Assembly (NCBI GenBank): GCA_963777605.1
Contig: CAVZRV010000023.1
Location: forward strand, 1 to 33,888
Direction of reading: 5' to 3'
DNA from: an uncultured Acidobacteriota bacterium
Lineage (GTDB): Bacteria; Acidobacteriota; UBA6911; RPQK01; JAPXNP01
DNA: 33,888 nucleotides
The position numbers and the translations under genes are program-made. Positions 1-33,888 of this stretch are shown in pieces (within the stretch, counting starts at the first letter, position 1; every line of letters starts with the position of its first letter). The notes under the pieces are model-generated. The model did not search any database. It was not told where the DNA came from and saw only the letters and a program-made list of their open reading frames with translations.

Positions 1-1
1 C

Positions 2-289
2 GGGGTCCCGGTCGTTTCCACCTCAAAGGGAGCGGAGGGGCTGGATGTAAAAGCCGGAGAGCATCTCTTGATTGCAGATACTCCAGTTGAAGTCCGGTCA
101 TCCTGTGTGACTCTTCTCCAGGATGCCGAACTTCGCGCGCTGCTTGCAGCCAATGCCAGAAAGCTGGTCGTCGAAAAGTACGACTGGCAGGTACTCGGGA
201 GAGCGTTCATCGAACTGGTTGAGGGTTCGTTGAAAATGGATGTGGGCTGCAGCGAATCAAACAAAATGGCATTCAGGTCAGACCGCTAA
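2..289 (+). CDS. GT4-family glycosyltransferase, C-terminal part (5'-truncated by window edge)
   Basis: Frame open from base 2: GVPVVSTSKGAEGLDVKAGEHLLIADTP...ARKLVVEKYDW, a typical GT4 C-terminal segment. Confidence 0.85.
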   Translation, partial: GVPVVSTSKGAEGLDVKAGEHLLIADTPVEVRSSCVTLLQDAELRALLAANARKLVVEKYDWQVLGRAFIELVEGSLKMDVGCSESNKMAFRSDR

Positions 290-452
290 TTGAGAAGCCT
301 TCAGAGAAGTAGTCGCAACTCTTCCTGCCATCCTCCTGAAGGGAGCCGGTTTCAGTTCCGGCCCGAACGCGCTCTAGTCTGTGGCACCGGGCTGGTCGTG
401 ATCGATCAAGCGAGGAACTCCAGCCCGAAAAGTCTGAGACGGGAGGACAGTC

Positions 453-1490
453 TTGGCAGACGGCAGACTTAAGATTGCGGTAATAAGATGGAGCGACACT
501 TGGGACGAAATTTCCCGGGCTATCGGACATGAGCTCGGAATGCTCGGGCACACCGTGGCTTTCTTCGGCCCCCAAGAGCATATTCCTCAGCATGTGGACG
601 TTGTCTTTCTATTTGCTCCCTATGGAGAGATCGTTCCGCGCCTCGAAGAGGCTGCGCTACTGACCCCTCGACCTACCGTTGTCCACTGGAACACCGAAGG
701 ATTTCCCGATCTCCGAATCCCGCTTCCGTTAACCCTGATTCTGTCGTCTGCGAGATCATGGGTCGGTCGTAACCTGCTCGGTGATCGCAGATTTCTCGGC
801 TCAATTGGTTCTCGCATGAACCGGCGAATCCTGAGATTCCGATATGTGGGAGACTATCATTTTGCATGGCGAAGAGGTCTCCTGGATGTCTATGCCGATT
901 CTTCCGAGGTGTATGCACGACTCTACAGAAGTCGGGGCATCCCGGTGGTTGTTGCGCCATGGGGAAGTGTGCCGGCCTGGTACGAAGACCTGAAACTCAA
1001 TCGAGATATCGATGTGCTTTGGATGGGCAAAAGGGGCGCTAGCCGGAGAAGCCGCTTGTTGGACCGGATTCGCACAGAGCTCTCAAATGAGGGTGTGGAA
1101 GTTCACATGGTGGATAGTGAGGAGAACCCATTTGTTTTTGGCCGGGAGCGAACCATCCTTCTCAACCGTGCCAAGATCACTTTGAACATCACGAGAACCT
1201 GGTACGATGACAACTTTTCGCGATTTGCCATCGCGGCTCCGAACCGGTCGCTGATCGTTTCGGAGCCTCTTCTCGACCACTGCCCTGAATTTCAGCCGAA
1301 CGTTCACTACATCTCGTCCCCTGTGAGCGAGATCTCGAGTTCGATACTGTATTACATCAAGAACGAGAGAGAACGTTCAGAAATCGTCGAGAAAGCGTAC
1401 GAATTGGTCACCAGCCGTCTTACCTTCCACAGGAGCATCGAGAGAATAATGGCGGCCGTTGGTGAGCATCGGTCGGGGGCACGCCTTTGA
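453..1490 (+). CDS. Glycosyltransferase, GT-B fold (CgeB/Glyco_trans_1_2-like)
   Basis: 345 aa; RDIDVLWMGK..SRRSRLL, LNRAKITLNI and YYIKNERERSEIVEKAYE resemble the Glyco_trans_1_2 C-terminal domain; lies in a glycan cluster. Confidence 0.75.
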   Translation: MADGRLKIAVIRWSDTWDEISRAIGHELGMLGHTVAFFGPQEHIPQHVDVVFLFAPYGEIVPRLEEAALLTPRPTVVHWNTEGFPDLRIPLPLTLILSSARSWVGRNLLGDRRFLGSIGSRMNRRILRFRYVGDYHFAWRRGLLDVYADSSEVYARLYRSRGIPVVVAPWGSVPAWYEDLKLNRDIDVLWMGKRGASRRSRLLDRIRTELSNEGVEVHMVDSEENPFVFGRERTILLNRAKITLNITRTWYDDNFSRFAIAAPNRSLIVSEPLLDHCPEFQPNVHYISSPVSEISSSILYYIKNERERSEIVEKAYELVTSRLTFHRSIERIMAAVGEHRSGARL

Positions 1491-1625
1491 TTTCTTTCTG
1501 TTTGGGCTACTATACCGTGATGTTCGGCAAAACGTTGCTCGGTGGGATGGACAAGCTCAGTTGGCGACTACCTTCAATTCGAGAAAGATTGCGGGTTCAA
1601 CCTGTCCAGGTCGGGAACGGAACTG

Positions 1626-2921
1626 ATGAGTGAGTCTTCACTCCGAGGGGCGACCAATCGTGCGGAAAGACTAGTCTATTTCGATCAGGTCTCGAAAGGC
1701 TACCACCTGGGACTTACCCGGACGAGCCTTCCCAGCCTGGTCTCCAACTGGATCCGGCGGCGGGGCCGGTCTGCCTCGAATTCGGGGCCGCCAGAGAAGG
1801 CCTATCTCTGGGCCCTGCGGAACGTGAGTTTTGAGCTCGAGCCCGGAGCATCTCTGGCGTTGGTAGGACCCAATGGAGCCGGCAAAACTACCATCCTGAA
1901 GCTCTTGGCCAACATCACCAAGCCGACCTCCGGTTCGATCGAGATTAACGGCAGGCTCTCTGCCCTGATCGAACTAGGGGCCGGTTTCCATCCGGAATTG
2001 ACCGGACGGGAAAACGTATTTCTCAATGGCACGATCCTGGGGCTGAAGCGCGTTGAAATTGAGGAGCGGTTCGATGAGATAGTCGACTTTTCCGAGTTGA
2101 GTCGCTTTATCGATACTCCGGTCAAACGTTATTCGTCGGGGATGACGGTCAGGCTCGGCTTTGCCGTAGCGGCCTGCATTGATCCGGAAATTTTGCTTGT
2201 CGATGAAGTGCTGGCAGTTGGAGATGCCGCATTCAGACAGAAGTGCCTGGGCCGCATCCAGGAACTTCTCGATCGGGGTACAAGTATCATCTTCGTTTCC
2301 CACAACCTGTATATGGTGCAGGCCGTCTGCCGTAAGGCGATTTATCTTCGGGACGGCACGGTCCGGCTCGCGGGGAGGACAGATCGGATCCTGGAGGCCT
2401 ACGAGTCGGATCTCCATGCGGATCGGGCCCGAAAGCTAGAGCGGGATCTGGGTGGGGAGAAGAGCTCTTCAACCCTCGGAGTAGCGATCAGCCGTGTACG
2501 GGTATCCGGCGGTAACGAATCGGAGGGACGATTGAAGAGCTCGGAGGCTGCGGAAGTACAGGTAGATTACATCGCAGAGAGTGACCTCGGCAAAGTTCAG
2601 ATGTCTCTATTCATCATCCGCTCCGACGGGATCAAGTGCTGTATGTTGCGGAGTCGCCATGCCGATTGCCGGCTGGAACTCAGAAAGGGGTCGGGGCGGG
2701 TGACGGTCCGGCTCGAACCGCTTCAACTGATTACGGGGACCTACTTTGTCGAAGCCTATTTTCTGAACCACGAGGATGCCTTGAGTCTGACTCCCGGTCC
2801 CGCCCGTTCGGAATGGTTTCATGTCAAGGGCTCGGCTTGGAACTACGAAGATGAAAGCGGGGTCTACGAGCCGAAAGCAATCTGGTCGCACTCAGGAGAT
2901 CTTCGGACTCAGGGGCTCTAA
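1626..2921 (+). CDS. wzt: Polysaccharide ABC transporter ATP-binding protein with C-terminal Wzt_C-like domain
   Basis: WALRNVSF, Walker A GPNGAGKTT, GAGFHPELTGRENV, YSSGM signature, LLVDEVLAVGD, VSH; beta-rich C-terminal extension. ATG 1626 preferred to GTG 1542. Confidence 0.92.
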   Translation: MSESSLRGATNRAERLVYFDQVSKGYHLGLTRTSLPSLVSNWIRRRGRSASNSGPPEKAYLWALRNVSFELEPGASLALVGPNGAGKTTILKLLANITKPTSGSIEINGRLSALIELGAGFHPELTGRENVFLNGTILGLKRVEIEERFDEIVDFSELSRFIDTPVKRYSSGMTVRLGFAVAACIDPEILLVDEVLAVGDAAFRQKCLGRIQELLDRGTSIIFVSHNLYMVQAVCRKAIYLRDGTVRLAGRTDRILEAYESDLHADRARKLERDLGGEKSSSTLGVAISRVRVSGGNESEGRLKSSEAAEVQVDYIAESDLGKVQMSLFIIRSDGIKCCMLRSRHADCRLELRKGSGRVTVRLEPLQLITGTYFVEAYFLNHEDALSLTPGPARSEWFHVKGSAWNYEDESGVYEPKAIWSHSGDLRTQGL

Positions 2922-2928
2922 AACTACA

Positions 2929-3723
2929 ATGGCAAATGTTGACCTGGCTCACGCGCCTAGCATTCTGCGCTCCCGCGATCTCCTTTGGGAATGGACTCGA
3001 CGTAACATCCGTTCCCGCTACCAGCAGTCGGTGCTGGGCTGGCTTTGGGCCATTCTGCAACCGGCGGGACAGGTTGCCATCTTCACCGTCGTTTTCACGT
3101 TCGTTGTTCGCGTGGATACGGGCGACACGCCCTACATCATCTTCTCCTACGTCGCAATCGTTCCCTGGACTTTCCTGGCCATGTCTCTGACGGATATGTC
3201 CAATTCTATCGTTGAGAATATGAGCCTGGTGACCAAGATCTACTTCCCAAGAGAGATCCTGCCCATAGCCGCCATGCTGGCGCGACTGTTGGACTTTGCC
3301 GTAGCGTCATCAATTGTGGTTCTGCTGATGTTGGTTTACCGGGTCGACATTTCGATCCCTGCTCTGCTCTCGATCCCGGTCATTCTGGCCGTCCACTTGA
3401 TGCTGGTGATCGGCCTCGGACTTCTGCTCAGCGCAGCCAATGTTTTTGTTCGAGATGTCCGGTCGATTCTCGTGCTCGGAATACAGCTCTGGTTTTATGC
3501 CTCACCGACCCTCTACCCTGTTTCGATGATCCCCGCAGCCTACCGGCCCTACTACTACCTGAACCCGATGGCTGGAATCATCGAATCCTACCGGGGGGCC
3601 CTCCTTCACGGTCAGGTCCCGGGGTTACAGTTGCTGATTTCCGCGGCGCCATCACTGCTGGTCTTTATCGCGGGCTACTGGATCTTCAAGCGAGTCGAAT
3701 TTAGATTTGCAGACATCATCTGA
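2929..3723 (+). CDS. wzm: Polysaccharide ABC-2 transporter permease
   Basis: RYQQSVLGWLWAILQP, LVTKIYFPREILP, FYASPTLYP, LNPMAGIIESYR, C-terminal FADII; ATG 2929 lies just after the wzt stop. Confidence 0.92.
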   Translation: MANVDLAHAPSILRSRDLLWEWTRRNIRSRYQQSVLGWLWAILQPAGQVAIFTVVFTFVVRVDTGDTPYIIFSYVAIVPWTFLAMSLTDMSNSIVENMSLVTKIYFPREILPIAAMLARLLDFAVASSIVVLLMLVYRVDISIPALLSIPVILAVHLMLVIGLGLLLSAANVFVRDVRSILVLGIQLWFYASPTLYPVSMIPAAYRPYYYLNPMAGIIESYRGALLHGQVPGLQLLISAAPSLLVFIAGYWIFKRVEFRFADII

Positions 3724-3738
3724 TCTCAGCTATTTACC

Positions 3739-5148
3739 ATGACCCAATCGCCGACCGTCAGTGTCATCATCCCCACCTACGGCGGAGCTGTTATCCTGCC
3801 CGAGGCAATCCGGAGTGTGTTGGGGCAGACTTTTGAAGGCTTCGAGATCGTTGTGGTCGACGACTGCTCTCCCGACAACACGACGGAAGTGGTGCAGGCG
3901 TTTGGCGACCCCCGAATCAAGTACCTGCGGAACAATCAAAACCAGGGGGCTTTTGCGGCGCGAAGGACGGGAGTATCTGCTTCAAAGGGCCGCTTCATCG
4001 CTTTTCTCGATCAAGACGACATCTTTCACCCCGAGAAGCTTGCCTGCCATGTTCAGTTCTTGAATGCCCGACCTGAAGTCGGGAGCAGCTGCAATGCCCG
4101 ATTCAATGTCGAGTTTCCGTCCAAGAAAATACTGGGCATCTGGAATCCGCCCGAGAATGTAAGTTTGTCCGATCTAATCCTCGGCTTTCCAATATCGCCA
4201 AGTGATGCGGTAGTGCGAAGGGAATGGGCACTTCGAGAGGACGTCTGGGATGACAGCTTTGCCCGTCGACGCGGAAGTCAAGTCATCTTCAACGGAGGCG
4301 AGTTCATCATCTGGGGACGGATGGCTCTCTCGGGCTGCCGAATTGAGAACGTGGGTCGGGTGCTCAATTACCGTCGCTACCACGAAGGACGAATCCTGAG
4401 CGACCTGATTGGGCGGTGTGAGGCCGAGAGGCGGTGCCAGGAACTCATCCTGTCCGACGCGCGGTGTCCGGAAGCGGTTCGGCGACTTAGCTGGTTGGCC
4501 TTTTCGGAAACTTTCCTGGTCTGGATCTATTCCGCATTTTCCCAGGGTGAGCCCGAGACGGGACGCACTCTCCTGCGAAATGCATTGGAGGAATTCCCGG
4601 CTCTCTCATACGGAACTCCTCCGAGGATCGTCGATCAGCTCTTTCGGAAGGCGCTGAGCCCCGGAGCCGGGGATGGAGGCAGAACGCTGAGGGCTATTTT
4701 CCAAGACCTGCCTATAGAACTTCGTCCGTCAAAAAAGGAACAGGCGTTGATGGAAGGCCATGTCTTCTTGACGGTCTTCTGTCGCAATGCCATCTGGAAC
4801 CGGTCGAACCCGCTTCCCTTTCCCTCTCTGCCGTCAGATTATATTCCGGGCGACGAGATCCTTTCCGATATTTCCCATCAATTGCACTGCTACGAGCTGG
4901 CATACGGAGCTCAATCCGCCGAGATGCATCTCCAGAGCCTCGCGCGGGACCTAAAAGAGTTCTTTCCCGGCCTGGTGAGACGAGTGCGGGGACGATATCA
5001 CTTCAACCGGGCATTGGCGGCACACCGCGAAAACCAACGTTTCAAGTGTTTCAGGACCGCCGTCAAAGCGGTCTTTCATGACGCGACGTACCTTGGAAAC
5101 CGGGGGCTCTATTCCCTGCTGCTTTCACTGGGCCGTTCCTCGGACTGA
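3739..5148 (+). CDS. GT2-family glycosyltransferase with long helical C-terminal extension
   Basis: VSVIIPTY, EIVVVDDCSPDNT, FIAFLDQDD (DxD) GT-A motifs. Confidence 0.9.
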   Translation: MTQSPTVSVIIPTYGGAVILPEAIRSVLGQTFEGFEIVVVDDCSPDNTTEVVQAFGDPRIKYLRNNQNQGAFAARRTGVSASKGRFIAFLDQDDIFHPEKLACHVQFLNARPEVGSSCNARFNVEFPSKKILGIWNPPENVSLSDLILGFPISPSDAVVRREWALREDVWDDSFARRRGSQVIFNGGEFIIWGRMALSGCRIENVGRVLNYRRYHEGRILSDLIGRCEAERRCQELILSDARCPEAVRRLSWLAFSETFLVWIYSAFSQGEPETGRTLLRNALEEFPALSYGTPPRIVDQLFRKALSPGAGDGGRTLRAIFQDLPIELRPSKKEQALMEGHVFLTVFCRNAIWNRSNPLPFPSLPSDYIPGDEILSDISHQLHCYELAYGAQSAEMHLQSLARDLKEFFPGLVRRVRGRYHFNRALAAHRENQRFKCFRTAVKAVFHDATYLGNRGLYSLLLSLGRSSD

Positions 5149-5196
5149 TCGGCTCAAAGTAGCTTCAACGCTGTCTCTCGGTAGTCTGGAAACAGA

Positions 5197-6258
5197 ATGA
5201 ATTCGCACGTCTGCCTGTTAGTGCTTGGGGTGGGAGGGAATGTGAGCCAAGGCATTCTAAAGGCACTGGCGCGATCCAGTCTTAATGTCCGGGTGATAGG
5301 AGCCTGCATTTCCCCGCTTTCTGCCGGACTCTACATGGTGGATCGTTCCTACCTCTCTCCACGGGCTACGGATCCGCAGTTTTTGGATTGGCTGGTCACA
5401 ACTTGCAGGAAAGAAGGGGTTAACGGGATCCTGTCGGGAGTGGAACCGGTCCTCCAAGTGCTGGCCCGGAACCTGGATGTAATCCAACGTGAGACCGGAG
5501 CCGTCTGTCTGGTCAGTTCCCCAGGCTGCCTGGAACTGGGTCAGGATAAGTTACTCCTCTGCCAGTGGCTCGAGAGACACTCTTTCAATACTCCTCGGTT
5601 CGCGAATTTGGAAGACCTGGAGGCCGTAGAAAACCTTATCGATGGATGCGGCTTTCCTTTGATTGCCAAACCCCGGTCGGGAAGAGGGGGCGTTGGGATA
5701 GTCGAAATCAACAACCGTGAGGACCTCTCTCTCATGGTCAGGAAGAAACGCTACCTGCTCCAGGAGCGGCTTGGCCATCCGGACTGCGAATATACGACCG
5801 GCACCTTCTCCGACCGCGAAGGTCGGGTACGAGGAGTGATCACGATGCGTCGCGACCTGGAGCACGGGACAACCTATCGAGCCGAAATCGGGGATTTTCG
5901 CGAGGTCGCGGAAGAGGCCAGGAAAGTCGTCACGGCCCTCCACCCTCTCGGCCCGTGTAATGTCCAGTCCCGGCTCGTGGACGGCCAGTCGATCTCCTTC
6001 GAGGTCAATGTCCGCTTTTCAGGCACTGTGCCGATGCGCGCTCATGCTGGCTTTAACGATGTGGAAGAGGCCGTCCGTCATTACATTATCGGCGAGCCGG
6101 CAAGAGATCTCCCCAAGGTGACGAACGGAGTATGCCTCCGGTACTGGAATGAGATTTATGTGGCTGCCGAAGCGGTCCGGGAACTGGAGCAGGAACGAAC
6201 TCTGAACCGCCCCTCCTCCCAAGAAGTCCAGCTCGAGGATTTTGGGATGTCGAAATGA
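5197..6258 (+). CDS. ATP-grasp protein (carbamoyl-phosphate-synthase-like, single ATP-grasp domain)
   Basis: QDKL, FPLIAKPRSGRGGVG, YLLQE, EYT, GPCNVQ, FEVNVRFSGT motifs. Confidence 0.85.
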   Translation: MNSHVCLLVLGVGGNVSQGILKALARSSLNVRVIGACISPLSAGLYMVDRSYLSPRATDPQFLDWLVTTCRKEGVNGILSGVEPVLQVLARNLDVIQRETGAVCLVSSPGCLELGQDKLLLCQWLERHSFNTPRFANLEDLEAVENLIDGCGFPLIAKPRSGRGGVGIVEINNREDLSLMVRKKRYLLQERLGHPDCEYTTGTFSDREGRVRGVITMRRDLEHGTTYRAEIGDFREVAEEARKVVTALHPLGPCNVQSRLVDGQSISFEVNVRFSGTVPMRAHAGFNDVEEAVRHYIIGEPARDLPKVTNGVCLRYWNEIYVAAEAVRELEQERTLNRPSSQEVQLEDFGMSK

Positions 6259-7151
6259 GAATCCTGATTTCAGGGCATACAGGTAATGTGTGCCGGACGG
6301 TCGCCGAGTTGCTCGTAGAGGAGGGACACGAGATCTGTGGAGTAAGTCGGCATGGTGCCGGTAACCCGGCGTTCTCGTCGAGCCTCGAAGCTGACATTGG
6401 GAGTCGTCACGGTGTAGAGTCAATCCTGGATCTCGGCAGGTGCGATGCAATCCTCCACGCGGCAGCAGTGCTGGATGGAGGGCTCTTTACCTCCGAAGTC
6501 ACCATTGCCAACTGCCTGGGCACCCAGAACATGCTCCGAATTGCCTCGGAGTGGAAAACAGTGGCGTTTATCTACCTGTCGAGCGTGCCGGTAATCGGTC
6601 TCCCCCGGACCCTCCCGATCACGGAGGATCATCCTATCGCGCCCGAATCCGTGTATCATGCCTCTAAGCTCTTCGGGGAACACCTGTGTCGAATTGCCGG
6701 CGGGCAGGGAATCAGAACGTTGGTCCTCCGACTTACCTCTCCCATCGGTCCCGGAATGCCTGCAAATCGAATCCTTTCAGTTTTCATTAGGAGGGCCCTG
6801 AGAGGAGAATTACTGGAATTGAAGGGCAGAGGGAGACGGCGTCAGGACTACGTGGATGTCCGCGACGTGGCATGGGTGATTCAAGAGGCTCTCAAGAAAG
6901 GCGCTTCGGGCCTGTTCAACATAGCCGGAGGGCGGAGCGTGTCCAACTTTGAGCTGGCTGAAAGGGTAATCGGTGCTCTGGGATCCTCGTCGCGGGTCGC
7001 TTTCTCAGGAGTACCGGATCGGGATGACGATCTAAACTGGAGCGTCTCGATTGAAAAGGCATCCCGGTCTCTTGACTACCACCCGCGGCACGAACTGGAG
7101 GATTCTGTCCGTTGGATTGCAGGCTGCTATGAGAGTGGCTCTTATCAGTGA
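6255..7151 (+). CDS. NAD-dependent epimerase/dehydratase (extended SDR)
   Basis: ILISGHTGNVC Rossmann loop, HAAA, YLSS, YHASK (YxxxK), QDYVDVRDVA, FNIAGG; ATGA overlap with the upstream gene. Confidence 0.9.
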   Translation: MRILISGHTGNVCRTVAELLVEEGHEICGVSRHGAGNPAFSSSLEADIGSRHGVESILDLGRCDAILHAAAVLDGGLFTSEVTIANCLGTQNMLRIASEWKTVAFIYLSSVPVIGLPRTLPITEDHPIAPESVYHASKLFGEHLCRIAGGQGIRTLVLRLTSPIGPGMPANRILSVFIRRALRGELLELKGRGRRRQDYVDVRDVAWVIQEALKKGASGLFNIAGGRSVSNFELAERVIGALGSSSRVAFSGVPDRDDDLNWSVSIEKASRSLDYHPRHELEDSVRWIAGCYESGSYQ

Positions 7152-7803
7152 CATCCATGCCAACCACGAGGCTTTAAAGGCTCTCTCGGATGTTCTGGCA
7201 GAGGCCGACCAGGTTGTTTGCCTGGGAGACTTGGTGGGCTATTACTGCCAGGTGAACGAGGTAATCGACGCGCTGCGCGACCTGAAAGCCCTCTGTATTC
7301 TTGGAAACCACGACTACTTTCTGCTGAATGGGACCCCTCTTGACGCCAATGAAAGCGTGAAGTTCGGCATCGACTACGCGGATGCAGTCATTGACCCCGA
7401 ACATCGCCGATGGCTTTCGAGTTTGCCCGTCAACTGGGGCGGTCAGATCGGTCCAAAACTCTTCAATCTGGTTCACGGCAGTCCGTGGCGTCCAGTACAT
7501 GACTATCTTTACTCGGATAGCCCCAAACTGGAAGGACTGAGCGAATTCGATTATGACGTGATTGCCTTCGGTCAGACGCATCGTCCCTTTTTGAGGGCGA
7601 ATCAGCGGCCATGGCTGGTCAACCCTGGTTCGGTCGGCCAGTCCCGGCATCGGCCAAATATGGCGTGTGCCGTGGTCATCGATATGGACTCCGGACACTG
7701 CTCGACGATTCAGCGGGTTTTCGATCCGGAAACCGTGATCCGCCTGGTCAGAGACAACGGCGGCGGTAATTGGGCCGGCAGGCACTTTGCTCCTCGGAGT
7801 TGA
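7129..7803 (+). CDS. Calcineurin-like metallophosphoesterase
   Basis: ISDIHAN, CLGDLVGY, GNHD, VHGSP, GQTH (usually GHTH), VNPGSVGQ; ATG 7129 (MRVALISD). Confidence 0.88.
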   Translation: MRVALISDIHANHEALKALSDVLAEADQVVCLGDLVGYYCQVNEVIDALRDLKALCILGNHDYFLLNGTPLDANESVKFGIDYADAVIDPEHRRWLSSLPVNWGGQIGPKLFNLVHGSPWRPVHDYLYSDSPKLEGLSEFDYDVIAFGQTHRPFLRANQRPWLVNPGSVGQSRHRPNMACAVVIDMDSGHCSTIQRVFDPETVIRLVRDNGGGNWAGRHFAPRS

Positions 7804-7830
7804 GCCATTTCCAGGGATGTCCCCATTGCC

Positions 7831-9036
7831 ATGAATGAAGCTATCAGGATTCCTTTCAACAAGCCTACCCTTATCGGGCGGGAACTGTTCTACATCTCGC
7901 AAGTGATTCTGAGCGGCAAGTCAGCCGGCGATGCAGGCTTCACACGACGCTGCCATTCGCTGCTGGAGACGGCCTTGGGCGTTCCTCGGGTTCTTTTAAC
8001 CACCTCCTGCACGGATGCTCTCGAAATGGCGGCGTTGCTGCTCCGGCTGGAGCCTGGTGACGAAGTAATTGTTCCGTCTTATACCTTCGTCTCAACGGCA
8101 AACGCCTTCGTCTTGCGGGGTGCCCGGCCGGTCTTCATCGACATCCGGGAGGACACCCTGAATCTAAATGAGAAGCTGCTGGAATCGAAGATTACGCCAC
8201 GAACCAAGGCGATCGTCCCGGTTCATTATGCTGGGGTCGGGTGTGAGATGGACGACATCACAGGGGTGGCTTCCAGCCATGGGATTCCCGTGGTGGAAGA
8301 CAACGCCCACGGCCTTTTCGGGAAGTACAAAGGGCGGTTCCTGGGAACTTTTGGGACTTTCGCTGCCCAGAGTTTCCACGAGACGAAGAACTTCATCTGT
8401 GGAGAAGGTGGCGCCATCCTCATAAACGACTCGAGCTACTTGGATCGGGCTGAGGTCGTCCGAGAGAAGGGAACTAATCGGAGTCGCTTCTTCCGGGGCG
8501 AGGTAGACAAATATAGTTGGGTCGATGTCGGATCGAGTTTTCTCCCTTCCGATATCCTCGCGGCTTTTCTCTTTGCCCAGTTGGAGGCACGTGCCGAGAT
8601 CCAAACCCGCCGGAGCTACATTTGGAAGTACTATTGGGACCAACTGACGGACTGGGCCGCCGAAAATGGTGTTCGGATGCCTATCGTCCCCGATTACTGC
8701 GAACAGTCCTATCACATGTTTTACCTCATACTTCCCTCGCTCGATGCCCGGCAAGGCCTGATCGATCACCTCAAGAAGCGGGGGATTCTGAGTGTTTTTC
8801 ATTACCTTCCCCTGCATCTCTCTGAGATGGGTCTGCGGTTTGGCGGACGATCAGGAGATTGCCCGGTGACCGAGTCAGTGAGTGACCGGCTCCTCCGCAT
8901 CCCTTTCTACAATGACTTGACCGAAGCGGAATTGGAGCAGGTGGTGGGAGCGATTCGTGCGTATCGAGTTCGAAAAGCGGATACCGCGCGACGGGGCAAC
9001 TCGGGTTGCCGGACCGGGGGAGATCCGAATCAGTGA
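7831..9036 (+). CDS. rffA: dTDP-4-amino-4,6-dideoxygalactose transaminase (DegT/DnrJ family, RffA/WecE type)
   Basis: IPFNKP, LLTTSCTDALEM, PSYTFVSTANAF, SFHETKN (PLP lysine), REKGTNRSRFFRGEVDKYSWVD, VFHYLPLH. Confidence 0.92.
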   Translation: MNEAIRIPFNKPTLIGRELFYISQVILSGKSAGDAGFTRRCHSLLETALGVPRVLLTTSCTDALEMAALLLRLEPGDEVIVPSYTFVSTANAFVLRGARPVFIDIREDTLNLNEKLLESKITPRTKAIVPVHYAGVGCEMDDITGVASSHGIPVVEDNAHGLFGKYKGRFLGTFGTFAAQSFHETKNFICGEGGAILINDSSYLDRAEVVREKGTNRSRFFRGEVDKYSWVDVGSSFLPSDILAAFLFAQLEARAEIQTRRSYIWKYYWDQLTDWAAENGVRMPIVPDYCEQSYHMFYLILPSLDARQGLIDHLKKRGILSVFHYLPLHLSEMGLRFGGRSGDCPVTESVSDRLLRIPFYNDLTEAELEQVVGAIRAYRVRKADTARRGNSGCRTGGDPNQ

Positions 9037-10058
9037 ATGAATCAAGGTTTCGCATCGGGGTTGCCAACGAAGAAACGTGGCGTTTCTTCGCTGACATCCA
9101 CGAGGATCTGAAGCGCCACTATGAAGTCAGCGTGTTCAAGCGCAGGCAAGTCCACTGGCCGATATTCAACACCCGAATCAACCGGTATCGTTTCAATCGG
9201 GATATGAAGGTTTTTCTGGCTTCGAACGACCTGGTCTTCTTTGAATGGGCAAGCGGTTTGCTGGCCGATGCGACGAGACTTCCCAAGACGTGCCGGGTCG
9301 TGACTCGGCTCCACCGATATGAATTGTACGAGTGGGCCGACCGAATCAACTGGGACCGGGTCGATCGAGTGATCTTTGTGAGCCAGGCCACTCAGCGGGA
9401 ATTCAACGACCGGTTTCCCGATCACGCCACCAAGACGCGGGTGATCGCGTCTTCCGCCTCCATGACTCGTTATCATTTCTCCCCAAGGGACTATCGCGGA
9501 AACCTTGGCATTCTCTGCCACTTGACCCCCAGAAAGAGAGTCTACGATCTGATTTTGACGGTGGCCGAGATGCTTCAGGAAGGCGATGACTTCCACCTCC
9601 ATATTGGTGGAGGTGACCATCCTTCCTTTGGCGATTACTCAAAAGCTCTTCGAACGATCGTGGAAAAGCTCCGGTTGGAAGACCTTGTCACCTTCTACGG
9701 ACATGTTGAGGACACTCCCAAGTGGCTCGGTAATATCGATGTCTTCATATCGCACAGCTACTCGGAAGGGCTCCAGGCGGCACCGATCGAAGCGATGGCG
9801 ACGGGATGCTACACCCTGGTGCATGGCTGGCAGGGAGCCGAAGAACTCGTTCCCGGAGACTGCATCTACTACACCGCCAAAGAACTCAAAAGAAAGCTGC
9901 GAGCATACGCATCTTCCTCGGCGGACGAAAAATCGACTCAGCAGCGTCGGATGAGATCCGTCGCCCGTGAGAAATTCGACGTCGACGAGAAGAAGGTCGA
10001 GATTCGGGAACTGATTGATGAACTGTGCTCGAACGATCATGAAATGGCGCCGCCCTGA
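9033..10058 (+). CDS. GT4-family glycosyltransferase
   Basis: TPRKRV and DVFISHSYSEGLQAAPIEAMATG (Ex7E motif); GTG 9033 overlaps the rffA TGA. Confidence 0.88.
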   Translation: MNESRFRIGVANEETWRFFADIHEDLKRHYEVSVFKRRQVHWPIFNTRINRYRFNRDMKVFLASNDLVFFEWASGLLADATRLPKTCRVVTRLHRYELYEWADRINWDRVDRVIFVSQATQREFNDRFPDHATKTRVIASSASMTRYHFSPRDYRGNLGILCHLTPRKRVYDLILTVAEMLQEGDDFHLHIGGGDHPSFGDYSKALRTIVEKLRLEDLVTFYGHVEDTPKWLGNIDVFISHSYSEGLQAAPIEAMATGCYTLVHGWQGAEELVPGDCIYYTAKELKRKLRAYASSSADEKSTQQRRMRSVAREKFDVDEKKVEIRELIDELCSNDHEMAPP

Positions 10059-10186
10059 TTTGAGGGCTGGTTTCGATGTCGGGGCCGTTTGGCAAACTCG
10101 GACGATCCCGGACCCAGGGAAACCAGGGCGGGAGACCGGAGGCCGGGATCTTGGCCTCTGGGCTCTTTGCTCGGCAAGGGATCTTC

Positions 10187-12734
10187 TTAGTCGCGGTGTG
10201 CGATCCGAAGATTGCGGGGGGGGCCGGGTTGTGGTGTGCCACCGGTATCCTGGCCGGGCTTGAGCTTGAAGGCCACGTCGCCGGCCAGATCCCGGATCTG
10301 AATCAGCAGGTTGCCCTCCGAATCGGTGACGATTTCGGACTCGGAGACGGGCCCGACAGGTTCCTGGTACCTGTAGGGATCCCACCGTTCCAGTCGGTAT
10401 GAAGAGTCCGGAGCAAAACCGCCAATGACTACAGTCCCCGAGGTGGGGGAAATGGAACTCCCGCCAAGCGCGTTTTTCCAGGTATGGGAACGGTTCTGAA
10501 TCCAGAAATGGGCCCGGCTTCCCCCTGGGTCTTTCTGGCCGATCACCCGCAGGCCGGGATTGGAAACGGCGGCGCGCAAATCCTGGTAAGAGCCGTTGTT
10601 TAGCGGCAGGTCATCGAGAAACCGAGCGAAGCTCCGGTAGATCTCGTGAAGGCCCTTGAGTCCGTCTGGGCCGGGCTGGTTCTCCCGGTTGTCCGACCAC
10701 CAGTACAGCTCGTAGAGGGCTCCCGGGTCGAGTGATGACCAGAGGAAGTTGTGAAGCCAGATGCCCTGCCGGTCTTGTGACAGGGCGGGGTTTTCCTTCT
10801 GCTCCGAGAGGAAATCGAGTCCTGCCTCACCACGGACAATCGGCTTGCCCGCGAGGTGGGCAGATGAAGCGGCCGAATCGACCAGAATGCGCGGACGCAC
10901 TGCTGTAGGCCAGGTGGTAGCCGGCTGCATCGGACTCCAGGGCGGCGTCCCGGATCCAACCGGTGCTGACGTAAGCATGAACGTCAACGTAGTCGATGTT
11001 GGGATAGCGCGGATTTTCCCAGACCTGCTGGGCGGGAAGGGAGTGCCAGAAAGAGGTGGTCACCAGGTGATCGTTGGGGTGGTCATACGTGCACTTCGCG
11101 CTGTCGCCGGTTCCAACCGCTCGACCAAAGACCCGGCAATGCATGTACTTGCCGAATTCATCCGCCAGAATGTAATGCTGATCGCTGTAGGGGTCCCCTT
11201 CATTGAGCAGTTCCCAGGAGTGGATCGAAGGGGAGTACCCCCAACGGGCCTGAAGGTAGCGCCACCATGCCTGTTGAAGCCAGCGTACCTTGCCGACCTC
11301 CCGTCCGCGCCCGAAGAAGAAGGCGTCGTTGTCCTGGGCGAAGTTACCGTCGAAATCGATCTTCTTGGAGATGACCTCGCCCTTTTCGAGGATGACCACC
11401 TTCAGGTACACCCCGTTGCGTTCGGCCATCTCGACGAGGCGGTCGAGGTGATGAGAGTTGTGTTGCTGAAAGTAGTTCTGATGCTCCATCGACGGTTTGT
11501 GGAGAATTTCAGGCCCAAAATGTCCGCCCCCCAGGTCTTCGCGCATGGAAATGGTGTCGATGTAGACCTGGCCCGCGAGGACGTTTTCCAGCGTCAGAAA
11601 GAACTTGGGGAGAAAGTTGTTCGTTCCCGAAAACCATTGTCCGGTGATTGTCCCCCAGGAGGATGGCGTATTCCCGCCATAGCCGGTGACGGCGGAGCCG
11701 GTCCCGGCGTCGAATGCCCGGGAGTAGTTCTGCCAGGCGACGTCGGTCTTGACGACCAGCCCATAGTTTTGGTGTCCCGTGTCTCTCGGTCCGGTGATTC
11801 CAAAGCCACGGTAGCGGACTTCCACCCGGTAGGTGGTGTTCGGTTTGACCTCCGTTGGAGTTCCCCAGTATCCGATCACCCGGCAGGCATCGAACCAGCT
11901 GGTGTTGCCGTCCGGCTTGTAGTCGAGACGCATCTTGATCGAGGTCTTCCCCTCGACTTCATCCTCAAAAGGAAGGACACCGGGGCGTGGAACGTAGCCC
12001 AGGTACTGGTTCCGGATCTCGTAATAGGGGTTCCACTGCGATCCGAAAATCGATTCGGGCGTCCACCACATGCGGAGAAACTGGATCCCGTTGGCGGCCA
12101 TCTTCTGAAAGTCTGCTTCGGTCAGTTCGGCGGCGGCCTGGTAACCGAGGCCCAGGAAGGGAGTCCCGTTGTCAAATTCGAAATAGCGGGAATCGGTCCG
12201 GCTCACTCCGACAAAGCCCGGGGACGAAGACTCCGCAACCTCAAATGTTTGGGGCGTGGACTCGACGGTGCCCCCCGCGTCGTGGGCTCTCAATCGAAAC
12301 GCCCAGGTTCCCGCACGGTTGGGCGCAAAGCGGACTTTCCAGCTGTACTGCCCGGTAGGGTAGTGCCAGGGCTTCCCGTCGCGGACTTCGTCTACGAAGG
12401 ATTCGTGCAGGAAGGCAGGCTGGACGTAGACGGTCGCCCAGTTGTCCGGGCTGAAGAGGCCGTCGACCGAGATCCCCGTTGCCGACGGAATACCGTTGGG
12501 AGGGGCAGAGTCGTAGGGCCACTGGAGATTCTCGGCTACCGTGGAGCCGACCTGAAAAGTGGCTTCGAAGCGCCCAAACTTCGAGATCCTGGTCGGGTGA
12601 CTGATCGAACTGATTTCCGGAGCTCCCTGGGCAAAGGAAAGGCAAAGCAGGAACGCTGTCAGGACGATTCCAGAGGTTCGATTCCTCCCGGGAGAACCCG
12701 GTGGGATGTGGTGCGTCGAACTTCCCTGTTTCAT
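10187..12734 (-). CDS. Secreted clan GH-A (GH5-like) glycoside hydrolase with N-terminal DUF5060-like Ig domain; one frameshift near 10860-10905
   Basis: Hydrophobic signal-like stretch, WKVRFAP..GTW.FRL, YFEFDNGTPFLGLG, RYLQARWGYSPSIHSWELLNE (acid/base Glu) in ORF 10827..12734; KPIVRGEAG (nucleophile Glu) continues in overlapping ORF 10187..10987. Confidence 0.75.
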
Positions 12735-12800
12735 CGTTATTTCTCCGCCGCAACCCGGCGCGTGTCAAAGCCGGGCGCCCTCGACGACGTCATCCTGGGC

Positions 12801-14987
12801 TCAGTTTTCCCCTGTCACGCGAAGATGCTGCGGGTTCTCCGGAGCCGCGCCGCCGCTCAACTCGAAGTCGAGGTAGTTAATGTCGAAGCCGCCGGTCTCG
12901 AATTTCAACGTCAAATCATGTTGACCCTTCGAAAGCGAGACTCCTTCGACCGTAATGTCGCTGAACTGCTCCCAGCCTCCGGTAAAGGCCGGACTCAAGG
13001 TGGCTGTCGAATTGCCGTCGATCATGACGGTTACCTTCTTCGAGCTGGTGTTGTCGAGCGAAGCGACTCTTGCCGTAATATCGTACGTGCCGGAGGTCTG
13101 GGCGTCGATCACAAAACGCGCTTCGGCTCCGGGAGCGATCCCTCCGATCTTCAGTCCTCCCCCACTGTCTCCGGTCACGGTGACCTGAAAACTGCCTGCG
13201 GAGGCGGAATACTGTTCGACCTCCAGCCTGCCGGGGAGCAGGATTCGGTCGGGAACGATCCGCGATATCCCGGACAGGTAGACCGTCGGAGGGAACGGGA
13301 AAGGCGGGGCTCCAACGCTCGTGAATGCCAGGTCGCCGGTTTGGGGCGTGCCGGTACCAGGAGAAAACGAGACGCGTACCGTACAGCTCTGGGATGCGCC
13401 GAGGGAAAACGGAAAACCCGGACAGGTTCCCGTCGCTACCGAAAATGCAGATCCGCTACCCGAAGCAAAGGAGTCTCCGGTGACCGTAATGGAGGCATTT
13501 CCAATGTTCTTCAGGACCACTTCCCGGGTTGCGGGCGCGGTGCCTTCAACGACGCCAAACGGCAGGTAGACGGGAGAGACGGCAAGGGAACCCTTGTTCG
13601 GTGGAGTGATTGGAGCCACCTGCTCGGGGATAATTCGCGCGATGAGATTGGTCACCGAAACGCCGATTTCAGCGCGAATGCGGTCTTCCATCGGCCAAGG
13701 CCAAAGCGACTGGGCGTCCGAGCCGTCCGAGCCGTCCTTGAGAACGCCTTCAACGTATCGGTGCCTCAGGCGGGCCCCTTCGCCCGTAAGGGAAGGGCTG
13801 GAACGGTCCCACTGATCCTTGATCACCTCGACGTGGCTTGCCGTTACCGAATCCAGTTGGGCCAGTTCAGCCGGGCGGGCGTCGGCTCCGTTGTAGCCAT
13901 GGCCGTTGTCGAAGAAGGTCGCCCGATTGATTCGGTTGTTGGTGGCGGTTTCGCCGAAGTCCGCCGAACGAATATTGATTTCCACTCCCAGCCCGGCGTT
14001 TTGGGTGGCCAGAACGTCCTGGAGCAGGTTGTCCCTGAATTCACCGCTTGCACGTATCGTGAACCCGTTTCTGGAAGACCAACCCGGATCGGATACTGAG
14101 CTTGCCGGTGCAACACTGGATGGCTGAGGCCGAATCGATCCCCAGTCAAAGAGGTTCCCGAGTTGATCAGTCCCTCCGCTGATCGAAATCGACCCCAGGA
14201 TCTGGTTCCCTTCGACCAGGGTGTTCTGACTCAGGAGTCCGATCGAATCGAAATGACCGACCGAGATCACGTTCTCAAAGCTGTTGAAGGAGCCGTTGTA
14301 GACCTCGACTCCGTCTCCCCAGGGCCAATGGTCGTGCCACTGCCTGCCGTCCCACCGGCGCCAGAATGCAAAACAGCGCCGGTAAGTGTTGTCGTGCCCG
14401 TGGAAGATCTCGAACATCTTTCGACCACTTCCTGAGGCGACGGCGTCTTCGACCAGGTTGTAGTTGCCGATAATGCCGATTACGTGGCTGTTGCCGTTGG
14501 TGTTGGCGTTGTACCCGGAGATTCGTCGAAATACGTTGTGATTGCCCGAGATCTGCCAGACCCAATCCTTGCTGTTGGCGGCCACGATCCCTTCAATGAC
14601 ATAGTAGTCGCCGACCGGATTCTCACCCTGCTCTCCTTCCCAGGTGTCCCCGATCTTGACCGGGAGAAGATCCCCGGTCCCGTCGCCGTTGAGATCCCCG
14701 TCGATCAGGACACGGCCGTCGTTTTCGGCCTGGATGGTAATCGGATTCCCGGCCCGGCCGTTGCGGCGCTTCGGATTGAGGGACTGTCGGTAAACACCGT
14801 CCTCGAGGATAAGAACGTCGCCCGGATAGAGGGATTGCCAGGCTCTGTTGAAGCTAGCCCAGGGCGCAGAGCGCGTCCCCGGGTTGGTATCCAGCCCGGC
14901 CGGGGACAGGTAGTAGGTGTTTCCCCAGGCCCCGCTGGAAAGACAGCATTGAATGATCGCGAAAACGAGTAAAAAACTTCTGGACAT
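12801..14987 (-). CDS. Secreted modular protein: right-handed beta-helix (pectate-lyase-like), Ig-like (ASH/choice-of-anchor-D-like) domain and CBM6-like domain
   Basis: Signal peptide; TYYLSPAGLDTNPGTRSAPWASF..A...L.PGD start typical of beta-helix proteins; LPFG...VVLKNIGNA...GASQSCTVRVSFSP; LPGRLEVEQY...GTYDITARVAS...TGGWEQF...GQHDLTLKF..GGFDINYLDF. Confidence 0.8.
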   Translation of the reverse strand: MSRSFLLVFAIIQCCLSSGAWGNTYYLSPAGLDTNPGTRSAPWASFNRAWQSLYPGDVLILEDGVYRQSLNPKRRNGRAGNPITIQAENDGRVLIDGDLNGDGTGDLLPVKIGDTWEGEQGENPVGDYYVIEGIVAANSKDWVWQISGNHNVFRRISGYNANTNGNSHVIGIIGNYNLVEDAVASGSGRKMFEIFHGHDNTYRRCFAFWRRWDGRQWHDHWPWGDGVEVYNGSFNSFENVISVGHFDSIGLLSQNTLVEGNQILGSISISGGTDQLGNLFDWGSIRPQPSSVAPASSVSDPGWSSRNGFTIRASGEFRDNLLQDVLATQNAGLGVEINIRSADFGETATNNRINRATFFDNGHGYNGADARPAELAQLDSVTASHVEVIKDQWDRSSPSLTGEGARLRHRYVEGVLKDGSDGSDAQSLWPWPMEDRIRAEIGVSVTNLIARIIPEQVAPITPPNKGSLAVSPVYLPFGVVEGTAPATREVVLKNIGNASITVTGDSFASGSGSAFSVATGTCPGFPFSLGASQSCTVRVSFSPGTGTPQTGDLAFTSVGAPPFPFPPTVYLSGISRIVPDRILLPGRLEVEQYSASAGSFQVTVTGDSGGGLKIGGIAPGAEARFVIDAQTSGTYDITARVASLDNTSSKKVTVMIDGNSTATLSPAFTGGWEQFSDITVEGVSLSKGQHDLTLKFETGGFDINYLDFELSGGAAPENPQHLRVTGEN

Positions 14988-15083
14988 GGGACGTTATCTG
15001 GAGATCTCCTCTCGGATCGAACCAGCCTCGATCGTAGCACATCGATCTCAGTGGAAAGGTGACCGGTAGCACAGCTGACCTCG

Positions 15084-15100
15084 TGTCGGTAAACGTTACG
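15084..15100. promoter_or_regulatory. Putative PrsR enhancer box
   Basis: TGTCGGTAAACGTTACG, 3 mismatches to the 26847 copy; about 85 bp upstream of a sigma54 site. Confidence 0.65.
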
Positions 15101-15185
15101 AATCCCGAAACTCCTCCCTTCGCCAAGGCCGCGGTTGGTTGGCTTAACGTCTGTTTATGCAACAATTTAAAATCGTTCAATTGTG

Positions 15186-15201
15186 TGGTATGGGAGTTGC
15201 T
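15186..15201 (+). promoter_or_regulatory. Sigma54 -24/-12 promoter
   Basis: TGGTATGGGAGTTGCT (GG-N10-GC), 2 mismatches from the site at 31898-31913. Confidence 0.75.
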
Positions 15202-15394
15202 TGCCTGAACGACCGTTGGAACCATTCAGCCGGGAATTCAACGACCGGTGGAACTGAAAGCCCGGGTTCGCCGTCCTTATTGCCCAAAGCTGACAGCAGT
15301 TTCAGCAATGATGCTGTTTTGTCGGCGTAACACGGCGCAGCATAGGGCTCGCCGACGCGCGTGGTTAATCAGGCGAGTTCCAGAGGTGTTCATT

Positions 15395-16371
15395 ATGATC
15401 ATCACACAGACACCCCTTCGGGTCAGTTTTTTTGGTGGAGGCACGGACTTTCGAGAGTTCTTCCGCCAGGAGGAAGGCTGTGTCCTTTCGAGCGCAATCG
15501 ATCGCTACATTTTCGTCATCATCAAGGAACGATTCGATGACAAAATTAGAGTTGGATACACCAAGACCGAACTGGTGGACGACCCGAGCCAACTCGAGCA
15601 TGAACTGGTTCGAGAATGTCTCCTGAAGACCGGGATTCGGAAGCGGGTCGAAATTTCGACCATGGGAGACATCCCGGCAGCGGGATCCGGCATGGGTTCT
15701 TCGAGCACGGTGACGGTCGGATTACTGAATGCCATGTATCTCTACCAGGGGATTGTCAAAGATTCGGTCACTCTGGCCAGGGAAGCCTGCGAGATCGAGA
15801 TCGATGTTCTGCAGAAGCCCATCGGAGAGCAGGATCAGTATATTGCCGCATTCGGGGGCAGCGGTTCATCCGTTTCGGTCGCGATGGTACGGTCGACGTC
15901 TCCCCGGTGATTTTCGATGGACAAAATCAGCGCAAGCTTACCGAGAATTTGATGCTCTTCTTCACGAACACCACACGCCGGTCCGAGACGGTACTCTATG
16001 AACAGGTCAGCCGGTTGAACGGCCAATTGCCGCTGCTCCGAGAACTGAAGAATCTGGCGTCTGTGGGGCGCGAGCTCCTTTTAGCGGGTGAGTTGGACGA
16101 ATTTGGCAGCCTTCTCGACACCAGCTGGAAGATCAAGAAGCAACTGGCCAGCCGAGTCTCCAACAGTCAGATTGATGAAATGTACTCTGCTGCCCGGCGA
16201 GCTGGAGCGCTCGGTGGTAAAATTGCGGGAGCGGGTGGAGGCGGTTTCCTGCTTTTTTATTGTCCGCGTCATCGGCAGGATGACGTTCGGTTAGCGCTTC
16301 GCGCTCTTCCTGAAATGCCGTTCCGCCTTGAACGAGACGGTAGCAAGGTAATCTTCAACTACCGTCGCTAA
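15395..16371 (+). CDS. hddA: GHMP sugar kinase, D-glycero-alpha-D-manno-heptose-7-phosphate kinase-like; frameshift at G-run 15854-15858
   Basis: [44 protein letters not shown]; one extra G gives FGGQRFI and joins the frame with [16 protein letters not shown]. Confidence 0.8.
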
Positions 16372-16447
16372 GTGAACGAAATGATGGGTCTTGATAGGTA
16401 CCGCCCACTCGAAAAGTGGAACAGCAGCAATCGAAGGGAACAATCCA

Positions 16448-17524
16448 GTGATTAGGCGCAAAGTGTTGGCGTCTCTTGTCTTCTCTTTGGGGATTCTTGT
16501 TTCGGCCCAGACGCAACTTTATCCCCAGGGAAGCGATTACATGGGATATCCGTACAATTACGACAGTTTGAAAGGGAGAATTGTCGACGACCGGCAGCTT
16601 CGGTTCCTTAGGCTTCCGGGTACTTCGGAAGATTACAGGATCGGCCCGGGAGACGTATTGGAGGTTCATGTCGTTGGACTGGAGGAATTATCCAGAAGCT
16701 CAAAGTCAGCAACTCTGGGAGCGTCTCCCTCCCCTTCCTGGGCACGCTCGAGGTTTCCGGCAAGACCGCGATCGAGCTGGAAAGCGAGATTTCGGGGAGA
16801 CTCGTGGAAGCTGACCTGATCAAGGATCCCGAAGTACTCGTGTATATTGCCGAATATCGGGCCAAGCCCATTTACATACTGGGTCAGGTGGACCGTCCGG
16901 GCCAGTACATAATGTCCCAACAGTTGACCCTGATGGATGCCATTCTCCTGGCCGGGGGACTGGATTTCACAGCGGGTCGGTATGGTTACCTGCACCGGTT
17001 GATTTCGGAGGCAGATGATTCGGAAGAAGCGGCGCCGGCGGTTATCAAAGGTGGAGGGGCTATCGGAGCACCTCAGACCACGGTGACTCGCATTGACCTG
17101 CAACCCGCCAAGGAAGGGGGGGTCATTTCCCCTAATCCGGACATGCGTCGTGGTGACACTTTCTTTGTCCCCGAGCGGAAGGTCGAGACCTTCTTCGTTG
17201 TGGGCGACGTGTTGAATGCGGGATCTTTCGAGATCCCGGCTGAGAATAAAATCAAGGTCGCGCAGGCCATATCCCAGGCGGGGGGACCGTCCAAAACCGC
17301 GAAACTCAGTGAAGGTCTTCTGGTGCGGTATGACAAGGCGGGCTCTCGAAAGGAAATGGCAGTTGATTCTGGGGCGATCCTTCGGGGAGACCAGCCTGAC
17401 ATTTTTGTTCAGGCCAATGACGTGATCTTCATCCCCGGGAGCAACGCCAAGACCGTGGGATACGGGTTGCTGAATGTCGTCCGGGATTATACAGAGCGCC
17501 ATCATCTACGGTCCCATCCGATAA
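16448..17524 (+). CDS. Polysaccharide export protein (Poly_export plus two SLBB domains, Wza-like) paralog 1; indels near 16692 and 17481
   Basis: DYRIGPGDVLEVHV, then after frame correction KVSNSGSVSLPFLG..., PIYILGQVDRPGQY, FFVVGDV..AG, NDVIFIP. The corrected C-terminus IIQSAIIYGPIR-stop(17524) aligns with the end of paralog 2. Confidence 0.78.
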
Positions 17525-17541
17525 ATCGAAACCGAGGCGAC

Positions 17542-18577
17542 ATGGCAATTGGCTGGAAATCGATTTTCGCAGCTGCGATCCTTATTTTCGCAGTGTCACT
17601 TGGACTCCATGCTCAGGCGACTTCATCAGCCAAGGATTCCTCAGGGCAGGAGCCTTCGCCCGATTACCGAATCGGGCCAGGCGATCTGCTTTCGTTGGAG
17701 GTACTTGGCCTGGACGAGTTCAAGCAGGAGACCCGCGTGAGCAACTCCGGAAGGATCCATGTCCCGTACCTCGGCCTGTTGGACGTGAATGGCTTGAGTC
17801 CGAGAGAACTCGAATCGGAAATTGGACGCCGTCTGGAGAGAAAAGCAACTCGTTCGCGATCCAAGAGTCCACGTTTTTATTCAGGAATATCGGGGTCAGC
17901 CCGTTTATTGCCTTGGTGAAGTGATGATGCCCGGGCAGTTCGTCATTATGGATAAACAAATGACGCTGATGGATCTCCTCACCATGGCGGGTGGCGTCAA
18001 TGATGTTGCCAGTGACACGGCCTACGTCTATCGACGGAGCACGGAGAACCGGAGTGAAGACCCTGCAACGGCGCCCAGTTCCCCCGGGTCGGATGGCAGT
18101 GGCGGTGTGGGTTCTTCCGGAGGCTACGAAGTTATTGCTGTCGATATCAATGCCCTTCGGGAAGGGACTCGAATCGAACTCAATCTGGCCTTGAAGGGCG
18201 GCGACGTATTCTACGTCCCGGAGCGAAAGAGGGAGTTCTTTTACGTTGTCGGGGATGTTGGACATCCAGGCGCCTACGAGATTCCGCAGGGAGAACAGCT
18301 CCTTGCGAGCCAGGCCATTTCCTATGCAGGCGGTCCCATTCGAACGGCAAAGATGGGCGATGGAATATTGGTGCGACAGGTTGCGTCTGGAAGTCGCGAG
18401 GAACTGAAGGTCGATTTTGCGGCGATCCTGAAAGGGAAGGCGCCTGACTTTCCAGTTCGAGCTGAAGACCTGATCTTCGTTCCGGGCAGTACTGCCAAGA
18501 CGATTGGTTACGGCCTCCTGGGAATCATTCCCGGTCTGGCCCAGAACGCCGTGGTCTATGGACCCCAAAGGCACTGA
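17542..18577 (+). CDS. Polysaccharide export protein (Poly_export plus two SLBB domains, Wza-like) paralog 2; indel near 17835
   Basis: GAGG RBS, signal peptide MAIGWKSIFAAAILIFAVSLGLHA, DYRIGPGDLL, RVSNSGRIHVPYLG, PVYCLGEVMMPGQF, FYVVGDVGHPGAY, EDLIFVP. Confidence 0.8.
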
Positions 18578-18773
18578 GCAGTCTTCGTGCTCGGATCAGG
18601 CGGACAATCGGCCGAATTCCAAGTCGAATACACAGGTCCGAATAACTCGCGGGGCTTTGTCTCTTTGGGACCAGCCACGAGCCTGATGGGACCGTTTCAA
18701 GATACCTTTTGTCGGTCAGATCAAGGCAACTGGGGCCCTCAAACGTTCCTGCAGAAATTGAGATGGAGTAACG

Positions 18774-21251
18774 ATGCAACCTTCGCGTTCGGTCTACCTG
18801 GGCACATTTTTTGTAGCCGCAGGGTTTCTCTTCATGGAGATCCTGGCTACGCGGGTCATTGGATTTGTTGTCGGAATGGAGAGCGTTTACAGCACCATTG
18901 CAGTAGCGATGCTCGGCGTTGGTTTCGCCGGATCGGTGGTCAGTTTGATGCGTCGTCGGCTCAGTCCGATCAAAGCGACGCAGTACGCAGCCTGGCTTTG
19001 CATCGGAGCGTCTCTCGGCGCTTTGCTCATCTTTGGAGCCGGGAGGCTTTGGCAGGACAGCGTCAACGCCAGCCTCGACTCAATCCTCCAGACGTCGACG
19101 CAGGAGGGCTTTATGGCTGCAGTGGTGTACAATGCCCGGTCGGGTGCCAAGGTGTTGGGCCTGCCGATGGCGGCCAGCTACTTCATGTTCGGCGCTGCGC
19201 TTGCTGTCATCTTTCGGTCCTTCCCCGGCGAGTCACTGCACCTGCTCTATGCGTCGGATCTTGCAGGAGCCTGTGCCGGTGCGCTTCTGGCAATCGGCTT
19301 GCTGGAATACTGGAATTTCGCTCTTCCTCTTGCAGTGGCCGTTTCACTGCCGCTGATTGCAGCGGCGCTGCTGTTCAGTTCGTCGAGCAGTCGCAGGGCC
19401 ATTGGAACCCTGATCATTGCCGCAGCGATATGCGGGATTCTTTCGGTTGGGATGATCAGTTCCGTCTTCGAACCCCGGCCGCATCTTCCCACCATCGGCC
19501 GGGCCTGGCCGGGAGGCCAATATGACGGGGCGAAGGTGGAAGAGTTGTGGCACACCTGGACCTCGTATGGGCGGATCGGTGTTTCCAAAGCCTCTAAACC
19601 GGGACTCAGACAAATTTCGGACGAGCGCTATTTTGTAACCCATGGAAATGGTGAAGGTCACGCGCTGATCCTGAATGCGAGGAATCCCCTCGAGGACTAT
19701 GAAATGCCTGTGGCAGTTGCTCTGGCGACTCCTCCGGCAAAAAGGGTACTGGTTCTCCTTGCGGGCGTTGGAAGAGACATGATCGTGGCTCGCAAGCTGG
19801 CCGGGAACACGATCGAGCGGCTGGAGGGAGTGGAGTTGGTGCCCCAGTCTTTTGACTGGCCGCTGGCGCACGAGTCGGAGTTTCATCTTAACGAGTTCTT
19901 TGCCGACCCGAAGGTAAGGATGAATGTGGCCGAAGCTCGTGAGTACCTGGCCAGGGATTCTGGTCGTTACGACACGATCCTCATGTCCTGGTTTGGACAC
20001 AGCCTGTCCTTCTATACTGGAATGGCAGCCGGGTCGGTCAATTACCTCTACACAGTCGAAGGCATGAAGACGATCGTTGATCATCTGACGCCCGATGGCC
20101 AATTGACCATCCTGAACGGAAACAAGCTGCGTGTGATCTCTGCGATCAGAGAAGCCTTCGGATCCGAGGCAGCAGGAGATAAGTTCGTTCTCATCGGACA
20201 GCAGCAAAGCGGCATTCCATGGAGCGCCTTCCACGACGAGCGGTGGCTTGTCTACCGCCCGGCCGGTTTTAGTGAGCAGGACATTCAGAAAATTCGAGGG
20301 GCAGTCACTTCTCCACGGTTTCTCGAGTACTTTCCAGGGATGGAACCGGTCGCTGGGAATGCGTATCAGGCGTACTTTGGATCGCCCGATCCGGCGGCAA
20401 CCCTCCAGATGATGGCCGACGAAGCCGGGATTAACATCACTCCGGCCACCGATGATTGGCCCTTCTTCGACTCGTTTCTGCCCCGTTGGGCGGTGTTTAC
20501 CCCCGAATTCTATCGGGCACCCAGAGATCGCCAGTGGCGTTACTGGAGTGATGTTGTGAAGGATACGGTACGATTTGCCGCAATCAGTGCCCTGATCATT
20601 CTCCTCCCACTGGTATTTTCGAGACAGCGGAGGTTCGTCTCCATGGAGGCACTGGGGCATTTGAGCTTCTTCGCGCTCCTTGGAGCCGGCTTTATGCTGG
20701 TGGAAATGGGACTCGTCCAGAAGTTGCGCCTCCTCGTAGGTCACCCGGGCTACACCATTGCGGTGGTGCTGGCCTCCTTGATTCTGTTCGCCGGAATCGG
20801 GAGCGCCCTGTCGGGTCGGCTGTTTGGCAGCGGCCTGCTCACGTTCCGGAGGGCAGCAGTTGTCGCCGCCCTGGCGATCGGGCTGGCGGTCATCGGAATT
20901 GAGCTGATTGTGCCGTCCGTAGTGGGATTGCCGAGAATCGCGAAGCTGGTGGTCGCATTTTTCCTCCCTGCCCTGCCCGGGTTGGCTCTGGGCCAGCTTT
21001 ATCCCCAGGGATTGACTCGAATCTCCCGTACTGCCGAAGGGCTGATCCCATGGGCAATGGCCGTAAATGCTACTACCGGGACAATCGCGGCCGCCGCCGG
21101 AGTCGTTCTCGGTTACCTTGTGGGATTCCGGGGCGTGATGTTGATTGGTGCCTTTCTTTACCTCGTTCTTGCTCTGATGCCGAACCGGTTTCGGGGTCAG
21201 GTAACGGAACCTGAACCGGCGCACTCCAGTCCGGCTACAGCTGAAGGTTAG
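18774..21251 (+). CDS. Multi-pass membrane protein with central spermidine-synthase-like (class I SAM-dependent) domain
   Basis: N-terminal TMs with MEILATR and LYASDLAGACAGAL; central VLVLLAGVGRD, GVEL, AEAREYL, YDTIL, YLYTVEG, PATDDWPFF; C-terminal TMs with LGAGFMLVE, VGHPGY, PWAMAVN. Confidence 0.75.
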   Translation: MQPSRSVYLGTFFVAAGFLFMEILATRVIGFVVGMESVYSTIAVAMLGVGFAGSVVSLMRRRLSPIKATQYAAWLCIGASLGALLIFGAGRLWQDSVNASLDSILQTSTQEGFMAAVVYNARSGAKVLGLPMAASYFMFGAALAVIFRSFPGESLHLLYASDLAGACAGALLAIGLLEYWNFALPLAVAVSLPLIAAALLFSSSSSRRAIGTLIIAAAICGILSVGMISSVFEPRPHLPTIGRAWPGGQYDGAKVEELWHTWTSYGRIGVSKASKPGLRQISDERYFVTHGNGEGHALILNARNPLEDYEMPVAVALATPPAKRVLVLLAGVGRDMIVARKLAGNTIERLEGVELVPQSFDWPLAHESEFHLNEFFADPKVRMNVAEAREYLARDSGRYDTILMSWFGHSLSFYTGMAAGSVNYLYTVEGMKTIVDHLTPDGQLTILNGNKLRVISAIREAFGSEAAGDKFVLIGQQQSGIPWSAFHDERWLVYRPAGFSEQDIQKIRGAVTSPRFLEYFPGMEPVAGNAYQAYFGSPDPAATLQMMADEAGINITPATDDWPFFDSFLPRWAVFTPEFYRAPRDRQWRYWSDVVKDTVRFAAISALIILLPLVFSRQRRFVSMEALGHLSFFALLGAGFMLVEMGLVQKLRLLVGHPGYTIAVVLASLILFAGIGSALSGRLFGSGLLTFRRAAVVAALAIGLAVIGIELIVPSVVGLPRIAKLVVAFFLPALPGLALGQLYPQGLTRISRTAEGLIPWAMAVNATTGTIAAAAGVVLGYLVGFRGVMLIGAFLYLVLALMPNRFRGQVTEPEPAHSSPATAEG

Positions 21252-21334
21252 GTGAGGTGGATGGTGATACCGAATTCCTCCTGCAGTTCAATCAGTCCGG
21301 TTAAGGAACTGTCTCCTCCGGCGATTGTGACCGG

Positions 21335-21351
21335 TGTCGGGGATTCTGACA
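21335..21351. promoter_or_regulatory. Putative PrsR enhancer box (distal)
   Basis: TGTCGGGGATTCTGACA (TGT-N11-ACA), embedded in a longer imperfect inverted repeat. Confidence 0.55.
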
Positions 21352-21503
21352 CTGGCCGATCATCGCCGGAGGATGGTCTGCGAGGCATTCACGTCCTGAA
21401 ACGGCTCGAAGGTGTGTCGGACGGTCGTTTCGACTCCGAGGATCTGCGGTGCGCAGATAATTCGTAAAAGGCGACGGGCATTTTCCGGTTTCTGTGGAAG
21501 TTG

Positions 21504-21520
21504 TGTAAGGTTTCACGACA
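21504..21520. promoter_or_regulatory. Putative PrsR enhancer box (proximal)
   Basis: TGTAAGGTTTCACGACA; its reverse complement differs by 1 nt from the 26847 copy. Confidence 0.75.
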
Positions 21521-21583
21521 AATTCCGGGTTCTCAGAAAGAGCAGAGCGGCCAAAGTGCCTGTATTGGTGGGCTTTCGAAGTT

Positions 21584-21599
21584 TGGAACGCAACGTGCT
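21584..21599 (+). promoter_or_regulatory. Sigma54 -24/-12 promoter
   Basis: TGGAACGCAACGTGCT (GG-N10-GC) between the box and the PEP-CTERM start. Confidence 0.68.
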
Positions 21600-21675
21600 T
21601 CAGTTATCAGCAGTGATTGCAAATGGCGAGTCGGCATATCAATTTCTTGAAACTCTTAACACTAAGGAGGAGAGT

Positions 21676-22389
21676 ATGAAAAACTTACGAAAGAACGGGA
21701 CGAGGGTTGCAATTATCGCAGCAGCCCTTTTCCTGGCAGTGTTCCTGGGCTCAGGCCAAATCCTGGCCGATCCTATTCACGTTACGGTGTGGACCGGGGC
21801 CCCGGATGGCATCGTTTCCAGCATCAATGCCGATTTCCCGGTGCCAACCGGAGACCCTTTGGCGACCTTTGATTATGACGGCCCAATCTCGTGGAGGAAT
21901 GACGCCGGAAACGGAGTTGGGAATAACCAGTTTAATGAGTTCTTAGATCCTACTCATATTTATAACTTTGTCGCAGGCACCGTCGCTGATTATGCTACTT
22001 TTCTGACCACGAGCATGAGCGTTATTGGCAATGAATATGCGACTTATTTCCTGATCGAGGGGGAGTACAGCATTTTGGCAGGTCAGACGGTCACGGCAAG
22101 ACATGATGACGGCATGAGCGTCTATCTGGACAGTACGGAAGATGCTGGTGGTGTCTGGACCCCCGGGACCAATCTCCTTAATAGCGCAGCTGAAACATCT
22201 GAGATTGCTGATAGTCTTACTTGGGCAGCGGGGACCCATACCTACCAAATCCTTTATGTGGAAAGTAACGGATCGCCTTCGGTACTCGAAGTGGCTCTTC
22301 CGACGGCGGTTCCGGAACCGACGACTCTGCTTCTGCTTGGGTTCGGCCTGGTGGGAACGGGCCTCGGCCTGCGTCGCAAAAAGGCCTGA
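21676..22389 (+). CDS. PEP-CTERM surface protein 1 (PA14-like domain)
   Basis: AAGGAGG RBS, signal peptide, ARHDDGMSVYLD...AAGTHTYQILYVE, C-terminal VPEPTTLLLLGFGLVGTGLGLRRKKA. Confidence 0.93.
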   Translation: MKNLRKNGTRVAIIAAALFLAVFLGSGQILADPIHVTVWTGAPDGIVSSINADFPVPTGDPLATFDYDGPISWRNDAGNGVGNNQFNEFLDPTHIYNFVAGTVADYATFLTTSMSVIGNEYATYFLIEGEYSILAGQTVTARHDDGMSVYLDSTEDAGGVWTPGTNLLNSAAETSEIADSLTWAAGTHTYQILYVESNGSPSVLEVALPTAVPEPTTLLLLGFGLVGTGLGLRRKKA

Positions 22390-22426
22390 TCTGGTCATCA
22401 GCCTTTGATGCACGATTAGTATCCTT

Positions 22427-22460
22427 AAACCCGGGGCGCCCTTGAGGCGTCCCGGGTTTT
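22427..22460 (+). terminator. Intrinsic terminator
   Basis: AAACCCGGGGCGCC-CTTGA-GGCGTCCCGGGTTTT hairpin with T tract, about 40 nt after the stop. Confidence 0.75.
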
Positions 22461-22479
22461 CCCTTCCCGCCCTGTGGGC

Positions 22480-22496
22480 TGTCGGCTAACTTTACA
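22480..22496. promoter_or_regulatory. Putative PrsR enhancer box with no associated gene
   Basis: TGTCGGCTAACTTTACA, 3 mismatches to the 31999 copy. Confidence 0.55.
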
Positions 22497-22554
22497 GTCT
22501 TCGGTTCCGCTTGTATTCCCTCACTGAGACCGCGATTCTGGAACTGTGTTTCGA

Positions 22555-23214
22555 TTACAGCCTTCCAGAGTCGTCCCGAAATCTGAGGCCCGAACGGATG
22601 CAAAGTGCATTCCTTGGCTCGGGTGCATTCTTCGCCCTGTGCCGCAGCTTCATTGACACGTTCTGAACTCCGGGTTTTTTCCGCCAGTAGCCCAGATCCG
22701 CGCTGGGCGGTTGCGGTGTATCCGGCGTCGCGCTCGCTCCACTCGCGTACTGAATGCGACTCGACCTTCGCTGGTCGAGACCACAACGTGTCCCGCCTGA
22801 CCAGGAGAATGCGGGTCGTGGGGTTATGACGTGGCGAGGTCGGCCTGCTCTATGTGGATCGACAGCGCTTTTCGATAGCACGATGTCCCCTTCGATCTGC
22901 GAACTCACCGCGACGATATGCCCATGCTGGGAACGAATGCGTGCGGCATAGAGCTCCCAGTCCTCGTCAGCGCACTTATTGACGATGCCGTCGAACGCCA
23001 GCTCCCGACGAGTTTTGTCGAGCGCATATGGCAATTCCCGCATCCTCTCGCGAGCCTTCCGCATCCGCCTCGGGTTCGGGGGAATGAACGGGGTTCCGTA
23101 GCCATTGTGGAGCCCGGTTGCGTATTCCGCTGAATCCCCGTGGAGCCAGGTCCCGTAGCAGCGGATTGTGACCAGGTACGCGATCGACTGATCCTGCCAT
23201 GAATTATTATCCAT
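22555..23214 (-). pseudogene. REP-associated tyrosine (HUH, IS200-like) transposase remnant; recognisable only over about 22890-23214
   Basis: AYLVTIRCYGTWLHGD...P.IPP...M...PY.LD..RR......I...C....W.LYA..IRSQHGHIV (H-x-H); no convincing catalytic Tyr helix afterwards; the ORF runs on through the repeat. Confidence 0.65.
22694..22754 (+). repeat. REP-like repeat copy A
   Basis: 22730-22754 is a 24/25 inverted match to 23285-23309; 22709-22746 is a 35/38 direct match to 25555-25592. Confidence 0.8.
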
Positions 23215-23284
23215 TACACCTACTAATTACGTCCGCACCCGGAAAGACTGCGAAGTGATCTCAGTAGCCGAGGCGAGGGGGCAT

Positions 23285-23313
23285 TTCAGTACGCGAGAGG
23301 AGCGAGCGCTGCT
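23285..23313 (-). repeat. REP-like repeat copy B, left part (continues at 25165-25181 after the intron)
   Basis: TTCAGTACGCGAGAGGAGCGAGCGC is the reverse complement of copy A with 1 mismatch. Confidence 0.78.
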
Positions 23314-25164
23314 GCGCGCCCACAGGCGCGCATTGTCAGGAGGGTGAAAGTCCCTCCCAGGCCAGAGCTCTCCGGGCCTGTAACCGAATGTTACTGCGCC
23401 GTCGTGAGACGGGGTGGGGGGCACAGGAGGTGAGTCACCGGTCCGTACGCGAGGAACTCGATTCGGCGATGTGTCTGGGCGAGCCTGCAGTGGAATGGCG
23501 AAGCCTGATCCGAAAGGACGGTTCTTCCTCTATATGGGTAGCTGTCAAAGAGAGAAGGGCGGGACATGGCGTGGTTGGAGACGGAACGGCGACAGAAGGC
23601 AATGCGACGCGAGCGTGGGGAGACCTGCCGACCCGGGAGAGGGTCGGACAGGAGTCCGAGTCCTCATAGTAGTGATGAAGGTCCTGTAATGGGACTGGAG
23701 CGAAGGGGGACAGGAAGGTGGAGACGAGACGACATGGGCAGCGAAGAGCAACCGACGGCAGTGTCTGAGACTAAACAAGTCGGAGAAGCCGGGTCCCGGT
23801 GGGACTGGGCGGAACGCAGCGTATGGACGGATCGGATGTTGAAGGCCCTGGAAACGGGAGTGAAAGGAGGAGCCTGGTTCAGCCTGATGGACAAGGTCTA
23901 CGGTCGACGCAACTTGGGGGCGGCCTTTGCGAAAGTGAAGGCCAACCGGGGAGCGGCGGGAGTGGACCATGTCACGGTCGAGCAGTTCGACAAGCGCCTG
24001 GACGAGGAACTGGAACGGCTGCACGACAGCCTCAAGAACGGGACCTACCGCCCGCAGGGAATCCGTCGAAGCTATATCGACAAACCGGGCAGCCGCGAGA
24101 AGCGGCCGCTGGGGATTCCGACGGTGCGGGATCGGGTAGTGCAGACGGCACTACGCAATGTATTGGAACCGATCTTTGAGGAAACGTTCGCCGTGCGAAG
24201 TTTTGGTTTTCGTCCGGGGCGCGGATGCAAGGATGCCTTACGGCAGGTGCAGCAGACGATCCAGAGCGGCCACTATTGGGTGGTCGATGCGGACATCCGC
24301 AGCTACTTTGACCGAATCTCCCACACCCGGCTTCGGGAGGAGATCCAGGGACAAGTGGCGGATGGACGCGTGCTGGAGTTGCTCGAGGCTTTCCTGAAAC
24401 AGGAGATCTTCGAGGCGCTGCGGCACTGGACGCCGGAGGAAGGCTGTCCGCAAGGGGCGGTCATCAGTCCACTACTGGCCAACGTCTATCTCAATCCACT
24501 GGACCACCGGATGGAGCAAGCCGGTTTCGTGATGATCCGGTATGCCGATGATCTGGTGATCCTATGCCGAAGCGAGCAGGAAGCCCGCCGGGCGTGGCGA
24601 CTGCTGGCGGAGTGGATGGAGGCGGTGGGGCTGGAATTGCATCCGGAGAAGACCCGAATCGTGGATCTTCACGAGGACGGGTTTGACTTCCTGGGGTACC
24701 ACTTTCAAGCAGGCAGGTCCGGACTGCCGCGGCTGGTCAAGTATCCTCGGAAGAAGAGCATGCAGAAGCTTCGCGCCAATCTGAAGCCGCTGACCAAGCG
24801 GGCGAATGGGCGGAGTCTGGACGCGATCATCCGACTTGTGAATCTGCGACTGCGGGGCTGGTTTGGCTATTACAAACACAGTAACCGCCGTACGTTTGAG
24901 CAAGTCGATATCTGGGTGCGCGGACGGCTCCGAGCCATTCTTCGCAAACGCCACGGTCTCCGCGGACGAGCGCGGGGTGCCGACTACCAACGCTGGCCCA
25001 ACGCCTATTTCCGCGAGCGCAGGCTGTTCTCCCTGACTGCAGCCTACGACTCGGCCACTCAATCCTCTTCGAGGTGAACCACCAACTGGAGAGCCCGGTC
25101 CGGGAGAACCGGACGCCGGGTTCGGAGGGAGGGGTAGCGGACCAACCGCTATCCCTACCCCTAG
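23314..25164 (+). mobile_element. Group II intron, apparently full length (IIB-like, AGC triad)
   Basis: 5' GCGCG followed by the DI stem (CCCAC/GTGGG, CGCATTG/CAATGCG), GGGTGAAAGTCCC, DII, DIII (ATAGT...GGAGCGAAG), ORF in DIV, DV GAGCCCGGTCCGGGAGAACCGGACGCCGGGTTC at 25091-25123, DVI with bulged A25157. Confidence 0.9.
23734..25077 (+). CDS. ltrA: Group II intron reverse transcriptase/maturase, no endonuclease domain
   Basis: NRGAAGVD, KRPLGIPTVRDRVVQ, SFGFRPGRG, WVVDADIRSYFD, GCPQGAVISPLLANVYL, RYADD, FDFLGY, maturase LRGWFGYY; ends without HNH. ATG 23734 is the first ATG after DIII. Confidence 0.95.
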   Translation: MGSEEQPTAVSETKQVGEAGSRWDWAERSVWTDRMLKALETGVKGGAWFSLMDKVYGRRNLGAAFAKVKANRGAAGVDHVTVEQFDKRLDEELERLHDSLKNGTYRPQGIRRSYIDKPGSREKRPLGIPTVRDRVVQTALRNVLEPIFEETFAVRSFGFRPGRGCKDALRQVQQTIQSGHYWVVDADIRSYFDRISHTRLREEIQGQVADGRVLELLEAFLKQEIFEALRHWTPEEGCPQGAVISPLLANVYLNPLDHRMEQAGFVMIRYADDLVILCRSEQEARRAWRLLAEWMEAVGLELHPEKTRIVDLHEDGFDFLGYHFQAGRSGLPRLVKYPRKKSMQKLRANLKPLTKRANGRSLDAIIRLVNLRLRGWFGYYKHSNRRTFEQVDIWVRGRLRAILRKRHGLRGRARGADYQRWPNAYFRERRLFSLTAAYDSATQSSSR

Positions 25165-25275
25165 CCAGACGTTGAGTAACCACCAGAAGCGATGCCGGAG
25201 GCCGAGCACGTTAGGGATGGGAGGCCTCTGACTGGCGCGTAGAAGTTACCGGACGTCCAGCCGCTACCCGAGATC

Positions 25276-25476
25276 AGCCCCTGAAAGGGGCTTGGTTTTC
25301 AGCCCAGGGATTTCCCTGGGAAAAGGGTTCGTGAGCAACCAGATTTTCGGCCCTGAAGGGGCCGGAAAGGCAGGCGATCTGCCGGGGCGGTGCGACCTTA
25401 CAGACCACAATTCATGGCGGGGATCTCCGTAACCCAAGGTAAAAATGTGGGCTTAAAACAGCGACGCCTTCAGCGC
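25276..25476. repeat. Compound palindromic REP-like element (second family)
   Basis: Hairpins AGCCCCTGAAAGGGGCT (25276), CCCAGGGATTTCCCTGGG (25303), GGCCCTGAAGGGGCC (25349), then decayed inverted counterparts ACCCAAGG...TGGGCT and GCCTTCAGCGC. Confidence 0.6.
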
Positions 25477-25539
25477 CGTGTCGCCTGCCGTGCTCAGTCT
25501 CTCTGCTCCCCGAGTGATCCCCGCAGCACGGGTGAGGCA

Positions 25540-25592
25540 AGATCCGAGGATGTTGGTTGCGGTGCATCCGGCGTCGCGCTCGCTTCGCTCGC
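25540..25592 (+). repeat. REP-like repeat copy C
   Basis: AGATCCG-N8-GGTTGCGGTGCATCCGGCGTCGCGCTCGCTTCGCTCGC, same spacing as copy A. Confidence 0.8.
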
Positions 25593-25770
25593 CTTGAGAC
25601 CTGCAGCACGATCGTCTTTCGTCCGAATGCCATGCGGCTAAGAATTTTGGGAATTCCCAGATTGGGTAGACCGTCTTAATTCATCGGCAGTGCTGGCGAC
25701 CGGGAAAAAAGGGGAAGTTCCGTTCCGCCGCTTCCGCATTCCAACTCGCACTGCGGGGGATCCTGTCATA

Positions 25771-25799
25771 AAGAGAAAGGGCCGCCATGTCGGCGGCCC
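25771..25799 (-). terminator. Intrinsic terminator
   Basis: GGGCCGCC/GGCGGCCC stem with TTTCTCTT tail on the minus strand, downstream of PEP-CTERM 2. Confidence 0.7.
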
Positions 25800-25837
25800 C
25801 CTCAAGCATTGTTAGAGCTTAGAGTCTAAGGAGGCTA

Positions 25838-26503
25838 CTAGGCCGCCTTCCGGCGGATCAATCCTAAGCCGAGGAGGCCAGTACCAAGCAGCAGCAGGGT
25901 CAGCGGTTCCGGAACGAGTGTCCCTGGCTCGCCGTAAACTTTGGAACTCTGCAGATTGGGATCGGTGTTGGCGATGCCCTGAATGTGGGCAAGGGCGTAG
26001 TAGAGAGTCTGACCGCCCTGCGGGGCCGACTGGAAAAGAAAGTCCTCTGGAGCGAGACCTCCCGAGTAGGTTAGGAGAAAGACGGACTGTTCCCCGTCGG
26101 TAAACCGGTCGGCAGCCGCTGTCGGGTAGTCGAAATTGATGTCGAACTTACCGGAAGCGCCAGGAGTATACCCGTCCGCACTTTTAGTAACTGAATTAAC
26201 CTCCACGCCACTATCCCAACTGATCAGCAGGGTGGCCAGGGTTTTCTGCGGATTGAAGTTGAACCACCAGTTCGTGACAAACTCAGTGCTCGCCAGATTC
26301 AAAGCGCTGAGAGTGAGCCAAACCTGGTCCGCATTCCCCCCTTGTTCGAACTTCGCTGACAACCAGGGAGGGGTTCCGCTGGGCGTTCCGCCGGTTGCAA
26401 CACCGCCGAAAGTAAATACTACAGGGTCGGCGAGAACCGGTGCTGAACAGAGGAACAAAGTCAGGAGGGCGATCGTTCCGACAAGATACGTTTTGAATTT
26501 CAT
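25838..26503 (-). CDS. PEP-CTERM surface protein 2
   Basis: GGAG RBS, signal peptide ending VLA-DP, C-terminal VPEPLTLLLLGTGLLGLGLIRRKAA. Confidence 0.93.
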   Translation of the reverse strand: MKFKTYLVGTIALLTLFLCSAPVLADPVVFTFGGVATGGTPSGTPPWLSAKFEQGGNADQVWLTLSALNLASTEFVTNWWFNFNPQKTLATLLISWDSGVEVNSVTKSADGYTPGASGKFDINFDYPTAAADRFTDGEQSVFLLTYSGGLAPEDFLFQSAPQGGQTLYYALAHIQGIANTDPNLQSSKVYGEPGTLVPEPLTLLLLGTGLLGLGLIRRKAA

Positions 26504-26607
26504 GGTTTCTATATCTCCGAGTCACAACTTCTGGGGCACTTTTTCTGACATTACTTGCAGCTTGCGCTGCTGCCTCAAGAATCATTGCGGACTTACCTCT
26601 AATATTA

Positions 26608-26623
26608 AGCAATTTCTGATCCA
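26608..26623 (-). promoter_or_regulatory. Sigma54 -24/-12 promoter
   Basis: Minus strand TGGATCAGAAATTGCT (GG-N10-GC, TTGC). Confidence 0.7.
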
Positions 26624-26775
26624 GCCGATGAATCGTGATTCCGTATTGAACTTAAATGATTGAATGGAAACCGGTTACGGATAAATAGAGACGTCGGGCT
26701 CCGATCACAGCCGAGTTTTCAAGACCGAGCCGGCGAATCTGGAAAAATCGCCAGAAGTATCCGCAACCATCGAAG

Positions 26776-26788
26776 AATCAATCATTTG
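26776..26788. promoter_or_regulatory. IHF-type site
   Basis: AATCAATCATTTG matches WATCAANNNNTTR exactly, between the enhancer box and the sigma54 site. Confidence 0.55.
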
Positions 26789-26846
26789 AGACCCAGGTAC
26801 GGAAGAGGTCCAACTCGCGACAGCCGTCCACGCGAGGGAGGACAGT

Positions 26847-26863
26847 TGTCGGGAAACCTTACA
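26847..26863. promoter_or_regulatory. Putative PrsR enhancer box
   Basis: TGTCGGGAAACCTTACA; with flanks it matches the 21504 site at 21/23 positions. Confidence 0.75.
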
Positions 26864-27280
26864 AAACTCTCCCGGAACTGGCTAAAGACTTCCGAAAGGA
26901 GGCCGGAGTTTCTCGAAGTCGAGGTTGTGGGGAGTTGCGGTGATGAGGAGAAGGCATTGCGACGCTGAGTAGGGGCTCCTGAAGGGATCGTACTATTCAG
27001 ACCAGGATTCAGCGCTCAAACGCAGAATCCGAGCGGGTGTCCCGCAACCGAATGCAGCCCTCGGGCCAAGTGTGGTTTCGGACCGAGTGTTTTGACCCAA
27101 GTCTTGCTTCAAGATCCAGGGCCGGTGATTGACCACGATGTGGGTTCATGCTCGCTTGGCTCGCGTTCTCACTGTTGCTCTTTCCGGTTGATCATCTGGA
27201 GCCCGCGGTGAGTGCTGCGATCACGCGGCCGTCGCGGGCGCTCCCTCCTCAGGAACCGCTGAAACGTCCGGCCACTGAAG

Positions 27281-29431
27281 CTAATGCCCCGCCAGAGGCA
27301 GCAGCACCCGGAAGGTGGTGCCCTTGCCGGGCTGGCTTTCGACCTCGATGCGGCCGCCGTGCTGCTCGACGATCATGCGGCTCTGGAAGAGGCCGATGCC
27401 CATGCCCTGGGGCTTGGTGGTTTGGAAGGGGTGGAAGAGGCGCTCCTCGATGAACTCGCGGGTCATGCCGCAGCCCCGGTCGCGGACTTCCAGGACGGCG
27501 TGGCCGCCGTGCGCGGAAGTGGTGACGGTGATTTGGGTTCCTGGTTCCTGGTTCCTGGTTCCGGGTTCGATGGTGCGGGCTTGCGCTTCCCGCTTCTCGC
27601 TTCCCGTTTCCCGTTTCCCGTTTCCCTCGAAGCCACCCGAAACCTCTGTCGCTTCCACCGCATTCAGAACAAGATTGACGACGACTTTCTTGAATTGATC
27701 GTTGTCGAGGCGGACCGGCGGGACCGGGTCGAGCCGGGATTCGACCGAGTCGCCGATCTGCGGGCGCAGTTCCGTCAGGACCTGGTTGACCAGGCTCGTG
27801 AGGTTGCCGGGCCGCAAGTGCATTTGGGGCTTCTCACGGATCAGGGCGAGCCGGCTGCACAGGCCCCGGATCTTCTCGACACTCTGGGTCATGGTCTTGA
27901 GGGCTTCCTGGCGGAACTCGGGGTTGTCGTAGTGGCGGGGGAAGTTCTGCACGGTCAGGGAGAGACGCGAGGCGAGGTTCTTGAGATCGTGGAGCACAAA
28001 GGCCGACATGTGCTGAAAGGCCTCCATTTCGGACACCTCCTGAAGCCGTTTCCCCAACCGAATGTTCATCAGAAAGGTCGCAGCCTGCTCGGTCAGCACC
28101 TCGAGGAGTTCGCGGTCTTCGAAACTCAGCGGCTTGCCCCGCAACCGGTCACCCAGAGTCAAAACGCCGACAAGTTCATCCTTGACTCTCAGCGGAAAGG
28201 CGTATGAAGAGGGTTCTTGATTTTCACCTCCGAGTTGACGGCTTTTCGCCTCCCCGCCCGATTCCTGCAACCCGAATCCCGCGATTCCGTTCCCGTCTCC
28301 AAACTGCGGTGGCTGCTCCGGCTCCGGCCGGGTCCCCGTCGACGCCAGAAGGCGCAGTCGCTGTCCGCCGCCGTCGGCCGCCCAGAGCGACACCGAAAGG
28401 CACTCCAGGGTGTCGGAAACAATCCGGATCACGGTGCGGGCGATCTCCCGCTCGTCGAAGGTGCCCGCAGTACCCCGGTTGAACTGGGTCCAGATGAATC
28501 GATACTCGTGGCTCGGACGGCGGAAATGGGTACGCGTCCAGCGCCGCAGGTCCTGCTTGGCGCTGTCCGAGAGGAGGACGGCCAGCACTGCGACAACGGC
28601 GACAAAGATGACGGCGTCGCCGATCTCGGAGGCCCAGCCGAGGGCGCGCAGAAAGTGCGCGATCACACCGACGGCAATCAGGTACCCTCCCACCCCCAGG
28701 ATTGTAATCGAGCCGCGCAGTGCGCTTTGGGAGACGTAGATGTCGATCTTGAAGAGGCCTCCCCGGCGCAGGGCCACGGCCGTCAGCAGTACCGCGGCGA
28801 TCAGGGCCCAGGCCTGAAGCCGGTCCAGGTCGGTGGGCCAGATGCGGTAGAGGACCGCGTGAGTGGCGGTGTAGATCCGCACGGCAAAAAAGCCGCCCAG
28901 ACCAAGGACTGCGAACTTGATCTGCCAGCGGACCCGTCCGAAGGAGGCCCGCAGGGTGCGCTCGAGGTTGGCGACGACCATCGTGAAGGAGACAATCAAA
29001 ACGACGTGAAACAAGTATCCGCGGATGCCAAGCGGAATGATCCAGCGCTGCGCGAGGATGTCCAAGTCGGGAGGATCCGCGAAGAACTGCCCCACTGGGA
29101 GCAAAAGCAGGAGCAGGGCCAGAGCCGAGCCGCTGACTGCCGGCAGGAAATCCCTGGGTCGGAGACGCTCCAGCCGGGCCCGGCCGTACGACCGGCTAAA
29201 GAATAGCCAGACGCCGGGGAGCAGGGCGGTTGCGATGAACCGAACGAACTCCCGGTTCAGCACATCCGAAGGAAGGACAGCAACCTCGCTCCAACCTGAG
29301 GCCAGCCGTTCCAGCCCCAGAAGTGCGAATCCGGCAGCGAGCAGGAGGCGATGCCTCAGTTCCCGGCTGATCAGCCCGGCGGCAGCGAGGAGAAAGGACA
29401 GGGCTGCGGAGATCAAGCAGAGCAAGGGCAT
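27281..29431 (-). CDS. prsK: PEP-CTERM system sensor histidine kinase
   Basis: Multi-TM N-terminus with NLERTLRAS...RWQIKF, GAF-like region, EAFQHMSAFVLHDLKN (H-box), RHYDNPEFRQ, NLVLNAVEA, DRGCGM..EFI..RLFHPFQTTK..GMGIGLFQS; adjacent to a sigma54 response regulator and PEP-CTERM genes. Confidence 0.9.
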   Translation of the reverse strand: MPLLCLISAALSFLLAAAGLISRELRHRLLLAAGFALLGLERLASGWSEVAVLPSDVLNREFVRFIATALLPGVWLFFSRSYGRARLERLRPRDFLPAVSGSALALLLLLLPVGQFFADPPDLDILAQRWIIPLGIRGYLFHVVLIVSFTMVVANLERTLRASFGRVRWQIKFAVLGLGGFFAVRIYTATHAVLYRIWPTDLDRLQAWALIAAVLLTAVALRRGGLFKIDIYVSQSALRGSITILGVGGYLIAVGVIAHFLRALGWASEIGDAVIFVAVVAVLAVLLSDSAKQDLRRWTRTHFRRPSHEYRFIWTQFNRGTAGTFDEREIARTVIRIVSDTLECLSVSLWAADGGGQRLRLLASTGTRPEPEQPPQFGDGNGIAGFGLQESGGEAKSRQLGGENQEPSSYAFPLRVKDELVGVLTLGDRLRGKPLSFEDRELLEVLTEQAATFLMNIRLGKRLQEVSEMEAFQHMSAFVLHDLKNLASRLSLTVQNFPRHYDNPEFRQEALKTMTQSVEKIRGLCSRLALIREKPQMHLRPGNLTSLVNQVLTELRPQIGDSVESRLDPVPPVRLDNDQFKKVVVNLVLNAVEATEVSGGFEGNGKRETGSEKREAQARTIEPGTRNQEPGTQITVTTSAHGGHAVLEVRDRGCGMTREFIEERLFHPFQTTKPQGMGIGLFQSRMIVEQHGGRIEVESQPGKGTTFRVLLPLAGH
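27536..27626. repeat. Two tandem heptamer arrays inside prsK
   Basis: GGTTCCT-type x5 (27536-27570) and G(C/T)TTCCC-type x6 (27585-27626). Confidence 0.85.
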
Positions 29432-29459
29432 GGTTCAAGTCGGATTGTAGCGAAATGCG

Positions 29460-29565
29460 GGGAAAGGGGAAATGGGAAGCGGGAGTCCTGGATTCCGAAT
29501 TCCGAATCCAGGATGAAAGAGCTGCCCAGTCGGCATTCGGGATTCTGGACTTGGCATTTGGAATT
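29460..29565. repeat. Degenerate heptamer arrays in the prsK-prsR intergenic region
   Basis: GGGAAAG GGGAAAT GGGAAGC GGGAGTC CTGGATT CCGAATT CCGAATC CAGGATG, then CGGCATT CGGGATT CTGGACT TGGCATT TGGAATT. Confidence 0.75.
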
Positions 29566-29638
29566 GAATTTGAAAAACTCTCCACAAAGTGGTCTTCTCA
29601 CCCGGATTTTCTGCCGATATTATTAGTTGACCGAGTAA

Positions 29639-31006
29639 ATGTCCAAGCAACCGGAAAAACCGACGATATTGATTGTGGACGACGACGAGGAGATTCGCTC
29701 CCAGATGAAGTGGGCGCTCCTCGACCAGTATCGAGTCCACGAGGCGGGAAGCCGGGAGGCGGCCGTAGAGTTGGTGAAGTCCCAGTCTCCGGCAGTCGTC
29801 TGCCTCGACCTGGGTCTGCCGCCGCAGCCGGCCGACGTTGAGGAAGGGTTCCAGGCCCTCGACGAGATCGTCTCAATCGATCACGACGTCAAGGTCGTGG
29901 TCATCACCGGCCAGGGCGAACGGGAGTTTGCGCTTCGGGCCATCGGGCAGGGTGCATACGATTTCTTCTCGAAGCCGATCGACATCGACATCTTGCGAGT
30001 TGTCCTTTCCCGGGCCTGCCACGTGTACGAGTTGGAGAAGGAACAGAGCCGGCTCAGGGCGAGCCGGGGCACCGAAGGCTTCGAGGGGATGATCGGGGCC
30101 AGTCCAGTCATTGAGGAGGTCTTCTCAATGATCCGAAAGGTGGCCAACAGCGGCGCCCCCGTCCTCCTCATCGGGGAGAGCGGCACCGGCAAGGAACTGG
30201 CCGCCCGCGCCATTCATCGCCGGTCGGCGCAGTCACGGGGCCCGTTCGTCCCAATCAACTGCGGCGCCATCCCCGAGAACCTCCTCGAGAGCGAGCTGTT
30301 CGGACACGAGAAGGGAGCTTTCACGGGGGCCCATGCCCAGCGGCCCGGCCAGATCGAGTCGGCCCGGGGTGGAACACTCTTCCTGGACGAAATCGGAGAA
30401 CTGCCGCTGCCACTTCAGGTCAAGCTCCTGCGCTTTCTTCAGGACGGCCAGATCCAGCGGGTCGGGGGCCGCCAACTGATCGACGTCGATGCCCGGATCG
30501 TCGCGGCGACTAATGTCGACATCGATGCTGCGCTCAAGGAGGGCCGGTTCCGCGAGGATCTCTACTACCGGTTGGCGGTCGTTTTGGTCACGATTCCGCC
30601 GCTCCGCGAGCGGGGCGAAGATATCCCGCTTCTGGCCAGCGCCTTTCTGCAGCGCTACGCGGAGGAGAACCGGCACAAAGTCACCGGGTTCAGCGTTGAG
30701 GCCCGGCGCGCGATCTCGGAGTACAACTGGCCCGGAAACGTCCGCGAGCTGGAGAACCGCGTCCGCCGGGCAGTGATCATGGCAGAGCAGCGTCGGGTTT
30801 CCTTACAGGACCTGGGACTGACCTCCAGCTATGCGCGCTACGAGTCCATGACGTTGCGGGAGGCGAGGGAGGCAGTGGAGCGAGAACTGGTCGAGGCGGC
30901 GTTGAGCCGGTCGGACGGAAACATGTCCCGTGCCGCCGAGGAACTCGGCATCAGCCGGCCGACGTTGTACGAGTTGATCGAGAAGCTGGGGATCGAAAGA
31001 ACCTAA
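29639..31006 (+). CDS. prsR: PEP-CTERM-box sigma54-dependent response regulator (REC-AAA+-HTH)
   Basis: [89 protein letters not shown]. Confidence 0.92.
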
Positions 31007-31027
31007 GAGATCCAGGGTGCCCGATCC

Positions 31028-31066
31028 AAAAAAGCCCCGGCCCTGCGGAATAGTCAGGGCCGAGGC
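31028..31066 (-). terminator. Intrinsic terminator between convergent prsR and PEP-CTERM 3
   Basis: A6 then GCCCCGGCCCTG / CAGGGCCGAGGC stem; T-tract on the minus strand. Confidence 0.72.
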
Positions 31067-31095
31067 AACGAATCAAGTCGCTTGGAGGCTATTGG

Positions 31096-31776
31096 TTATC
31101 GTCTCCGGCGAGTCAGGCCCAGCCCGATGAGCCCAGTGCCAAGAAGAAGAAGCGAACCAGGCTCGGGCACGGTCGTCCAGTCCTGCGGCGAGGCATCTGG
31201 ATCGTTGGCCGGCATCCGCAAGTAGTTGGCATCGGCTCGGTTACTGGCATTCTTAATGTCGTCAAGCCAATCATCGGCCAAGCTGTTCACGGTAGAGGAG
31301 CTTGATTTGAAAGCTCCACTTCCAGTATTCCCAATGTCAGCCCAGTTTTCGAACAGGACTTTCCCAAATCGCAACCTGGAGGGCGGCGTATCCCGTATTT
31401 CCCTCGGCTGCCGCGTCACCCAGGTGGTTTCTCATCGCCACGCCGCCATCTGTCCCCTGGCGGACTGAGTGCCGTCCGTGATCACACCGTAACCGGTCCA
31501 ATTCACCATCGAGTCGTAAAGCACCGGGACCGGGCTGGTCGAGGCCCATTGGGTGATGTCGACACAAAACCCTCCCGTCGTGGATTTCCAAACGTCTGCG
31601 TCCGAGTAGATCTTGACCTCGTAAAGGCCAGCACCGACGTACTTGGAGGTTCCGTTGAAGGTGATCGTCAGATTGAGGCCCCCGATTCGATTTCCAATCG
31701 CAACCTTATCCGCCAACGCTGATGCGCACATCAATAGAGACAGCAAGAAGAATACCAACAAGAATTGTCGTTTCAT
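31096..31776 (-). CDS. PEP-CTERM surface protein 3 with thioester-domain-like motifs; two compensating frameshifts (about 31436 and 31361)
   Basis: Signal peptide in ORF 31432..31776 and VPEPGSLLLLGTGLIGLGLTRRRR in ORF 31096..31419 are in the same frame; the intervening segment reads MRNHLG...YAALQVAIW in the adjacent frame. Confidence 0.82.
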
Positions 31777-31897
31777 CGATCCATCAACTCCCTAATCCTT
31801 TAAGAAATAACTCCAACCACATCACAAAGGGATTTTCCTTCCCTTTGGACTGATGACCTCCTTGTCATCCAGGTAAACTCTCGTACTCCCGTAACGA

Positions 31898-31913
31898 AGC
31901 AAGTCCCATGCCA
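31898..31913 (-). promoter_or_regulatory. Sigma54 -24/-12 promoter
   Basis: Minus strand TGGCATGGGACTTGCT, near-consensus. Confidence 0.82.
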
Positions 31914-31940
31914 AACTCAGGCGAGCTGATGAGAATCCCG

Positions 31941-31953
31941 TAAAGCCTTGAAA
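31941..31953. promoter_or_regulatory. IHF-type site
   Basis: TAAAGCCTTGAAA, one mismatch to YAANNNNTTGATW, between the box and the sigma54 site. Confidence 0.45.
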
Positions 31954-31998
31954 AAAAGAGGAAGAAGCTCTCGGTCTTGGTGCAAAGTTCTCAAGATC

Positions 31999-32015
31999 TG
32001 TCGGGATACTTTACA
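31999..32015. promoter_or_regulatory. Putative PrsR enhancer box
   Basis: TGTCGGGATACTTTACA, about 85 bp upstream of the sigma54 site. Confidence 0.78.
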
Positions 32016-32057
32016 GCTATTGCGAACTCAGTCGCCCGCACGGAGTGTCTTTCACGG

Positions 32058-32672
32058 TTAGAATCGCCGCAGCACGCCAAGGCAGAGAAGCCCGATGCCC
32101 AGGGAGAAGAGTACGGTCGGTTCAGGGGTCTGGACGATGGTGTCGCCGGTTGTTCCAAAGAAAAACTGGGCATCGCTGAACTCGAGATGCTCCGCTTCTT
32201 CCAGTGCATCCGGAAGCTCCAGGTAGAAGGTTGCTGTCTGCAGGATAATCGGTTGGTGGGGCTCGTTCGTGATGCTCGAGTTCAATTTGCTCACGTTGGC
32301 AATGGCACCGGAACCGATGATTGTCTGATCGGGGGAGCTTGGGCCGAATCCGAGGGCGGTCAGCCCGTTCGAGCCGATACCCCAACCGTCGAGTTTGCCG
32401 AGGTAGGCGGGGTCGGAGGTCCTGAAATACTTCATCCAGGTCTTAACCTGGTCCTCTGGCTTGAAAATGCAATTGCTCAAATTATAGGACCCATTGATGG
32501 TCACTTGAACGACGCTCAGGTTCGAGCCGACCGAATAGGGCGAGAAATCGGCCACGTTGAGGTTGTTGGTGAGGACAATCTTGAGCAGGCCGCCCTCGAT
32601 GCTGAGAGCCGCGCCGGCGTCGGCCAACACGCCTCCGTTGACGGTGGTACCGGATGCCGAGAAGGTGGGAGT
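32058..32672 (-). pseudogene. PEP-CTERM surface protein 4, apparently lacking start and signal peptide
   Basis: C-terminal TPEPTVLFSLGIGLLCLGVLRRF; body starts TFSASG...LLKIVLTN; the frame stays open to 32822 but encodes no signal peptide and I see no RBS. Confidence 0.65.
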
Positions 32673-33089
32673 TCTACAGTCGCTTAAGTGATTAAGAATC
32701 AAAGCTTTAATCGCATTTTCTCGTAAACGGGGAAGTCCAACAATGAGCGCTCTTCCGCCCGCTTCAGAGGTGATGCCAGCTAGAACTGGGAAGAACGGGT
32801 AATAGTGTGAAGTTGGATTCACAATATGGCTCGTCCCGGAAGCTGGGCTGCTGAAGGCGTCTCCTTGGTGGAGAGGACAAGATCCAAGGCGGCTGGTTGG
32901 GGATCACGAGATCGGCGTCGGGTCGGCCCCTGAAGTGGCCGACCGGATGCACTCCTTTGCTGAAACCGGTGCAGCCGATAACCACGGAGATTCAGCGTCG
33001 TGTGACCGGCGCTTCCCTTCGCGGGTTTTGGGTACGGTGTCCTATCGGGTCGGGTGACACCGTTCGCGGAGACAAGCTGGAAGCTTTTC

Positions 33090-33887
33090 CTACCCTATTT
33101 CCGCGAGGGTGGTCCTTGCTTCGGCGACGCCGTCGAAGTTCTGCGACATCTCCAATGCCTTGCGGAGAGTTTGCTTGGCGTGGATCTGGTCGCCTTTCTT
33201 GAAATAGGCCATGCCGAGCCGGTAGTAGTGCTGCGCCTGAGGCTTACCCTGGTTGACGGAGAACTCGTACTGGTCCACCGCGAGCGTGTAGTTGCCCATC
33301 TTGTAGTAAATGAAGCCGAGAGTGTCGGCATAGTGCGCGTTCTGTCCGTCGATTTGTCGGGCCCGCTGGGCCAGGCTTAACGCCTCGGTCAGATCTTCGC
33401 CCCGGCTCGCAAGCAGCCAGGCCAGGTTGTTGGCCGCTGCCCCGTAACCCGCGCTGTCTTCGGGAAAGTACTGCAGGCTCTGGCGATAGAACGGAACCGC
33501 CTCGGCGCCTTTGCCCGAGGCATCCAGGTAGTAAGCCTTGAGGAGATAAGCCGGCGCAAACTGGTTGTTCTTGGCGATCAGATCGTCCACTTCCTTGATC
33601 GCCTCAGGCAGCTTGTTCTGGGCCATCATCAGTTCGCCCAACAACAGGTAGGGTTGATAGTTGTCGGGATTGTCGGCGACCGCCTCCCGAAGTTCTTTCT
33701 CCGCCTGGGCGTAGTCCCCCTTGGCCATGTAGACGCGGCCTTTCAGCACGAGATACGGCTGCTTATTCTCCGACTTGCTGGAAAACTGGTCCAACTCCCG
33801 AATCGCTTCGTCGAAACGTTTCTGCTGGACCAGAACAGCCACAAGGCTGTCGAGTACATCGGTGGCGTTCGGGAATTCGGCAAGGGC
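33090..33887 (-). CDS. prsT: TPR-repeat protein, PrsT-like (5'-truncated by window edge)
   Basis: Tandem TPRs ending AANNLAWLLA...ADTLGFIYYK.G...YYRLGMAY.K.G...A...LRKAL....F.G..EAR..L; PEP-CTERM/prsKR context. The symbol rests on context plus this C-terminal pattern. Confidence 0.75.
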   Translation of the reverse strand, partial: ALAEFPNATDVLDSLVAVLVQQKRFDEAIRELDQFSSKSENKQPYLVLKGRVYMAKGDYAQAEKELREAVADNPDNYQPYLLLGELMMAQNKLPEAIKEVDDLIAKNNQFAPAYLLKAYYLDASGKGAEAVPFYRQSLQYFPEDSAGYGAAANNLAWLLASRGEDLTEALSLAQRARQIDGQNAHYADTLGFIYYKMGNYTLAVDQYEFSVNQGKPQAQHYYRLGMAYFKKGDQIHAKQTLRKALEMSQNFDGVAEARTTLAEIG

Positions 33888-33888
33888 A

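What the first reader, a model, noticed from the sequence alone, without database searches (positions are those of the whole stretch)
23314..25164. Group II intron with GC...AG boundaries and a compensatory C-G gamma-gamma' pair
Seen: the 5' end, fixed by the DI closing stem, is GCGCG rather than GUGYG. Counting 8 nt from the bulged A25157 (ACCCCTAG), the intron ends in AG rather than AY. The J2/3 linker between DII (..GGAGTC) and DIII (GTCCTC..GGGGAC) is CGA at 23657-23659 rather than RGA. Established: the first J2/3 base (gamma) pairs with the last intron base. Inference: C23657-G25164 is a covariation, which argues against sequencing error and for a functional intron whose termini resemble spliceosomal GC-AG introns. 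DV stays fully paired and the RT is intact.
Basis: partly seen in the sequence, partly recalled or inferred. Interest (0 to 1): 0.78.

Follow-up and report, generated by a model that had tools for sequence, protein, structure and literature searches.

The report
Mobile group II intron with GC...AG ends
This is a real, recently mobile bacterial group II intron whose ends read GC...AG instead of the usual GU...AY, and its unusual last base is matched by a compensating change at the internal base that normally pairs with it.

Summary
Window 23314-25164 is a complete group II intron: D5-D6 matches RF00029, and the reverse transcriptase/maturase is intact and has no endonuclease domain. It starts GCGCG, has CGA as J2/3 (23657-23659) and ends CUAG.

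The splice sites are fixed by four independent lines:
- Four near-identical copies in this genome share only T|G...G|C at their junctions.
- Unoccupied copies of the repeated target element read ...CT|CC....
- Across 55 distinct relatives, EBS1 (23489-23493) covaries with exon positions -1 to -5.
- Across the same relatives, EBS3 (G23574) covaries with exon position +1.

In relatives the first J2/3 base is A in 51 of 51 and the last base is U in 44 of 44. One relative has G with a final C. The window lineage and a 73%-identical relative from another family have C with a final G. On a reverse-transcriptase tree this GC/CGA/AG clade is one derived branch inside a GU/AGA/AU family with IIC-type exon recognition.

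The clade also changed an otherwise invariant D1 A (23420) and flipped an invariant D5 base pair (25100/25112). No RNA data were available, so splicing itself is inferred from mobility. I rate it a new variant of a known kind, of moderate interest. The likeness to spliceosomal GC-AG introns is nominal only.

The parts
23285..23313 (+). 5' exon: one arm of a repeated inverted-repeat (REP/MITE-like) element. The last 5 nt, 23309-23313 (CTGCT), are IBS1.
   Evidence: The motif occurs 19 times in the own genome at up to 1 mismatch, against 0 for the reversed control, mostly as inverted pairs about 120 nt apart. Empty arms read ...GCGAGCGC NNCT|[C/G]C[R]GA.
23314..25164 (+). Complete group II intron, 1851 nt.
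   Evidence: Four copies with shared ends. Homology of both ends to relatives. EBS1-IBS1 and EBS3-IBS3 covariation.
23314..23318 (+). 5' terminal GCGCG. Position 2 (23315) is C where 51 of 51 non-clade relatives have T.
23319..23323 (+). 5' strand of the DI closing helix I(i) (CCCAC). It pairs with 23615-23619 (GTGGG).
   Evidence: Compensatory changes: L100 has TCCAT/ATGGA. The pair 23322/23616 is A-T here and G-C in 49 of 51 relatives.
23420..23422 (+). Tentative lambda (G23420) and epsilon' (G23421, C23422). Relatives read A-G-C here and have one more A downstream.
   Evidence: A is present in 51 of 51 non-clade relatives and G in the clade. The epsilon' assignment is weak: of two relatives with A at intron position 3, one has the matching T and the other does not. 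Naming these bases lambda and epsilon' is my inference.
23489..23493 (+). EBS1 (AGTGG), which pairs antiparallel with exon positions -1 to -5.
   Evidence: Watson-Crick fractions are 0.98, 0.85, 0.87, 0.87 and 0.80 over 55 sequences, with all four pair types at every position. The next-best column scores at most 0.64. L100 has GAGTG against CACTC, 5 of 5.
23574..23574 (+). EBS3 (G), which pairs with the first 3' exon base, C25165.
   Evidence: Watson-Crick in 0.96 of 48 sequences with 3 pair types. Relatives with +1 T have A here, and those with +1 A have T.
23615..23619 (+). 3' strand of the DI closing helix I(i).
23622..23656 (+). Domain II hairpin (GAC CTG CCGACCC ... GGGTCGG A CAG GA GTC).
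   Evidence: Read. The flanking GAGACCTG...CAGGAGTC is conserved in the alignment. The pairing itself was drawn by hand.
23657..23659 (+). J2/3 = CGA. C23657 is gamma.
   Evidence: Alignment of relatives: most have AGA, a few ACA, L024 has GGA, and the window copies, L019 and L100 have CGA.
23660..23711 (+). Domain III (GTCCTC ... GGGGAC).
   Evidence: Read. Weak RF01998 match over 23625-23708 (17.4 bits, below its gathering score of 35). Conserved.
23734..25077 (+). Reverse transcriptase/maturase ORF in domain IV: 447 aa, YADD motif present, no endonuclease domain.
25091..25123 (+). Domain V. The pair C25100-G25112, the first pair above the bulge, is G-C in 44 of 44 non-clade relatives.
25126..25161 (+). 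Domain VI with the bulged branch-point A25157.
   Evidence: RF00029 alignment. The CCTAC motif is conserved in relatives.
25162..25164 (+). 3' tail TAG. G25164 is gamma', the last intron base.
25165..25165 (+). IBS3, the first base of the 3' exon. The repeated element continues downstream.

Best explanation
Window 23314-25164 is an active, or very recently active, mobile group II intron. Its closest solved relatives are IIC introns, and it uses IIC-type exon recognition.

How it finds its target: a 5-nt EBS1 (23489-23493) and a 1-nt EBS3 (G23574) recognise the site, and no EBS2 was detected. It reverse-splices into DNA at ...CCACT|C-like sites, here the inner edge of a repeated inverted-repeat element.

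What is unusual: its lineage replaced the usual termini GU...AU by GC...AG. The last base, G25164, is held for exon ligation and reverse splicing by a Watson-Crick pair with C23657, the first J2/3 base (gamma-gamma'). This takes the place of the A-U pair in its relatives. The change arose once inside a GU/AGA/AU family and has persisted through about 27% reverse-transcriptase divergence.

What is shown: the ends, the exon-binding pairings, the covariation, the copy number and the clade.

What is inferred: that the RNA splices at these sites, and that C23657-G25164 actually pair.
For: 1. It is a group II intron. RF00029 scores 42.9 bits against a gathering score of 40. TIGR04416 scores 393 bits against a cut-off of 300, with RVT_1 and GIIM.

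2. Mobility with these ends. The own genome holds four copies at 99-100% identity. Their flanks share only T at -1 and C at +1. Every site pairs with EBS1 AGTGG at 4 or 5 of 5 positions when G-U pairs are counted, and with EBS3 G.

3. Splice sites. EBS1 covaries with exon -1 to -5 at 0.98, 0.85, 0.87, 0.87 and 0.80 Watson-Crick over 55 sequences. EBS3 covaries with +1 at 0.96 over 48 sequences. Empty arms of the target element read NNCT|[C/G]C[R]GA, which fits the filled site TGCT|intron|CCAGA.

4. Covariation of gamma and gamma'. It is A with T in all 44 non-clade relatives that have both positions readable, G with C in L024, and C with G in the window lineage and L100.

5. Persistence. L100 lies in a genome of another family, has an open reverse-transcriptase frame 73% identical to the window's, and carries GCGCG, CGA and TAG. 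L019 (77% identical) carries CGA, but both its ends are cut by the contig. On the reverse-transcriptase tree, window+L019+L100 form one clade (SH-like support 99). It is sister to L041, a GT/AGA/TAT intron (support 95), and nested among GT/AGA/TAT introns.

6. Other samples. Metagenome contigs from two other runs carry copies about 93-94% identical, covering 23313-25164 and 23285-25169. One of them continues into the same repeated element.

7. Published support for the pairing (passages read). Gamma-gamma' is a Watson-Crick pair between a J2/3 base and the last intron base (PMC4424553). It is A327-U638 in the E. rectale IIC cryoEM structures (PMC10733145).
Against: - There is no RNA evidence. 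No RNA run was listed for this sequence, so neither ligated exons nor a lariat were seen.
- Two of the four copies have broken reverse-transcriptase frames.
- The C-G state traces to one evolutionary event and the G-C state to another, so the covariation rests on two independent compensated changes, not on many.
- Both termini are fully read in only two independent lineages, the window and L100.
- PMC10733145 (passages) reports that U2 makes a base triple with a D6 G-C pair and speaks of stringent identity requirements at the 5' splice site. That D6 pair is unchanged here, so what accommodates C2 is not explained.
- The 50 nt upstream of the window's site do not fold better than shuffles as single-stranded DNA (z +1.71), unlike the usual IIC target.
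Confidence: 0.85

Rival explanations
1. The GC...AG copies are a decaying, splicing-dead lineage. The end changes would be neutral damage in elements that no longer move, and the C/G match would be a coincidence.
For: Two of the four copies have frameshifts or stops in the reverse transcriptase. No RNA evidence was available.
Against: The same three changes are shared by copies at four different sites, and by L100 in another family with an open reverse-transcriptase frame. So they predate many insertions. Each insertion site fits this ribozyme's own EBS1 and EBS3. Positions that are invariant in 51 and 44 relatives changed to exactly complementary bases.
Confidence: 0.07
2. The true 3' splice site is one base further on. 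The intron would end ...TAGC at 25165, so the last base would be an ordinary pyrimidine, paired with G23658 rather than with C23657.
For: C25165 is shared by all four copies and by L100, so flank comparison alone cannot place it in the exon.
Against: In relatives the base after ...CCCCTAT varies (C 38, A 5, T 4, G 1) and covaries with the EBS3 column, which is G23574 here. That makes C25165 the first exon base. Empty arms of the target element keep the two bases ...T|C.... The family's G at the second J2/3 position is unchanged in the clade.
Confidence: 0.04
3. Assembly or sequencing artefact at positions 23315, 23657 and 25164.
For: None found.
Against: Four copies on three contigs read the same, as does an independent genome (L100). 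L019 shares CGA.
Confidence: 0.01

Closest known systems
Bacterial group IIC (class C) introns, e.g. the Eubacterium rectale, Oceanobacillus iheyensis, Bacillus halodurans and GsI-IIC introns
   Same: - The reverse transcriptase has no endonuclease domain.
- The nearest solved reverse transcriptases are IIC: 6ar1 at 224.5 bits and 7uim at 208.1 bits, against IIB 6me0 at 159.3 and IIA 5g2x at 152.3.
- Exons are recognised by a short EBS1 plus EBS3, with no EBS2 signal.
- Relatives sit just 3' of foldable sequence: the upstream 40 nt fold at -8 kcal/mol or below in 48 of 51 (no shuffle control).
- The CCTAC branch motif is present.
   Different: - The termini are GC...AG and gamma-gamma' is C-G, instead of GU...AU and A-U.
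- The whole family ends CCUACCCCUAU, one base longer than the published class C consensus CCUACYCGAU (PMC4028801, passages).
- The window's target is the inner edge of a repeated inverted-repeat element, not a terminator hairpin.
- Placement in class C by phylogeny was not tested.
Its own GU/AGA/AU relatives (L014-L098; nearest is L041)
   Same: The domain layout is the same. The reverse transcriptase is 50-61% identical. EBS1, EBS3 and the D5/D6 motifs occupy the same positions.
   Different: The clade differs at positions that are 90-100% conserved in the others:
- intron position 2, T to C;
- 23420, A to G, with an adjacent 1-nt deletion;
- 23392, A to T, and 23434, A to G;
- gamma, A to C;
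- the D5 pair 25100/25112, G-C to C-G;
- the last base, T to G.
Mitochondrial cox1 group II introns of Travisia annelids
   Same: They are reported to begin 5' GCGCG (PMC8924214, passages read).
   Different: They end in AY, are degenerate organellar introns in which only domains V and VI could be folded, and no gamma change is reported.
Spliceosomal GC-AG introns
   Same: Only the terminal dinucleotides GC and AG.
   Different: This element is a self-contained ribozyme and retroelement. By inference its last G is read by a Watson-Crick pair with J2/3. PMC4424553 (passages) says no such interaction has been reported for spliceosomal introns.

Membership tests
Group II intron (ribozyme plus intron-encoded reverse transcriptase) | Domain V/VI covariance-model match (RF00029) | tested here: met
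   42.9 bits against a gathering score of 40 at 25089-25164 in the sub-region scan. It was not listed in the whole-window gathering scan.
Group II intron (ribozyme plus intron-encoded reverse transcriptase) | Reverse transcriptase/maturase of the group II type in domain IV | tested here: met
   TIGR04416 at 393 bits (cut-off 300). RVT_1 E 1.7e-42 and GIIM E 3e-14.
Group II intron (ribozyme plus intron-encoded reverse transcriptase) | Exon-binding pairings EBS1-IBS1 and EBS3-IBS3 at the splice sites | tested here: met
   Covariation over 55 and 48 sequences.
Group II intron (ribozyme plus intron-encoded reverse transcriptase) | Bulged branch-point A in domain VI, 6 or 7 nt before the intron end | tested here: met
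   A25157 is followed by 7 nt. The 6-or-7 rule is cited from PMC4748821 (passages).
Group II intron (ribozyme plus intron-encoded reverse transcriptase) | Consensus termini 5' GUGYG ... AY 3'. The literature describes this as a consensus of the vast majority, not a definition. | tested here: not met
   The termini are GCGCG ... AG. This deviation is the finding itself. It comes with a complementary change at gamma, so membership stands on the other rows.
Group IIC / class C | No endonuclease domain in the intron-encoded protein | tested here: met
   Only RVT_1 (residues 171-380) and GIIM (399-468) were found in the 503-aa frame, which ends 35 aa after GIIM.
Group IIC / class C | Short IBS1 plus IBS3, and no IBS2-EBS2 | tested here: met
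   Strong columns appear only for exon -1 to -5 and +1. The best column for -6 to -14 scores at most 0.64, with 2 pair types.
Group IIC / class C | Insertion just downstream of a terminator or other stem-loop | tested here: inconclusive
   In relatives, the upstream 40 nt fold at -8 kcal/mol or below in 48 of 51 (no shuffle control), and hairpins are visible. For the window's site, z is +1.71 against shuffles.
Group IIC / class C | Class-specific boundary consensus GUNYGCCNRGCAUGG ... CCUACYCGAU (PMC4028801) | tested here: inconclusive
   The family reads GUGCGCCUG.AAGCG ... CCUACCCCUAU. It is similar, but one base longer at the 3' end and different after position 9.
Group IIC / class C | Reverse transcriptase falls in IEP class C on a reference tree | not tested
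   No reference set of classified IEPs was available. The only indication is the ranking of solved structures.
Spliceosomal GC-AG introns | Nuclear pre-mRNA intron removed by snRNPs | tested here: not met
   It has bacterial genomic context and its own ribozyme domains and reverse transcriptase. Only the dinucleotides match.

The most novel reading that the evidence does not exclude
The clade did not simply swap one pair. It re-wired the network that holds both splice sites at the catalytic centre. On one branch the following changed together:
- intron position 2, U to C;
- the invariant D1 A next to the putative epsilon' bases, A to G, with a 1-nt deletion (possibly lambda);
- the invariant first pair of the distal D5 stem, G-C to C-G (possibly lambda');
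- gamma-gamma', A-U to C-G.

If these are functionally coupled, this natural variant shows that 5' GU and 3' AY identity in group II introns is set by a co-evolving set of contacts, not by chemistry. It would also give a ribozyme counterpart to the GU-AG to GC-AG shift of spliceosomal introns.
Probability: 0.3. Interest if true: 0.65.

Novelty: new variant of a known kind. Interest (0 to 1): 0.5.

Why it matters
Gamma-gamma' is one of the few contacts that define the 3' splice site of group II introns. Natural examples are nearly all A-U or G-C with a pyrimidine at the intron end. A mobile lineage with a terminal purine, read by a C in J2/3, gives a natural compensatory pair in the reverse orientation.

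It also shows that the 5' GU, which recent cryoEM work describes as stringently required, can be GC in an IIC-like intron that still spreads.

The co-occurring changes in D1 and D5 point to specific mutant-cycle experiments on how the two splice sites are coupled to the catalytic core. In practical terms, boundary-finding pipelines built on GUGYG/AY profiles would mis-call this clade.

Tried and rejected
**RNA evidence.** The look-up of sequencing runs listed no RNA holder. Read laying on four DNA contig sets gave no joint corresponding to an empty site or a spliced form. Its table of other letters showed no change at 23315, 23657 or 25164, but 110 rows were not shown, so I draw nothing from that.

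**More members of the clade.**
- The order-wide protein search found 3 of 76 genomes at E <= 1e-165: the own genome, G032 (which holds L100) and G056 at 58% identity.
- The J2/3 pattern matched only the own genome's four copies in a sample of 401 genomes of the phylum.
- Its one hit in viral contigs, L128, has no intron features and is a chance match.
- Plasmids gave 6 records, all below 60% identity.

**Position 2 and position 17.** I considered that C2 is compensated by G at intron position 17, because a 5' hairpin GCGCGC...GCGCGC can be drawn. I rejected this. Positions 15-22 belong to helix I(ii), which pairs with 23600-23608, and relatives such as L032 have U2 with G17.

**GGGTAGC as EBS1.** I considered GGGTAGC (23536-23542) as EBS1 and rejected it, because it is conserved in L100 and L019 although L100's target differs.

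**RAYT guess.** I guessed that ORF 22555-23214 (-) is a REP-associated transposase. Pfam and NCBIfam gave no hit, so the guess is dropped.

**Regex calls dropped.** Four of the 59 distinct sequences were mis-parsed or 5'-truncated and were removed before the 55-sequence counts: L042, L045, L051 and L060.

**Literature.** Searches found no report of a group II intron ending in AG with C at gamma. They did find a 5' GCGCG in annelid mitochondrial introns (PMC8924214). Subscription journals are not covered, including the original gamma-gamma' and lambda-lambda' papers, which I only recall. Supplements were closed, so the class consensus figure of PMC4028801 was not seen.

Full report
**What is there**

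- GCGCG is at 23314-23318.
- CGA is at 23657-23659, between ...GGAGTC and GTCCTC.
- The bulged A is at 25157, followed by CCCCTAG, so the stretch ends at G25164.

The element is a group II intron.
- RF00029 (domains V-VI) matches 25089-25164 at 42.9 bits, against a gathering score of 40, when the sub-region is scanned. The whole-window gathering scan listed nothing.
- The ORF from ATG 23734 to the stop at 25077 scores 393 bits on TIGR04416 (cut-off 300). It carries RVT_1 and GIIM and has no further domain.

**Copies and target**

The own genome holds four copies at 99-100% identity: the window's, two on contig 11 and one on contig 30.
- Their flanks differ except for a T at -1 and a C at +1.
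- Two copies keep an open reverse-transcriptase frame. The other two have a frameshift, one of them with two stops as well.

Two of the copies, the window's and one on contig 11, sit at the inner edge of one arm of a repeated element with inverted-repeat arms.
- The arm motif occurs 19 times in the genome at up to 1 mismatch, against 0 for the reversed control. The hits are mostly inverted pairs about 120 nt apart.
- Unoccupied arms read ...GCGAGCGC NNCT|[C/G]C[R]GA.... The filled window site reads ...GCGAGCGC TGCT|intron|CCAGA....

**Relatives**

The reverse transcriptase belongs to a very large family.
- 8000 proteins scored in the homology search. 25 clusters are 68-88% identical to the window's protein, and the rest of the 120 listed are at most 62% identical.
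- DNA of relatives came from three sources: genome contigs (5 loci), metagenome contigs (596 of 599 candidate stretches encode a relative, the best 80 kept) and related genomes (10 of 41 genomes at E <= 1e-60).
- nhmmer with the window's 5' end, J2/3 region and 3' end found 85, 89 and 86 of the 122 loci then held.

Nearly all relatives start GTGCG, read ...CAGGAGTC AGA GC... at J2/3, and end ...CCTACCCCTAT.

I extracted 59 distinct sequences by regular expression. Their combinations of 5' end, J2/3 and 3' end were:
- GTGCG/AGA/TAT in 35;
- GTGCG/AGA with the 3' end missing in 6;
- GTGCG/ACA/TAT in 4;
- GCGCG/CGA/TAG in 4 (three own copies with distinct sequence, plus L100);
- a few others.

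Four of the 59 were mis-parsed or truncated (L042, L045, L051, L060). I dropped them, which leaves 55.

**Splice sites**

I aligned the 55 sequences from the 5' end to J2/3 with MAFFT. Every alignment column was then scored for Watson-Crick complementarity to each exon position.
- Five consecutive columns, window 23489-23493 (AGTGG), pair antiparallel with exon -1 to -5. The fractions are 0.98, 0.85, 0.87, 0.87 and 0.80, and all four pair types occur at each position.
- No column stands out for -6 to -14. The best reaches 0.64 with two pair types.
- One column, G23574, pairs with exon +1 in 0.96 of 48 sequences. Relatives with T or A at +1 have A or T there.
- Exceptions: L039 fails at -1, and L033 and L054 fail at +1.

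For the window's four copies, exon positions -5 to -1 read CTGCT, CTACT, CCATT and CCAAT.
- They pair with EBS1 at 5, 5, 5 and 4 of 5 positions when G-U pairs are counted.
- L100's CACTC pairs 5 of 5 with its GAGTG.

This fixes the junctions at T23313|G23314 and G25164|C25165. It is independent of the flank comparison and of the homology of the ends. Recognition by a short EBS1 plus EBS3, without EBS2, is the IIC mode described in PMC4424553 (passages).

**The covariation**
- In the 51 non-clade sequences the first J2/3 base is A in 51 of 51.
- In the 44 of them with a 3' end the last base is T in 44 of 44.
- L024, whose 5' part is cut off, has GGA and ends ...CCTACCCTAC or ...TACC. Either way its last base is C.
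- The window copies and L100 have CGA and end in G. L019 has CGA, but its ends are cut.

So gamma and gamma' are A-U, G-C or C-G, and never mismatched where both can be read.

On a quick FastTree reverse-transcriptase tree of 59 rows, rooted on five distant introns:
- window, L019 and L100 form one clade (SH-like support 99);
- that clade is sister to L041, which is GT/AGA/TAT (support 95);
- it is nested among GT/AGA/TAT rows, and L024 lies elsewhere.

The evidence is therefore two independent compensated events, not many. The GC/CGA/AG state is derived.

**Other changes on the same branch**

I listed the columns that are at least 90% conserved in the non-clade sequences and that differ in the same way in the window and L100. 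They are:
- position 2: T in 51 of 51 others, C in the clade;
- the compensated I(i) pair 23322/23616: G-C to A-T;
- 23392: A to T;
- 23420: A in 51 of 51 others, G in the clade, with one A deleted just downstream;
- 23434: A to G;
- gamma (23657): A to C;
- the D5 pair 25100/25112: G-C in 44 of 44 others, C-G in the clade;
- the last base (25164): T to G.

L019 shares the D1, J2/3 and D5 states.

In relatives the D1 motif reads G-A-G-C-A-A-C. The GC could be epsilon', pairing with G3 and C4, and the A before it could be lambda.
- Support from covariation is thin. Of two relatives with A at position 3, one has the matching T and the other does not.
[quoted passage not shown] The flipped pair lies in that stem.
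- Which D5 pair is lambda' comes from my recollection and was not checked.

PMC10733145 (passages) reports that U2 forms a base triple with a D6 G-C pair two pairs above the branch A. That part of D6 (CCCTA) is unchanged in the clade. What accommodates C2 therefore remains open.

**Function**

No RNA run was listed, so splicing is inferred. The inference rests on three points.
- Retromobility needs an excised intron RNA that reverse-splices at sites matching its EBS1 and EBS3, and all four insertion sites do match.
- The state is shared with a relative whose reverse transcriptase is 73% identical and still has an open frame.
- Contigs from two other metagenome runs carry copies about 93-94% identical, covering 23313-25164 and 23285-25169. 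One of them runs on into the same repeated element.

**Class**
- The nearest solved reverse transcriptases are IIC: 6ar1 at 224.5 bits, 7uim at 208.1, and 5hhj and 5hhl at about 177. IIB 6me0 scores 159.3 and IIA 5g2x scores 152.3.
- The family's ends resemble the published class C consensus but do not equal it (PMC4028801, passages).
- Relatives lie just 3' of foldable sequence: the upstream 40 nt fold at -8 kcal/mol or below in 48 of 51 (without a shuffle control).
- The window's upstream 50 nt do not fold better than shuffles (z +1.71).

I call the intron IIC-like. Class membership by phylogeny is untested.

**Novelty**
- A 5' GCGCG has been reported for degenerate annelid mitochondrial introns that end in AY (PMC8924214, passages).
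- Six full-text searches found no report of a group II intron ending in AG with C at gamma. The library lacks most subscription journals, and supplements were closed.

This is a new variant of a known kind. The likeness to spliceosomal GC-AG introns is confined to the dinucleotides.

Noticed in passing
window 22730-22752 (-), 23287-23309 (+); own genome C7, C11, C15, C21, C27, C28, C31, C35: A repeated element of about 150 nt with arms of about 30 nt in inverted orientation. The arm motif occurs 19 times against 0 for the control, mostly as convergent pairs about 120 nt apart. Two intron copies are inserted at the inner edge of an arm, one at either kind of end. In the window the two arms are divergent and 535 nt apart.
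   Followed up: partly
window 22555-23214 (-): A 219-aa ORF next to the intron, overlapped by a repeat arm. From its N-terminal motif I guessed a REP-associated transposase, but Pfam and NCBIfam gave no hit.
   Followed up: partly
window 21412-22389 (+) and 25838-26503 (-): Two ORFs ending in PEP-CTERM sorting motifs flank the region.
   Followed up: no
L039, L079 (5' flank) and L033, L039 (3' flank): Some relatives sit head to tail with another intron. The 5' exon ends ...CCTACCCCTAT, which is the 3' end of an intron, or the 3' exon starts GTGCGCC. This suggests that the domain VI hairpin of one intron can serve as the target of the next. L039 is also the only sequence whose -1 base fails to pair with EBS1.
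   Followed up: no
window 25089-25164: The RF00029 match reaches its gathering score when 2.2 kb are scanned, but it was not reported by the gathering-threshold scan of the whole 33.9-kb window. A blank from the fast scan is therefore not evidence of absence.
   Followed up: yes
own genome C11:298409-300292 and C30:148831-150680 (L002, L004): Two of the four intron copies have a broken reverse-transcriptase frame: a frameshift near residue 160, and in the contig 30 copy also one TAG and one TAA. Both keep the ribozyme ends.
   Followed up: partly
L030, L036, L043, L044, L064 and L069 (J2/3): A minority of relatives have ACA instead of AGA at J2/3, that is, a change at the second J2/3 base, which is otherwise conserved. 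They keep A at gamma, and the five with a readable 3' end keep a final U; L069's 3' end was not cross-checked against its J2/3 call.
   Followed up: no
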